Source: Escherichia coli
GTDB taxonomy: Bacteria > Pseudomonadota > Gammaproteobacteria > Enterobacterales > Enterobacteriaceae
Assembly (NCBI RefSeq): GCF_029227855.1
Contig: NZ_CP074356.1
Direction: 5' to 3' (one strand)
Length of the DNA: 64,000 nt
Program-made: the position numbers and the translations under genes
Shown here: one piece after another, positions 1 through 64,000 of the stretch
Layout of the letters: each line of letters starts with the position of its first letter
Numbering within the stretch: position 1 is the stretch's first letter
Notes under the pieces: generated by a model
What the model was told of the DNA's origin: nothing
Database searches by the model: none
What the model saw: the letters and a program-made list of their open reading frames with translations, nothing else

Positions 1-407
1 GCCACCAGCGCCACTGCGATCAATGCGGGTATCCACTGCGCCATCTCCGGGAACCAGAACTGGACATAAACGCCAATGGCGGTGATTTCTGAGATCCCCA
101 CGGCCATCCACATAAACCAGTAAGACCAGGCGGTGAGATAACCAAAGAACGGGCTCATATAACGATGCGCATAAACGGCGAACGAACCGGTAACCGGTTC
201 GAGGAACAACATTTCGCCCATTGAACGCATGATGAAAAAGACGAATAGCCCGGCGATGATATAGGCCAACAATACGGATGGCCCGGCCCATTTCAAGGTA
301 CTGGCGGCCCCCATAAACAGGCCGACGCCAATGGTGCCCCCCAGGGCGATGAGTTCGATATGTCGAGCTTCCAGCCCACGCTGTAGCTCTGGTTTGTTAT
401 CTGCCAT
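1..407 (-). CDS. yifK: APC-family amino acid permease, N-terminal part (gene continues beyond window start)
   Basis: Reverse-strand ATG at 405-407; translation begins [31 protein letters not shown], recognised as YifK N-terminus. Confidence 0.85.
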
Positions 408-542
408 AAATCCTCGTGTTGTGTTTGCATGCTTTCCGGTGTTACCGGTTATCGTTATGGGTACATCGAGTGTTGCGAATGTTTTCGTAATTCAGGAGAA
501 ATGGCAAATAAAGCATTAAAAATTTGAATGCTTTGTGTAATA

Positions 543-579
543 AAAAAGCAGACAGGCGACGGAGTGACCACTCCGTCGC
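543..579 (-). terminator. Rho-independent terminator downstream of wecG (end of wec cluster)
   Basis: Inverted repeat gcgacggagtg/cactccgtcgc at 557-579, followed on the minus strand by a T-run (plus-strand a-run 542-547). Confidence 0.6.
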
Positions 580-597
580 TTTACAAAGAGAGGAAAA

Positions 598-1338
598 TCA
601 GAGGTTGCCGGTGTAGTGCCAGCGTAAATAACGCAGCAAACGAAGCTGACGCTTAATGCGGCTCGGCTGCGAAAGCAGGCGGTAGAGCCACTCCAGTCCC
701 AGCGTTTGCCAGATTTTCGGTGCGCGTTTTACGTGACCGGTGAAAACATCGTAAGTCCCGCCAACGCCCATATACAGCGCATCTGGATGCACCAGACGGC
801 AGTCGCGCATGAAGATCTCCTGCTTTGGCGATCCCATCGCAACGGTGACGATTTGCGCTCCGCTGGCATGAATGCGTTCAAACAGCGCCTGACGCTGCTC
901 GGGTTTAAAATAACCATCCTGACTGCCAACGATATTCACATTCCACTGGTTGCGCAGTTTAGCTTCAGTTTTCGCCAGCACTTCAGGTTTACCGCCCACA
1001 AGAAATACCGGCGTCCCTTCTTTGCCTGCGCGCGCCATCAGCTCTTCCCAGAGATCAGCACCGGCAACGCGGGAAACCTGCGCCTGCGGGTACTTTTTAC
1101 GTACTGAACGTACAACGCTGATGCCATCCGCATATTTAAATTCGGCAGCGTTAATTAGCTCCCTGACCTCAGCATTATCTTCAATGGTCAGCATTTTTTC
1201 GGCATTAATGGCAACCAGCGTTCCCTGCTTAAGATGCCCGTCAGCAAACAGATAATCGAGGGCGTGCTGCATATCACGCCAACCAATCAACTGTAAGCCA
1301 CGCAGCGTATAGGTCGGTGCCATGGTGTTGTTATTCAT
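598..1338 (-). CDS. wecG: UDP-N-acetyl-D-mannosaminuronic acid transferase (ECA biosynthesis)
   Basis: 246-aa ORF with ATG start; translation recognised as WecG/RffM; last gene of the wec cluster. Confidence 0.93.
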
Positions 1339-1340
1339 TG

Positions 1341-2693
1341 TTATCCTTCAACCTGCGTCCGGAGCGATGATTTTGTACGTTTATGAATGAGTCCGGCGCT
1401 TTCAAAAAGCCAGTACAACAGTTTTGCGATCATCAGACATGCGCCGAAGACCACGATAAAAAAGACTACGCGTGAGACAAACGAATCCAGCCCTTCACGT
1501 GCCAGCACGATCATATTGAAGATCGCCCCAAAGCAGAAACTGTGCAATATCGCAGCCTTATAGCGATTAGTCTCGCGGTTGCCCAGCTCATACAGCCAGT
1601 CGAACCATTTGATGATCAGTCCAACCACAATCGCCCCGAGTGGGATGAACAACGCGCCGCCCATCACCACCAGTGAGCCTATAAGCGTAGGCGAGATCGC
1701 CAGTCCGGAGTGGTTATTCAGCACTTCCCAGGTAAAGTAGTTGGCTGAGTTCAGCACCATACTCGGGCGACCCGGCCACAGCCAGGAAGGGATAAAGACA
1801 TAGAAATCGCGGACAATTGGAGCCAGGCCCTGGAAGTCGATGTTGTCGTAGTTCTGCAACAGCAACGCCAGATTCTCCCATGGCGAGAAGGTGTCGCGAG
1901 TGAGATAGAGAAACGTATAGAACGCTTCATCGCCGCTCACATTCATTCCATAGCGTTTTAGCGCCAGCCAGAACATGCCCACAATCCCCAGCACGCCCGC
2001 CGCCGCCAGCATCCACAACGAAATCCAGCCGCGAATAATGCCAATAAACAGGAAGATAGCGAATGCGATGATGATATTGGCGCGAGTGCCGCCGACAATC
2101 ATATAAGTCAGCAAGCCAAAGGCGACCGTGCTGACGAGGAAAAACAGCCACGCTTTGCTATCCTGGCGCAGAAAGTAGACCACCAGCATCGCCGGGATGA
2201 AAAAGTAAAAGAAGCGTTTTAACGCCACGCCGGAGACTTCACTGGAGAAGATCTGACTGTAGGAGTTAAGCCGGAACAGCAAAAAGCCGTTGTGCATGAA
2301 GAAGATGCCGACGCTTACCAGCGCGATGCCCATCAGGATCACCCACGTAAGATTGGTCTCCACGCGATTCATGGTAAACAGCGGACGGCGCGGTACATCA
2401 GCAACGCGTTTGCGTAGGCGGGTTTTGTAGGTGACATAGTAAACCGCGTAGAAGCAGCCCGCAGAAAGCAACGCCTGCAACAAGATTTCTGGCGGCGCGA
2501 CACCAACATCAAAGCGAAATACCAGCACGCTGGTCAGCGGGAAGCCGAAGAAAAAGGTGAGCAAAAACAGCAATGAAAAGAAGACATTGAAGTTAAAGCG
2601 CACACGGCGAAACTCAAACCAGGTCAGCGTGGCAATAAACAGCGTGCAGAGCAGCCAGACCACAAACAGGCCACTGAATTGCAGCAGACTCAT
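1341..2693 (-). CDS. wzyE: ECA polymerase, polytopic membrane protein
   Basis: 450-aa hydrophobic ORF recognised as WzyE; 2 nt after the wecF stop region, 4-nt overlap with wecF. Confidence 0.92.
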
Positions 2694-3769
2694 GCGCCCT
2701 CCCCGGCGGCAATCGCCAACGCCCGCTGCCAGCCTTGTAGATAGTTAGGGCTAAAGAAGGCAATGGTGTTTTTATCCACCGACGCCAACTGGCGCTGCGC
2801 TTCACGCACAATATCCTCGTTGAGATCGTCGGTAGTAAACAGCACCGGCAAATGCTGTTCCGTCATATCCTGCCAGAACGGATTTTCCCGGTTAAGCACA
2901 CAAGGAATGCCCGCCTGAATCAGTAAGCAAAGCGTACCAATGCCCTGCTGGCGGGCAAAAATAAAGTAACCAAGATCGCACTGACGAAGTAGCGCCAGAT
3001 AGGCGTCAAATTCCAGTTTTTCGCTCAAAATTTGCAGATTTTCTTCGCTGAATAACTCCAGCCCCGCCTGACGAACTTCCTCAATGTACGCTTCGTTATT
3101 AGGCGGATATCCCATCGGCACCACCACTTTTACCGTATCGCCAAATTGCTGATGAACGGCGCACAAGGCAGCAATATGGTCATTGCTGCGGTCACCGGAG
3201 TTCCCCACCAGAATGGTCATTTTCCCTTCACGTTGCCGATCGTTCGCCATCGTATTGAGAGAAGGGTCCATCCGCGTCGGGAAGTACAGCAGTTCGCCCC
3301 GCACCTTTGGATGCGTTTTGGCAAAAAAGCTCAAATCGCCGCGGGTGGCAAATACACAGCCGACTCGCTTTTGCGCCAGGCGACGTAGTGGGTAAAAAAG
3401 CTTATATCTCAAGCCACTGGAAAGCTCATACAGGTCTGCCCCCCAGATATGCCAGAAAAACTGGCTGGGCTTAATGCCACCACTCAGCAGAGCCAGCCAC
3501 AGTGTGGGATTGAACTGACCGTGGAAGAAAAAACGCTGCTGACGGTTAGCTTTTGCTTTCGCGATGACCGCTTCCGCCAGCGATTTTTTCCCAGGGAAAA
3601 ATTGCACAGAAAGCGCCGGACAGCTATCACTTAAGCCGTCGTCCTTGCCAACAACCATAAACTCGCGCGCGTGCTCGCTCGTCGCAGCCAGCGCGTCATT
3701 GAAAAACCGCAAAACGGTTCGGTTATGGTGAGGGATATCCGATCCCAGTACGTGAATCAGTACAGTCAT
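2690..3769 (-). CDS. wecF: TDP-Fuc4NAc:lipid II 4-alpha-fucosyltransferase
   Basis: 359-aa ORF recognised as WecF/RffT; overlaps both neighbours by 4 nt. Confidence 0.92.
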
Positions 3770-5016
3770 GCCCGCCTACGCCAGAGTAAAAACACGCCAC
3801 AACAAAGAGAAAAATAGACGATATAAGTTGCCATATATGCCTGCGCCGCGCCCAGTGCACCATGCGCAGGGATTAGCCAGTGGGCAAATACCATCAATAA
3901 AGTGAACTGGCTGATTTCCGCCAGAATATAAAACCGCAATGACGCTTTGGCGATCACCAGATAACCAAAGACATAAGCGCCCACTTTTAACACATCACCC
4001 ACTAACTGCCAGGCAAAGAGATCGCGCATAGCGGTAAATTTATTCGACAACAGCAGCCAGATAGCAAAATCACGCAGCAGCCAGACGGTAAAACTCGCCG
4101 CCGCCACTGCCGGTAAGACGAATTTCAGCGATTTAACCACTTCCCGGGTGATATCGCGCTTTTCCGTTAGCCGCGACAACGTGGGCAGCAAATATACGCT
4201 GAACGATGCCGTAATAAATTGCAGGTAGGCATCGGAAATACTGCTCACCCCTTGCCAGATCCCCACTTCATCCCAGCTATACTGCGCCGCGAGCAGTTTA
4301 CGCATCATGATGTAAGCAACAGGCAAGGTCACCGACGTAATCAACGCCATGAGCGTAAATTTGCTCAACTGCCCTGCCAGACCGTTATCCCAGCTGGGTT
4401 TCAAATAGCTTAACGGGATGACACCACGTTTGATCAACATGATGGCGGCAGGAATTACCACCAGCGCGGGAATCAGCGCCAGACCCAGCAACGCCCCTTC
4501 ATAACCGCCCAAACGGTAACTGACGTAGTACGCGAGAACGCCAATCAAGCTGCCGACAATCAGCGATAACGCATTACCTGCGGCATCGCGAAAGCCTTTC
4601 ATCAGCGCCAGTAACAGGTTGCCCCAGGCGATCCCCATTTGCACCAGCGCCACTAAACGCACCAGCCCCTGATAGTCGGTATTACCAAACAATCCCTGGC
4701 TGATTGGCGCAGCTGCCAGCACAAAAACCAGCGCCATCAGCGTAGAGAAACCAAGTACCATCGCTGATGAAGTGCCGACCACGCGGCGCAGCTGTTGCGG
4801 ATTATCATGGTACTGGGCAACGTATTTGGTTACACCGTTAAAGATGCCAGCTCCGGCAAGCACGCCGAGCACGGTAATCAACTGGCGGAAATTTGCCGCC
4901 AGCCCAAGCCCCGCCGGACCAAATGACACAGCCAGCAACTTACCGACCAGTAACCCGGCACCAATCTTGACCAGTGTACTGGCCGCCGTCCACAAGGACG
5001 CTTTTGCCAACGACAT
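3766..5016 (-). CDS. wzxE: Lipid III flippase (ECA)
   Basis: 416-aa polytopic membrane ORF recognised as WzxE. Confidence 0.92.
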
Positions 5017-5017
5017 A

Positions 5018-6148
5018 TCAGGAGAAGTAGTTCAACAAAGTCGCAATTACCGTACGCTGATTGACGGGCGACAGGTTGTAGAACAGCGGCAGGCGCAGCA
5101 GGCGCTCGCTCTCTTTGGTGGTGTAGCGATCTTCACCGTGGAACTCACCAAAGCGTTCCCCCGCAGGGCAACCGTGCAGCGGAATGTAATGGAACACCGC
5201 CATGATTTCCGCTTCTTTCAGAAAGTTAATCAACGCGCTCCGGTCATCAATATCCCGCAGTTTAATGTAGAACATATGCGCGTTCTGCACGCAGCCATCG
5301 GGAATCGACGGCAGCTCGATACGCCCGGCTTTCGCCAGAGGCGCTAACGCATCGTAGTAGTTTTGCCACAGCGCCAGACGTTGCTGGTTGATACGATCCG
5401 CTGCTTCCAGTTGCGCCCACAGGTACGCAGCTTGCAGATCGGACATCAAATAGCTGGAGCCAATATCGCGCCAGGTATATTTATCGACCTGACCACGGAA
5501 GAACTGGCTGCGGTTAGTGCCCTTTTCACGGATGATCTCGGCTCGTTCGATTAACGCTTTATCGTTAATCAGCGTCGCGCCGCCTTCACCACCCGCCGTA
5601 TAGTTTTTGGTTTCATGGAAGCTAAAGCAGCCAATATGACCAATGGTTCCCAGTGCACGCCCTTTGTAAGTGGATATCACGCCCTGAGCGGCATCTTCTA
5701 CCACAAACAGATTATGCTTTTTCGCCAACGCCATAATGGTGTCCATTTCGCAGGCCACACCCGCGTAATGGACCGGCACGATAACGCGCGTTTTGTCGGT
5801 GATCGCCGCTTCAATCAGCGTTTCGTCGATGTTCATGGTGTCCGGGCGAACATCCACAAAAACGATTTTTGCGCCACGCAGCACAAAGGCATTGGCGGTG
5901 GAGACAAAGGTGTAGCTCGGCATGATCACTTCATCGCCAGGCTGGATATCGAGCAGCAGCGCCGCCATCTCCAGCGAAGCGGTGCAGGACGGCGTCAGTA
6001 ACACTTTGGCGCTGCCAAAACGTTGCTCCAGCCACTGCTGGCAGCGACGGGTAAAACCGCCATCGCCACACAGTTTGCCGCTACCCATTGCCGACTGCAT
6101 ATAGTCGAGTTCGGTTCCCACCACCGGCGGTGCGTTAAATGGAATCAT
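5018..6148 (-). CDS. wecE: dTDP-4-amino-4,6-dideoxygalactose transaminase
   Basis: 376-aa ORF recognised as WecE/RffA (DegT-family aminotransferase). Confidence 0.93.
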   Translation of the reverse strand: MIPFNAPPVVGTELDYMQSAMGSGKLCGDGGFTRRCQQWLEQRFGSAKVLLTPSCTASLEMAALLLDIQPGDEVIMPSYTFVSTANAFVLRGAKIVFVDVRPDTMNIDETLIEAAITDKTRVIVPVHYAGVACEMDTIMALAKKHNLFVVEDAAQGVISTYKGRALGTIGHIGCFSFHETKNYTAGGEGGATLINDKALIERAEIIREKGTNRSQFFRGQVDKYTWRDIGSSYLMSDLQAAYLWAQLEAADRINQQRLALWQNYYDALAPLAKAGRIELPSIPDGCVQNAHMFYIKLRDIDDRSALINFLKEAEIMAVFHYIPLHGCPAGERFGEFHGEDRYTTKESERLLRLPLFYNLSPVNQRTVIATLLNYFS

Positions 6149-6152
6149 GTGA

Positions 6153-6827
6153 TCACCTGTATAACCAGTACGCGGTGCTTTCTACATTTGCACCACTTTG
6201 TATGTATCGTTTAAGCGCGGCGGTGTTGCCCATTTGGGTCGCCACCCGCAAAGTTGTTTTACCGCGAGCATACGCCCAGTTTAGCGCCGTTTGCATCAGC
6301 TCAGCACCTGCACCGCGTCCAGCCAGCAGGCCAATTCGCGCATCTGTCGCATTGAGTTCCCGTAAAGAGACATAGCCGCGAATATCGCCGGACGCCGCAC
6401 GTAAAATCAGACATTGATGATCAAAGGTGCCGCGCACGGCATTTTCAATCCACTGTGCATAAAAGCGTCTGCTGGCGTCAGGCGCATACCACGGCGCACG
6501 AAAACGGCTTTGCGCAAATGCGGCGCTGGCTAACTGACGTAATGCGGGAATATCGGTCTCTTGTGCCACTACAGCACCACTATCACTGACATTGTTCACG
6601 GGTAGTGCCAAATCAACTTCACCTTCTACCAGGGAGAATCCCAGCTGTTGCAGGGCATCCAGTTCACCCGTATTTGATGCCGCAATTTTGGCCTGCACCC
6701 GTGACCACGGCGCTAACACGTCTGGCGTCAGGAGCGGTGCTTCAGACGTAATGCACACGATGGCGCTGTTAACACCAAAGAAGGCGTTTTCCCAGGTTAG
6801 TGGCTCAATACTGGCGCGGACGGGCAC
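6153..6827 (-). CDS. wecD: dTDP-fucosamine acetyltransferase
   Basis: 224-codon ORF recognised as WecD/RffC; first codon in the ORF track is GTG (cac on plus strand at 6825-6827), overlapping rffH by 23 nt; exact start uncertain. Confidence 0.8.
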
Positions 6828-7686
6828 GAAGTAACTCCAGCAGATATTGGCCGTAGCCAGTTTTCGCTAATGAACTGGCAGCACGCTTCACACCCTCGTC
6901 ATCGAGCCAGCCGTTACGCCAGGCGATCTCTTCCAGGCAGGCAATCTTAAAGCCCTGGCGTTTTTCTACTGTCTGCACAAAGGTACTGGCTTCAATCAGG
7001 CTGTCGTGAGTGCCAGTGTCCAGCCAGGCAAATCCGCGCCCGAGCAGTTCAACGGTCAGGTTGCCCGCCTCGAGGTACATCTGGTTGATGGAGGTAATCT
7101 CCAGTTCACCACGCTCCGACGGCTTCACCTGCTTTGCGTACTCCACGACTTTACTGTCGTAGAAATAAAGCCCGGTCACCGCCCAGTTTGACTTCGGCTG
7201 TTTTGGCTTTTCTTCCAGCGAGATAGCGCGGAAATTGTCGTCAAACTCCACCACGCCAAAGCGTTCCGGGTCCATCACCTGATAGCCAAATACCGTCGCC
7301 CCTTCCGTGCGCGCCGCAACATGACGCAGCTTCGGACTGAAGCCCTGACCGAAGAAGATGTTATCGCCCAGCACCAGACAAGAAGGTTCACCGTTGAGGA
7401 AGGTTTCACCGATGATAAAGGCCTGCGCCAGACCGTCCGGGCTGGGCTGTTCGGCGTATTCCAGCTGGATACCGAACTCACTACCATCGCCCAGCAGGCG
7501 CTGGAAATAACCTTTATCTTCCGGCGTAGTGATGATGAGAATTTCGCGGATACCGGCCAACATCAGCACCGACAGCGGATAGTAAATCATTGGCTTATCG
7601 TAAATCGGCAACAGTTGCTTCGATACGCCGCGCGTAATCGGATGCAATCGGGTGCCGGAACCGCCCGCCAGGATAATACCTTTCAT
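6805..7686 (-). CDS. rffH: Glucose-1-phosphate thymidylyltransferase 2
   Basis: 293-aa ORF beginning [18 protein letters not shown], recognised as RffH. Confidence 0.94.
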
Positions 7687-7704
7687 GTTTGCCTCCGCTG
7701 AAAA

Positions 7705-8772
7705 TTAGCCTTTCAGACCTAAACGCTCGCCCTGATAGCTGCCGTCCTGCACCTGCTTCCACCAGCTTTCATTAGCCAGATACCACTGCACCGTTTTACG
7801 CATTCCACTTTCAAAGGTTTCCTGTGGCAGCCAACCAAGTTCACGGGCAATTTTCGAAGCATCAATGGCATAACGCAGATCATGCCCCGGACGGTCAGCG
7901 ACAAAGGTGATCAAGTCACGATAGTGCGCCACGCCGTGCGGCTTGTTCGGAGCCAGTTCTTCCAGCAGCTCGCAAATGGTTTCCACAACATCGAGATTCT
8001 TACGCTCGTTGTGACCACCAATATTATAGGTTTCACCGACTTTCCCGGTGGTCGCCACGCAATACAGCGCGCGGGCGTGATCTTCCACATACAGCCAGTC
8101 ACGGATTTGCTGCCCGTTGCCATATACCGGCAGCGGTTTACCCGCCAGCGCGTTGAGGATCATCAGCGGGATCAGTTTTTCCGGAAAGTGGTAAGGACCG
8201 TAGTTATTCGAGCAGTTGGTGATCAGCGTCGGCAGACCGTAGGTCCGCAGCCAGGCGCGCACCAGATGGTCGCTACTGGCTTTTGACGCGGAATAAGGGC
8301 TGCTCGGCGCATACGGCGTGGTTTCGGTGAAGAAATCATCCGTCGAGTGCAGGTCACCATATACTTCGTCGGTGGAGATATGATGAAAACGGAACGCTGA
8401 TTTTTTATCTTCCGTCAGCGTATTCCAGTAAGCCCGCGCCGCTTCAAGCAATGTATAAGTCCCGACAATGTTGGTTTCAATAAACGCTGCCGGGCCGTCA
8501 ATAGAACGGTCAACATGGCTTTCGGCTGCCAGATGCATGACACAGTCTGGCTGATGCTCAGTGAATACGCGTGCCAGTTCTGCCCGATCGCAGATATCAA
8601 CTTTCTCAAAGGCAAAGTGCTCGCTTTGCGCGACCGGTGCCAGCGACATCAGGTTTCCGGCGTAGGTCAGCTTATCGACCACTACCACCGCATCGCTCGT
8701 TTCGTTGATGATATAACGCACCAGCGCCGAGCCAATAAACCCGGCACCACCTGTTATCAGAATTTTTCTCAT
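7705..8772 (-). CDS. rffG: dTDP-glucose 4,6-dehydratase 2
   Basis: 355-aa ORF beginning [20 protein letters not shown], recognised as RffG. Confidence 0.94.
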
Positions 8773-10034
8773 CAGCGCCAGACTCCTTTGGCATCGACGA
8801 CATACTGCTGATGGACATTGTCGCCATTGATAACTTTGAACTGACTATGATCGACCAGCATCACCAGCACGTCTGCCGTTGCCAGCGCCTCGTCAAGCTG
8901 CGCCAGAGTACAAAGCCCGGTCAGTTTTTTCGGCAACTGGTGGATGTTAGGCTCAACAACCAGCGTTTCGCCGCTGTGCCACTGGGCGATCAGTTCAGCG
9001 ATTTCCATCGCCGGGCTTTCGCGCAGGTCATCAATATTCGGTTTAAACGCCAGACCAAAGCAGGCGATTTTCAGTTCACTGGCGCGTTTATCGGTAGCAG
9101 CAAGGCAGTCGGCAACCGCCGCTTTCACCTGATCGATAACCCAGAACGGTTTGTGATCGTTAACTTCGCGCGCGGTACGGATAAGCCGCGCCTGCTGGGG
9201 GTTCTGTGCCACGATAAACCACGGATCAACAGCAATGCAGTGACCGCCCACGCCAGGGCCAGGCTGAAGAATATTAACGCGAGGGTGACGATTCGCCAGG
9301 CGAATCAGTTCCCAGACGTTAATCCCCTGATCGGCACAAATCAGCGACAATTCATTAGCAAAAGCGATATTCACATCGCGGAAGCTGTTTTCGGTGAGCT
9401 TACACATTTCCGCCGTCCGCGAGTTAGTGACGACACACTCACCTTCGAGGAAAATTTTGTACAGTTCGCTGGCGCGGGTCGAACAAACCGGCGTCATACC
9501 ACCAATCACGCGATCGTTTTTAATCAGCTCGACCATAACCTGGCCCGGTAACACGCGTTCCGGGCAGTAAGCAATGTTGACGTCCGCCTGCTCGCCCACC
9601 TGCTGTGGGAAAGTGAGATCCGGACGCATCTCTGCTAACCATTCTGCCATCTTCTCGGTTGACCCCACCGGCGAGGTGGATTCAAGGATCACCAGCGCGC
9701 CTTTTTTCAGCACTGGCGCAATGGAGCGAGCAGCCGATTCAACGTAGGTCATATCTGGCTCATGATCGCCTTTAAACGGCGTGGGTACAGCAATCAGCCA
9801 GGCATCCGCTTCAACTGGCGTCGTGCTCGCTCGTAAAAAACCGCCTTCTACGGCAGTTTTTACTACGCTCGCCAAATCAGGCTCGACGATATGGATTTCG
9901 CCACGATTGATGGTATCAACCGCGTGTTGGTTGATATCGACACCAATCACCTGTTTTTGCCGTGAGGCAAACGCTGCTGCTGTAGGCAGCCCGATGTAAC
10001 CCAGTCCGATAACAGAAATGGTCGCAAAACTCAT
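8772..10034 (-). CDS. wecC: UDP-N-acetyl-D-mannosamine dehydrogenase
   Basis: 420-aa ORF recognised as WecC/RffD; 1-nt overlap with rffG, 4-nt overlap with wecB. Confidence 0.94.
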
Positions 10035-11161
10035 AGTGATATCCGATTATTTTTTAACGCTTCCAGAATGCGAGAGCATGCCTGACCATCACCATACGGG
10101 TTATGGGCGCGGCTCATAGTTTGATATTCGTTTTCGTCTTTTAAAAGACGCGTCACTTCCTCGACAATTCGCTGCTTATCCGTGCCTACCAGACGCACCG
10201 TACCCGCCGTCACCGCTTCCGGACGCTCAGTGGTATCGCGCATCACCAGCACCGGTTTCCCCAGCGAAGGCGCTTCTTCCTGAATGCCGCCTGAGTCGGT
10301 CAAAATCAGCCAGGCGTGGTTCATCAGCCAGACAAACGGTAAATACTCCTGGGGATCGATCAGAATGACATTTTTCACATGCCCCAGAATGCGATTGACC
10401 GGCTCTCTGACGTTCGGGTTGAGATGCACCGGATAGACAATCTGGATGTCCTGGTGCGTGGTGGCGATGTCTGCCAGCGCGTGGCAGATTTCTTCAAAGC
10501 CACGACCGAAACTTTCACGCCTGTGACCGGTCACCAGAATCATCTTTTTATCGGGGTCGATAAACGGGTAATTTGCCGCCAGTTCTGAACGCAGCGTGTC
10601 GCTGCTCATCACCTGATCACGCACCCATAACAGTGCATCAATGACTGTATTACCAGTAATGAAGATTCGGCTATCCGCAACGTTTTCACGCAGCAAGTTT
10701 TGCCGGGAAGTTTCGGTTGGAGAGAAGTGATACATCGCCAGATGCCCGGTCAATGTACGGTTAGCCTCTTCCGGCCACGGCGAATAGAGATCGCCCGTGC
10801 GTAAACCAGCCTCAACGTGACCAACAGGAATACGCTGATAAAACGCCGCCAGGCTGGTTGCCAGCGTCGTTGTTGTGTCGCCGTGAACCAGCACGACGTC
10901 TGGTTTGAACTCGGCAAGAATAGGTTTTAGCCCTTCCAGAATCCGACAGGTTATCTCTGTCAGGCCCTGTCCTGGCTGCATTATGTTGAGATCGTAGTCA
11001 GGTACAATGGAAAAGAGTTTCAGCACCTGATCGAGCATCTCCCGATGCTGCGCAGTGACGCAAACTTTAGCCTCAAAAAAAGGATCTTTTGCCAACGCAT
11101 GCACCAACGGAGCCATCTTGATGGCTTCCGGGCGCGTACCAAATACAGTCAGTACTTTCAC
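10031..11161 (-). CDS. wecB: UDP-N-acetylglucosamine 2-epimerase
   Basis: 376-aa ORF beginning (M)[19 protein letters not shown], recognised as WecB/RffE; start codon is GTG. Confidence 0.94.
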
Positions 11162-11216
11162 ATCGATTCTCTTCGAATAAGCGGCGAGCGCCTTTGCGCT
11201 CGCCGCAGCAGTGTTG

Positions 11217-12263
11217 CTATTTCGAGCAACGGCGGGTTAATGCGACACCAGCCCCGATCAGCCCCCCGACAATGCCCCACATAATCATCAGGAAGGCACG
11301 ACGTGGGCTATCGCGTTTTACCGGTTCTTCCGGCGTACGCAAATAGCGATAGGTCTGAAAACGCGGATCCAGAGTTGGACCAACATTCAGGGTGTTTAAC
11401 ATGGCCCGATTCTGATCATAGTCGAGATCAAAGGCCGGACCGACGGCCTGTAAATTTTCCAGTCGAGCCTGGAGCATTGGACGCCCAAGCAGGAACATTT
11501 CTGAATCAGGTAATTCCTCGGCAGGCACATCTGTCGCACTGCGCGAAATATTATGCTGCTCAGCAATTTTCAGCGCCTGCTCAATGCTGTTCATCCGGCG
11601 GTCGTAGATGGCTTTCGCCACCTCTTCCTGACGCTTCACCTGAGCTTTCATCTGGATGGTGCGTGCCGCCCATGCGCCTTTCAGCTCATCATTCAGATGG
11701 CTGGCTGCACGCTGGCTGGCAAAAGCAACATACTGACGTAACAGGTTATTAGCGTCAGGCGCGGTTTCGGCAATAAGCTTCACGCTGTCATTGACCGCGC
11801 GAGTAAAGTCTCCGGGGATAAACTGGATGTTGTTAATCATTTCATCCAGCAACGCCGCATCGGCTTTGCTGTTGCCCACCATCCGCTGCTTGTAATAGTC
11901 GGTTTGCAGCCAGAACTCTCTGCGGGTATCCCACGAGGCCAGTTGCATAACAAACTCTTTATAGGCTTCGTCCATGACCGATGGTTGGTCGGCAGAAGCC
12001 ATGTTTGAACGGGCATCCAGGTTACGCAAAAATTGCTGCTGCGAGTAATATCCCCCCAGCATATTCACCGTTGGACGATCGGTAATCGCCGTCGCGCTCC
12101 ACTCTTGTCGAGCAAAAAAAGTATACGCCAGCGCGATTAACGCAAACGCCAGCCCCATGCCAATAATCCATAGCTTCCCAGCCCACAAGGTACGAAACAA
12201 CCCACGAATATCCAGTTCATTTTCAGCGTCTTCGGCCGGTTTCCCAGGCATTGGTTGTGTCAT
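11217..12263 (-). CDS. wzzE: ECA polysaccharide chain-length regulator
   Basis: ORF recognised as WzzE; ATG at 12261-12263 gives [16 protein letters not shown] (348 aa); the ORF-track start one codon upstream is GTG. Confidence 0.9.
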
Positions 12264-12274
12264 CACATCCTCAT

Positions 12275-13378
12275 TTATTTGGTTAAATTGGGGCTGCCAC
12301 CACGATTTCTACGCAGTCTGCGTTTTACGCGCTTAATAAAGCGAGCAACTTTCCAGGCACGCTTAATGCAATATCCATAGAGGAAGAATGCTAGCAAAAA
12401 GAGCACCAGCATGACCCACTCCGGGACAAAATGAGAATATTCTGCCAGCACGCCAATGGAAGCGAGCAGTGCTGCGGCAAGGGTAATCAGCACAAACGCC
12501 TGACGGGAAGTAAACCCGGCACGCATGATCAAATGGTGAATATGCTGACGGTCAGGAGAGAATGGGCTCATGCCTTTACGCAGGCGACGGTACATAATCG
12601 CCACCATATCCATTAGCGGAATGGCGATTATCCACAAAGCGGTAACCGGGCTGATGGGATGGGTTTTGCCCTGGGTCGTTTCGAGCAGGATCCAGATAAC
12701 GGTAAAACCAATCAGCGTACTGCCCGCATCACCCATAAAGACTTTGTAGCGGCGACCCAGGATACCAAGGTTAAGCATGATGTATGGCAGGATGGCGGCG
12801 ATCATCGCAAAGCACCAGATTGCGAGGCTGGTTTGCCCGTCGAACCACAAAATCATACCGATTGCTGCAAACGAGACGCAGGACAACCCGCCCAGCAAGC
12901 CATCAATGCCATCAACCATGTTGAACGCATTAATGGCCGCCCAGACGGCAAATAGCGTCAGGAAGTAACCAAACGGTCCGAGCACCATCTCCCAGGAGCC
13001 AAAGATATAACCCAGGCTACTGAGATAAAGTTTGCCGAACACCATCATAACAATGCCAACAGCGGCCTGTATGGTGGCACGGATTTTTACGCTGATATCA
13101 AAACGGTCATCCAGCGCGCCAATGAAAACAAGCACACCGGCACAAGCGAGATAGAGAGATGCATGCGGAATATAGTAATCGACAATTCCGAACGTGAAGC
13201 AAATCCCTGCGTAAACCGAAATCCCCCCAACGAGAGGTATCAATCCCTGGTGACGTTTGCGGAAGTTTGGTTTATCCACTAAACCGACTTTTTTTGCCAC
13301 TTTACGGGCAAAAAACAGAAACAGTGTCGTGAATAAAAAAATACTGATGAGATCAGTACTCACTGTCAGTAAATTCAC
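12275..13378 (-). CDS. wecA: UDP-GlcNAc:undecaprenyl-phosphate GlcNAc-1-phosphate transferase
   Basis: 367-aa polytopic ORF recognised as WecA/Rfe; GTG start (cac at 13376-13378). Confidence 0.93.
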   Translation of the reverse strand: MNLLTVSTDLISIFLFTTLFLFFARKVAKKVGLVDKPNFRKRHQGLIPLVGGISVYAGICFTFGIVDYYIPHASLYLACAGVLVFIGALDDRFDISVKIRATIQAAVGIVMMVFGKLYLSSLGYIFGSWEMVLGPFGYFLTLFAVWAAINAFNMVDGIDGLLGGLSCVSFAAIGMILWFDGQTSLAIWCFAMIAAILPYIMLNLGILGRRYKVFMGDAGSTLIGFTVIWILLETTQGKTHPISPVTALWIIAIPLMDMVAIMYRRLRKGMSPFSPDRQHIHHLIMRAGFTSRQAFVLITLAAALLASIGVLAEYSHFVPEWVMLVLFLLAFFLYGYCIKRAWKVARFIKRVKRRLRRNRGGSPNLTK

Positions 13379-13567
13379 AATGCATGCTCTCAGAGAAAAT
13401 TATTAGCAGAAGTATAACCACGAAGACCTTTATTCAGAAGGGAAAGTCCGTTCCGAACCCACCAGTCCTGTGCAAAAATTAACCATTTGATATGCAAATT
13501 GCATAACATGCCAGCAAATTCCAGGAATTTTCCTAACATCGCCAGCGCGGCATTAAGATTACAGATA

Positions 13568-13603
13568 TAAAAGCAAAACGCCACGTAAACACGTGGCGTT
13601 TTT
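13568..13603 (-). terminator. Rho-independent terminator downstream of rho
   Basis: Perfect 10-bp stem aacgccacgt/acgtggcgtt (13577-13600) with a 4-nt loop, T-rich tract following on the minus strand. Confidence 0.7.
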
Positions 13604-13617
13604 GGCATAAGACAAAT

Positions 13618-14877
13618 TTATGAGCGTTTCATCATTTCGAAGAAATCGTCATTGGTCTTAGTCATGGCCAGTTTATTAATGAGGAATTCCATTGCATCGA
13701 TTTCGCCCATCGGGTGAATGATTTTGCGCAGGATCCACATTTTCTGCAGTTCTTCCTGAGTCGTGAGCAGCTCTTCTTTACGGGTACCGGAACGGTTGTA
13801 GTCGATAGCCGGGAAGACGCGTTTTTCAGCGATCTTACGAGAGAGGTGCAGTTCCATGTTGCCTGTACCTTTAAACTCTTCGTAAATAACTTCGTCCATT
13901 TTAGAACCGGTATCGATAAGCGCCGTCGCGATAATGGTCAGGCTGCCGCCCTCTTCCACGTTACGCGCCGCACCGAAGAAGCGTTTCGGACGATGAAGGG
14001 CATTGGCGTCCACACCACCGGTCAACACTTTACCTGACGCCGGAACAACAGTGTTGTAAGCGCGCGCAAGACGAGTGATGGAGTCGAGCAGAATGATAAC
14101 GTCTTTCTTGTGCTCAACCAGGCGTTTGGCCTTCTCGATCACCATTTCCGCAACCTGAACGTGGCGAGATGCGGGTTCGTCAAAGGTAGAAGCAACAACT
14201 TCACCTTTTACCAGACGCTGCATCTCGGTTACTTCTTCCGGACGTTCGTCGATCAGCAGAACCATCAGCACACAATCCGGGTGGTTGTAAGCAATGCTCT
14301 GAGCAATGTTCTGCAGCAGCATAGTTTTACCGGCTTTCGGCGGTGCCACAATCAGACCACGCTGACCACGACCGATAGGTGATGCCAGATCCAGTACGCG
14401 AGCGGTTAAATCTTCAGTAGAACCGTTACCACGTTCCATACGCAGACGAGAGTTTGCGTGCAGCGGGGTTAAGTTCTCAAAGAGGATTTTGTTGCGGGCG
14501 TTTTCAGGTTTGTCGAAGTTAACTTCGTTAACTTTCAGCAGCGCAAAATAGCGTTCACCTTCTTTCGGCGGGCGAATCTTACCAGAGATGGTATCACCAG
14601 TGCGGAGGTTGAAACGGCGGATTTGGCTAGGGGAAACGTAGATGTCATCAGGACCGGCGAGGTAGGAGCTGTCTGCGGAACGGAGGAAACCAAATCCATC
14701 CTGCAATATCTCCAGTACGCCATCACCAAAGATATCTTCGCCACTCTTTGCGTGCTGCTTCAGGATGGCAAAAATAATGTCCTGCTTACGCATACGAGCC
14801 AGGTTTTCCAGCCCCATATTTTCGCCGAGAGTGATCAGCTCAGAAACCGGCGTATTCTTTAATTCGGTAAGATTCAT
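13618..14877 (-). CDS. rho: Transcription termination factor Rho
   Basis: Translation from ATG at 14875-14877 gives [47 protein letters not shown] (419 aa), recognised as Rho; the ORF track extends 24 codons further upstream. Confidence 0.97.
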
Positions 14878-14961
14878 AGTGGTGTGAGTTCTTAAACTTG
14901 GGGTAAATCTCGAACTTAATGTTGTGAATGGTATGGCAGGATCATCCATGCCTGTTTACGG

Positions 14962-15063
14962 TCATCGACTCATGTCTTTTCGCTGCCTGGTCACAGGAGA
15001 GTACGCAGAACTGAAACGACAAGACGGATTGAGTGACGAGCCAGAAATCTGTTCACTTCGCAT
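14962..15063 (-). CDS. rhoL: rho operon leader peptide
   Basis: 33-codon ORF MRSEQISGSSLNPSCRFSSAYSPVTRQRKDMSR read directly from the reverse strand, immediately upstream of rho. Confidence 0.8.
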   Translation of the reverse strand: MRSEQISGSSLNPSCRFSSAYSPVTRQRKDMSR

Positions 15064-15203
15064 TTAAGATAAAACGGGAAGCGTTGGAAATTACAAGATT
15101 CAAACTTAATAAGGTATGTTTAATACGAAGTCAACACTAAGTTAGCATGACTCACGCCGGGCGTCCAGTTTTTAGCGACGGGGCACCCGAACATGAAATT
15201 CCC

Positions 15204-15533
15204 TTACGCCAGGTTAGCGTCGAGGAACTCTTTCAACTGACCTTTAGACAGTGCACCCACTTTGGTTGCCGCCACTTCACCGTTTTTGAACAGCAGCAGA
15301 GTCGGGATACCACGGATGCCATATTTCGGCGCAGTGCCAGGGTTTTGATCGATGTTCAGTTTTGCAACGGTCAGTTTGCCCTGATATTCGTCAGCGATTT
15401 CATCCAGAATCGGGGCGATCATTTTGCACGGACCGCACCACTCTGCCCAGAAATCGACGAGGATCGCCCCGTCCGCTTTGAGTACATCCGTGTCAAAACT
15501 GTCGTCAGTCAGGTGAATAATTTTATCGCTCAT
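15204..15533 (-). CDS. trxA: Thioredoxin 1
   Basis: Translation from ATG 15531-15533: [41 protein letters not shown], with the WCGPC active-site motif (109 aa). Confidence 0.97.
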
Positions 15534-15663
15534 ATATAACTCCACAGGAATAAGCCTGGCGTGTTGGTTTCGTTGTTGGTGTAACATTAACCAACTAAAG
15601 GTTGACTTTATTTCACCGGATACGCTTTCGTAAAGCAATAGTAAGCTGATATTCTACCACACT

Positions 15664-16929
15664 ATGAGCAAAACACATTTAACAGAACAGAAGTTTTCCG
15701 ACTTCGCCCTGCATCCGAAGGTTGTAGAAGCCCTTGAAAAAAAAGGGTTTCATAACTGTACGCCCATTCAGGCACTGGCCCTTCCGCTGACGCTGGCGGG
15801 TCGTGACGTAGCCGGGCAGGCGCAAACCGGTACCGGGAAAACGATGGCGTTTCTTACGTCAACGTTTCATTATCTTCTCTCTCATCCTGCGATTGCCGAT
15901 CGCAAGGTGAATCAACCACGTGCCTTAATTATGGCACCGACGCGTGAACTTGCCGTGCAGATCCATGCCGACGCAGAACCGCTGGCGGAAGCTACCGGCC
16001 TGAAGCTGGGTCTGGCTTACGGTGGTGATGGCTACGACAAACAGCTGAAAGTGCTGGAAAGCGGCGTTGACATTCTGATTGGCACTACGGGGCGTTTAAT
16101 TGACTACGCCAAGCAGAACCACATTAACCTCGGTGCCATTCAGGTGGTGGTACTGGACGAAGCCGATCGCATGTACGATCTGGGCTTTATTAAAGATATC
16201 CGCTGGCTGTTCCGCCGTATGCCGCCTGCAAACCAGCGCCTCAACATGCTGTTCTCCGCCACGCTTTCGTACCGGGTACGTGAACTGGCGTTCGAGCAGA
16301 TGAACAATGCCGAATATATTGAAGTGGAACCGGAACAGAAAACGGGCCACCGTATTAAAGAAGAGCTTTTCTACCCTTCTAACGAAGAAAAAATGCGTTT
16401 GCTGCAAACGCTGATCGAAGAAGAGTGGCCAGACAGAGCGATTATTTTCGCCAATACCAAACACCGTTGTGAAGAGATCTGGGGCCACCTGGCGGCAGAT
16501 GGTCATCGTGTCGGTTTGTTGACAGGCGATGTCGCGCAGAAAAAACGTCTGCGTATTCTTGATGAATTTACCCGTGGCGATCTGGATATTCTGGTTGCCA
16601 CCGACGTTGCCGCGCGTGGTTTGCATATTCCGGCAGTGACGCACGTCTTTAACTACGATTTACCCGATGACTGTGAAGATTACGTTCACCGTATTGGTCG
16701 TACAGGTCGCGCAGGCGCAAGCGGTCACTCTATTAGCCTGGCGTGTGAAGAGTATGCATTGAATTTGCCTGCTATTGAGACCTATATTGGTCACTCAATT
16801 CCGGTAAGCAAATACAATCCGGACGCATTGATGACCGATCTGCCAAAACCGCTGCGCCTCACGCGCCCACGTACAGGCAATGGTCCGCGTCGTACTGGCG
16901 CTCCGCGTAATCGTCGTCGTTCAGGTTAA
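15664..16929 (+). CDS. rhlB: ATP-dependent RNA helicase RhlB (DEAD-box)
   Basis: 421-aa ORF with DEAD-box motifs ([12 protein letters not shown] as [19 protein letters not shown]) and a C-terminal Arg-rich tail. Confidence 0.96.
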
Positions 16930-17062
16930 ATAAAATGTCATACTCAAAATCATTCAAACTGTATCAAGATGGCAAGAGAATGAGTCCCGATGAGCGTACT
17001 GTAGTAAGTGATTCGGGTGAAAGAATGCAGCCAACACAGAGACAGATTGAAGGATGAAGAGT

Positions 17063-18547
17063 ATGGGTTCCACCTCGTCGCTGTATGCAGCCATTGATCT
17101 CGGTTCGAATAGTTTTCATATGCTGGTTGTGCGCGAGGTGGCTGGAAGCATCCAGACGCTGACGCGAATTAAACGCAAAGTGCGTCTGGCTGCTGGCCTG
17201 AATAGCGAAAATGCCCTCTCTAATGAAGCAATGGAGCGCGGTTGGCAATGTCTGCGCCTGTTTGCTGAACGTCTGCAAGATATTCCTCCCTCGCAAATTC
17301 GCGTTGTCGCTACGGCGACATTACGACTTGCCGTCAATGCGGGTGATTTTATTGCCAAAGCGCAGGAAATCCTCGGTTGTCCGGTACAGGTGATCAGCGG
17401 TGAAGAGGAAGCACGTCTGATTTATCAGGGCGTTGCTCACACCACTGGTGGTGCCGATCAGCGCCTGGTGGTGGATATAGGCGGAGCCAGTACTGAACTG
17501 GTAACCGGCACGGGTGCACAAACCACCTCGTTGTTCAGCCTGTCGATGGGCTGCGTCACCTGGCTGGAACGCTATTTTGCCGATCGTAATCTGGGGCAGG
17601 AAAATTTTGATGCTGCAGAAAAAGCGGCACGCGAAGTGTTACGTCCGGTTGCCGATGAATTACGGTATCACGGCTGGAAAGTGTGCGTTGGCGCTTCCGG
17701 CACCGTGCAGGCGTTACAGGAAATCATGATGGCACAGGGAATGGATGAACGCATTACCCTGGAAAAGTTGCAGCAACTGAAACAGCGCGCCATTCATTGC
17801 GGTCGGCTGGAAGAGCTGGAGATTGACGGGCTGACGCTGGAACGTGCGTTAGTGTTCCCGAGTGGTCTGGCGATCCTGATCGCCATTTTTACCGAACTGA
17901 ATATTCAGTGTATGACCCTGGCGGGCGGTGCGCTGCGTGAAGGCCTGGTCTACGGCATGTTGCATCTGGCCGTCGAGCAGGATATTCGCAGCCGTACGCT
18001 GCGTAATATTCAGCGCCGCTTTATGATCGATATTGATCAGGCGCAGCGCGTAGCCAAAGTTGCAGCTAACTTCTTCGATCAGGTGGAAAATGAATGGCAT
18101 CTTGAAGCAATAAGCCGCGATTTGCTCATCAGCGCTTGTCAGCTTCATGAAATCGGCCTGAGCGTTGACTTCAAACAAGCGCCGCAACACGCTGCTTATC
18201 TGGTGCGTAACCTGGATCTTCCCGGTTTTACCCCCGCACAGAAGAAACTGCTGGCGACGCTACTGCTCAACCAGACTAACCCGGTCGATCTCTCATCGCT
18301 GCATCAGCAAAATGCCGTACCACCGCGCGTCGCAGAACAACTCTGCCGTTTACTACGCCTGGCTATCATTTTTGCCAGCCGTCGCCGTGACGATCTCGTG
18401 CCAGAGATGACATTACAGGCTAACCATGAACTGTTGACCTTGACGCTTCCGCAAGGTTGGCTAACCCAACATCCGCTGGGTAAAGAGATTATTGCTCAGG
18501 AAAGCCAGTGGCAGAGCTATGTCCACTGGCCGCTGGAAGTGCATTAA
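17063..18547 (+). CDS. gppA: Guanosine pentaphosphate phosphohydrolase
   Basis: ORF recognised as GppA (Ppx/GppA family); I chose the ATG at 17063 ([20 protein letters not shown], 494 aa) over the ATG at 17054. Confidence 0.92.
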
Positions 18548-18556
18548 TGAGTAAGT

Positions 18557-18588
18557 GCCGGATGCGATGCTGACGCATCTTTTCCGGC
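18557..18588. repeat. REP-like palindromic element / bidirectional terminator between convergent gppA and rep
   Basis: Nested inverted repeats gccgg...ccggc and gatgcg...cgcatc in tgccggatgcgatgctgacgcatcttttccggcc; the tgccggatgcg motif is REP-like. Confidence 0.5.
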
Positions 18589-18593
18589 CTTGA

Positions 18594-20615
18594 TTATTTC
18601 CCTCGTTTTGCCGCCATCATCGCTTTCAAATTCGCCAGATGGCTTTGCCCTTTCTGCATCCGTTCTTCGGCGCTGACCACTTTGCGCTCCTGTTCCCAAA
18701 TCAGATCATCCTGCGGCAGCTCCAGCAAAAAGCGGCTCGGCTCCGGGCGCACCAGTTCGCCATACTGACGGCGTTCTTTACACAGCGTAAAGGTCAATTC
18801 CTTCTGGGCGCGGGTAATGCCGACATAGGCCAGCCGCCGCTCCTCATCGATATTATCTTCATCGATGCTGCTCTGGTGCGGCAAAAACCCTTCTTCCATA
18901 CCGACCATGTAGACATAAGGAAACTCCAGCCCTTTCGACGCGTGGAGAGTCATCAGTTGCACCTGATCCAGCTCTTCTTCACTCTCACCACGCTCCATCA
19001 TGTCGCGCAAAGTAAAGCGCGTCACCACCTGGGTGAGCGTCATCGGCTCATCCAGTTCGCTGCCTTCCAGCATCTCCGTCATCCAGCTAAACAGTTGGTT
19101 GACGTTCTTCATGCGCATTTCGGCGGCTTTCGGGCTGGGCGATGTTTCGTACAGCCAGGATTCATAATCCATGCCGTGGATCAGATCGCGCACCGCAGCA
19201 ATCGGCTCCCGCTCCGCCAGGCGCTGGATTTCTGCCAACCAGTGAGTGAAGCGGGTCAATGCTTCATAACCACGTCCGCTAAGGGTCTGACTCAGGCCCA
19301 TATCAAAGCTGGCGGTAAACATGCTTTTATTGCGCGTCATCGCCCACTCACCCAGCTTTTTCAGCGTCGCCGGGCCAATCTCTCGCTTCGGCGTGTTAAC
19401 GATACGCAGAAATGCGCTGTCATCGTCCGGGTTAGTCAGCACACGCAGATAAGCCAGCAAATCCTTGATTTCAGGACGAGAGAAAAACGACGTACCACCA
19501 GAAATTTTGTACGGGATGCGGTTTTGCATCAGGAATTTTTCAAATACCCGCGACTGATGGTTGCCGCGATAAAGAATGGCGTAATCTTTGTACTGCGTTT
19601 TATTGACGAAGTGATGCGCAATCAGTTCACCGGTGACGCGCTCGGCTTCATGTTCCTCGTTATTCGCGCTTAAAACTTTTAGCTCTGTGCCATAACCCAG
19701 TTCGGAGAACAGACGCTTTTCAAAGACGTGCGGATTATTGGCGATCAGGATGTTCGCCGCTTTCAAAATACGTCCGGAAGAGCGGTAGTTTTGCTCAAGC
19801 TTAATCACCTTCAGCGCCGGAAAATCCTGGCTCAACAGCACCAGGTTTTGCGGACGTGCGCCGCGCCAGGAGTAGATCGACTGGTCGTCATCGCCAACTA
19901 CGGTAAAGCGCGCGCGGCTGCCCACCAGCAGTTTCACCAGTTCATACTGGCTGGTGTTGGTGTCCTGATACTCATCCACCAGCAGGTAGCGAATTTTGTT
20001 CTGCCAGCGCTCGCGGACTTCTTCATTGCGTTGCAGCAGCAACGTCGGCAATAAAATCAGATCATCGAAGTCGAGAACGTTACAGGCTTTCAGGTGTGCA
20101 TCATACAGCCCATAACAATGGGCAAAAATACGATCCCGCTCGCCCTTTGCCTCTGCCGCCGCCTGCGCCGGAGTTTTGAGATCGTTCTTCCAGTTGGAGA
20201 TGGTCGAAATTAGCTGTTGCAGGAGAACTTTGTCATCTTCAATCAGCCCCTCAGTCAGCTCTTTGAGCAACGCCAGCTGATCGGTATCGTCAAACAATGA
20301 GAAGTTCGCTTTCATCCCAAGCGCCGCATACTCACGCTTGATGATATCCAGCCCCAGCGTGTGGAAGGTGGAGATCATCAGCCCTCGCGCCTCTTTGCGA
20401 CCCAGCGTCTGCCCGACTCGCTCTTTCATCTCGCGCGCCGCCTTATTGGTAAAGGTCACCGCCGCGATATGTCGTGCCTGATAACCGCAACCGCGGATCA
20501 GATGGGCGATTTTATTGGTGATAACACGAGTTTTACCGGAACCCGCGCCCGCCAGCACCAGGCAGGGGCCGGTAACGAATTCGACAGCTTGTTGTTGGCC
20601 GGGGTTTAGACGCAT
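18594..20615 (-). CDS. rep: ATP-dependent DNA helicase Rep (SF1)
   Basis: Translation from ATG 20613-20615: [39 protein letters not shown] (673 aa), recognised as Rep. Confidence 0.96.
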
Positions 20616-20831
20616 AGGTGTATTGCTCAATCTTCGAACGGGGGGAGGATTGTAGCAGAATCGCATTTGAATGTGACCGAGTGAAAACCGCTAACCGGAT
20701 GGCTGCGGATGTTTAAATCAGAGAGGGAAGGCCGAAACCGGAGTTCATCATGAATCCATTAGACTTAGAAAATATCGGGTCGTAACGTTGTGTTATTACT
20801 TTTTCAGAGTTTACTAAGGAGAGGTTTACTC

Positions 20832-21275
20832 GTGGCGATTAATTTCAGCCCCAAGGTTGGTGAAATACTGGAATGCAACTTTGGTAACTATCCTGTTAGC
20901 CAGAATGGACAGATCAGTACGGCGTATTACGATGGCCGCATTCCACCTGAGATGATAAAAAATAGGTTGGTTGTCGTGCTCAACGGAAAAATTAATGGCA
21001 ACGCATGTATCGTCGTTCCATTATCAACCACTCGCGACCATGACAAGTTAAATCGTGGAATGCATGTTGAAATAGCCAGTAATGTTATCAATGACCTGCA
21101 ATTCTTTGATCAGCAGATACGTTGGGCTAAAGCCGACCTGGTACAACAAGTCAGTCGAAACCGATTAAACAGAGCAAGGACTTATCGGGGTATCTTAATC
21201 AATGTTTGCCACATGAGTTGGTTGCAGACATACAGAGGGCAGTCATCAAGTCAATCAATGCCATATCGCTCATAA
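20832..21275 (+). CDS. yifN: MazF/PemK-fold (toxin-like) protein; position corresponds to yifN
   Basis: 147-codon ORF from GTG 20832 preceded by SD aaggagag (20816-20823); contains GEILECNF...NRLVVVLN...CIVVPLSTT, resembling MazF/PemK motifs; start and intactness uncertain, and I recall this locus as a pseudogene in K-12. Confidence 0.55.
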   Translation: MAINFSPKVGEILECNFGNYPVSQNGQISTAYYDGRIPPEMIKNRLVVVLNGKINGNACIVVPLSTTRDHDKLNRGMHVEIASNVINDLQFFDQQIRWAKADLVQQVSRNRLNRARTYRGILINVCHMSWLQTYRGQSSSQSMPYRS

Positions 21276-21356
21276 ATTGACAATAAAATCACCATCCCCG
21301 ATAATGACTCTGTAGCCCATAGAGGCCCTAAGTTTTCTCCCCTTGAGGGACCTGCG

Positions 21357-21380
21357 AAGCCCGGATTTTCCGGGCTTTTG
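21357..21380 (+). terminator. Weak hairpin terminator downstream of the yifN-like ORF
   Basis: Stem aagcccgg/ccgggctt with a 5-nt loop, followed by tttt. Confidence 0.4.
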
Positions 21381-21408
21381 CCATATATGTCCCCCCCTCC
21401 CTGACTGA

Positions 21409-21714
<306 letters not shown>

Positions 21715-21718
21715 TAGC

Positions 21719-21743
21719 AAGGCCTTCTCCAGGAGAAGGCCTT
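21719..21743 (+). terminator. ppiC rho-independent terminator
   Basis: Hairpin aggccttctcc-agg-agaaggcct immediately after the ppiC stop, followed by a T-rich tract. Confidence 0.6.
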
Positions 21744-21752
21744 GAGTGTTTT

Positions 21753-21790
21753 CTCCCTCTCCCTGTGGGAGAGGGTCGGGGTGAGGGCAT
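21753..21790. repeat. GC-rich palindromic intergenic element between convergent ppiC and ilvC
   Basis: 9-bp inverted repeat ccctctccc-tgtg-ggagaggg followed by tcggggtgagggc; resembles a small E. coli intergenic repeat family (possibly box C-like, from memory). Confidence 0.4.
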
Positions 21791-21800
21791 CAGCGCGCAC

Positions 21801-23276
21801 TTAACCCGCAACAGCAATACGTTTCATATCTGTCATATAGCCGCGCAGTTTCTTACCTACCTGCTCAATCGCATGGCTGCGAATCGCTTCGTTCACATCA
21901 CGCAGTTGCGCGTTATCTACCGCGCCTTCCGGAATAGCTTTACCCAAGTCGCCCGGTTGCAGCTCTGCCATAAACGGTTTCAGCAACGGCACACAAGCGT
22001 AAGAGAACAGATAGTTACCGTACTCAGCGGTATCAGAGATAACCACGTTCATTTCGTACAGACGCTTACGGGCGATGGTGTTGGCAATCAGCGGCAGCTC
22101 GTGCAGTGATTCATAATATGCAGACTCTTCAATGATGCCGGAATCGACCATGGTTTCGAACGCCAGTTCAACGCCCGCTTTCACCATCGCGATCATCAGT
22201 ACGCCTTTATCGAAGTACTCCTGCTCGCCGATTTTGCCTTCATACTGCGGCGCGGTTTCAAACGCGGTTTTGCCGGTCTCTTCACGCCAGGTCAGCAGTT
22301 TCTTATCATCGTTGGCCCAGTCCGCCATCATACCGGAAGAGAATTCGCCGGAGATGATGTCGTCCATATGTTTCTGGAACAGCGGTGCCATGATCTCTTT
22401 CAGCTGTTCAGAAAGCGCATAAGCACGCAGTTTCGCCGGGTTAGAGAGACGGTCCATCATCAGGGTGATGCCGCCCTGCTTCAGCGCTTCGGTGATGGTT
22501 TCCCAACCGAACTGAATTAGTTTTTCTGCGTATGCCGGATCGGTGCCCTCTTCCACCAGCTTGTCGAAGCACAGCAGCGAGCCAGCCTGCAACATACCGC
22601 ACAGGATGGTTTGCTCACCCATCAGGTCAGATTTCACTTCCGCAACGAAGGACGATTCCAGCACGCCCGCACGGTGACCACCGGTTGCTGCCGCCCATGC
22701 TTTAGCGATCGCCATACCTTCGCCTTTCGGATCGTTTTCCGGGTGAACGGCAATCAGCGTCGGTACGCCGAATCCACGTTTGTACTCTTCACGCACTTCG
22801 GTGCCAGGGCATTTCGGCGCAACCATGACTACGGTGATATCTTTACGGATCTGCTCGCCCACTTCGACGATGTTGAAACCGTGCGAGTAACCCAGCGCCG
22901 CGCCGTCTTTCATCAGTGGCTGTACGGTGCGCACTACATCAGAGTGCTGCTTGTCCGGCGTCAGGTTAACCACCAGATCCGCCTGCGGGATCAGTTCTTC
23001 GTAAGTACCAACTTTAAAACCGTTTTCGGTCGCTTTACGCCAGGACGCGCGCTTCTCGGCAATCGCTTCTTTACGCAGAGCGTAGGAGATATCGAGACCA
23101 GAATCACGCATGTTCAGGCCCTGGTTCAGCCCCTGTGCGCCACAGCCGACGATAACCACTTTTTTATCCTGAAGGTAGCTCGCGCCGTCGGCGAATTCGT
23201 CGCGCCCCATAAAGCGACATTTGCCCAGCTGTGCCAGCTGCTGGCGCAGGTTCAGTGTATTGAAGTAGTTAGCCAT
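21801..23276 (-). CDS. ilvC: Ketol-acid reductoisomerase
   Basis: Translation from ATG 23274-23276: [35 protein letters not shown] (491 aa); the ORF track extends 50 codons upstream. Confidence 0.96.
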
Positions 23277-23349
23277 GGTGATTCCTCGTGATGTTGTGCT
23301 TCTTATTGTTCGGTTCGCGTTTGCGAGATTGAATTCACTATATGACAGG

Positions 23350-23410
23350 AAATTTATTGCGGAAATTGATATATTCACAACGTCACATTGCAATTTTTGC
23401 AACGTCAACA
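23350..23410. promoter_or_regulatory. ilvY-ilvC divergent promoter/operator region (IlvY binding sites)
   Basis: 150-bp divergent intergenic region; dyad ttgcaa-ttttt-gcaa at about 23388-23403, consistent with a LysR-type T-N11-A site. Confidence 0.5.
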
Positions 23411-23425
23411 TCGAGGGCTGCGCCA

Positions 23426-37899: not shown

Positions 37900-39441
<1,542 letters not shown>

Positions 39442-39622
39442 AAAAGTTTGATGCTCAAAGAATTAAACTTCGTAATGAATTACGTGTTCACTCTTGAGAC
39501 TTGGTATTCATTTTTCGTCTTGCGACGTTAAGAATCCGTATCTTCGAGTGCCCACACAGATTGTCTGATAAATTGTTAAAGAGCAGTGCCGCTTCGCTTT
39601 TTCTCAGCGGCGCGGGGTGTGC

Positions 39623-39650
39623 ATAATACGCTTTCCCGCTACAGAGTCAA
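39623..39650 (-). promoter_or_regulatory. rrnC P2 promoter
   Basis: Reverse strand reads ttgact-(17)-tattat (-35 = 39645-39650, -10 = 39623-39628), followed by a GC-rich discriminator. Confidence 0.75.
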
Positions 39651-39741
39651 GCATTTATTTTTGCTTTCTCTGTCGGAATTCTCAGGAGAACCCCGCTGAC
39701 CCGGCGGCGTGTTTGCCGTTGTTCCGTGTCAGTGGTGGCGC

Positions 39742-39792
39742 ATTATAGGGAGTTATTCCGGCCTGACAAGAGGAAATTTAAAATAATTTTCT
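39742..39792 (-). promoter_or_regulatory. rrnC P1 promoter with UP element
   Basis: Reverse strand reads ttgtca-(16)-tataat-gcgccaccac (-35 = 39764-39769, -10 = 39742-39747) with an AT-rich UP element at 39771-39792. Confidence 0.8.
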
Positions 39793-39921
39793 GACCGCGC
39801 ATTTTTTCAGCAAAAGCCCCGTTAATGTGCCATAAAACAAGCAATTTGCCGTTTTTGCAACCGTAATCACACTTCCTGGTGGCATACTAAGGAGGAATAA
39901 AAAGAAAAAGGAAGATTAGTA

Positions 39922-40614
39922 ATGCCTTTAAGCGCACAACAGTTAGCTGCACAGAAAAACCTTTCGTATGTTCTGGCTGAGAAGCTGGCGCAACGCATCT
40001 TAAAAGGTGAATATGAACCCGGCACCATTTTGCCTGGTGAGATTGAGCTGGGCGAGCAATTTGGAGTGAGTCGTACAGCGGTACGCGAAGCGGTCAAAAC
40101 GTTAACGGCAAAAGGGATGGTTTTACCGCGACCGCGAATTGGTACCCGGGTCATGCCACAATCAAACTGGAATTTTCTTGATCAGGAATTGCTTACCTGG
40201 TGGATGACAGAAGAGAACTTTCATCAGGTCATCGATCACTTTCTGGTTATGCGTATCTGTCTGGAGCCGCAAGCTTGCCTACTGGCTGCAACGGTTGGCA
40301 CCGCGGAACAGAAGGCGCATCTCAATACGTTAATGGCCGAAATGGCGGCATTAAAAGAGAACTTTCGCCGTGAACGCTGGATCGAAGTCGATATGGCCTG
40401 GCATGAGCATATCTATGAAATGAGCGCCAATCCGTTTTTGACCTCATTCGCCTCGCTATTCCATTCGGTTTATCACACTTACTTCACGTCAATTACCAGC
40501 GACACAGTGATAAAGCTGGATCTGCACCAGGCGATTGTCGATGCGATTGTCCAAAGCGATGGCGACGCGGCATTTAAAGCTTGTCAGGCGCTGCTACGCT
40601 CACCTGATAAGTGA
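39922..40614 (+). CDS. yieP: GntR/FadR-family transcriptional regulator
   Basis: 230-aa ORF MPLSAQQLAAQKNLSYVLAEKLAQRILKGEYEPGTILPGEIELGEQFGVSRTAVREAVKTL with an N-terminal GntR wHTH and FadR-like C-terminal domain. Confidence 0.9.
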   Translation: MPLSAQQLAAQKNLSYVLAEKLAQRILKGEYEPGTILPGEIELGEQFGVSRTAVREAVKTLTAKGMVLPRPRIGTRVMPQSNWNFLDQELLTWWMTEENFHQVIDHFLVMRICLEPQACLLAATVGTAEQKAHLNTLMAEMAALKENFRRERWIEVDMAWHEHIYEMSANPFLTSFASLFHSVYHTYFTSITSDTVIKLDLHQAIVDAIVQSDGDAAFKACQALLRSPDK

Positions 40615-40636
40615 CAACCCGATAACAGGACATTGA

Positions 40637-42064
40637 ATGAGCGATAAAAAGAAGCGCAGTATGGCGGGTTTGCCGTGGATCGCGGCGATGGCCTTCTTCA
40701 TGCAGGCACTTGATGCCACTATTCTGAATACCGCCTTACCCGCAATCGCTCATAGCCTTAATCGTTCTCCTCTCGCGATGCAATCAGCCATCATCAGTTA
40801 TACGCTGACGGTGGCGATGCTTATTCCGGTAAGCGGATGGCTAGCCGATCGCTTCGGTACGCGTCGCATTTTTACCCTTGCCGTGAGTCTGTTCACATTG
40901 GGTTCTCTGGCCTGCGCACTTTCTAATTCGCTACCACAGCTGGTTGTCTTCCGGGTTATTCAGGGGATAGGCGGCGCAATGATGATGCCTGTTGCTCGGC
41001 TGGCCTTACTGCGCGCTTATCCTCGTAATGAACTTCTTCCAGTATTGAATTTTGTCGCCATGCCGGGTCTGGTGGGGCCAATTTTAGGCCCCGTTCTTGG
41101 CGGCGTGCTGGTCACCTGGGCAACCTGGCACTGGATATTTTTAATCAATATCCCCATAGGTATTGCGGGCCTTCTTTACGCGCGCAAACATATGCCCAAT
41201 TTCACCACCGCACGACGCAGATTCGATATCACTGGCTTTTTGCTGTTTGGCCTCAGCCTTGTTCTCTTCTCAAGCGGAATAGAGCTATTCGGGGAAAGGA
41301 TTGTCGCCAGCTGGATTGCCTTGACGGTAATTGTCACCAGCATCGGGTTACTGCTTCTCTATATTCTCCATGCGCGACACACGCCAAACCCATTAATTTC
41401 ATTAGATTTATTTAAAACCCGCACTTTCTCGATCGGTATCGTAGGCAATATTGCAACCCGTCTGGGGACCGGTTGTGTACCGTTCCTTATGCCATTGATG
41501 TTACAGGTAGGATTTGGTTATCAGGCGTTTATTGCCGGCTGTATGATGGCACCGACAGCGTTAGGTTCCATTATTGCAAAATCGATGGTTACCCAAGTCT
41601 TACGTCGTCTGGGCTATCGCCATACGTTAGTGGGGATCACGGTGATTATTGGGCTAATGATCGCTCAGTTCTCTTTGCAATCACCGGCAATGGCGATATG
41701 GATGCTGATCTTGCCGTTGTTTATATTAGGGATGGCTATGTCGACGCAATTTACCGCGATGAATACCATCACACTTGCCGATCTGACCGATGACAACGCC
41801 AGCAGCGGTAACAGTGTTCTGGCGGTCACGCAGCAACTGTCGATTAGTTTAGGCGTTGCTGTAAGTGCGGCCGTCCTTCGCGTTTATGAAGGGATGGAAG
41901 GCACAACGACTGTCGAACAATTCCACTATACGTTTATCACGATGGGCATTATTACTGTTGCTTCAGCAGCAATGTTCATGCTTCTGAAAACAACCGATGG
42001 TAATAATTTGATCAAAAGACAGCGTAAATCTAAGCCGAACCGCGTTCCATCAGAATCGGAGTAA
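40637..42064 (+). CDS. hsrA: MFS transporter (DHA2-like, 14-TM class)
   Basis: 475-aa polytopic [41 protein letters not shown]; identified as HsrA/YieO by position and sequence. Confidence 0.88.
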
Positions 42065-43022
42065 GTTGTAATCGTTGTTGCTGAAGGGTCGGCTGGGTTA
42101 TCCGATGGATGAGTACATCAATCGCCAGCTCCCCCAGTTCATCTTTCGGTTGGTGGATAGTGGTTAATGGTGGCGTCATAAAGCTTGCCAGTTCGATATC
42201 GTCATAGCCAATCACCGCGATATCCTGCGGAACCTGTAACTCTGCCTGATATAACGCCTGGTAAACGCCAACAGCCATAGCGTCATTTCCGGTAAAGACG
42301 GCCTGAGGACGCAGCGGATGTGATAACAGTTGGCGCATGGCGTCAAACCCGCCGTTAAATTCAAAATCACCAGTGACTTCATAGCCATCAGGAATGTTGA
42401 GACCCGCACGTTTCATCGCCGCCCGATAACCTTCCAACCGCAGGCGCGCCGGAGTTTTATCCAGCGGACCGGTAATACAGGCGATACGGGTATGACCTTT
42501 ATCGATCAGATATTGCGTTGCTAAGTCTCCGCCCAGCAACGAGTTATCCTGAATAAGATCGCTGTCGCCATCGAACGGAGCCCAGTCCATCATCACAGTA
42601 GGCACTGTCGGATAACGTTGCATGATTTCACGCGAAGGTTGATGCGTTTCGGTGCACAGTAACAGCAAGCCATCAACGCGTTTTTGCATCAGCGTTTCCA
42701 GATTGCGATTCATCCGCTGTTCATCGCCTTCGGTATTGCAAAGGACGAGACTATAACCGCGTTCGAAGCAGCTGCGTTCAACGCCACGCACCAGTTCTGA
42801 ATAGAAAGGATTGGTACTGGCAGTGATCAACATGCCAATGGTATGTGTTTGATTGAGTTTGAGGCTACGCGCCAGGGCTGATGGCGCGTAATTGAGTTCT
42901 TTAATCGCCGCTTCAACTTTGGCGGTAATCGCTTCACTGACGAAGCGATCTTTATTGATAACGTGAGAAACTGTTGAGGTAGAAACGCCCGCCAGGCGGG
43001 CAACATCTTTCATTGTAGCCAA
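42030..43022 (-). CDS. rbsR: Ribose operon repressor (LacI family)
   Basis: ORF (M)[42 protein letters not shown] (330 codons); first codon is TTG at 43020-43022, alternative ATG at 43011-43013; 3' end overlaps hsrA by 35 nt. Confidence 0.9.
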
Positions 43023-43025
43023 GCG

Positions 43026-43955
43026 TCACCTCTGCCTGTCTAAAAATGCGTCGATCTCTTCACGCCACGGTACGGAAGGTTGTGCGCCTTTACGTGTTAC
43101 GGCAATCGCAGCGGCAGCATGGGCAAACCGAATCGCCTCTGGCAATGGTTTTTCTTCCAGCAACGCCGTGATTAACGCGCCGTTAAAGGTATCTCCGGCA
43201 GCAATGGTATCGACAGCCTGCACCCGGAATCCAGGAACGCGCTGACCTTCACCATTCACGCTAGCCCATACACCACGACTTCCTAAAGTAATCAGTACAG
43301 TACGGATACCTTTTTCATGCAGTACCTGCGCCGCCTTCGCTGCATCTTCATCATTTTCAACACGAATACCGGTGAGCTTTTCTGCTTCCGTTTCGTTTGG
43401 CGTAATAATGTCCACCAGCGCCAGCAGTTCGTCAGGAAGTTCGCGAGCCGGAGCCGGGTTAAGCGCAACGATAGTCTTATTTTGATGGGCGATTTTCGCC
43501 GCTGCCATCACACTTTCGAGTGGTGATTCCAGCTGCATTAATAATGCTGACGCGTTGGCAATACGCTCACGTTGCGCTTCCACCAGCGCCGGGGAAAGGG
43601 CAGCATTAGCGCCGGCATGAATACCGATGACATTCTCACCTTCGCCATTAACAAAAATCAGCGCCACACCTGTTGATTCGCCTTTGATCACGCTGACCGG
43701 AGTAATATCAATGTTATCAGTGGCGAGCTGCTGGCGAACGCTCTCACCAATGCTGTCATCACCCGTACAGGCAATAAACGCGATATTCGCACCGCTACGC
43801 CCAGCAGCCACAGCCTGATTCGCGCCTTTGCCGCCAAATGCAACCTGATAGTGGTTACCGGTTACGGTTTCGCCTGGAGTAGGAAAAGATTGAAGATTAA
43901 GAATGTGGTCAGCATTAATGCTGCCAAGAACAACGAGGCTGCCTGCGTTTTGCAT
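43026..43955 (-). CDS. rbsK: Ribokinase
   Basis: Translation from ATG 43953-43955: MQNAGSLVVLGSINADHILNLQSFPTPGETVTGNHYQVAFGGKGANQAVAAG (309 aa). Confidence 0.95.
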   Translation of the reverse strand: MQNAGSLVVLGSINADHILNLQSFPTPGETVTGNHYQVAFGGKGANQAVAAGRSGANIAFIACTGDDSIGESVRQQLATDNIDITPVSVIKGESTGVALIFVNGEGENVIGIHAGANAALSPALVEAQRERIANASALLMQLESPLESVMAAAKIAHQNKTIVALNPAPARELPDELLALVDIITPNETEAEKLTGIRVENDEDAAKAAQVLHEKGIRTVLITLGSRGVWASVNGEGQRVPGFRVQAVDTIAAGDTFNGALITALLEEKPLPEAIRFAHAAAAIAVTRKGAQPSVPWREEIDAFLDRQR

Positions 43956-44080
43956 ATTCGGGATGTCCATAAAATGCGCCACCGTGTTAGGGTGGCGCGT
44001 GCCCTGCTTTTCTTTATATTACACGTTCATCTGTCGATGACGTATTTATGTCACCATCAGGTCATACAACCTGATTAAAA

Positions 44081-44971
44081 CTACTGCTTAACAACCAGTT
44101 TCAGATCAACCGGATACTTAGCCTGAACTTTCTCGCCTTTCAGCACTTTATCTGCGGTTTCGACGCCTTTCGCGCCAATCTGATCGGGTAGCTGAGCGAT
44201 AGTCGCTGCTAGTTTGCCATCATTCACCGCTTTTTCGCCATCCGGTGTACCGTCAAATCCGACGACCATCACATCCGATTTACCGGCAGTTTGCAGTGCG
44301 CGCAGCGCGCCCAGCGCCATTTCATCATTCTGCGCGAATACAGCCTGAACATCCGGATGAGCGGTCAACAGGTTCTGCATTACGTTCAAACCTTTAGTGC
44401 GATCAAAATCTGCTGGCTGGCTGGCAAGAACATTAAACTTGTGAGCAGCAACGGCCTGCTGGAAGCCTTCGCCACGTTCACGGGCTGCGGATGTACCAGC
44501 AATGCCTTGCAGCTCGATAACTTTGGCACCTTCACCCGCTTTCTTCGCGATGTAATCACCGGCGATTTTGCCACCCAGTACGTTATCAGAAGCAATGTGG
44601 CTCACCACTTCACCTTTCGTTGCCTGGCGGTCAAGAGTGATAACCGGGATGTTCGCCTGGTTAGCCATCTTCACAGCATTACCTACTGCGTCGGAGTCGG
44701 TCGGGTTAATCAGCAGAATTTTGGTGCCGCGAACGGTTAAGTCCTGCACGTTCGCCAGCTCTTTCGCCGGGTTGTTCTGGGAGTCCAGCACCACCAGGTT
44801 ATAGCCAAGCTTATCCGCCTCTTTCTGCGCGCCATCTTTCAGCGATACAAAGAACGGGTTGTTAAGCGTGGAGACCACCAGCGCGATGGTGTCTTTTGCC
44901 ATCGCATTCGCACTGACGGTGGCGCTTAGCGCAACAGCGGAAACCAGGGTAGCCAGTTTTTTCATGTTCAT
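44081..44971 (-). CDS. rbsB: Ribose ABC transporter periplasmic binding protein
   Basis: Translation from ATG 44969-44971: [41 protein letters not shown], with a signal peptide (296 aa). Confidence 0.95.
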
Positions 44972-44995
44972 ATTCAAGATGTCCTGTAGTCGTTA

Positions 44996-45961
44996 TTACT
45001 GCTTTTTGTTGTCTACCAGCACCGCCAGCAAAATCACCACCGCTTTGACGATCATCTGGTAATAGGAGGAAACACCTAACAAATTCAATCCATTATTAAG
45101 GAAGCCAAGAATTAATGCGCCGATCAACGTCCCAACAATGCGACCTTTTCCGCCCGCCAGACTCGTACCGCCCAGAACCACCGCAGCAATAGCATCCAGC
45201 TCATAGCCAGTCCCCGCCGTGGGTTGTGCGGAGGAGAGACGCGCCACTTCAATGATCCCGGCCAGCGATGCCAGCAGACCACAAAGAGAATAGACGATGA
45301 TTTTGATTTTATTGACGTTGATACCAGAAAGACGCGTTGCCGCTTCGTTGCCGCCCAGCGCGTAGATGTAACGCCCCAGACGCGTGTGATGCAGCATGTA
45401 CCAGGCCGCGAGGAAGACAATCCCCATGATCCAGACTGGCGTCGGTACGCCCAGCGGACGACCAATACCAAACCAGCCAAACAGATCGGCGTTCTCAGTA
45501 AAGCCGGTATTCACTGGGCTACCGTTGGTATAAACCATGGTCACGCCGCGCAGTAAAAGCATCATAACCAGCGTAGCGATAAACGCCTGAACGCGACCTT
45601 TCGCTACAATCACCCCGGTTACCGCACCAATTGCGGCACCTAACGCGAGAGCGGCAGCGACAGCCACCAGCGCATTGACTTCAATGCCGACGATAGATGC
45701 AGCAACTGCGCCGGTTAGCGCCAACAGAGAACCTACAGACAAGTCGATGCCCGACGTCAGGATCACCAGCGTCATCCCGACCGCCATAATGGCGTTCACC
45801 GAGGTTTGCTGGAGAATATTGAATAAGTTATTGATGGTGAAAAAGTTCGGGCTTAACGTCGAGACAATCGCGATCAGCACCAGCAGAGCGATAAGCGATT
45901 TCTGCTCCATCAGCCACGCTTTCGTGAAATAACGGCGACCAGAGACAGTCTGGGTTGTCAT
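44996..45961 (-). CDS. rbsC: Ribose ABC transporter permease
   Basis: 321-aa polytopic ORF MTTQTVSGRRYFTKAWLMEQKSLIALLVLIAIVSTL. Confidence 0.95.
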   Translation of the reverse strand: MTTQTVSGRRYFTKAWLMEQKSLIALLVLIAIVSTLSPNFFTINNLFNILQQTSVNAIMAVGMTLVILTSGIDLSVGSLLALTGAVAASIVGIEVNALVAVAAALALGAAIGAVTGVIVAKGRVQAFIATLVMMLLLRGVTMVYTNGSPVNTGFTENADLFGWFGIGRPLGVPTPVWIMGIVFLAAWYMLHHTRLGRYIYALGGNEAATRLSGINVNKIKIIVYSLCGLLASLAGIIEVARLSSAQPTAGTGYELDAIAAVVLGGTSLAGGKGRIVGTLIGALILGFLNNGLNLLGVSSYYQMIVKAVVILLAVLVDNKKQ

Positions 45962-45965
45962 TTTT

Positions 45966-47471
45966 TTACTCCTGATTCACGCGATTAAGCTTGCCCACAG
46001 CGGCAGCCATTAACACTTCCTGGGTGGCCTGCTCACGAGTAAATTCCCCGCTGAGATGCCCTTCATGCATGACGATGATGCGATCGCTCATGCCTAATAC
46101 TTCTGGCATCTCCGATGACACCAGAATGATGCTCAAGCCATCGGCTTTGAACTGGTTAATCAGTTGATAGATCTCTTTTTTCGCGCCGACATCTACGCCA
46201 CGGGTAGGTTCATCAAGGATCAACACTTTGGGGCGTGTCATCAGACCGCGGGCAATCGCCACTTTTTGCTGATTGCCACCGGAAAGCAGACCAATTGCCT
46301 GTTCCATCGACGGTGTTTTCACATTAAACAGACGAATGAAATCACTCACAGCCTGCTGTTCATCGGCATGCTTCAAACTGCCGCCAGCGCGGCTGAAGTA
46401 GCGCAGCGCTGTCAGCGACATGTTCTCTTTTACTGACATGCCCAACACTAAACCGTCACGTTTACGGTCTTCGGAGATATACACAATGCCGCTTGCCAGG
46501 CCATCCTGCGGTGAACGGGTAACGACTTCATGCCCATCCAGGGTGACGTAACCGCTGGTGCGCGGTAGTGCGCCGTAGAGCACTTTCATCAGTTCGGTAC
46601 GACCTGCGCCCATCAAACCAGAGACGCCAAGAATTTCGCCTTTGCGTAAAGTAAAAGAGACATCGTTAACGCCAGGTCCGCAGAGATTATCGACTTTCAG
46701 GCGGATATCTCCCGGCGCTTTGTCCAGGTGTGGATATTGATCTTCCAGCTTGCGGCCCACCATCATCTCAATCAGCGAATCTTCGGTCAGTGATGCCACT
46801 TCGCGCTCAGCAATAAATTGCCCGTCACGAAAAACGGTAACGTCATCGCAAATCTCGAAGATTTCTTTCATGCGGTGGGAGATATAGACAATACCGCGGC
46901 CTTGCGATTTCAGCTCGCGTATGACGCGGAACAGGGATTCGGTTTCGGTATCGGTCAGCGCATCGGTCGGTTCATCCATAATGATGACTTTCGACTCAAA
47001 GCTCAGCACTTTGGCGATTTCAACCATTTGCTGGTCACCGATGGAAAGATCGCCCACCAGCTTGTCGCTTTTAAAGCGCAGGTTAAGTTTAGCCAGCAAT
47101 TTATCCGCTTCGGCATACATGGTTTTCCAGTCAATTTTGCCAAAGCGATTAACAAACTCACGACCGAGGAAAATGTTTTCGGCAATGGTCAACTGCGGGA
47201 TCAGGTTCAGTTCCTGATGGATAATCCCAATCCCGGCTTCCTGGGAAGATTTCGGCCCGGTAAATGTCGTTTCTTTCCCCAGCCATAAAAGCGTGCCGGC
47301 ATCGCGAGCATAGATACCAGTAAGCACTTTCATCATGGTGGATTTACCCGCGCCGTTTTCGCCCACCAGCGCCATCACGCGGCCCGGATAGACATTTAAC
47401 GCTGCGCCCGAGAGGGCTTTTACGCCCGGGAAGGCTTTATCGATGCCTTTAAGCTGAAGTAATGCTTCCAT
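45966..47471 (-). CDS. rbsA: Ribose ABC transporter ATP-binding protein (duplicated ABC domains)
   Basis: 501-aa [53 protein letters not shown] with Walker A and a second ABC domain. Confidence 0.95.
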
Positions 47472-47478
47472 GACGGCC

Positions 47479-47898
47479 TCAGAACGTCACGCCAGCACAG
47501 AGAATGATATTCGCATACGGAGAACATTCTCCGCTGCGAATTACCGCCTGACTTTCTGCGGTTTGTTGTTTGAATTGTTCATGCGTGGTGTAACGAATTT
47601 CAATGGTATTTCCCTGGTGTTTTTGCAGCTGCTCAAGGTGAGTGAGCAACGTTTCGTGGAGTTGCGGATTATGTTGTTTGATCTCTTCCGCGATAATGGC
47701 AGCCTCGACCTGCATTTCATTTGTGACGACGCCCAGCACCTGCATAAAAGAAGGTACACCCTGGGTTAATGCCATATCGATACGCGTTGTACTTTTGGGG
47801 ATGGGTAAACCAGCATCACACACCACCAGCGTATCGGTATGTCCCAGACGGGAGATCACCGATGAAATATCAGAATTAAGAACGGTGCCTTTTTTCAT
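47479..47898 (-). CDS. rbsD: D-ribose pyranase
   Basis: Translation from ATG 47896-47898: [34 protein letters not shown] (139 aa); the ORF track starts 4 codons upstream. Confidence 0.92.
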
Positions 47899-47910
47899 TT
47901 TTTTCTCCAT

Positions 47911-47928
47911 CAGCGAAACGTTTCGCTG
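47911..47928. promoter_or_regulatory. rbs operator (RbsR binding site)
   Basis: Perfect 18-bp palindrome cagcgaaacgtttcgctg immediately upstream of rbsD; LacI-family operator architecture. Confidence 0.7.
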
Positions 47929-48064
47929 ACCCGCAGTTTAATCCTGACTGAGTTGGGAAAACCATCGTGACGTTACGGAAATGTGATCAACCTCGAAACG
48001 TTTTACATGGTGATTAACCATGAAAACAAAAACGCCCCCTTATGGAGAAAGGAGGCGTCTGGCG

Positions 48065-49933
48065 TTAGATTTCGACCTGAGTACCCAGTTCGATAACCCT
48101 GTTTGGCGGAATTTCAAATTGATCTGGTGCACGCAGCGCATTACGTTGCAGCAGCAAGTACAGCTTGCCGCGCAGACGCAAATACCACGGGCGTTTGCCG
48201 AGGATCAACGACTCATGCGACATAAAGAAGGAGGTTTCCATCATCCGGCAACTTAATCCTTCCAGACCGCAGCGGTGGAAAACTTCTTCCACGTTTGGCG
48301 TTTCTCGCCAACCATAACTTGCCACCACGCGCCAGAAAGTGGGCGACAGTTGTTCAATCTGTACCCGACGGACATTATGGACATATGGCGCGTCTTCGGT
48401 ACGCAGAGTTAACAGAATCACCCGCTCATGCAATACCTTGTTATGTTTAAGGTTATGCATCAGCGCAAAGGGAATGACGTTGATTGCACGCGACATATAC
48501 ACCGCGGTCCCGGGCACGCGAACAGGCGGTGATTTCTCCAGCGAAGCAATCATCGCTTCCAGAGAGTTACCATGTTCATGCATCCGCCGCAGCAAGCGGA
48601 AACGCTCGCTCTTCCAGGTGGTCATCACGATAAACATCACAGTACCGAGGCTCAATGGCAACCAGCCGCCGGAGAGCAGTTTATCGAGGTTAGCGGTGAA
48701 CAATGGAATATCGACACAAAGGAAAGCAATCAGGATCAGCGCAACAAAATACTTATTCCAGTGCCAGTTCTGACGTGCCACGGTAGTCGAGAGAATAGAC
48801 GTCAGCACCATGGTTCCGGTCACCGCAATCCCGTACGCCGCCGCCAGGTTGCTGGAGTGCTCAAAGCTGACAATCACAATCACGACCGCGACATAGAGCA
48901 TCCAGTTCACAAACGGAATATAGATTTGCCCTGACTCCATTTCGGAGGTGTGAATAATGCGCATCGGCGACAAATATCCCAGACGTACCGCCTGACGCGT
49001 CAATGAGAAGACGCCAGAGATAACCGCCTGCGAGGCAATTACCGTCGCCAGTGCGGCGATGATCAGCAGCGGGATCAGCGCCCAGTCCGGTGCCAACAGG
49101 AAGAACGGGTTCTTAATCGCTTCCGGGTTCTTTAACAACAGCGCTCCCTGACCGAAGTAATTAAGGGTCAAGGAAGGTAATACGACGGTGAACCACGCCA
49201 GGCGAATAGGGAACTTACCAAAGTGCCCCATATCAGCATACAGCGCCTCGACCCCCGTAATCGACAACACCACTGCCCCTAATGCAATAAAAGAAACCGT
49301 TTTGTATTCAAGGAAGAAATGCACCGCCCACATTGGATTCAGCGCATGCAGCACTTCCGGGTTAGCAATAATGCTACGTAACCCCAGTCCTGCCAGAATC
49401 AAAAACCAGGTCAGCATGATCGGCGCAAACAGCTTACCGACCATAGCCGTGCCATGTTTTTGAATCATAAATAATAAAGTGAGAACGATAATTGAGAGGG
49501 GAACTATCCAGGTATCCAGCTGCGGGGCGACGATTTCCAGACCTTCAATGGCTGACATCACCGAAATAGCGGGTGTTATGACGACTTCACCATAGAAAAA
49601 GCTGCCGCCGATTAGCCCCATAATCACCAGCATTGATGTGGTTCGCGCCGACGTATTACGCCCGGCAAGCGACATCAACGTCAGGATCCCCCCCTCACCG
49701 GCGTTATCTGCCCGCATCACGAAGGTGAGATATTTAATGGAAACCACAAAGATTAGCAGCCAGAAGATCAGCGATAAAAAGCCAAACACGGCATCGCGTT
49801 CAACGCCAAAACCAAACTGGCCGGACAAACATTCACGAAGTGTATATAACGGGCTGGTACCAATATCGCCGTAGACAACTCCAATCGCCGCGAGGGTAAT
49901 CGCGGGCAATGATTGCTTATTATCAGTGCTCAT
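48065..49933 (-). CDS. kup: Low-affinity K+ uptake transporter Kup (TrkD)
   Basis: 622-aa polytopic [45 protein letters not shown]. Confidence 0.95.
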
Positions 49934-50155
49934 AGACTAGTCTTTCGTTGAAATATGAAATGTGTGCTTAGTCCCTTGGCCCACAAAAAAGCGCACAGTA
50001 TGCACGATTAACGGCAAAATCGTACTCCTAAATGCGGCCACATTAACCTGGCTCAAAGAAAAATACCCCCCCTTTGAGACTATTTTAGCCACCAGCAAGA
50101 AACGTCTATACTCGCAATTTACGCAGAACTTTTGACGAAAGGACGCCACTTCATT

Positions 50156-51652
50156 ATGGCTCACCCTCATTTATTAGCGGAAAGAATTTCCCGCCTGAGC
50201 AGTTCGTTGGAAAAGGGGCTTTATGAACGTAGCCACGCCATCCGCTTGTGTTTATTAGCGGCATTAAGTGGTGAAAGTGTGTTCCTCCTTGGCCCGCCAG
50301 GTATTGCCAAAAGTTTGATCGCCCGGCGCTTAAAATTCGCCTTTCAGAATGCCCGCGCGTTTGAATATCTGATGACCCGCTTCTCCACGCCGGAAGAAGT
50401 TTTTGGTCCCCTTTCTATTCAGGCGCTAAAAGATGAAGGGCGCTATGAACGTTTAACCAGCGGTTACCTGCCGGAAGCAGAAATTGTCTTTCTGGATGAG
50501 ATCTGGAAAGCGGGCCCGGCAATTCTTAATACCTTGCTCACCGCCATTAACGAGCGCCAGTTCCGCAACGGTGCACACGTAGAAAAAATCCCGATGCGTC
50601 TGCTGGTGGCGGCCTCCAACGAGCTGCCGGAAGCAGACAGCAGTCTGGAAGCGTTATATGACCGCATGCTGATTCGTCTGTGGTTAGATAAAGTGCAGGA
50701 TAAAGCGAATTTCCGCTCCATGCTGACCAGTCAACAGGATGAAAACGACAATCCGGTTCCTGATGCCTTGCAGGTCACAGATGAAGAATATGAACGCTGG
50801 CAGAAAGAGATTGGTGAAATTACGCTGCCCGATCATGTATTTGAGCTGATTTTTATGCTGCGCCAGCAACTGGATAAATTACCGGATGCGCCTTATGTCT
50901 CGGATCGTCGCTGGAAAAAAGCGATCCGCTTATTGCAGGCCAGCGCCTTTTTTAGCGGTCGCAGTGCTGTTGCCCCGGTAGATCTCATTTTGCTGAAAGA
51001 TTGCCTGTGGTATGACGCGCAAAGCCTGAATTTGATACAACAACAAATTGATGTATTGATGACCGGTCACGCCTGGCAACAGCAAGGGATGTTGACTCGC
51101 CTTGGCGCGATTGTGCAACGTCACCTGCAACTCCAGCAGCAACAAAGCGATAAAACAGCCTTAACGGTAATTCGTCTGGGCGGCATTTTCAGCCGTCGTC
51201 AGCAGTATCAACTTCCTGTTAACGTTACTGCTTCCACTCTGACTCTGCTGCTGCAAAAACCGTTAAAATTGCATGATATGGAAGTGGTTCATATCTCCTT
51301 TGAGCGTAACGCGCTGGAACAGTGGCTGAGTAAAGGTGGTGAAATTCGCGGCAAACTGAACGGTATCGGCTTTGCCCAGAAATTGAATCTGGAAGTGGAT
51401 AGCGCCCAACATCTTGTTGTACGCGATGTAAGTTTACAAGGCAGTACGCTGGCACTTCCCGGTTCATCGGCTGAAGGTCTGCCAGGTGAAATAAAACAAC
51501 AACTGGAAGAGCTTGAAAGTGACTGGCGCAAGCAACACGCTTTATTCAGCGAACAGCAAAAATGTCTGTTTATCCCTGGCGACTGGTTAGGTCGCATTGA
51601 AGCCAGCCTACAGGATGTCGGCGCACAGATTCGCCAGGCACAACAATGCTAA
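50156..51652 (+). CDS. ravA: MoxR-family AAA+ ATPase RavA
   Basis: Translation from ATG 50156: [53 protein letters not shown] (498 aa); the ORF track starts 8 codons upstream. Confidence 0.93.
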
Positions 51653-53097
51653 CGCTGGATACGCTTAATGTGATGCTGGCCGTCAGCGAAGAGGGATTGA
51701 TCGAAGAGATGATCATCGCGCTGCTGGCCTCACCGCAGCTGGCAGTCTTCTTTGAAAAATTCCCACGACTGAAGGCTGCAATCACTGATGATGTTCCCCG
51801 CTGGCGTGAGGCGCTGCGCAGTCGGCTGAAAGATGCCCGAGTCCCGCCGGAACTCACCGAAGAGGTGATGTGCTATCAGCAAAGCCAGCTCCTCTCCACG
51901 CCGCAGTTTATTGTGCAGCTACCACAGATCCTGGACTTACTGCATCGTCTGAATTCCCCATGGGCAGAACAAGCCCGACAGTTGGTTGATGCTAACAGCA
52001 CGATCACTTCAGCGTTACATACGCTTTTCCTCCAGCGTTGGCGTTTAAGTCTGATCGTGCAAGCAACGACGTTAAATCAACAGCTATTAGAAGAAGAACG
52101 CGAACAACTGTTAAGTGAAGTTCAGGAACGCATGACGCTGAGCGGACAACTTGAACCGATTCTCGCAGATAACAATACCGCAGCTGGTCGTCTGTGGGAT
52201 ATGAGCGCCGGTCAGCTTAAACGTGGCGACTATCAGTTGATTGTGAAATACGGTGAATTTCTTAACGAACAGCCGGAACTGAAACGCCTGGCAGAACAGC
52301 TGGGGCGTTCCCGGGAAGCCAAATCAATACCGCGTAACGATGCGCAGATGGAAGCCTTCCGCACCATGGTGCGCGAACCGGCAACTGTTCCTGAGCAGGT
52401 TGATGGTCTGCAACAAAGCGATGATATTTTACGTCTCCTGCCGCCAGAACTGGCGACACTAGGGATAACGGAACTGGAGTATGAGTTTTACCGTCGGCTG
52501 GTGGAAAAACAGTTGCTCACCTATCGCCTGCACGGTGAGTCGTGGCGTGAAAAAGTGATCGAACGTCCGGTGGTACATAAAGATTACGATGAACAGCCGC
52601 GCGGGCCGTTTATTGTCTGTGTGGATACTTCCGGCTCAATGGGCGGCTTTAATGAACAGTGTGCGAAAGCGTTCTGCCTGGCCTTGATGCGCATTGCTCT
52701 CGCTGAAAACCGGCGCTGCTATATTATGCTATTTTCCACCGAGATCGTCCGTTATGAGCTTTCAGGCCCACAAGGCATCGAACAAGCAATCCGTTTTTTA
52801 AGCCAGCAGTTTCGTGGCGGCACCGATCTTGCCAGTTGTTTTCGCGCCATTATGGAACGCTTGCAAAGCAGGGAATGGTTTGATGCCGACGCGGTGGTGA
52901 TTTCTGATTTTATCGCTCAGCGGTTGCCTGACGACGTGACGAGTAAAGTGAAAGAGCTGCAGCGGGTACATCAGCATCGCTTTCATGCCGTGGCGATGTC
53001 GGCACACGGCAAACCCGGCATCATGCGCATTTTCGATCATATCTGGCGCTTTGATACCGGGATGCGAAGCCGCCTGCTCAGACGCTGGCGGCGATAA
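51646..53097 (+). CDS. viaA: von Willebrand factor A-domain protein ViaA
   Basis: 483-aa [34 protein letters not shown] with a C-terminal VWA region (VCVDTSGSM); overlaps ravA by 7 nt. Confidence 0.93.
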
Positions 53098-53101
53098 ATT
53101 A

Positions 53102-54094
53102 TTACAGCAGAGAAGGGACGTTCTCGCGAACAGCAGCTGGCCATACACCACACTGAACCTGGCCGATATGCGGCAGTTGCAGCAGCAGCATGGTCAAACG
53201 AGACTGGCCGATACCGCCGCCGATGGTCTGCGGCATTTCACCGCGCAGCAGCGCCTGATGCCACTCCAGCTCCAGACGATCTTCATCACCGGTCAGCGCC
53301 AACTGATGCTTCAACGTGTCGGCATCCACGCGGATCCCCATGGAAGAAAGCTCAAACGCATCTTCCAGTACAGGGTTCCACACCAGAATATCGCCGTTCA
53401 GACCCGCATGACCCAGCTCTGACGGGGTGCTCCAGTCATCATAATCCGGTGCGCGCACGTCGTGGCGATGACCATCGCTCAGCTTGCCGCCAATCCCGAC
53501 AAGGAATACCGCGCCAAGATCTTTCGCTATCGCCCGCTCACGCCCTTTGGCATCGAGATCCGGATAACGAGACAGTAACTCCTGGCTGTGTACGAAGTGG
53601 ATCTGATCCGGCAGGAACGGTGCCAGGCCAAACTCTTCGCTAACCGCAGCTTCGGTTGCTTTAATTCCCGCCCAGATCGCCTCTACCGTGCTTTTCAGAG
53701 TCGAGAATTGACGCTCACCGTCGCCCATTACGCGTTCCCAGTCCCACTGGTCAACATAGATCGAGTGCAACGGAGAAAGACGGTCTTCATCGGGGCGAAG
53801 GGCTTTCATGTGCGTGTACAGTCCTTCGCCCGCGCTGAAGTCGTGTTGCCCTAAGGTCTGACGTTTCCACTTCGCCAGTGAATGAACCACTTCGAACTGG
53901 GCATCAGGCAGAGCTTTCACTTTTACCTGCACCGCTTTTTCACAGCCCGACAAGTTATCCTGCGTGCCATCCCCCACACGGCTAAGAATCGGCGCCTGGA
54001 CTTCGATCAGCCCCAGACGTTCTTCCAGTTGGCGAGAAAAGTGAGATTTCACGAAGCTAATTTGGCGTTGTTTGGCAATGTAAGCGGTTTTCAT
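53102..54094 (-). CDS. asnA: Aspartate-ammonia ligase (asparagine synthetase A)
   Basis: 330-aa [53 protein letters not shown]. Confidence 0.96.
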
Positions 54095-54245
54095 TTTTTA
54101 TACTCCTGCGTCCTGTTGCTTATGATTAAGCAACAAAAACCGACACACATGCAATAATCATTCAATAAAAAGCCTAACACACTTTTGATTCATTAAAAAA
54201 GAAGGCTAAAATAGAATGAATCATCAATCTGCATAAGAAAATCCT

Positions 54246-54704
54246 ATGGAAAATTATCTGATCGACAATCTGGACCGTGGCATCCTGGAAGCATTAATGG
54301 GCAATGCGCGCACCGCTTACGCCGAACTGGCGAAACAATTTGGCGTCAGTCCGGGGACGATTCACGTTCGAGTAGAGAAAATGAAGCAGGCGGGGATCAT
54401 TACCGGGGCGCGTATTGATGTCAGCCCGAAGCAGCTCGGTTATGACGTAGGCTGCTTTATCGGCATTATATTAAAGAGCGCCAAAGACTACCCTTCCGCG
54501 CTGGCAAAGCTGGAAAGCCTTGATGAAGTCACTGAAGCCTATTACACAACCGGCCACTACAGCATCTTTATAAAAGTGATGTGCCGTTCGATCGACGCTC
54601 TCCAGCATGTACTTATCAACAAGATCCAAACAATTGATGAAATTCAGTCCACCGAGACATTGATCGTCCTGCAAAACCCGATCATGCGTACCATCAAGCC
54701 ATAA
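54246..54704 (+). CDS. asnC: Lrp/AsnC-family transcriptional regulator AsnC
   Basis: 152-aa ORF MENYLIDNLDRGILEALMGNARTAYAELAKQFGVSPGTIHVRVEKMKQAGIITG. Confidence 0.96.
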   Translation: MENYLIDNLDRGILEALMGNARTAYAELAKQFGVSPGTIHVRVEKMKQAGIITGARIDVSPKQLGYDVGCFIGIILKSAKDYPSALAKLESLDEVTEAYYTTGHYSIFIKVMCRSIDALQHVLINKIQTIDEIQSTETLIVLQNPIMRTIKP

Positions 54705-54793
54705 TCGGCTTTTTTAATCCCATACTTTTCCACAGGTAGATCCCAACGCGTTCACAGCGTACAATACGCCACTCTTAATAAAGGTGGCGGTTT

Positions 54794-55237
54794 ATGGCAG
54801 ATATCACTCTTATCAGCGGCAGCACCCTCGGCGGTGCCGAATATGTAGCAGAACACCTGGCTGAAAAGCTGGAAGAGGCGGGTTTTACCACCGAAACGCT
54901 GCACGGTCCGCTGTTGGAAGATTTATCTGCCTCGGGGATCTGGCTGATTATCAGCTCCACCCACGGTGCCGGAGATATTCCGGACAACCTTTCTCCTTTC
55001 TATGAAGCATTGCAGGAACAGAAGCCCGATCTTTCTGCGGTCCGCTTTGGCGCAATCGGTATTGGCAGTCGTGAATATGACACCTTTTGTGGGGCTATCG
55101 ATAAACTCGAGGCAGAACTCAAAAATTCCGGTGCAAAACAGACAGGCGAAACACTGAAGATCAACATTCTTGATCACGACATTCCGGAAGATCCGGCAGA
55201 AGAATGGCTGGGATCGTGGATTAATTTACTCAAATAA
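54794..55237 (+). CDS. mioC: FMN-binding flavodoxin-like protein MioC
   Basis: 147-aa ORF MADITLISGSTLGGAEYVAEHLAEKLEEAGFTTETLHGPLLEDL; transcribed toward oriC. Confidence 0.95.
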   Translation: MADITLISGSTLGGAEYVAEHLAEKLEEAGFTTETLHGPLLEDLSASGIWLIISSTHGAGDIPDNLSPFYEALQEQKPDLSAVRFGAIGIGSREYDTFCGAIDKLEAELKNSGAKQTGETLKINILDHDIPEDPAEEWLGSWINLLK

Positions 55238-55244
55238 GTATACA

Positions 55245-55527
55245 GATCGTGCGATCTACTGTGGATAACTCTGTCAGGAAGCTTGGATCAACCGGTAGTT
55301 ATCCAAAGAACAACCGTTGTTCAGTTTTTGAGTTGTGTATAACCCCTCATTCTGATCCCAGCTTATACGGTCCAGGATCACCGATCATTCACAGTTAATG
55401 ATCCTTTCCAGGTTGTTGATCTTAAAAGCCGGATCCTTGTTATCCACAGGGCAGTGCGATCCTAATAAGAGATCACAATAGAACAGATCTCTAAATAAAT
55501 AGATCTTCTTTTTAATACCCAGGATCC
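55245..55527. other. oriC: Chromosomal replication origin oriC
   Basis: DnaA boxes tgtggataa (R4, 55260-55268), ttatccaaa (55299-55307), tgtgtataa (R2, 55334-55342), ttatccaca (R1, 55440-55448); about 14 GATC sites; AT-rich 13-mers adjacent; lies between mioC and mnmG. Confidence 0.95.
55462..55505. repeat. oriC DNA unwinding element: three AT-rich 13-mers
   Basis: Reverse complements of gatctcttattag (55462-55474), gatctgttctatt (55477-55489) and gatctatttattt (55493-55505). Confidence 0.9.
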
Positions 55528-55615
55528 CAGGTCTTTCTCAAGCCGACAAAGTTGAGTAGAATCCACGGCCCGGGCTTCAATCCATTTTCATACCGCGTTA
55601 TGCGAGGCAATCACC

Positions 55616-57505
55616 ATGTTTTATCCGGATCCTTTTGACGTCATCATCATTGGCGGGGGTCATGCAGGCACCGAGGCCGCGATGGCCGCGGCGCGTATGG
55701 GTCAACAGACTCTGCTTTTGACACACAATATCGACACTCTGGGGCAGATGAGCTGCAACCCGGCGATCGGCGGTATTGGGAAGGGACATCTGGTAAAAGA
55801 AGTGGATGCACTCGGCGGTCTGATGGCGAAAGCGATCGATCAAGCGGGTATCCAGTTTAGGATACTAAACGCAAGCAAAGGACCGGCGGTTCGCGCTACC
55901 CGAGCTCAGGCGGATCGTGTGCTCTACCGTCAGGCGGTACGTACGGCGCTGGAGAACCAACCGAACCTGATGATCTTCCAGCAGGCGGTTGAAGATCTTA
56001 TTGTCGAAAACGATCGCGTGGTCGGTGCTGTTACCCAAATGGGACTGAAGTTCCGTGCCAAAGCCGTCGTGCTCACCGTTGGGACGTTCCTCGACGGTAA
56101 AATTCATATCGGTCTGGATAATTACAGCGGTGGCCGTGCTGGTGATCCGCCGTCCATTCCGCTTTCTCGCCGTTTGCGTGAACTGCCGCTGCGCGTTGGT
56201 CGTCTGAAAACCGGGACACCACCGCGTATTGATGCTCGAACTATCGACTTTAGTGTGCTGGCGCAACAGCATGGCGATAACCCAATGCCGGTATTCTCGT
56301 TTATGGGCAATGCGTCCCAGCATCCCCAGCAGGTGCCGTGTTATATCACTCATACCAACGAGAAAACCCATGATGTGATCCGCAGTAACCTCGATCGTAG
56401 CCCAATGTATGCAGGGGTGATCGAAGGTGTCGGCCCACGCTACTGCCCGTCGATCGAAGACAAAGTCATGCGCTTCGCCGACAGAAATCAGCATCAGATC
56501 TTCCTTGAACCGGAAGGACTGACCTCTAATGAAATTTATCCGAACGGTATCTCCACCAGCCTGCCGTTCGATGTGCAGATGCAAATCGTCCGCTCTATGC
56601 AGGGGATGGAAAACGCGAAGATCGTGCGTCCGGGTTATGCCATTGAGTATGACTTCTTCGATCCTCGCGACCTGAAACCGACGCTGGAGAGCAAGTTTAT
56701 CCAGGGGCTGTTCTTTGCTGGTCAGATTAACGGCACTACCGGTTACGAAGAAGCCGCTGCGCAAGGTTTGCTGGCCGGTCTTAACGCTGCCCGTCTGTCT
56801 GCTGACAAAGAAGGTTGGGCTCCGGCACGTTCTCAGGCGTATCTCGGCGTACTAGTTGATGACCTGTGCACTTTAGGAACCAAAGAACCGTATCGTATGT
56901 TTACTTCGCGCGCAGAATATCGTCTGATGCTACGCGAAGATAATGCGGATCTGCGTTTGACTGAAATCGGTCGTGAACTGGGCCTGGTGGATGACGAACG
57001 TTGGGCGCGCTTTAACGAGAAACTTGAGAATATCGAGCGTGAGCGTCAGCGTCTGAAATCGACCTGGGTAACCCCGTCGGCGGAAGCTGCAGCCGAAGTG
57101 AATGCTCACCTGACTGCGCCGCTTTCCCGTGAAGCCAGTGGTGAAGATCTGCTGCGTCGTCCGGAAATGACTTATGAAAAATTAACCACGCTGACGCCGT
57201 TTGCCCCTGCATTGACAGACGAACAGGCGGCGGAACAGGTTGAGATTCAGGTTAAATACGAAGGTTATATCGCGCGCCAGCAAGATGAGATCGAAAAGCA
57301 GCTGCGTAACGAGAACACCCTGCTACCCGCGACACTGGATTACCGCCAGGTATCCGGTCTTTCTAACGAAGTGATCGCCAAACTTAACGATCACAAACCA
57401 GCCTCTATCGGCCAGGCTTCGCGTATTTCTGGCGTCACGCCTGCGGCCATCTCCATTCTGCTGGTGTGGCTGAAAAAACAGGGTATGCTGCGTCGTAGCG
57501 CATAA
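55616..57505 (+). CDS. mnmG: tRNA uridine 5-carboxymethylaminomethyl modification enzyme MnmG (GidA)
   Basis: 629-aa [56 protein letters not shown] with an FAD-binding GxGxxG motif. Confidence 0.96.
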
Positions 57506-57568
57506 CGCATTAAAAATGCCTGGTAAGCACCCGCTTACCAGGCAACGCATCAAGAACAGGTAATCACC

Positions 57569-58192
57569 GTGCTCAACAAACTCTCCTTACTGCTGAAAGA
57601 CGCAGGTATTTCGCTTACCGATCACCAGAAAAACCAGCTTATTGCCTACGTGAATATGCTGCATAAATGGAACAAAGCGTACAACCTGACTTCGGTCCGC
57701 GATCCTAATGAGATGCTGGTACGCCATATTCTCGATAGCATTGTGGTGGCACCGTATCTGCAAGGTGAACGGTTTATCGATGTCGGCACCGGTCCTGGAC
57801 TGCCTGGCATTCCACTCTCTATCGTGCGTCCTGAAGCCCATTTCACTCTGTTGGATAGCCTTGGTAAACGCGTGCGTTTCCTTCGTCAGGTGCAACATGA
57901 GCTTAAACTGGAGAATATTGAACCAGTACAGAGCAGGGTAGAAGAGTTTCCTTCAGAGCCGCCATTTGATGGCGTAATTAGCCGCGCTTTTGCCTCTCTG
58001 AACGATATGGTGAGCTGGTGCCACCATCTTCCTGGTGAGCAAGGCCGTTTCTACGCGCTAAAAGGGCAAATGCCGGAAGATGAAATCGCTTTGTTGCCCG
58101 AAGAATATCAGGTCGAATCAGTGGTTAAACTTCAGGTTCCAGCCCTGGATGGCGAACGTCATCTGGTGGTGATTAAAGCAAATAAAATTTAA
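57569..58192 (+). CDS. rsmG: 16S rRNA m7G527 methyltransferase RsmG (GidB)
   Basis: 207-aa ORF from GTG 57569: (M)[42 protein letters not shown]. Confidence 0.94.
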
Positions 58193-58279
58193 TTTTTATC
58201 AAAAAAATCATAAAAAATTGACCGGTTAGACTGTTAACAACAACCAGGTTTTCTACTGATATAACTGGTTACATTTAAC

Positions 58280-58326
58280 GCCACGTTCACTCTTTTGCAT
58301 CAACAAGATAACGTGGCTTTTTTTGG
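58280..58326 (+). terminator. Putative terminator downstream of rsmG
   Basis: Inverted repeat gccacgtt...aacgtggc followed by tttttttt (58318-58325); the loop is unusually long, so this is uncertain. Confidence 0.4.
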
Positions 58327-58689
58327 TAAGCAGAAAATAAGTCATTAGTGAAAATATCAGTCTGCTAAAAATCGGCGCTAAGAACCATCATTGGCTGTTA
58401 AAACATTATTAAAAATGTCAATGGGTGGTTTTTGTTGTGTAAATGTCATTTATTAAAACAGTATCTGTTTTTAGACTGAAATATCATAAACTTGCAAAGG
58501 CATCATTTGCCAAGTAAATAAATATGCTGTGCGCGAACATGCGCAATATGTGATCTGAAGCACGCTTTATCACCAGTGTTTACGCGTTATTTACAGTTTT
58601 TCATGATCGAACAGGGTTAGCAGAAAAGTCGCAATTGTATGCACTGGAAAAATATTTAAACATTTATTCACCTTTTGGCTACTTATTGT

Positions 58690-58717
58690 TTGAAATCACG
58701 GGGGCGCACCGTATAAT
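58690..58717 (+). promoter_or_regulatory. atp operon promoter
   Basis: ttgaaa-(16)-tataat (58690-58695 and 58712-58717), roughly 73 bp upstream of the atpI GTG. Confidence 0.7.
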
Positions 58718-58796
58718 TTGACCGCTTTTTGATGCTTGACTCTAAGCCTTAAAGAAAGTTTTATACGACACGCGGCATACCTCGAAGGGAGCAGGA

Positions 58797-60013
<1,217 letters not shown>

Positions 60014-60041
60014 TTTACCAACACTACTACGTTTTAACTGA

Positions 60042-60316
<275 letters not shown>

Positions 60317-60360
60317 TAAAGAGCAATATCAGAACGTTAACTAAATAGAGGCATTGTGCT

Positions 60361-60831
60361 GTGAATCTTAACGCAACAATCCTCGGCCAGGCCATCGCGT
60401 TTGTCCTGTTCGTTCTGTTCTGCATGAAGTACGTATGGCCGCCATTAATGGCAGCCATCGAAAAACGTCAAAAAGAAATTGCTGACGGCCTTGCTTCCGC
60501 AGAACGAGCACATAAGGACCTTGACCTTGCAAAGGCCAGCGCGACCGACCAGCTGAAAAAAGCGAAAGCGGAAGCCCAGGTAATCATCGAGCAGGCGAAC
60601 AAACGCCGCTCGCAGATTCTGGACGAAGCGAAAGCTGAGGCAGAACAGGAACGTACTAAAATCGTGGCCCAGGCGCAGGCAGAAATTGAAGCCGAGCGTA
60701 AACGTGCCCGTGAAGAGCTGCGTAAGCAAGTTGCTATCCTGGCTGTTGCTGGCGCCGAGAAGATCATCGAACGTTCCGTGGATGAAGCTGCTAACAGCGA
60801 CATCGTGGATAAACTTGTCGCTGAACTGTAA
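60361..60831 (+). CDS. atpF: F0F1 ATP synthase subunit b
   Basis: 156-aa ORF from GTG 60361: (M)[49 protein letters not shown]. Confidence 0.97.
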
Positions 60832-60845
60832 GGAGGGAGGGGCTG

Positions 60846-61379
60846 ATGTCTGAATTTATTACGGTAGCTCGCCCCTACGCCAAAGCAGCTTTTGACTTTG
60901 CCGTCGAACACCAAAGTGTAGAACGCTGGCAGGACATGCTGGCGTTTGCCGCCGAGGTAACCAAAAACGAACAAATGGCAGAGCTTCTCTCTGGCGCGCT
61001 TGCGCCAGAAACGCTCGCCGAGTCGTTTATCGCAGTTTGTGGTGAGCAACTGGACGAAAACGGTCAGAACCTGATTCGGGTAATGGCTGAAAATGGTCGT
61101 CTTAACGCGCTCCCGGATGTTCTGGAGCAGTTTATTCACCTTCGTGCCGTGAGTGAGGCTACCGCTGAGGTAGACGTCATTTCCGCTGCCGCACTGAGTG
61201 AACAACAGCTCGCGAAAATTTCTGCTGCGATGGAAAAACGTCTGTCACGCAAAGTTAAGCTGAATTGCAAAATCGATAAGTCTGTAATGGCAGGCGTTAT
61301 CATCCGAGCGGGTGATATGGTCATTGATGGCAGCGTACGCGGTCGTCTTGAGCGCCTTGCAGACGTCTTGCAGTCTTAA
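60846..61379 (+). CDS. atpH: F0F1 ATP synthase subunit delta
   Basis: 177-aa [54 protein letters not shown]. Confidence 0.97.
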
Positions 61380-61391
61380 GGGGACTGGAGC

Positions 61392-62933
61392 ATGCAACTG
61401 AATTCCACCGAAATCAGCGAACTGATCAAGCAGCGCATTGCTCAGTTCAATGTTGTGAGTGAAGCTCACAACGAAGGTACTATTGTTTCTGTAAGTGACG
61501 GTGTTATCCGCATTCACGGCCTGGCCGATTGTATGCAGGGTGAAATGATCTCCCTGCCGGGTAACCGTTACGCTATCGCACTGAACCTCGAGCGCGACTC
61601 TGTAGGTGCGGTTGTTATGGGTCCGTACGCTGACCTTGCCGAAGGCATGAAAGTTAAGTGTACTGGCCGTATCCTGGAAGTTCCGGTTGGCCGTGGCCTG
61701 CTGGGCCGTGTGGTTAACACTCTGGGTGCACCAATCGACGGTAAAGGTCCGCTGGATCACGACGGCTTCTCTGCTGTAGAAGCAATCGCTCCGGGCGTTA
61801 TCGAACGTCAGTCCGTAGATCAGCCGGTACAGACCGGTTATAAAGCCGTTGACTCCATGATCCCAATCGGTCGTGGTCAGCGTGAATTGATCATCGGTGA
61901 CCGTCAGACAGGTAAAACCGCACTGGCTATCGATGCCATCATCAACCAGCGCGATTCCGGTATCAAATGTATCTATGTCGCTATCGGCCAGAAAGCGTCC
62001 ACCATTTCTAACGTGGTACGTAAACTGGAAGAGCACGGCGCACTGGCTAACACCATCGTTGTGGTAGCAACCGCGTCTGAATCCGCTGCACTGCAATACC
62101 TGGCACCGTATGCCGGTTGCGCAATGGGCGAATACTTCCGTGACCGCGGTGAAGATGCGCTGATCATTTACGATGACCTGTCTAAACAGGCTGTTGCTTA
62201 CCGTCAGATCTCCCTGCTGCTCCGTCGTCCGCCAGGACGTGAAGCATTCCCGGGCGACGTTTTCTACCTCCACTCTCGTCTGCTGGAGCGTGCTGCACGT
62301 GTTAACGCCGAATACGTTGAAGCCTTCACCAAAGGTGAAGTGAAAGGGAAAACCGGTTCTCTGACCGCACTGCCGATTATCGAAACTCAGGCGGGTGACG
62401 TTTCTGCGTTCGTTCCGACCAACGTAATCTCCATTACCGATGGTCAGATCTTCCTGGAAACCAACCTGTTCAACGCCGGTATTCGTCCTGCGGTTAACCC
62501 GGGTATTTCCGTATCCCGTGTTGGTGGTGCAGCACAGACCAAGATCATGAAAAAACTGTCCGGTGGTATCCGTACCGCTCTGGCACAGTATCGTGAACTG
62601 GCAGCGTTCTCTCAGTTTGCATCCGACCTTGACGATGCAACACGTAAGCAGCTTGACCACGGTCAGAAAGTGACCGAACTGCTGAAACAGAAACAGTATG
62701 CGCCGATGTCCGTTGCGCAGCAGTCTCTGGTTCTGTTCGCAGCAGAACGTGGTTACCTGGCGGATGTTGAACTGTCGAAAATTGGCAGCTTCGAAGCCGC
62801 TCTGCTGGCTTACGTCGACCGTGATCACGCTCCGTTGATGCAAGAGATCAACCAGACCGGTGGCTACAACGACGAAATCGAAGGCAAGCTGAAAGGCATC
62901 CTCGATTCCTTCAAAGCAACCCAATCCTGGTAA
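61392..62933 (+). CDS. atpA: F0F1 ATP synthase subunit alpha
   Basis: 513-aa [56 protein letters not shown] with Walker A GDRQTGKT. Confidence 0.98.
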
Positions 62934-62983
62934 CGTCTGGCGGCTTGCCTTAGGGCAGGCCGCAAGGCATTGAGGAGAAGCTC

Positions 62984-63847
62984 ATGGCCGGCGCAAAAGA
63001 GATACGTAGTAAGATCGCAAGCGTCCAGAACACGCAAAAGATCACTAAAGCGATGGAGATGGTCGCCGCTTCCAAAATGCGTAAATCGCAGGATCGCATG
63101 GCGGCCAGCCGTCCTTATGCAGAAACCATGCGCAAAGTGATTGGTCACCTTGCACACGGTAATCTGGAATATAAGCACCCTTACCTGGAAGACCGCGACG
63201 TTAAACGCGTGGGCTACCTGGTGGTGTCGACCGACCGTGGTTTGTGCGGTGGTTTGAACATTAACCTGTTCAAAAAACTGCTGGCGGAAATGAAGACCTG
63301 GACCGACAAAGGCGTTCAATGCGACCTCGCAATGATCGGCTCGAAAGGCGTGTCGTTCTTCAACTCCGTGGGCGGCAATGTTGTTGCCCAGGTCACCGGC
63401 ATGGGGGATAACCCTTCCCTGTCCGAACTGATCGGTCCGGTAAAAGTGATGTTGCAGGCCTACGACGAAGGCCGTCTGGACAAGCTTTACATTGTCAGCA
63501 ACAAATTTATTAACACTATGTCTCAGGTTCCGACCATCAGCCAGCTGCTGCCGTTACCGGCATCAGATGATGATGATCTGAAACATAAATCCTGGGATTA
63601 CCTGTACGAACCCGATCCGAAGGCGTTGCTGGATACCCTGCTGCGTCGTTATGTCGAATCTCAGGTTTATCAGGGCGTGGTTGAAAACCTGGCCAGCGAG
63701 CAGGCCGCCCGTATGGTGGCGATGAAAGCCGCGACCGACAATGGCGGCAGCCTGATTAAAGAGCTGCAGTTGGTATACAACAAAGCTCGTCAGGCCAGCA
63801 TTACTCAGGAACTCACCGAGATCGTCTCGGGGGCCGCCGCGGTTTAA
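62984..63847 (+). CDS. atpG: F0F1 ATP synthase subunit gamma
   Basis: 287-aa [60 protein letters not shown]. Confidence 0.97.
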
Positions 63848-63873
63848 ACAGGTTATTTCGTAGAGGATTTAAG

Positions 63874-64000
63874 ATGGCTACTGGAAAGATTGTCCAGGTA
63901 ATCGGCGCCGTAGTTGACGTCGAATTCCCTCAGGATGCCGTACCGCGCGTGTACGATGCTCTTGAGGTGCAAAATGGTAATGAGCGTCTGGTGCTGGAAG
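63874..64000 (+). CDS. atpD: F0F1 ATP synthase subunit beta, N-terminal part (gene continues beyond window end)
   Basis: ATG at 63874; translation [42 protein letters not shown]. Confidence 0.93.

What the first reader, a model, noticed from the sequence alone, without database searches (positions are those of the whole stretch)
58193..58796. Long AT-rich non-coding spacer (about 600 bp) between rsmG and atpI
This is one of the longest intergenic regions in the window. It contains a putative rsmG terminator and the atp promoter (ttgaaa-16-tataat at 58690-58717), but about 350 bp in between (58330-58680) is unassigned and strongly AT-rich with several A/T tracts. It could hold additional atp promoters, nucleoid-protein (Fis, H-NS, IHF) sites or an unannotated small transcript.
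Basis: partly seen in the sequence, partly recalled or inferred. Interest (0 to 1): 0.2.

Follow-up and report, generated by a model that had tools for sequence, protein, structure and literature searches.

The report
Long upstream control region of atp operon
The 600-bp AT-rich gap between rsmG and atpI in E. coli is real but mostly already explained: it holds the rsmG terminator, published ArcA and CRP binding sites, an H-NS-bound "promoter island" and the main ATP-synthase promoter. The less expected result is that these blocks keep almost exactly the same spacing across dozens of enterobacterial genera.

Summary
The window is E. coli, 99% identical to MG1655. The rsmG-atpI gap is 604 bp to the GTG start or 616 bp to the RefSeq ATG. 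It is the longest intergenic gap in the 64 kb, has 36% GC, and carries no RefSeq feature or Rfam match.

The "unassigned" 350 bp is not empty. Published data place these in it:
- an ArcA ChIP peak with its box at w58395-58415;
- a high-affinity CRP site at w58547-58567 (SELEX; Footprint-seq Kd about 2 nM; reporter activity lower in a crp mutant);
- H-NS occupancy and one of 78 predicted "promoter islands" (w58094-58533).

My alignment of 62 Enterobacteriaceae species shows discrete blocks at about 90% identity. The sequence between them is about 49% identical, which is below the 58% seen at four-fold degenerate codon sites. Even so, there are almost no indels from the ArcA block to the -10 hexamer. 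Erwiniaceae keep every block and add 11-12 bp in one interval only.

No ORF and no RNA structure is conserved, and Term-seq lists no RNA 3' end inside the spacer.

Best reading: an rsmG terminator followed by an extended, fixed-geometry upstream regulatory region of atpIp. Most parts are already known. The rigid spacing and three conserved blocks with no known binder are the new leads. Interest is low to moderate.

The parts
58280..58324 (+). Intrinsic terminator of the mnmG-rsmG transcript: stem-loop 58280-58317 followed by U7 at 58318-58324.
   Evidence: dG -14.3 kcal/mol, z -3.7, 0 of 200 shuffles fold as well. An abundant short RNA end maps at MG1655 3922927/8(-), which is w58321/2, inside the U run. 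Only 29 of 62 species have a hairpin plus T-run, at two alternative offsets, so the function is conserved more than the sequence.
58350..58372 (.). Conserved block A, GAAAATATCAGnnnGCTAAAAAT; binder unknown.
   Evidence: At least 85% column conservation in 62 Enterobacteriaceae species, and retained in Erwiniaceae. It matches no exact consensus that I tested. On the minus strand it reads CTGATATTTTC, which resembles an extended -10 element; that reading is inference only.
58395..58415 (+). ArcA box CTGTTAAAACATTATTAAAAA, with direct repeats TGTTA and TATTA spaced 11 bp apart.
   Evidence: Park et al. 2013 supplement: ChIP-chip peak at 3920795, ChIP-seq peak at 3920826, box at 3920857-3920877(-), 13 bits, in MG1655 v2 coordinates. 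The same 21-mer is found at w58395-58415. TGTTAA and TTATTA are conserved at 85% or more.
58414..58432 (.). Conserved block AATGTCAATnnnnnGTTTT next to the ArcA box; binder unknown. It may be a third response-regulator repeat (TGTCA).
   Evidence: AATGTCAAT is conserved at 85% or more across the 62 species, and lies exactly 18 bp from TGTTAAA in 64 of 64 sequences. It is kept in Erwiniaceae even where the ArcA second repeat is not. OmpR ChIP binding at atpI is reported in Salmonella, but without coordinates.
58479..58497 (.). Partly conserved block aaTaTCAnaAaGATGaaa, a second AATATCA motif that resembles an IHF site with one mismatch.
   Evidence: Consensus. The exact IHF pattern WATCARNNNNTTR has no match in the spacer, so the IHF assignment is weak.
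58547..58567 (+). CRP site taTGTGAtctgaaGCACGctt, centred at 58556.5, about -167.5 from the inferred TSS.
   Evidence: Shimada 2011 Genomic SELEX peak with box CGTGCTTCAGATCACA, and lower activity of the atpI reporter (fragment w58290-58808) in a crp mutant. Footprint-seq gives Kd about 2.2 nM. Located in the window. TGTGATC and GCACGCTTT are conserved at 85% or more while the central 4 bases vary. The motif alone is not significant in the window.
58647..58700 (+). Promoter-proximal conserved block. It contains a Fis-like 15-mer GAAAAATATTTAAAC (58647-58661, centre -70), TTAAACATTTATTCAC, GCTACTTATTGTTTGAA and the -35 hexamer TTGAAA (58690-58695).
   Evidence: Most columns are conserved at 85% or more across 62 species. 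The degenerate Fis pattern matches but is weakly specific: 16 hits in the window against 10 expected.
58712..58717 (+). -10 hexamer TATAAT of atpIp. The TSS is inferred at about 58724.
   Evidence: 11 of 12 consensus positions; 15.3 bits. atpIp is shown to be the main atp promoter by terminator insertion. The TSS position is inferred from the hexamer and from my recollection of the 1980s mapping; it was not checked here.
58724..58808 (+). atpI leader of about 85 nt, nearly invariant across genera.
   Evidence: 0.88-0.95 identity. No significant consensus RNA structure (z about 0).
58094..58533 (.). Published 'promoter island' 3920739-3921178 (MG1655 v2), reported as H-NS bound.
   Evidence: Panyukov and Ozoline 2013, Table 1 and Table S1. 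The coordinate conversion was validated with the ArcA box. My crude PWM finds 2.5-5 times the window density of promoter-like sites.

Best explanation
The spacer is a composite regulatory region of a known kind, with two parts.

First, its left 130 bp ends the mnmG-rsmG transcript at an intrinsic terminator, which insulates the atp operon from read-through.

Second, the remaining 400 bp or so is an unusually long upstream regulatory region of the single major sigma-70 promoter atpIp (TTGAAA-16-TATAAT). Relative to the inferred TSS it carries:
- a response-regulator site bound by ArcA at about -320;
- a high-affinity CRP site at -167.5;
- a conserved A/T-rich block at about -77 to -36, which resembles a Fis site or UP element;
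- at least three further conserved blocks with no known binder.

These are followed by an invariant 85-nt leader.

What is shown: the terminator fold, the core promoter, ArcA binding in vivo, CRP binding in vitro, CRP-dependent reporter activity and H-NS occupancy (the last four from the literature), and the conservation and spacing (computed here).

What is inferred: because the sequence between blocks drifts freely while its length does not, the bound proteins probably act together in a fixed helical-phase assembly that reaches the promoter by bending or looping. This would tune atp transcription to carbon source (CRP) and respiration state (ArcA).
For: - Terminator.
- Promoter.
- ArcA ChIP peaks and box.
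- CRP by SELEX, reporter and Footprint-seq.
- H-NS and the promoter island.
- Identity to E. coli: conserved blocks 0.90, four-fold degenerate sites of rsmG/atpB 0.58, inter-block DNA 0.48-0.50.
- Block spacing: 18 bp in 64 of 64 sequences; 146 bp in 55 sequences (145-147 in 61); 96 bp in 62 of 62; 53 bp in 62 of 62.
- Indels are tolerated in the terminator part of the same spacer, which has 5 extra alignment columns, against 0-2 elsewhere.
- Erwiniaceae keep all blocks, add 11-12 bp only between the ArcA-side block and the CRP site, and keep the distance from the CRP site to the -10 hexamer at 148-149 bp.
- Ravcheev et al. 2007 mention an unpublished observation of candidate ArcA and Fnr sites upstream of atp that are conserved in many Enterobacteriaceae.
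Against: - CRP at -167.5 is far outside the class I and class II activating positions, and no mechanism for action at that distance is shown.
- The ArcA ChIP enrichment is modest (about 3.2-3.3). [quoted passage not shown]
- The locus tolerates 7-kb insertions and is used as a 'neutral' integration site, so the long-range geometry is not essential in the laboratory. The exact insertion point was not available.
- The Fis and IHF assignments rest on weak motifs.
- AA/TT periodicity peaks near 9.5-9.75 bp rather than 10.5 bp, so it does not clearly indicate phased curvature.
- I had no control intergenic region from the same species set other than the left part of the same spacer.
Confidence: 0.65

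Rival explanations
1. It is a 'promoter island': AT-rich DNA with many overlapping promoter-like sites that trap RNA polymerase together with H-NS in a silent, heterochromatin-like state. Such regions yield only abortive or short RNAs and are typical of horizontally acquired DNA.
For: The region is listed as one of 78 promoter islands and as H-NS bound. My crude PWM finds promoter-like sites at 2.5-5 times the window density, placing it in the top 0.3-0.5% of 300-bp windows. Short RNAs from this interval are abundant among E. coli secreted RNAs.
Against: The spacer belongs to the core genome. It is present with the same length in 61 other species, and in 5424 of 5426 E. coli genomes, so it is not recent foreign DNA. 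Conservation is concentrated in discrete blocks of 6-20 bp, two of which are known transcription-factor sites, rather than spread as general AT-richness. The strict consensus scan finds only one promoter against 2.2 expected. The secreted RNA end lies in the terminator U run, so it may simply be the terminated rsmG 3' end.
Confidence: 0.15
2. The spacer encodes an unannotated small RNA, or an antisense RNA to rsmG, or a small protein. Its conserved blocks would then be that gene's promoter and functional core.
For: On the minus strand block A reads CTGATATTTTC, which resembles an extended -10 element, and a similar motif recurs at 58478-58487. In E. coli a minus-strand promoter-like site (TTAACA-19-TATGAT, 10.5 bits) sits at 58238-58207. 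Term-seq shows a weak 3' end on that strand at the mnmG-rsmG hairpin (w57511), so an antisense rsmG RNA exists.
Against: There is no Rfam hit. RNAalifold finds no consensus structure on either strand for any segment, with energy 0. No ORF of 15 codons or more is preserved in more than 7 of 61 species. Term-seq lists no 3' end on either strand within the spacer. The minus-strand promoter-like sites are not conserved outside Escherichia.
Confidence: 0.07
3. Apart from the terminator and the roughly 110-bp core promoter, the spacer is neutral filler. It could for example be a relic of genes lost between rsmG and atpI; from my own knowledge, parAB sit there in many other gamma-proteobacteria.
For: Inter-block sequence evolves as fast as or faster than four-fold degenerate sites, 0.48-0.50 against 0.58 identity. 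Large insertions are tolerated. Composition is ordinary for intergenic DNA.
Against: Blocks A, B and C, which lie 160-370 bp upstream of the promoter, are about 90% identical across genera. Length is held to within 1 bp over about 300 bp. Two of the blocks bind ArcA and CRP.
Confidence: 0.06
4. It is an element linked to oriC, which lies about 3 kb away. It would act in replication control or chromosome organisation, like DARS or datA, through DnaA, SeqA, IHF or Fis, rather than in transcription.
For: The evolutionary pattern of conserved blocks separated by variable sequence of fixed length is the pattern classically described for oriC (from my own knowledge). A DnaA-box-like 9-mer, TTATTCACC, matching 8 of 9 positions, lies in the invariant block at 58664-58672.
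Against: There is no cluster of conserved DnaA boxes. Only two GATC sites occur, one of them inside the CRP site. There is no exact IHF consensus. The conserved blocks that have been identified are transcription-factor sites. None of the papers I read reported DnaA binding here.
Confidence: 0.03

Closest known systems
Complex sigma-70 upstream regulatory regions that combine CRP with other factors and nucleoid proteins (examples from my own knowledge: acs P2, nir, malEp-malKp, rrnB P1 with upstream Fis sites)
   Same: A single strong sigma-70 promoter is preceded by an A/T-rich block resembling a UP element or Fis site at about -70. Global-regulator sites (CRP, ArcA) lie further upstream, there is H-NS occupancy, and site spacing is conserved.
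   Different: The sites lie much further upstream (CRP at -167.5, ArcA at about -320) than in the textbook cases. No intervening bender is proven. The target is a housekeeping operon that was reported to be independent of Fnr or ArcA.
'Promoter islands' (Shavkunov/Panyukov/Ozoline)
   Same: The interval w58094-58533 is literally one of the 78 listed islands and is reported as H-NS bound.
   Different: [quoted passage not shown] This one is itself flagged by one of the five gene-level predictors. However, it is ancient core DNA with conserved discrete blocks and sits next to a highly active promoter.
oriC-type architecture: conserved protein-binding blocks separated by variable sequence of fixed length
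   Same: It shows the same evolutionary signature: block identity about 0.9, inter-block identity about 0.5, and almost no indels.
   Different: There is no DnaA-box array, no AT-rich 13-mers and no evidence of replication function. The resemblance is in the pattern of constraint only.
Intrinsic (Rho-independent) terminators
   Same: A GC-containing stem followed by a U7 run directly downstream of rsmG.
   Different: The loop is long and branched (22 nt), so simple scanners miss it. In other genera the terminator sits about 25 bp further upstream or cannot be detected.

Membership tests
CRP binding site | Match to TGTGA-N6-TCACA | tested here: met
   TGTGATCTGAAGCACG at 58549-58564. The left half is perfect and the right half matches 3 of 5 positions. 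This level of match is not significant on its own: 20 sites in the window against 26 expected.
CRP binding site | Binding by cAMP-CRP | not testable with these tools
   From the literature: Genomic SELEX peak and Footprint-seq Kd about 2.2 nM.
CRP binding site | Centre at a class I or class II activating position (-41.5, -61.5, -71.5 to about -93) | tested here: not met
   The centre is 58556.5 and the inferred TSS is about 58724, which gives -167.5. No conserved promoter lies at a suitable distance on either strand.
CRP binding site | Evolutionary conservation of the half-sites but not of the central spacer | tested here: met
   TGTGATC and GCACGCTTT are conserved at 85% or more, while the 4 central bases vary.
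ArcA box | Two or more direct repeats of TGTTA with 11-bp centre-to-centre spacing | tested here: met
   TGTTA at 58396 and TATTA at 58407, the second with one mismatch. The second repeat is not kept in Erwiniaceae.
ArcA box | ArcA occupancy in vivo | not testable with these tools
   From the literature: ChIP-chip and ChIP-seq peaks with enrichment of about 3.2-3.3.
Sigma-70 promoter | -35 and -10 hexamers with a 16-18 bp spacer | tested here: met
   TTGAAA-16-TATAAT, 11 of 12 positions. The hexamers are conserved at 85% or more across the 62 species.
Intrinsic terminator | Stable hairpin immediately followed by a U run | tested here: met
   dG -14.3 kcal/mol, z -3.7, U7 run.
Promoter island | At least 8 PlatProm-predicted start points per 100 bp over at least 300 bp | tested here: inconclusive
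   PlatProm is not available here. My crude PWM gives a 2.5-5-fold enrichment, but only 4-8 sites per 300 bp. The strict consensus scan finds 1 site. The published list includes the region.
Promoter island | Association with horizontally acquired DNA | tested here: not met
   An orthologous spacer of the same length occurs in the other 61 Enterobacteriaceae species, with the blocks also present in Erwiniaceae.
Fis site | G-N3-A-W5-T-N3-C core | tested here: met
   GAAAAATATTTAAAC at 58647-58661. Specificity is low (16 hits against 10 expected), and binding was not tested.
IHF site | WATCARNNNNTTR | tested here: not met
   The spacer has no exact match. Only one-mismatch versions occur, at 58356-58368 and 58482-58494.
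Small RNA or structured RNA | Rfam match or conserved secondary structure | tested here: not met
   No Rfam hit reaches its gathering score. RNAalifold energy is 0 on both strands.
Small protein gene | ORF preserved across species | tested here: not met
   The best ORF is intact in only 7 of 61 species.

The most novel reading that the evidence does not exclude
The roughly 330 bp upstream of atpIp may form an enhancer-like, fixed-geometry nucleoprotein assembly. It would comprise ArcA or another OmpR-family regulator, an unknown factor on the AATATCA and ATGTCAAT blocks, CRP at -167.5, and a Fis- or UP-like block at -70. Helical phasing rather than sequence would have been preserved since before the Enterobacteriaceae-Erwiniaceae split. 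In that case, ATP-synthase transcription would have a long-range control layer that has not been characterised, and the popular atpI-gidB 'neutral' integration site would not be neutral.
Probability: 0.25. Interest if true: 0.5.

Novelty: already known. Interest (0 to 1): 0.27.

Why it matters
The atp operon is among the most highly expressed housekeeping operons, and its dependence on Fnr and ArcA has been disputed. The spacer's main components (terminator, promoter, CRP site, ArcA site, H-NS-bound promoter island) are already published, so the finding as written adds little.

Two results could matter:
- The spacer behaves like a precisely measured scaffold. The blocks are about 90% conserved, the DNA between them is at neutral-like divergence, and yet length is fixed to within 1 bp across more than 20 genera. 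This makes a specific phasing experiment worthwhile, and it points to at least three conserved blocks with no known binder.
- This interval is routinely used as a 'safe' chromosomal integration site. Depending on the insertion point, insertions may separate conserved upstream sites from atpIp.

Tried and rejected
- Rfam search at a permissive E-value found only two chance-level hits.
- The simple promoter/terminator scan found one promoter and missed the terminator because of its long loop. Folding rescued the terminator.
- A first hairpin at 58220-58250 is not better than shuffled sequence (z 0.22), so I rejected it as a terminator.
- No ORF is conserved.
- RNAalifold found no consensus structure on five segments and both strands.
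- AA/TT periodicity peaks at 8.5 and 9.5-9.75 bp, not 10.5 bp. The z-scores are inflated because the sequences are related, so I do not use this as evidence for curvature.
- Searching for a promoter at class I or class II distance from the CRP site, on either strand, gave only weak candidates that are not conserved, such as TTTACG-17-CATGAT.
- I compared block A by eye with the consensus sites of FNR, Cra, MetR, Fur, Lrp, ArgR and others. None fits, often because the spacing is off by one.
- ArgR ChIP-chip binding at atpI was not reproduced by ChIP-exo.
- Literature dead ends: the Thomason dRNA-seq paper and Kasimoglu 1996 are not held. The H-NS/Fis and IHF ChIP supplements are not held. The Cappable-seq TSS file is truncated well before this locus. 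One search on 'atpIp' was swamped by plant aquaporin papers.
- The Markelova 2021 table calls position 3922927/8(-) a 5' end. Its handling of strand is inconsistent elsewhere in the table, so I treat it only as an RNA end inside the terminator U run.

Full report
**What the window is.** The sequence is Escherichia coli. The 701 bp around the finding match 5424 of 5426 complete E. coli genomes at 95% identity or better. The whole window aligns collinearly to the reverse strand of MG1655 at 98.6-99.1% identity. Around the finding, the MG1655 (NC_000913.3) coordinate equals 3981249 minus the window coordinate. Older v2 coordinates are 1977 lower. I validated this conversion with the published ArcA box, which lands exactly on its sequence in the window.

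**Checking the observation.**
- rsmG ends at 58192.
- The gap is 604 or 616 bp. It is the longest gap between annotated features in the 64 kb; the next longest are 480 and 378 bp.
- GC is 0.356 for the gap and 0.339 for 58330-58680, against 0.519 for the window. Other promoter-bearing gaps in the window are equally AT-rich, so only the length is unusual.
- TTGAAA-16-TATAAT at 58690-58717 is the only strong sigma-70 match (15.3 bits).
- The rsmG terminator is real. The stem is 58280-58317 and the U7 run is 58318-58324, with dG -14.3 kcal/mol and z -3.7.
- RefSeq annotates nothing in the gap, and Rfam finds nothing.

**What is published for the "unassigned" part.**
- *CRP.* Genomic SELEX found a peak between atpIBEFHAGDC and gidB with the box CGTGCTTCAGATCACA. 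A reporter carrying w58290-58808 was less active in a crp mutant. Footprint-seq lists taTGTGAtctgaaGCACGctt at 3922697 with an estimated Kd of 2.2 nM. This sequence is w58547-58567.
- *ArcA.* ChIP-chip and ChIP-seq peaks, with enrichment of about 3.2-3.3, come with a predicted box CTGTTAAAACATTATTAAAAA. This is w58395-58415. Ravcheev et al. 2007 mention an unpublished observation of candidate ArcA and Fnr sites upstream of atp conserved in many Enterobacteriaceae. The same passage quotes a report that the operon is independent of Fnr or ArcA.
- *H-NS and the promoter island.* Interval 3920739-3921178 (v2), which is w58094-58533, is one of 78 "promoter islands". These are defined as at least 8 predicted start points per 100 bp over at least 300 bp. 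This one is marked as H-NS bound in two of the three ChIP data sets considered.
- *Short secreted RNA.* Short RNAs from this interval are abundant among secreted E. coli RNAs, with an end at 3922927/8(-). That is w58321/2, inside the terminator U run. I read this as the terminated rsmG 3' end, but the table calls it a 5' end.
- *Other reports.* OmpR ChIP binds at atpI in Salmonella. A weak ArgR ChIP-chip signal was not reproduced by ChIP-exo. atpIp is the main promoter of the operon. The gap is a popular integration site for large constructs.
- *Term-seq.* No RNA 3' end is listed on either strand within the gap.

**Comparative analysis.** A scan with RsmG returned 80 species-level loci. Of these, 67 span from rsmG to atpI. 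In 61 of them the spacer is 612-621 bp. The exceptions are one spacer of 597 bp and five Erwiniaceae spacers of 711-825 bp.

I aligned the 62 spacers of similar length (E. coli plus 61 other species). The alignment shows discrete conserved blocks:

| Block | Window coordinates | Assignment |
|---|---|---|
| TTTAAC | 58274-58279 | none |
| GAAAATATCAGnnnGCTAAAA | 58350-58370 | unknown (block A) |
| TGTTAA / TTATTA / AATGTCAAT / GTTTT | 58396-58432 | ArcA box plus an unassigned part |
| aaTaTCAnaAaGATG | 58479-58494 | weaker; IHF-like with one mismatch |
| TGTGATC / GCACGCTTT | 58549-58568 | CRP site |
| TTTGCA | 58590-58595 | none |
| near-continuous block | 58647 to the atpI start | Fis/UP-like region, -35, -10, leader |

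Identity to E. coli averages 0.90 in the blocks and 0.58 at four-fold degenerate sites of rsmG and atpB. It is 0.48-0.50 in the DNA between blocks. So the inter-block sequence is at neutral-like divergence.

Its length, however, is fixed:
- TGTTAAA to AATGTCAAT is 18 bp in 64 of 64 sequences.
- AATGTCAAT to GCACGCTTT is 146 bp in 55 sequences, and 145-147 bp in 61.
- GCACGCTTT to TTAAACATTTATTCAC is 96 bp in 62 of 62.
- From there to the -10 hexamer is 53 bp in 62 of 62.

The terminator-proximal part of the same spacer does accumulate indels in the same species, with 5 extra alignment columns against 0-2 elsewhere. This serves as an internal control.

Erwiniaceae retain all the blocks. They add 11-12 bp, about one helical turn, only between the ArcA-side block and the CRP site. 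They keep the distance from the CRP site to the -10 hexamer at 148-149 bp.

**Excluding other causes of length constraint.** No ORF of 15 codons or more is intact in more than 7 of 61 species. RNAalifold finds no consensus structure on either strand, with energy 0. Coding sequence and structured RNA therefore do not explain the absence of indels. A DNA-level spacing constraint is the remaining explanation. This step is inference.

**Mechanism.** I commit to the following reading. The left 130 bp terminate the mnmG-rsmG transcript. The remaining 400 bp or so form an extended upstream regulatory region of atpIp. Taking the TSS as about 58724, which is inferred from the -10 hexamer, the positions are:
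- block A at about -363;
- the ArcA box at about -320;
- the IHF-like block at about -236;
- the CRP site at -167.5;
- the Fis-like 15-mer at -70.

CRP at -167.5 cannot act by the standard class I or class II contacts. No conserved promoter sits at such a distance from it on either strand. The fixed spacing therefore suggests that the sites work together through bending or looping. This part is inferred, not shown.

The Fis assignment rests on a low-specificity motif, and no exact IHF consensus exists in the spacer. AA/TT periodicity gave no clean 10.5-bp signal. The tolerance of the locus to 7-kb insertions argues that the long-range part is not essential in the laboratory.

**Rivals.**
- The promoter-island reading is literally applicable, and my PWM confirms a 2.5-5-fold excess of weak promoter-like sites. 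But the typical association of such islands with foreign DNA fails here, and conservation lies in discrete factor-type blocks.
- A hidden small RNA, antisense RNA or small protein lacks support. A weak antisense-rsmG transcript does exist, however, and it could start in the gap.
- Neutral filler is contradicted.
- An oriC-related function has only the evolutionary pattern and one DnaA-box-like 9-mer in its favour.

**Verdict.** The main binders are ArcA, CRP and H-NS, and all of these are already published. The new elements are the rigid geometry and the conserved blocks with no known binder. Novelty: already known. Interest: about 0.27.

Noticed in passing
window 58862 (inside atpI, 53 nt after ATG 58809): Term-seq (Adams et al. 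2021) lists a very strong ORF-internal RNA 3' end at MG1655 3922387(-), with scores of 92,464 and 134,774. This implies an abundant RNA of about 139 nt running from atpIp through the invariant leader into the start of atpI. It could arise by attenuation or by processing.
   Followed up: partly
window 57511, minus strand; hairpin 57519-57546 between mnmG and rsmG: Term-seq lists a weak 3' end on the strand antisense to rsmG and mnmG, just after the mnmG-rsmG hairpin. The hairpin therefore acts as a bidirectional terminator, and an antisense-rsmG transcript exists. Its start is unknown. In E. coli a minus-strand promoter-like site (TTAACA-19-TATGAT, 10.5 bits) lies at 58238-58207, in the spacer.
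   Followed up: partly
window 58724-58808: The atpI leader of about 85 nt is nearly invariant across more than 20 genera (0.88-0.95 identity) but has no significant predicted consensus structure. It contains a TTGACT -35-like hexamer at 58734-58739. The reason for such strong conservation is unexplained.
   Followed up: partly
Both codons and the upstream AGGGAGCAGGAGT are conserved across genera, so the alignment does not decide between them.
   Followed up: no
window 58233-58238, 58274-58279, 58308-58312, 58326-58330, 58396-58401: The pentamer GTTAA or its complement TTAAC recurs at five conserved positions across the left half of the spacer. One copy is the first ArcA repeat. The others have no assignment.
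   Followed up: partly
window 58664-58672: TTATTCACC, inside the invariant promoter-proximal block (-60 to -52), matches the DnaA box TTATNCACA at 8 of 9 positions. The spacer has no other conserved DnaA boxes, so this is probably coincidental.
   Followed up: no
loci L020, L049, L061, L079 and others, first 175 nt after rsmG: The rsmG terminator is not conserved in position. About half of the species have a hairpin plus T-run. It sits either about 100-105 nt or about 120-130 nt after the stop codon, while total spacer length is maintained.
   Followed up: partly
loci L069, L075, L076 (Pantoea, Erwinia): Erwiniaceae spacers are 100-200 bp longer, mostly upstream of block A. They also carry one 11-12 bp insertion between the ATGTCAAT block and the CRP site. 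The ArcA second repeat (TATTA) is replaced, while ATGTCAAT is retained.
   Followed up: partly
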